Positions 1 through 12,705 of a stretch of 12,705 nucleotides of DNA are shown here, in pieces. Location: assembly GCA_964397635.1 (NCBI GenBank), contig CAYNJS010000024.1:1-12705 (forward strand), in the 5' to 3' direction. The notes beneath the pieces were generated by a model. That model worked only from the letters and a program-made list of their open reading frames with translations. It did not search any database and was not told the origin of the DNA. How positions within the stretch are numbered: position 1 is the stretch's first letter; every line of letters begins with the position of its first letter. The translations under genes were made by a program, and so were the position numbers. This DNA comes from an uncultured Gammaproteobacteria bacterium (lineage in GTDB: Bacteria; Patescibacteriota; Patescibacteriia; JAACEG01).

Positions 1-1306
1 CCATATATTTATAGTCAGAATCAAACGGAATCTCGACTAATCTTTTTTCTGTGGCTTCTATGTCTTTTTTTACAAGCCCAGCTTGAATAGCTGCTAAATA
101 TAAAGCTTTTTCGGTCGATGTACCTCTAACGATTGATTCTTTTGTCTTATCATCTATTCCCTCCATAAAAACATTATTACAAAGAAGCCCTATTTTTAAA
201 GCCAAATAATGATTAGGAGCTTCTTCTATAACAATCCCTTCCAGTCCATTTTCCTTTGATTTTAAAATAAAATCTTCTGTAACAACCTGATCCACTCTCA
301 TTTCCCCTTGGGTTAGAGTTCCTGTTTTATCGGTACAAATAACAGAAACCGATCCCAGTGTTTCGGCTGCCATCATTTTTTTAACTAAACCATCTTGTTT
401 TAAAATTTTCTGCATCCCTATGGCCAGGATTACTACCATTGCCGGCAAAAGACCCTCTGGAATAGCAGCCACAACAACAGCAACTGAAGTTAAAAACATC
501 TCATATAAATCCCTTTTCATTAAAACTCCAAATAAAAAAATCAAAGCGTTAATAAAAACCAAAGCCAAGCCCAGATTCCTGCTAAATAATTTAATCTTCT
601 TTTGCAATGGAGAATCTATTTCTTCTACATCCTTAACTAATGCTGTTATTTTGCCAAGTTCTGTGTTTATTCCTGTCCCAACTACAAGAGCCTTGCCCTC
701 GCCCCTAACTACCACGGTTCCCGCATAAAGCATATTAACCCTTTCAGACAATGGGATGCCGGATTCAATTTTTTCTACCTGCTTGGCCTCTGGAACAGGT
801 TCACCTGTTAGAGCAGCCTCTCCTGTCTCTAGATTGTTAATTTCCAAAACTCTGGCATCAGCCGGAACCTTGTCTCCTTGTTTTAAAACTATTAAATCCC
901 CTTTTACAATTTCTGATGACGGAACAATTTTTTCTTTTCCGCTTCTAATAACTTCTATATCGTATTTAATCATGTTACGGAGCTTCGCTATAGCGTCGTC
1001 AGCCTTTTTCTCCTGGAAAAATCCTATTATAGTACTAAAAAAAATAACAAATAAAATAAAAAAGCCATCAAAAACATGGCCCGTAAAAAAACTAATTATC
1101 GCGGCAATAAATAAAATATATATAACCGGATTTTCAAATTGTTTTAACAAAAGCTCTAAAGAGGAAAGCTTTTTGCCTTTTGGCAATTCATTTTTACCAT
1201 AAGAAGCAAGGCGCTTTTTTGCCTCTTCTACACTAAGTCCTTTAATAGTTGTTTTTAATTCTCTTAGGGTTTGCTTAATGGTAAGAGAATGAAAAATTTT
1301 TCCCAT
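1..1306 (-). CDS. Cation-transporting P-type ATPase, N-terminal ~435 aa. The gene runs off the left edge of the window. It looks P2-type (Ca2+/Mg2+-like).
   Basis: The ORF track misses this gene because there is no stop codon inside the window. My minus-strand translation from the ATG at 1304-1306 reads MGKIFHSLTIKQTLRELKTTIKGLSVEEAKKRLASYGKNELPKG..., a cation-ATPase N-terminal domain. The frame continues through ...GTVVRGEGKALVVGTGINTELGKI... at about 660-720. It reaches the canonical phosphorylation motif ICTDKTGTLT at 311-331. It continues through ...GTSTEKALYLAAIQAG... near 120. The frame stays open from 1306 down to 1. Confidence 0.85.
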   Translation of the reverse strand, partial: MGKIFHSLTIKQTLRELKTTIKGLSVEEAKKRLASYGKNELPKGKKLSSLELLLKQFENPVIYILFIAAIISFFTGHVFDGFFILFVIFFSTIIGFFQEKKADDAIAKLRNMIKYDIEVIRSGKEKIVPSSEIVKGDLIVLKQGDKVPADARVLEINNLETGEAALTGEPVPEAKQVEKIESGIPLSERVNMLYAGTVVVRGEGKALVVGTGINTELGKITALVKDVEEIDSPLQKKIKLFSRNLGLALVFINALIFLFGVLMKRDLYEMFLTSVAVVVAAIPEGLLPAMVVILAIGMQKILKQDGLVKKMMAAETLGSVSVICTDKTGTLTQGEMRVDQVVTEDFILKSKENGLEGIVIEEAPNHYLALKIGLLCNNVFMEGIDDKTKESIVRGTSTEKALYLAAIQAGLVKKDIEATEKRLVEIPFDSDYKYM

Positions 1307-1307
1307 A

Positions 1308-2024
1308 TTACTTTAAATTTATTTCACCACCCTTAGCTAATTTTCTTTTAATAACTTTTTTATCAGAAATAATTTTTCCATCAACAATATGAATTATCCT
1401 TTCAGCATGCTCTGATGTGTAGGTTTCATGAGTAACTAAAATAACTGTTTTACCTTGTCTGTTTAAATCTTGTAAAATTTTCATTATTTGGACGCCTGAC
1501 CTTGAATCTAAATTTCCAGTTGGCTCATCAGCAAAAACAATTTCTGGATCGTTAATTAAGGCTCTTGCAATAGCCACTCGTTGTTTTTCCCCACCAGACA
1601 ATTGATTAGAATAATGATCAATCCGATGACTTAGTCCAACTACGTCCAAAACTTTTCTAGCTCTTCCATCTAAATCCCCAACATTCTCACTATAAAAAAG
1701 TGGCAACTTAACATTTTCCAATACGGTTGTCCTGGGCAAAAGGTTAAACGACTGAAAAATAAAACCAATCCTTTTATTACGAAGATTAGCCAATTCATTT
1801 TCATCTAATTTTTTTATATCTTTGCCCTCAAAAATATACTCTCCTGCTGTTGGCTTGTCTAAAAAACCTAAAATATGCATCAAAGTTGACTTGCCAGATC
1901 CAGAGGGCCCCATAATAGAAATAAATTCCCCTTTTTCTACAATAAAAGTAAGGCCGCGCAAAACTTTTGTCACGACCCCTAGAGAACAATATTCTTTTTT
2001 TAAATTCTTAACATCAATTAACAT
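1308..2024 (-). CDS. ABC transporter ATP-binding protein of the MacB/LolD type, encoded as a stand-alone ATPase
   Basis: The Walker A motif is GPSGSGKST. The ABC signature is LSGGEKQRVAIARAL. The Walker B motif is IVFADEPTGNLD, and the H-loop is VTHE. The N-terminus MLIDVKNLKKEY is typical of this family. The stop codon lies 1 nt before the P-type ATPase ATG. The start lies 17 nt after the stop of the upstream adaptor gene. Confidence 0.9.
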   Translation of the reverse strand: MLIDVKNLKKEYCSLGVVTKVLRGLTFIVEKGEFISIMGPSGSGKSTLMHILGFLDKPTAGEYIFEGKDIKKLDENELANLRNKRIGFIFQSFNLLPRTTVLENVKLPLFYSENVGDLDGRARKVLDVVGLSHRIDHYSNQLSGGEKQRVAIARALINDPEIVFADEPTGNLDSRSGVQIMKILQDLNRQGKTVILVTHETYTSEHAERIIHIVDGKIISDKKVIKRKLAKGGEINLK

Positions 2025-2041
2025 ATTAAAACGCTTCTGTT

Positions 2042-3955
2042 CTATTTTTTATCTTTAACTGAAATAACAATTTGTTGGCCCCGTTCTAGACCGCCTAAAA
2101 TTTCTAATATCCCTCCATCACCCCTAATACCAGTTACAACTTGAATTTCATTAACCTCGTTACCATCTAAAACTCTCACAATCCTAACCCCTTCTTTTTC
2201 AATAACAGCTCTTTGGGGCACAAATAAAGCGTTATCTTTTTGGGCGGTTAAAATATCAAGGTTAGCAGTCATTCCAGATCTAATTGACTTACCCTTCCTG
2301 TCTTCTAGGGAAACTTTAACCCTATAATAAATTACATCTTGAATCTTTGTTTCAGTTGGGTTAATAAAAAATATTTTGCCCATAAATATTTCCTCTTCGC
2401 CAAAGGCGTCAAAGGTTATTGTTGTAACCTGATTTAATTCTATTTTATCAATATCAGCTTCAGAAATATCAGCTTCAATAATAAGTTGTGGTGAAATAAT
2501 TACGGCAACTTTATCTGAAACAGTTATGTTTTCGCCGACATCTCCATTTATATTTACTATCACTCCATCAGTTGGGGCTCGTAAAATAGTTTTTTCTAAA
2601 TTTTTATTAGCTAAAGATAAAGACGCTTCGGCCTGAGCAACCTGAGCCTCAAGACTTGCAATGTCAACTTGTCTTGGCGGGGCTTTTTTAAGATCAAATG
2701 AAGCTCTTGTTGTTTCCAGCGCCTTTTTCTTTGCTTCAATTTCAAGCTCAGCATTCTTAATAGCGTTTTCTGTTTGTGATTTAACTGAATCTAGTGTATG
2801 AGCAGCTATTTCTTTATTTTTTAAAGCTATATCATAGCTGCTTTTATTGGTATCATAAGAAGCCTGCGCACTGTCAACATTGGTTTTCTGAGCAATTTCA
2901 GCAGAAATTAAAGCTTGTTTTTTTGTTTGTAATGTAGTTAATTCGGTGTTATTACCTATTCGATCAGTATCAATAGTTGTTTTAAAACCATCAAGAGTTG
3001 TTTGAGTTAAGTCCTTGGAAACAACTGAATTATTTAAAAGTATCCTGGTATTAAGAAGCGCATTATCAAGAGAATACAAGGCCCATTCCATATCTTCGGC
3101 AATTGATTTTATTAGATCTATAGAATTATCGCCGTCTAATTCAACATACCTTTCTTCTGCTATCCTGTAATCACTACGCGCATCCCGGTAAGATTGCTGA
3201 GCAGCTTCAAATGTAGTGCTCTTAAGCCTTCCTAATGAAGATTGAAATTCGTCATTAACATCCTCATCATCAACTCCCAAAATTTCATCCATGTCTATTA
3301 AATATTCATAAATCTTTAATAGATTTTTTTGCATCGCGACTTTTAATGACTCATAGCCATCATCTACTGTTTGCTTATTGGTTACAATAACGTTTTCTAA
3401 ATTCTTTTCACTGTTTAATAAAGTAACGTTAGCTGCCTCCAGTGAAACTTCAGCATTTTGAAGATCAAGCTCAGCCCTTTTAATATCCTCTCCTCCTGAT
3501 TCTTTAACGTTGTCCAAGCTGGTTTCTGCTATTCTTAATGCAACTTCAGCTGATTTAACGTTAGTTTCCGCAACTTTTATATCCTCAAGGGTTGCTCCGG
3601 CTTTTTTAAGATCTAAGTTGGCTCTAGCCGCAGCAAGTGATGCTTCGGCTTCCTGAACCTGAATCTTTTCATCGTTAGCCTCAAGCTCAGCTATTATATC
3701 ATCTCTTTTAATATTATCCCCTTCATTAAAACCTATCTTCTCTAGCTTTCCATTAATCTCAAAGTGTAGATCTGTAGTTAAATCAGAAATAATAGAACCA
3801 GTAACGGAAACTGTTCTAGTTATGGTTCCCTTCCTTACTTGTTCAGTGTTGTATTCAACTTTTTTACTCTCTAAAAATTTTATTGTCCCAACGCTGGCAA
3901 TAATCAAAAATACAATAAGAAAAAATATTTCCTTTTTGTAATACTTAAGTTTCAT
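2042..3955 (-). CDS. HlyD/MacA-family periplasmic adaptor (membrane fusion protein), 637 aa, with an exceptionally long coiled-coil hairpin
   Basis: There is an N-terminal transmembrane anchor (FFLIVFLIIASVGTI). The N-terminal lipoyl half is TVSVTGSIISD...GDNIKRDDIIAELE. The C-terminal lipoyl half is TILRAPTDGVIVNINGDVGE. A beta-barrel/MPD domain follows (LFVPQRAVIEKEG...). About 360 residues between the two lipoyl halves are heptad-like and rich in A, E, K and L. Confidence 0.85.
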   Translation of the reverse strand: MKLKYYKKEIFFLIVFLIIASVGTIKFLESKKVEYNTEQVRKGTITRTVSVTGSIISDLTTDLHFEINGKLEKIGFNEGDNIKRDDIIAELEANDEKIQVQEAEASLAAARANLDLKKAGATLEDIKVAETNVKSAEVALRIAETSLDNVKESGGEDIKRAELDLQNAEVSLEAANVTLLNSEKNLENVIVTNKQTVDDGYESLKVAMQKNLLKIYEYLIDMDEILGVDDEDVNDEFQSSLGRLKSTTFEAAQQSYRDARSDYRIAEERYVELDGDNSIDLIKSIAEDMEWALYSLDNALLNTRILLNNSVVSKDLTQTTLDGFKTTIDTDRIGNNTELTTLQTKKQALISAEIAQKTNVDSAQASYDTNKSSYDIALKNKEIAAHTLDSVKSQTENAIKNAELEIEAKKKALETTRASFDLKKAPPRQVDIASLEAQVAQAEASLSLANKNLEKTILRAPTDGVIVNINGDVGENITVSDKVAVIISPQLIIEADISEADIDKIELNQVTTITFDAFGEEEIFMGKIFFINPTETKIQDVIYYRVKVSLEDRKGKSIRSGMTANLDILTAQKDNALFVPQRAVIEKEGVRIVRVLDGNEVNEIQVVTGIRGDGGILEILGGLERGQQIVISVKDKK

Positions 3956-3967
3956 AAAAATATAATC

Positions 3968-4008
3968 CGAATACCGCGAATAAGTATGCGAATACTACGA
4001 ATAAAGTT
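3968..4008. repeat. Two tandem ~21-bp imperfect direct repeats, each carrying two CGAATA half-sites. This is a candidate regulator binding site in the leader of the adaptor/ABC operon.
   Basis: CGAATACCGCGAATAAGTAT sits at 3968-3987 and CGAATACTACGAATAAAGTT at 3989-4008. The period is 21 bp. CGAATA occurs four times with 9/12/9 spacing. This is a GC-containing island in an otherwise AT-rich intergenic region, 13-53 nt upstream of the adaptor ATG at 3955. Confidence 0.4.
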
Positions 4009-4075
4009 AAATAATTAATGTTTTTATTAAAATATTATCCTAAAAATCCTAAATGTCATAACTATCTTAAAAATC

Positions 4076-4765
4076 TTAATTATCAATTTTCCGTATTATC
4101 CCAATCGGGGTTGATTCATCCTCTTGCCCCAAAGGATTATCTTTTAAGATCGCCTTTAACTTTCTTTTATATGTCCTCTTGCTATTTCCTAAAATATTAA
4201 TTCCTAAATCATTAGCGTCAACTATTGCTACTTTTATATTAAATTTCTTCTCAATTCTCTTAACTACTTTTTGAGGATTACTTGGTCCCTTGCTAGCATA
4301 CTCATTATAAGGCGGAATTGCGTAAGGAACCGGTCCATCAATTGACCTGGCACCCTGCCCGGCAATTACATAAAAAACTCCTCTAAGTCCAAATGGTTTT
4401 GTAATAGCAGCCAAAAAAGCAGCAAACAAAATACGAAGAATTCCCGCCTCTTCAATGGCAAGTTGCATTGTCTCGGGCATAGCAAGGCCAATGCCTCCTG
4501 GATTCCTATACACATACTTACTCAGGAGCGTTGCCGCTTTTGAAGCTTTGATGTCAGATATCCGATAGGACCTCCCCTGCATTACAGAAACAATCTTCTC
4601 ACTTATAAACATTATATCATTTTTACCCATATGGGACAAGGCATATTTTTCAATTACTTGCTCTAAATTATCGCCCGGGATAATCAAGTGAGTTTTAACC
4701 GGATAACGATAAAATTTACCATATTTAGTGTTTATGATTAAATTTTTCCCTGGATTAGAACGCAT
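4076..4765 (-). CDS. CofE-like protein. It resembles the F420-0:gamma-glutamyl ligase family (the N-terminal domain of CofE/FbiB, Pfam PF01996) but is divergent and short.
   Basis: IIPGDNLEQVIEKYALSHMGKNDIMFISEKIVSVMQGR resembles the CofE N-terminal segment (GDDL...DVLVV.SKVVSKAEGR). VIAGQGARSIDGP resembles the AGIDxSN segment. KVAIVDANDLGINILG resembles the VIITDTHGRPWRLG segment. The C-terminus PIGIIRKI resembles PVVLVRG. These comparisons come from my memory of the family, not from a database search. No Shine-Dalgarno sequence is evident. Confidence 0.5.
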   Translation of the reverse strand: MRSNPGKNLIINTKYGKFYRYPVKTHLIIPGDNLEQVIEKYALSHMGKNDIMFISEKIVSVMQGRSYRISDIKASKAATLLSKYVYRNPGGIGLAMPETMQLAIEEAGILRILFAAFLAAITKPFGLRGVFYVIAGQGARSIDGPVPYAIPPYNEYASKGPSNPQKVVKRIEKKFNIKVAIVDANDLGINILGNSKRTYKRKLKAILKDNPLGQEDESTPIGIIRKIDN

Positions 4766-4790
4766 AAAAAAAGATTAAAAATTAGATATC

Positions 4791-4808
4791 GTCCCGGCTC
4801 GCCGGGAC
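4791..4808. terminator. GC-rich hairpin GTCCCGG-CTCG-CCGGGAC. It is a candidate intrinsic terminator for the upstream SEDS gene and is possibly bidirectional.
   Basis: This is a perfect 7-8 bp GC-rich inverted repeat in a very AT-rich context. It lies 15 nt downstream of the SEDS stop on the minus strand. On the plus strand it is followed by TCCTTAATTTTGATTTT. On the minus strand it is followed by GATATCTAATTTTTAATCTTTTTTT. Confidence 0.4.
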
Positions 4809-4823
4809 TCCTTAATTTTGATT

Positions 4824-5933
4824 TTAGGCTCTGCCCTTAGTATAACGACTAATGCTAGCAATTATACCAAAAGATCCCAAAAAAATCATTGCCGAAGACC
4901 CCCCTAAGCTAACCAGTGGCAGGGTTACTCCGGTTAAAGGCAAAATTCCAACCATTGCCCCAATATTAACTATACTTTGAATAGCAAACCAGCTAATAAT
5001 CCCCATTACTGTTAAAAAAGTAAACCTATCGGGCGAACTTCTGGCTATCTGATAACCCCTGTAAACAATAAAAGAAATCAACCCCATAAACAGAAAACAA
5101 ACAAAAAACCCTAACTCCTCGGCGATAATAGCAAAAATAGAGTCCCCCTCAACCTCAGGAAGGTATAAAAACTTTTGTTTTGAAGATCCAAAACCAACTC
5201 CCCACATCCCACCGGATCCAACTGCTAGAAAGGCCTGATTAATATGATAACCTATCCCCTTAACATCGTATTGAGGGTTCAAAAAAGATGTTAATCTGTT
5301 CTTTTGGTAATCTGGAGCAATTTGTAAAAATACAAAAACAAGTAATAACCCTATTAAAACCATTAAAGCTAAATGATCTTTTTTAGCTCCAGCTATAATA
5401 TATATCGCTATAGCTGTTAAGACAATAACCATAGCAGTTCCTAGGTCTGGCTGCATTAAAATTAACAACACAACGCCGCCTAATAACATGGAAAAAGGTA
5501 AAAAACCTTGATAAAAGTCCCTTATATTATCTTCCTTTCTTTTAGAGAACCACAGAGCTAAATATAAAATAAAAGCTAACTTGGCAATTTCCGAGGGCTG
5601 AAAAGATATTCCAAAAAAACTAAGCCAACTTCTGGCCTCACCATGGGATAGCCCAATAAATGGAATTAACACTAAAACAAGCAAAAATAAAGAAAAACCC
5701 ATAAACAAAGGGGTTATCTTCTTTAAAAACTCATAATCAAATCTAAAAAATATAAAAAACAATATTAACCCCGGAATAATCCCATGAAAAATCTGCTGCT
5801 TCACCTTAAAATAACTATCACCATAATCACGAAAAGAAACAACGCTACTGGCCGAAATCAAAGCCGCCAAACCAAAAACAACTAAAACTGCTAAAGACAA
5901 AATAAAAATATAATCAGGTGCGTGTGATTTCAT
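4824..5933 (-). CDS. SEDS-family peptidoglycan glycosyltransferase (FtsW/RodA/SpoVE)
   Basis: The protein has about 10 predicted transmembrane segments. The conserved SEDS blocks are present: QPSEIAKL, QPDLGTA, GSGGMWGVGFGSSKQKFLYLPEVEGDSIFAIIAEELG and LPLTGVTLPLVSLGGSS. A GGAG Shine-Dalgarno sequence sits 6 nt upstream of the ATG. Confidence 0.9.
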   Translation of the reverse strand: MKSHAPDYIFILSLAVLVVFGLAALISASSVVSFRDYGDSYFKVKQQIFHGIIPGLILFFIFFRFDYEFLKKITPLFMGFSLFLLVLVLIPFIGLSHGEARSWLSFFGISFQPSEIAKLAFILYLALWFSKRKEDNIRDFYQGFLPFSMLLGGVVLLILMQPDLGTAMVIVLTAIAIYIIAGAKKDHLALMVLIGLLLVFVFLQIAPDYQKNRLTSFLNPQYDVKGIGYHINQAFLAVGSGGMWGVGFGSSKQKFLYLPEVEGDSIFAIIAEELGFFVCFLFMGLISFIVYRGYQIARSSPDRFTFLTVMGIISWFAIQSIVNIGAMVGILPLTGVTLPLVSLGGSSAMIFLGSFGIIASISRYTKGRA

Positions 5934-5949
5934 AATTCTCCATATGTCG

Positions 5950-5980
5950 TTCCGGAAATTTTTACAAAAATTATCCGGAA
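5950..5980 (-). promoter_or_regulatory. A 31-nt near-perfect palindrome, TTCCGGAAATTTTTACAAAAATTATCCGGAA, in the 5' leader of the SEDS gene. It is a candidate operator or leader stem-loop.
   Basis: The arms TTCCGGA / TCCGGAA are perfectly complementary. The inner AATTTTT / AAAAATT arms are also complementary, with a 1-nt offset. The palindrome lies between a TATAAT -10 element (complement of 6000-6005) and the GGAG Shine-Dalgarno sequence. Confidence 0.4.
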
Positions 5981-5999
5981 TCTATTTTTTTACACCTTA

Positions 6000-6005
6000 A
6001 TTATA
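6000..6005 (-). promoter_or_regulatory. Consensus -10 hexamer TATAAT on the minus strand, upstream of the SEDS gene
   Basis: The plus strand reads ATTATA at 6000-6005, which is TATAAT on the minus strand. It sits about 67 nt upstream of the ATG at 5933. The upstream T-rich stretch contains only a weak -35 element (TTGTTT-like). Confidence 0.4.
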
Positions 6006-6016
6006 GCAAATTTTTA

Positions 6017-6062
6017 AAAAAAACAAAAACTAAAAAACCTCGTTGAATTTTCTTCAACGAGG
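6017..6062 (-). terminator. Rho-independent terminator that ends the small-gene pair, and possibly the secDF transcript
   Basis: The hairpin is CCTCGTTGAA-TTTTC-TTCAACGAGG at 6038-6062, with a perfect 10-bp stem. On the minus strand it is followed by TTTTTTAGTTTTTGTTTTTTTT. It sits 18 nt downstream of the zinc-ribbon gene stop. Confidence 0.8.
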
Positions 6063-6079
6063 CAAATTTCATTAAAAAA

Positions 6080-6256
6080 TTAGAGTTTAATTCCGCAATC
6101 AGGGCAATAGTTAGCCCCCCAACCTTTCTTTTCCTTGTGATATACTTCACAATTCGGTACTACCTTTACTTTTTCGTTTACAGCTTCGTCGCAATGCACA
6201 CAATACCTTGTGTAATTTATACCTACATGATGACTACATTCTCTCTTTTTTGGCAT
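6080..6256 (-). CDS. Small Cys/His-rich zinc-ribbon protein of 58 aa. It is not in the supplied ORF track.
   Basis: I translated the minus strand by hand. The protein is MPKKRECSHHVGINYTRYCVHCDEAVNEKVKVVPNCEVYHKEKKGWGANYCPDCGIKL*. It has two CxxC knuckles, YCVHC and YCPDC, plus extra Cys and His residues at C7, H9, H10, C36 and H40. A strong Shine-Dalgarno sequence TAGGGGGT sits 7 nt upstream of the ATG (complement of 6254-6256). The stop is the complement of 6080-6082. The terminator follows immediately. Confidence 0.6.
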   Translation of the reverse strand: MPKKRECSHHVGINYTRYCVHCDEAVNEKVKVVPNCEVYHKEKKGWGANYCPDCGIKL

Positions 6257-6273
6257 TATTCAACCCCCTAACA

Positions 6274-6507
6274 TTACGTTGCGACCAACACACGTTCAGC
6301 CTGTTCCTTTCGCAAAGCTTCAACTCCTTCTTTAAGCTCGATATGCTCAAGCGCAAGCCTGCCAAAATCATTTGGTTCACCCTTAGCATCAAGGCAATGA
6401 ATGAACATTTCTGAATTGTACTCCTGAAAAAAGGCAAATAATTCTGGGTGGCGGTCTTCCCACCTTTGATAAACAACTTTAGTACTTCCCTGATTTTCAT
6501 CTGTCAT
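6274..6507 (-). CDS. Hypothetical acidic protein of 77 aa
   Basis: The ORF-track product is MTDENQGSTKVVYQRWEDRHPELFAFFQEYNSEMFIHCLDAKGEPNDFGRLALEHIELKEGVEALRKEQAERVLVAT. A strong Shine-Dalgarno sequence AAGGAG sits 7-8 nt upstream of the ATG. The gene lies 17 nt upstream of the zinc-ribbon gene in the same orientation. I recognise no family. Confidence 0.55.
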   Translation of the reverse strand: MTDENQGSTKVVYQRWEDRHPELFAFFQEYNSEMFIHCLDAKGEPNDFGRLALEHIELKEGVEALRKEQAERVLVAT

Positions 6508-6580
6508 TTTTAATCTCCTTGGTCTAATTTATTTTTTATGATACTACCCCCTAGGAACACCTTATCTTATATTAATAAAA

Positions 6581-7531
6581 TTAATTTTTTCTAAATCTCT
6601 CCAAAGTTACAAGAAGTGGACTAGCTAAAAAAATTGATGAATAAGTACCAGAAACAATACCAATAATTAAAGCTAACACAAAATACTTAATGCTTTCGCC
6701 TCCAAAGAAAAATAAAGTCGATAAAACGAATAAAGTTGTAAGTGATGTATAAACTGATCTAACTAAATTTTGATTAACACTTTTATTAACAGTTTCGGCA
6801 AAATCGGGAGTGTGGTGCTTTAAATTTTCCCTCACCCTGTCAAAAATAACAATTGTATCGTTTACTGAATATCCTAATATAGTTAAAAGAGCTGCTACAA
6901 ATGGCGCATTAAGCTCAACATTCATAAATCTACCTAAGAAAACAAAAATTCCAACCACAATCAAAATATCATGAAACAAGGCAACAATAGCAATGATTCC
7001 ATACTTCCAAGAGGCTACTGGCTTAGAAACCTTCCTAAAAGCCCAGGCAATAAAGCCAACGATAATAAGCAAGGCTATAAAAATAGCGTAAAGAGTCTTT
7101 TGTTTTAATTCCTGGCCAATAACTGGACCAATTGAGTTGAATCTTTTTTCTACAACTTTATTTTCCGGATTATTAACAGACGCGCCAATATATTCGCCAT
7201 CTTCTCCAGTTGGCACTAACATATCTAAACTTTTAGTTCTAAGTTTTGTTAATATTTCTTGATGAGTTTCCTCTGAAACAGATTTAAATCTTAAAATAAC
7301 TCCTTTGTCCCCTATTGGTTGAATAAATACATCACCCAAATCCAAATCATTTATCTTTTCCTCTATTTCTTGGGCCTGAGGTCGTTCCATGGTGTATTCT
7401 ATCTCCATTAAACTTCCACCAGTAAAATCAATTCCAAGCGGCAGCCCCCAAGAAAGAAGGCCAAATAAACTTATAACTACTAAAATACTTGAGATTGCGA
7501 AGTAAACTTTTCTAAATTTAATAATATTCAT
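6581..7531 (-). CDS. secF: Protein-export membrane protein SecF
   Basis: The topology is an N-terminal transmembrane segment, a periplasmic domain, then five C-terminal transmembrane segments. The SecF blocks are present: GIDFTGGSLMEIEY, GYSVNDTIVIFDRVREN and LVRSVYTSLTTLFVL. It lies immediately downstream of secD. Confidence 0.9.
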   Translation of the reverse strand: MNIIKFRKVYFAISSILVVISLFGLLSWGLPLGIDFTGGSLMEIEYTMERPQAQEIEEKINDLDLGDVFIQPIGDKGVILRFKSVSEETHQEILTKLRTKSLDMLVPTGEDGEYIGASVNNPENKVVEKRFNSIGPVIGQELKQKTLYAIFIALLIIVGFIAWAFRKVSKPVASWKYGIIAIVALFHDILIVVGIFVFLGRFMNVELNAPFVAALLTILGYSVNDTIVIFDRVRENLKHHTPDFAETVNKSVNQNLVRSVYTSLTTLFVLSTLFFFGGESIKYFVLALIIGIVSGTYSSIFLASPLLVTLERFRKN

Positions 7532-7543
7532 AGTTCAATTACA

Positions 7544-9259
7544 TTATTTCTTACTAAAACTTTTTAATAAAAATCTTGTTATAACAACCGCGCTAAACAT
7601 ACTGATCAAAACACCAATAACCAAAGTTATAGCAAAGCCTTTAACCATGCTGGTTGAAAACCAAATTAAAATAATACTGGTTAGGATAGTAGAAATATTA
7701 CCATCACGAATAGATGTCCAGGCTCTAGCAAAACCATCCTCAACTAACTGTAAACCGCTTTTACCTATTTTTTTCTCTTCTTTAATACGTTCAAAAATCA
7801 AAACATTAGCATCAACAGCCATACCAATCGATAAAATTAAACCGGCAAGACCTGCTAAGGTTAAAGTGATTCCTAAAAATTTAAATACAGACAAGGTAAT
7901 AACACCATAAATTAAAAGCGCTAAAACAGCCGCGATTCCTTTTACCCTGTATATCAATAACATGAAAATAGCAATAGCAAGCAGTCCGTAAAGGCCGGCG
8001 TTTAAACTTTTACTCAAAGATTCTTCTCCCAAACTTGCCCCAACTGTGTTTTGACTAATAAGTTCAATTGGCACAGGCAATGCACCGGCGTTAAGCCTTT
8101 GAGACAAAAGTTTTGCCTCTTGAATATTAAACCTACCGGATATTATCGCTCTACCGTCTCTAATTTGTTCGTTTACAACTGGAATACTAATTGGATCCCC
8201 GTCTAAAAATATCGCCACCAACTTACCAATATTCCTTTGTGTAATATCGGCAAATAACTCTTTACCCTCATCATTAAATGTTAAGCTAACCTGTGGTTCA
8301 TTAGTATTAGGATCAAATTCAACTTGGCTCTTTACCAATTGACCGCCAGACAAGCCCGTACTCTTCCATGGATCAGCCGGCGGGATAAAATCAATTTCTG
8401 CTTTTGTTCTAATTAAAATATGAGCAGCCCTTACCTCGGTATTATCTGTTCCGTCGGGCTGCAAACCGCCTCTAACCTCTTCTTTTTTAACTATATGATA
8501 ACCAAACTGAGTTTGTATTGGTTCGGCGGTTATTTCTCCAACCTCTAAATCTTCAAAAATAGCTTTTTCAAATTCTGGAACCATCATTCCACGGCCAGCA
8601 AAACCAAGTTCACCGCCTTCTGCCTGACTGCCTGGATCCTCTGAAAATTCCTTAGCAAGTTCTGCAAAATCCTCGCCTTCATTAATTTTTTTAATAATAC
8701 CCTTAGCTTTTTCCAGCGCTTCTAAATTAAAATCATCAAGCTCTTGAACCTCTTCTTCGGTTAATTCCCTTGATGGCTCATTGTTTTCTTCTTTAAACTC
8801 TAAAATAGGAGTTTCCCCTATCATTTTAATTGCCTGATCAACATTATGAACGCCAGCAAGCTCAATAATAAGTCTCCACTTATTCTGAGAGTGTTCTGTT
8901 TGTACCAATGGCTCTGATACGCCAAAAGCATTAACCCTTCGCTCAATTACGTCTCTAACCCCTTCTAAGGCTGATACTTTTTCCTCTTCGTCACCTTCAA
9001 CCCGAGACACATCAGCTTCGTAAACTAAGTGGGTTCCACCTTGCAAGTCCAGACCCAACCTAAAAGGAACATTCCAAAAATGAGGGATATTTGATCCAAT
9101 TTTAGGATTTAACCAATCAACTCCCTTATCAAAATAACTAGGGACTACATAAAAAGAAGCAAAAATACTAACTAAAACAACAGTTAAAATCGTTAACCTG
9201 TATTTTAACTTATAAGACTCTTGCTTTACAATTTTGTTCAAAAAACCTTTAAACGACAT
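7544..9259 (-). CDS. secD: Protein-export membrane protein SecD, with a ~110-aa parvulin (PpiC-type) PPIase-like domain inserted in the periplasmic P1 head
   Basis: The SecD blocks are present: [130 protein letters not shown] and a C-terminal 6-TM bundle. Between LEF(K) and TGLSGGQL lies [40 protein letters not shown]...[12 protein letters not shown], followed by AAHILIR. These are the hallmark motifs of parvulin rotamases. Confidence 0.9.
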   Translation of the reverse strand: [571 protein letters not shown]

Positions 9260-9287
9260 AAATATTTTAACAATAACTAATCTTTAT

Positions 9288-9447
9288 GGGACTGTCGCCA
9301 AATACCGTTTTTGAGATAAATTTTCAGATTTTAAGGAAATTTCTGGATAAAAATTTTTGCTTATACGGTAATATAGGCCAAAAATTTTTATAGGAAATTT
9401 ACCAAAAGATGGAAATTTAGACGAAATCGGTGTTTGGCGACAGTCCC
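9288..9447. repeat. A 160-bp element bounded by 20-bp terminal inverted repeats and flanked by a 5-bp direct repeat. It is a candidate MITE or a long structured leader.
   Basis: The left arm is GGGACTGTCGCCAAATACCG at 9288-9307. The reverse complement of the right arm at 9428-9447 is GGGACTGTCGCCAAACACCG, a 19/20 match. TTTAT flanks the element directly at 9283-9287 and again at 9448-9452. The interior is AT-rich with three copies of GGAAATTT and two of AAAATTTTT. The element lies in the 240-bp gap between the SPFH-gene terminator and the secD start. Confidence 0.4.
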
Positions 9448-9460
9448 TTTATTAAAAAAT

Positions 9461-9500
9461 ACAAAAGGTCCACTTGCGTGCCCCCTTTTGTATATATATT
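9461..9500 (-). terminator. Candidate intrinsic terminator after the SPFH gene
   Basis: The minus strand reads ACAAAAGG-(15-nt loop GGGCACGCAAGTGGA)-CCTTTTGT, followed by ATTTTTTAAT. It starts a few nt after the stop at 9501. The stem is only 8 bp and AT-rich, so confidence is moderate. Confidence 0.4.
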
Positions 9501-10070
9501 TTATTTAGTTGGTCTCACTTCTGAAAGTAAAATATTCTCAACTAGTATGCCTCTAGGGTAGAAAATTCTTTCCAATTCTTCTTTTAGTTTCCTCTCTACT
9601 TCATCACGCTTAGTAGAAATTATCTCTTGTAAACTATATTTAGAAGCGATCAACCTAGTCCTGCTTCGAACGGTTGGTCTAATTATCTTTTCCACAAATT
9701 CTTCTCCAATATTTTGCCAAATGTGAGGAATTTGATCGATGTCTAATCTAAGCAAAACTGTTCCTTCAATCGCTGCTGTGCTTCCGTTTGAAGCTACAAT
9801 TCTAATAGGCTCATCTCCCATTAGTTTTGTTTTACTCATATCAAAGCTTTTACTGATATTATACTCAAGAGTTTGAGTATTAAAAAGCTTAGCTTTTTGC
9901 CAAAATGGAACTTTTAAGTGCAGGCCTGGACGTAAAACCTTTCGAAGAACTCCCCGGCCTAAATCGTAAACACAAGCAACGTATCCTGGTGGAACTTTAA
10001 TAAAAAATCCCTTTAAAACGTCTTCCACTACAAAGGAATACATTATCTTGTCTAAATTTTCTGATGACAT
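9501..10070 (-). CDS. SPFH/band-7 (prohibitin/HflKC-like) domain protein of 189 aa. It is a minimal form with no transmembrane anchor and no C-terminal coiled coil.
   Basis: VPPGYVACVYDLGRGVLRKVLRPGLHLKVPFWQKAKLFNTQTL matches the start of the SPFH domain, as in prohibitin (GEGTHFLIPWVQKPIIFD). IGEEFVEKIIRPTVRSRTRLIASKYSLQEIISTKRDEVERKLKEELE matches the prohibitin stretch IGEDYDERVLPSI...ELITQRELVSRQV. The N-terminal 25 residues contain no hydrophobic segment. Confidence 0.75.
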   Translation of the reverse strand: MSSENLDKIMYSFVVEDVLKGFFIKVPPGYVACVYDLGRGVLRKVLRPGLHLKVPFWQKAKLFNTQTLEYNISKSFDMSKTKLMGDEPIRIVASNGSTAAIEGTVLLRLDIDQIPHIWQNIGEEFVEKIIRPTVRSRTRLIASKYSLQEIISTKRDEVERKLKEELERIFYPRGILVENILLSEVRPTK

Positions 10071-10104
10071 AAAAAATCAAGAAAAAACCCCTTTTTCAAG
10101 GGTC

Positions 10105-10794
10105 TTATTTCTTTTTTAATGGTTTAATAAATAAACGTAATATTATTGATACAATAACTGTAAATAAAATCGATGTCAAGATAAAAATTGACTTAACAGC
10201 CGGCAACAACGCCAAAACCACAACAGAGGTAATTGGAAATAAATACTTAAAAAAGATATCCGACTCTCGAAGTAGATGCTTTTGCATTCTTTGATTATAA
10301 GCAATTTCTACAAACAATACCACTCCTATAAAAAGAGCCAAATAAAAATTCCTTTCGCCCAAATTAATTCCCCAAAAAGTTAAATTAATAAAATCCGGAG
10401 AAGGAACTGTTGTGTAAAGATCATCAAATTTATTATTAATCCCCCCTAAAAAAACCTGGTATAAAAGCACCAAAACAAGAGCTTGAACACCTAAAACAAC
10501 TGTCTTGGCCCAAGGCCTAATTTTATACCTTTTCATTGCTTCCCTAGCCTCCTGCTTAGCTTGCTCTGGATCATGTTTATAGTCTTCACCGATTTTCTTA
10601 ATCTCTCGCCCTAACATTTCATAGCGAATCTTATTTCTTTGGGCAAAAAAAGTAAAAGGCAATAAAAGCAACCTAAGAATAATAGTCAAATAAATTACAG
10701 CCAAACCCAAACTAAAAGCATCCTTGTACTGATACAAAACTATAAGCAAATTAAAAAGGGGTTTGTATAAAAACTCGTCCCAAATAAATTCCAT
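10105..10794 (-). CDS. yidC: YidC/Oxa1-family membrane protein insertase, short form (229 aa, no large periplasmic P1 domain)
   Basis: The conserved YidC core is present: GLAVIYLTIILRLLLLPFTFFAQRNKIRYEMLGREIKKIGEDYKHDPEQAKQEAREAMKRYKIRPWAKTVVLGVQALVLVLLYQV. The N-terminus KPLFNLLIVLYQ is also typical. There are five predicted transmembrane segments and a basic C-terminal tail, KPLKKK. Confidence 0.85.
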   Translation of the reverse strand: MEFIWDEFLYKPLFNLLIVLYQYKDAFSLGLAVIYLTIILRLLLLPFTFFAQRNKIRYEMLGREIKKIGEDYKHDPEQAKQEAREAMKRYKIRPWAKTVVLGVQALVLVLLYQVFLGGINNKFDDLYTTVPSPDFINLTFWGINLGERNFYLALFIGVVLFVEIAYNQRMQKHLLRESDIFFKYLFPITSVVVLALLPAVKSIFILTSILFTVIVSIILRLFIKPLKKK

Positions 10795-10812
10795 AAATAT
10801 GATCTTTTTGTT

Positions 10813-10841
10813 ATTCTACCTTTAATTAAGCCTTATGTCAA
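10813..10841 (-). promoter_or_regulatory. Near-consensus sigma70-type promoter for yidC: TTGACA, a 17-nt spacer, then TAGAAT
   Basis: On the minus strand the -35 element TTGACA is the complement of 10836-10841. The spacer is 17 nt. The -10 element TAGAAT is the complement of 10813-10818. The predicted transcription start is only about 10-12 nt from the yidC ATG, and there is no Shine-Dalgarno sequence. Confidence 0.6.
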
Positions 10842-10992
10842 CTGTCAGAAACTTATTAACCAATAACTTTTTCTACTGCAAACTTTATATATTTGGCTGC
10901 AAATTATTCAAAAATCGTCAATTATACAGCCAGTATAATTTCCTCATTTTTCATAATTTTCGCCTAAACCTACAAATTTTCTTAACGAAAGA

Positions 10993-12444
10993 TTATCGCC
11001 CAACAAGTTTCATTATACTCTTCCTTAATCTTTCAATTGACTCATCTTTACCTAGAATATTTGCTATTTCAAAGGCTCCGCCTGGAGTAAATTGCTTACC
11101 AGACAAAGCTATTCTAACTGGCCATAAGACTTGACCGTTTTTAAGTCCTAAATCTTTAATTAATTTTATTAATTCTTCTTTGATTACTTCCTCATTCCAA
11201 TCTTTCATTGGCCCAAAAACAACAATAACTTTTTCCAAAATATTTTTTGCTAAATTTTCATCGACCTTCATTTTCTCGTTTACATATAACTTGGTATCAT
11301 AATCTGGTAATTCGTTTAAAAAATCTATCATCTCTGGAATTTCGCTTAAAATTTCTACTCGTGTATGTAAAATCTTGCTAATTTCCATTAAATCTAATCC
11401 TTTTTTAACATCCTTATAATATGGGGCTGCTAATTTATAAAACTCCTCTAAACTTTTACGCCTAATGTGCTCGCTATTTATCCAACGCAATTTTTGGCTA
11501 TCAAAAACTGCAGAACTTACCCCCATTCTGTCGATTGAAAATTCTTTTACCAGCTCATCTAAATTAAAAATTTCTTTTTCATCTTTGGGATGCCATCCAA
11601 GCAGAGCTGAAAAATTAAGCAAAGCTTCTGGCAAATAACCTTTTTTACGATAATCCTCAACAGCCACATCTCCTTGACGCTTGCTTAATTTACCGCCATC
11701 CTTGTTTAAAGTTAATGGAATATGAATATATTTTGGAGCCATCCAATTAAAAGCCTTATAAAGCAGAATGTTTTTAGACAATGATGGTATCCATTCAGCA
11801 CCACGAATAACGTGGGTTATCTCCATTGTATGATCATCTACTACATTAGCAAATTGATATGTAGGAATCCCGTCAGATTTTATAAGAACCTGATCATCAA
11901 GCTCCTTATTATCAAATTCAATTTCTCCGCGAAGCTCATCGTAACACTTGGTCTTCCCTTCAAGTGGCATCTTTTGTCTAATCACGTATTTTTCTCCATT
12001 GGCTAAATTTTCTTTTATTTCTGCAGCTGTCAATTTACGACAATGGTTATCATATTTTGGAGCCTGCTTGTTTTTTACCTGAAAATCTCTTAAATTTTTT
12101 AATCTTTCCTCAGAACAAAAACAATAATAAACCTCCTCCTTATCTAAAAGTTCTTTTAAGTATTTATTATAAATTTCCAGTCTCTCAGTTTGGATATATG
12201 GACCATACTTTCCATCAGCACTCCCAGGGCCTTCATTAAATTTTATTCCAACCCAATCCAAAATAGCCACTAAATTTTCAACAGCTCCCTCAACCTGTCT
12301 TTTCTGATCAGTGTCTTCAATCCTAAGAATAAAATCTCCCCCATCTTTTTTAGCCAACAAGTAATCAAAAAGAACTGTTCGAAGGCTCCCAATGTGTAAA
12401 AATCCTGTTGGACTAGGCGCAAAGCGCGTTCTTGTTTTTTTCAT
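10993..12444 (-). CDS. gltX: Glutamyl-tRNA synthetase (class I)
   Basis: The N-terminus is RFAPSPTGFLHIGSLRT with the HIGH motif. The KMSKS motif appears as GGKLSKRQG. WPVRIALSG is a characteristic GluRS block. A GluRS-type zinc cluster, CFCSEERL...NHCRKL, is present. The length of 483 aa fits. Confidence 0.95.
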   Translation of the reverse strand: MKKTRTRFAPSPTGFLHIGSLRTVLFDYLLAKKDGGDFILRIEDTDQKRQVEGAVENLVAILDWVGIKFNEGPGSADGKYGPYIQTERLEIYNKYLKELLDKEEVYYCFCSEERLKNLRDFQVKNKQAPKYDNHCRKLTAAEIKENLANGEKYVIRQKMPLEGKTKCYDELRGEIEFDNKELDDQVLIKSDGIPTYQFANVVDDHTMEITHVIRGAEWIPSLSKNILLYKAFNWMAPKYIHIPLTLNKDGGKLSKRQGDVAVEDYRKKGYLPEALLNFSALLGWHPKDEKEIFNLDELVKEFSIDRMGVSSAVFDSQKLRWINSEHIRRKSLEEFYKLAAPYYKDVKKGLDLMEISKILHTRVEILSEIPEMIDFLNELPDYDTKLYVNEKMKVDENLAKNILEKVIVVFGPMKDWNEEVIKEELIKLIKDLGLKNGQVLWPVRIALSGKQFTPGGAFEIANILGKDESIERLRKSIMKLVGR

Positions 12445-12447
12445 ATT

Positions 12448-12705
12448 TTAGAGTCGTTTCTTAAACCAAATAAAAGCTAATAAAGCTATAGCCATGGTAC
12501 CTACTGTCACCCCGCTCAAAAGCATAAAAGCTTGTGGGGAGTTTCCATATGGCAATTCTATATTCATACCATAAACACTGGCAATAACCATTGGAATAGT
12601 AAAAAATACCGTCAAATAAGTCAATACCTGGATAATTTGGTTTAATCTGATTGATAATACTGTGGTATACCCCTCCCTAATATTATTAATAGTTTTTAAG
12701 TTTGT
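12448..12705 (-). CDS. corA: CorA-family Mg2+/Co2+ transporter, C-terminal fragment. The gene runs off the right edge of the window.
   Basis: My minus-strand translation ends ...PMVIASVYGMNIELPYGNSPQAFMLLSGVTVGTMAIALLAFIWFKKRL*. The YGMN(F/I) motif is the CorA signature. It is followed by a second transmembrane segment and a basic tail. The stop codon lies 3 nt before the gltX ATG. Confidence 0.8.
   Translation of the reverse strand, partial: TNLKTINNIREGYTTVLSIRLNQIIQVLTYLTVFFTIPMVIASVYGMNIELPYGNSPQAFMLLSGVTVGTMAIALLAFIWFKKRL

Follow-up and report, generated by a model that had tools for sequence, protein, structure and literature searches.

The window analyzed here, a stretch of 12,705 nucleotides, encodes a SecD protein that very probably carries a parvulin-type peptidylprolyl isomerase (PPIase) domain between its P1 base and its P1 head, and carries it in circularly permuted form. 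The sequence and the predicted structure support the reading that this insert is a natural circular permutant of a parvulin and that its active site is intact. The best explanation is that the permuted insert probably works as a foldase or holdase that acts on chains as they emerge from the Sec channel.

The GC content of the window is 34%, and all of the listed genes are on the minus strand. An Rfam scan of the window gave no match, and the window contains no tRNA genes. The genes are as follows.

1308 to 2024, minus strand: ABC ATPase gene
2042 to 3955, minus strand: HlyD-like gene
4076 to 4765, minus strand: F420-ligase-like gene
4824 to 5933, minus strand: ftsW
6581 to 7531, minus strand: secF, 316 aa, directly 3' of secD (TIGR00966; motif GYSVNDTIVIFDRVREN seen)
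7544 to 9259, minus strand: secD, 571 aa (open reading frame; TIGR01129; phmmer match to 3AQP)
9501 to 10070, minus strand: SPFH/Band-7 gene
10105 to 10794, minus strand: yidC
10993 to 12444, minus strand: gltX

Profile matches identify the 571-residue product as a genuine SecD, the accessory proton-driven motor of the Sec translocon. The secD model TIGR01129 is matched with 374.4 bits against a cutoff of 244.4, with aa 68 to 565 spanning the complete model (1 to 397 of 397), and phmmer aligned the protein with SecDF of Thermus thermophilus (PDB 3AQP) with an E value of 8e-82. The Pfam domains SecD_1st, SecDF_P1_head, and SecD_SecF_C all scored above their cutoffs, and Sec_GG was likewise matched. 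The gene for the SecF partner adjoins secD, and its product matches TIGR00966 with 281.9 bits (cutoff, 160). The layout is that of the canonical T. thermophilus SecDF (3AQP, 3AQO, and 5YHF), with TM1, a P1 base, a P1 head, and an RND-like six-helix membrane domain, and the TM4 aspartate and the SecF partner are also shared. In the 3AQP alignment, the TM4 segment MAVDANVL, which contains Asp483, stands opposite AAVDGNVL of T. thermophilus, and this aspartate is invariant in 115 relatives. We take it to be the proton-pathway aspartate, D340 in T. thermophilus SecDF. The SecD parts of the protein are as follows.

7553 to 8068, minus strand: SecD transmembrane domain, aa 398 to 569, with TM4 Asp483 (Pfam SecD_SecF_C)
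8072 to 8359, minus strand: P1 head subdomain, aa 301 to 396 (SecDF_P1_head, E 1.2e-27, profile positions 19 to 114 of 114)
8783 to 8962, minus strand: N-terminal segment of the P1 base, aa 100 to 159 (Pfam SecD_1st, E 1.8e-15; T. thermophilus SecDF 33 to 116)

The insertion site was defined by the Pfam boundaries together with the alignment to 3AQP. In that alignment, aa 66 to 156 of the query pair with residues 33 to 116 of the T. thermophilus protein and aa 277 to 568 pair with residues 135 to 425. Between these blocks, canonical SecD has about 18 residues (T. thermophilus 117 to 134), whereas the query has about 120 (aa 157 to 276 in the alignment), forming a folded PPIase domain of about 120 to 127 residues. 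Native SecD sequence is found again from about aa 284 to 285, opposite T. thermophilus EELEKDLIKPED. Since the match to the P1-head profile starts at aa 301 with profile position 19, the first 18 profile positions presumably lie directly after the insert. These boundaries set the insertion site in the connector between the N-terminal segment of the P1 base and the P1 head, on the external side of the membrane. The initial annotation had reported an insert of about 110 residues in the P1-head loop, at positions 8390 to 8728 (aa 178 to 290 of SecD). The insert itself was borne out, and the loop gives way to the base-to-head connector; the size needs qualification, given that 144 residues separate K156 from T301 and that the net gain over T. 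thermophilus SecDF is about 100 to 120 aa. The parts of the insert are as follows.

8408 to 8791, minus strand: whole insert, aa 157 to 284, with linker helix, parvulin core, loop, and putative relocated β1 (3AQP alignment)
8681 to 8758, minus strand: long helix, aa 168 to 193 (AF2 helix, pLDDT >90)
8474 to 8728, minus strand: parvulin core without β1, aa 178 to 262, with α1 to α3, β2 (GGELGF), α4, β3, and β4
8438 to 8473, minus strand: putative new β4-to-β1 loop, aa 263 to 274, the least conserved part of the insert
8408 to 8437, minus strand: putative relocated β1 strand, aa 275 to 284, with His280 (AF2 strand, pLDDT ~97)
8636 to 8638, minus strand: Asp208 codon, in SEDPGS (46/46 in the short class)
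8495 to 8512, minus strand: Thr250 to His255 (TQFGYH), the β3/β4 half of the tetrad (short-class conservation)
8420 to 8422, minus strand: His280 codon (short-class conservation)

All the parvulin motifs quoted in the initial annotation are present and in the same order, at aa 195 to 211, 215 to 235, and 241 to 258, followed by AAHILIR at aa 278 to 284, and they are flanked by the SecD motifs LEFK (aa 153 to 156) and TGLSGGQL (aa 301 to 308). Judged by these motifs, the agreement with parvulins is far above chance. The rotamase search that had been proposed gave two significant Pfam matches between SecD_1st and the P1 head, Rotamase_3 (PF13616; aa 178 to 261, E 1.3e-24, 87.4 bits against a cutoff of 22.5) and Rotamase (PF00639; aa 180 to 260, E 3e-21, 76.6 bits against a cutoff of 21.7). 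The NCBIfam models for PrsA, SurA, and PpiC match the same stretch, and the sequence matches of the insert in the PDB are PrsA (6VJ6, E 8e-20), SurA, Par10, and Pin1. No SurA_N or trigger-factor-type Pfam domain was found in the SecD protein or in the isolated insert, where the Rotamase families were the only matches.

The structure of aa 157 to 300 was predicted with AF2 using an alignment of 46 single-copy, fairly close relatives. As the initial annotation had anticipated, the model (pLDDT 91, pTM 0.81) has a parvulin fold, and its core superposes on PrsA at 1.1 Å. It contains the long helix (aa 168 to 193), two short helices, β2 (aa 217 to 222), the PEFEKAIF helix, β3, β4 (aa 253 to 263), and a trailing strand (aa 275 to 284), which together are predicted to form a four-stranded antiparallel sheet with packing helices. 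The C-terminal half of the long helix corresponds to parvulin α1, and its N-terminal half forms a stalk from the P1 base; this linker part differs among relatives.

Parvulins have a catalytic tetrad of the type His, Cys or Asp, Ser or Thr, His, exemplified by H59/C113/T152/H157 in Pin1 and H42/D74/T118/H123 in Par14. Candidates for all four residues are present in the insert as H280, D208, T250, and H255, with Asp208 presumably at the position of Pin1 Cys113 and Par14 Asp74. The initial annotation had called for a check of their conservation, and in the 46 single-copy relatives His280, Asp208, and Thr/Ser250 are found in 46/46 and His255 in 45/46, at a pairwise identity across the parvulin region of 38 to 56%. 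The substrate-pocket residues of MVPEFE/F are also kept in these proteins. The trailing strand is as well conserved as the membrane domain and the P1 head, and variation is greatest in the loop that precedes it and in the connector that follows. This pattern indicates that the tetrad and the MVPEFE substrate helix are held under selection, and a tetrad conserved in 45 to 46 of 46 close relatives argues for a permuted parvulin whose active site is intact.

The proposal of the initial annotation that the domain is circularly permuted is upheld by the order of its elements, since the core starts without β1 and a β1-like strand follows β4. In canonical parvulins β1 comes first. Here no strand precedes α1, and the region upstream of the parvulin core is a single helix in the AF2 model. 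The Pfam matches start at profile positions 33 of 116 and 17 of 97, which indicates that the first strand is missing at the N terminus. When the isolated parvulins 1ZK6 and 1JNT were aligned to the model, 79 of their 91 to 92 residues were matched, leaving about one strand unmatched. The strand at aa 275 to 284 would occupy the β1 slot between β4 and β2, given that β3 lies on one side of β4, that β2 needs a partner, and that the trailing strand is the one element remaining; it would run antiparallel to β4, like β1 of parvulins. This placement derives from secondary structure, pLDDT, and logic rather than from measured contacts. The chain order would then be α1, β2, α4, β3, β4, a variable loop, and β1, leading straight into native SecD.

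A different reading is that the insert is an unpermuted parvulin fragment, with AAHILIR being a strand of the SecD hinge or head that resembles β1 by chance, so that the sheet would lack β1 or borrow it. The phmmer alignment, which sets aa 277 to 283 opposite T. thermophilus SecDF 135 to 141, is in keeping with this, but that part of the alignment is essentially without identities, and the strand is still predicted at a pLDDT of ~97 when the insert is modelled without the SecD head. The strand also has the invariant His and, once moved to the front, fits the canonical β1 consensus "rvrarhIlv" (V-x-A-x-H-I-L-[VI]). Furthermore, the distant 50%-identity representatives P0129, P0139, P0146, and P0240 have an xSHIL[IF]x strand after β4, behind a loop that can be as short as about 8 or as long as about 60 residues. 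If the old termini are newly joined by this loop, a strand kept behind loops of such varied length is what one would expect.

Profile comparisons of the transplanted strand bear on the same choice. With the strand moved to the front, the Rotamase_3 score rose from 89.2 to 97.8 to 99.4 bits and the match reached profile position 13, compared with 90.3 bits for a shuffled strand and 92.5 bits for an upstream SecD strand. For an independent HMM, derived from 63 canonical parvulin domains outside SecD, the score went up from 103.1 bits to 109.1 bits, a value equalled by 2/500 shuffles and by 0/300 random SecD 15-mers. Both profiles thus prefer the true strand over the controls; the gain is just 6 to 10 bits because the strand is short. 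The unpermuted reading draws on two further results. With PF00639, the upstream SecD strand used as a control equalled the true strand (83.2 bits), and in a pairwise alignment of the doubled sequence to a canonical PrsA-like lipoprotein from a Roseiflexaceae metagenome-assembled genome (MAG), here called L009, the gain of 10 raw units was not significant, being reached by 69/1000 shuffles. The doubled-sequence alignment did run through the junction, as expected for a permutant. Given the invariant His, the β1 signature, the strand retained behind variable loops, and the preference of the Rotamase_3 and independent profiles for the true strand, an unpermuted fragment is very improbable.

The permuted reading is extended by a second class of relatives. 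Besides the 46 single-copy proteins of the short class, the 115 aligned relatives include 69 with a length of about 680 aa and two parvulin copies. Copy A has α1 and runs from GxDFxxLxKEYSED through GYNIIKV without a β1 of its own, with the His replaced and the MVPEFE helix lost. Copy B is a full canonical parvulin (EVKASHILICY to FGYHLIYK; Pfam profile positions 4 to 111). At the place of the query's AAHILIR, these proteins have an extra strand, EYxxxRILIxTK. The middle β1 and the β4 of copy B are paired as His/His in 68/69, and the β4 of copy A and the trailing strand are paired as N/R in 55, as H/H in 2, and as Y/Q/T with Q in 4, counts that come from mutually related rather than independent sequences. 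From this joint change, the trailing strand seems to be part of the copy without a β1 of its own. That the trailing strand persists even behind a complete canonical parvulin makes little sense unless this strand completes the β1-less core. On this view, copy B would be nested in the β4-to-β1 loop of copy A, which would be permuted and is mostly degenerate; had the permuted unit instead been duplicated in tandem, the sequence would read the same. An AF2 prediction of the two-copy insert of P0115 from its single sequence, with no alignment, had a pLDDT of 42.

The distribution of the insert was explored in large sequence collections. Rotamase and SecD Pfam domains are both present in 120/120 of the best relatives among 5.8 billion proteins, and wherever the names of these 120 are informative they are all of Patescibacteria, namely, Falkowbacteria, Magasanikbacteria, Kuenenbacteria, Buchananbacteria, and "Patescibacteria group." The nearest named relatives are from Candidatus Falkowbacteria, with 78 to 79% identity. 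Some relatives carry Lysobacteraceae, Xanthomonadaceae, or Gammaproteobacteria MAG labels; the first two of these labels probably reflect mis-binning of the contigs, given that one such contig (L001) has a GC content of 30%.

A search of 1.8 billion representatives with aa 140 to 310 returned 25 SecD-like proteins, recognized by a regular expression for the flanking motifs, among the best 150 50%-identity representatives; most of the matches are multi-parvulin PrsA-, SurA-, or PpiD-like proteins because domain scores are additive. A scan of genome contigs with the single insert gave 17 loci, about nine of them SecD with the insert and the others ordinary parvulins, which makes it a poor taxonomic census. 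Overall, the architecture occurs in more than 115 distinct 90%-identity clusters (NCBI, JGI, ENA, and Logan), and some of the contigs exceed 500 kb. The insert is real, conserved, and lineage-wide rather than unique to one genome.

We also considered that the fusion could stem from faulty assembly or gene calling, or could be a pseudogene in decay within one metagenome bin, as might be suspected from the short metagenomic contig (12.7 kb) and from the Lysobacteraceae and Gammaproteobacteria labels of some relatives. The gene is, however, a single uninterrupted open reading frame with intact SecD motifs on both sides, the clusters come from independent assemblies, and the label of L001 probably reflects mis-binning of a Patescibacteria contig. 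The probability of such an origin is negligible, and it was rejected given the many independent assemblies and the long contigs among them.

The source names of the relatives read "protein translocase subunit SecD," with one "peptidylprolyl isomerase, partial." The initial annotation had allowed that the insert could be common and already annotated in SecD families. It is common, and databases detect the domains, yet the names say just SecD. A full-text literature search, with most subscription journals outside its scope, found no description of a SecD-parvulin fusion or of a circularly permuted parvulin, in agreement with the earlier remark that this was not known as a described SecD architecture. 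What is known is SecD, the parvulin, and their machine-detected domains; the fusion is unnamed and no literature on it was found.

Among parvulins, the nearest cores are those of the PrsA foldases of Bacillus cereus (6VJ6) and Bacillus subtilis (1ZK6), with 44 to 58% identity in structural alignments, and L009 has 64% identity to the query core. The PrsA-type parvulins and the insert share the Asp-type tetrad and an extracytoplasmic place at the translocon. In L009, which has the PrsA order, NSAHILV stands before α1, whereas β1 comes last in the query. PrsA comes with an N/C chaperone domain and a separate lipid anchor, whereas no chaperone domain was detected in the query and SecD is the anchor. 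Unlike in PrsA, SurA, and PpiD, which are separate polypeptides with the parvulin embedded in a chaperone module, the parvulin is here internal to the SecD open reading frame (aa 157 to 284 of 571) and its core is preceded by one long helix.

Parvulin-domain chaperones are also found at the periplasmic Sec exit in Escherichia coli, where PpiD-YfgM binds SecYEG (PMC9643414) and SurA binds the holo-translocon, with AlphaFold models in which the parvulin domains of SurA lie on the P1 head of SecDF (PMC9987972). These act in trans as separate polypeptides, whereas the domain described here is a covalent part of SecD with its catalytic residues retained. PrsA-like PPIC lipoproteins of Mycoplasma pneumoniae have been crosslinked to SecD(F) (bioRxiv 10.1101/2024.09.05.611430 and 10.1101/2025.04.25.650208) and are reported to form a dome over the translocon (bioRxiv 10.1101/2025.04.25.650208). 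This dome (Mpn444/436/489 on SecDF-SecYEG) resembles the query in that a genome-reduced host couples a parvulin to SecDF, but it is a large trimeric lipoprotein dome with canonical PPIC domains that acts in trans, in contrast with the permuted insertion within SecD.

With regard to function, a catalytic foldase role of the permuted parvulin has, on the sequence evidence, about an even chance of being correct. The main competing view is of a holdase or docking role without catalysis, in which the permuted parvulin is real and its catalysis irrelevant, the domain being a passive substrate-binding surface or docking module like PpiD and SurA P1. Several translocon and chaperone parvulins have no catalytic activity, among them the PpiD parvulin and SurA P1, and in the ~680-aa class a copy lacking both His residues and the MVPEFE helix is still retained, which indicates that non-catalytic parvulins are tolerated and kept at this site of SecD. 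Catalytic irrelevance is nevertheless rather unlikely, given that the four tetrad positions persist in 45 to 46 of 46 single-copy sequences that are just 38 to 56% identical over the domain, that the MVPEFE/F pocket motif is conserved, and that a His/His copy is kept in every two-copy protein.

The PrsA, SurA, and PpiD parvulin foldases act on the same side of the membrane as the P1 head. The proton-motive force swings the P1 head of SecDF, which binds the emerging unfolded chain (PMC6028853). In the protein described here, the P1 head would take unfolded secretory chains from the SecYEG exit and the permuted parvulin would meet them; anchored in cis at the hinge of the mobile P1 arm, it would act as the chains leave SecYEG. 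Speculatively, the permutation, by putting the attachment points at the opposite end of β1, would leave the catalytic face oriented differently toward SecD than in an ordinary insertion. In the small-genome Patescibacteria, the SecD parvulin would thereby do in cis the job that PrsA, PpiD, and SurA do in trans. The full combination, an active foldase on the hinge of the SecDF P1 arm that is coupled to its stroke and replaces the free PrsA, PpiD, and SurA types in Patescibacteria, is tentative and more doubtful than catalysis itself.

If this combined reading is true, each power stroke would bring the chain, as it emerges, to a prolyl isomerase, so that translocation and folding would be coupled within one polypeptide, and the fusion would be Rosetta-stone evidence for parvulin chaperones at the SecDF P1 head across bacteria. 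The two-copy class would then preserve a duplication stage, showing a natural route to a permuted or nested domain. So far, the handover from the Sec channel to folding factors has been argued from weak, transient contacts, namely, those of PpiD-YfgM, of SurA with the holo-translocon, and of the Mycoplasma dome. The covalent, lineage-wide joining of a parvulin with the mobile P1 domain of SecD is independent evolutionary evidence that both activities belong together, and SecD-parvulin offers a compact, stoichiometric system for studying the coupling of translocation and folding. For the parvulin field, the domain would be a natural circular permutant whose origin could be revealed by its single-copy, long-loop, and two-copy relatives. 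For the biology of the candidate phyla radiation, it would illustrate a small genome consolidating functions in one envelope protein.

A second architecture was found in a sister class of SecD of approximately 680 aa (protein relatives P0022-P0120), which carries two copies of the parvulin domain.
Residues 150-392 of P0115 (equivalent to window positions 8408-8791), two-copy insert, taken as the example.
The first unit, copy A, is degenerate, with beta1 missing; the second, copy B, is a complete, canonical parvulin and is followed by an additional trailing strand. The residue in beta4 of copy A and that at the His position of the trailing strand co-vary in this class (N/R in 55, H/H in 2). Judged from sequence, this arrangement looks like a permuted unit that is either nested or tandem-duplicated.

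Two copies are also present in the representative P0170 (396 aa), where they follow the SecD N-terminus and the P1 base, and the protein ends in a Pro/Thr-rich tail, with neither the P1 head nor the membrane domain. This form of P0170 may reflect gene truncation or a frameshift, or P0170 may be a protein in its own right. In the representatives P0146 (624 aa) and P0240 (905 aa), the loop between beta4 and the relocated beta1 extends to 55-60 residues and is rich in Gly, Val, and Glu, despite which the EVRASHILIRKK strand is unbroken. The P1 head of both contains an additional insertion (FIDGMSPIDENDDGVIDAQDVYAP...), and the length of P0240 suggests a fused SecDF.

Some contigs bearing SecD with the parvulin insert come from metagenome-assembled genomes labeled as Proteobacteria. 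The labels are as follows.
L001, locus on JAACEG010000012.1, “Lysobacteraceae”.
L008, locus on CAYYDP010000044.1, “Gammaproteobacteria”.
P0009, protein, “Xanthomonadaceae”.
The bin assignment of L001 is probably wrong, given that its GC content is 30% and its SecD is 75% identical to the query. L008 has a GC content of 46%; its SecD belongs to the single-copy type and carries EVESRHILISKK as the strand.

The intergenic region of the window that lies upstream of secD, which starts at 9259, holds nested inverted repeats (9288-9447), for which no match was found in Rfam, and a hairpin.
9288-9311 and 9424-9447, outer inverted repeat, 24-nt arms, 92% complementary, spaced by 112 nt.
9328-9359 and 9379-9410, inner inverted repeat within the outer pair, 32-nt arms, 72% complementary.
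9459-9493, small hairpin, apparent terminator of the SPFH gene.
The inverted repeats could form a structured secD leader or represent a miniature inverted-repeat element.

Three small open reading frames of the window gave no significant family in Pfam.
6234-6500, minus strand, 88 aa, between secF and ftsW.
756-1202, plus strand, 148 aa.
420-728, plus strand, 102 aa.

Four genes, secD among them, form a single co-directional cluster.
6581-10794, minus strand, yidC, SPFH/Band-7 gene, secD, and secF.
This cluster amounts to a compact locus for membrane-protein biogenesis.
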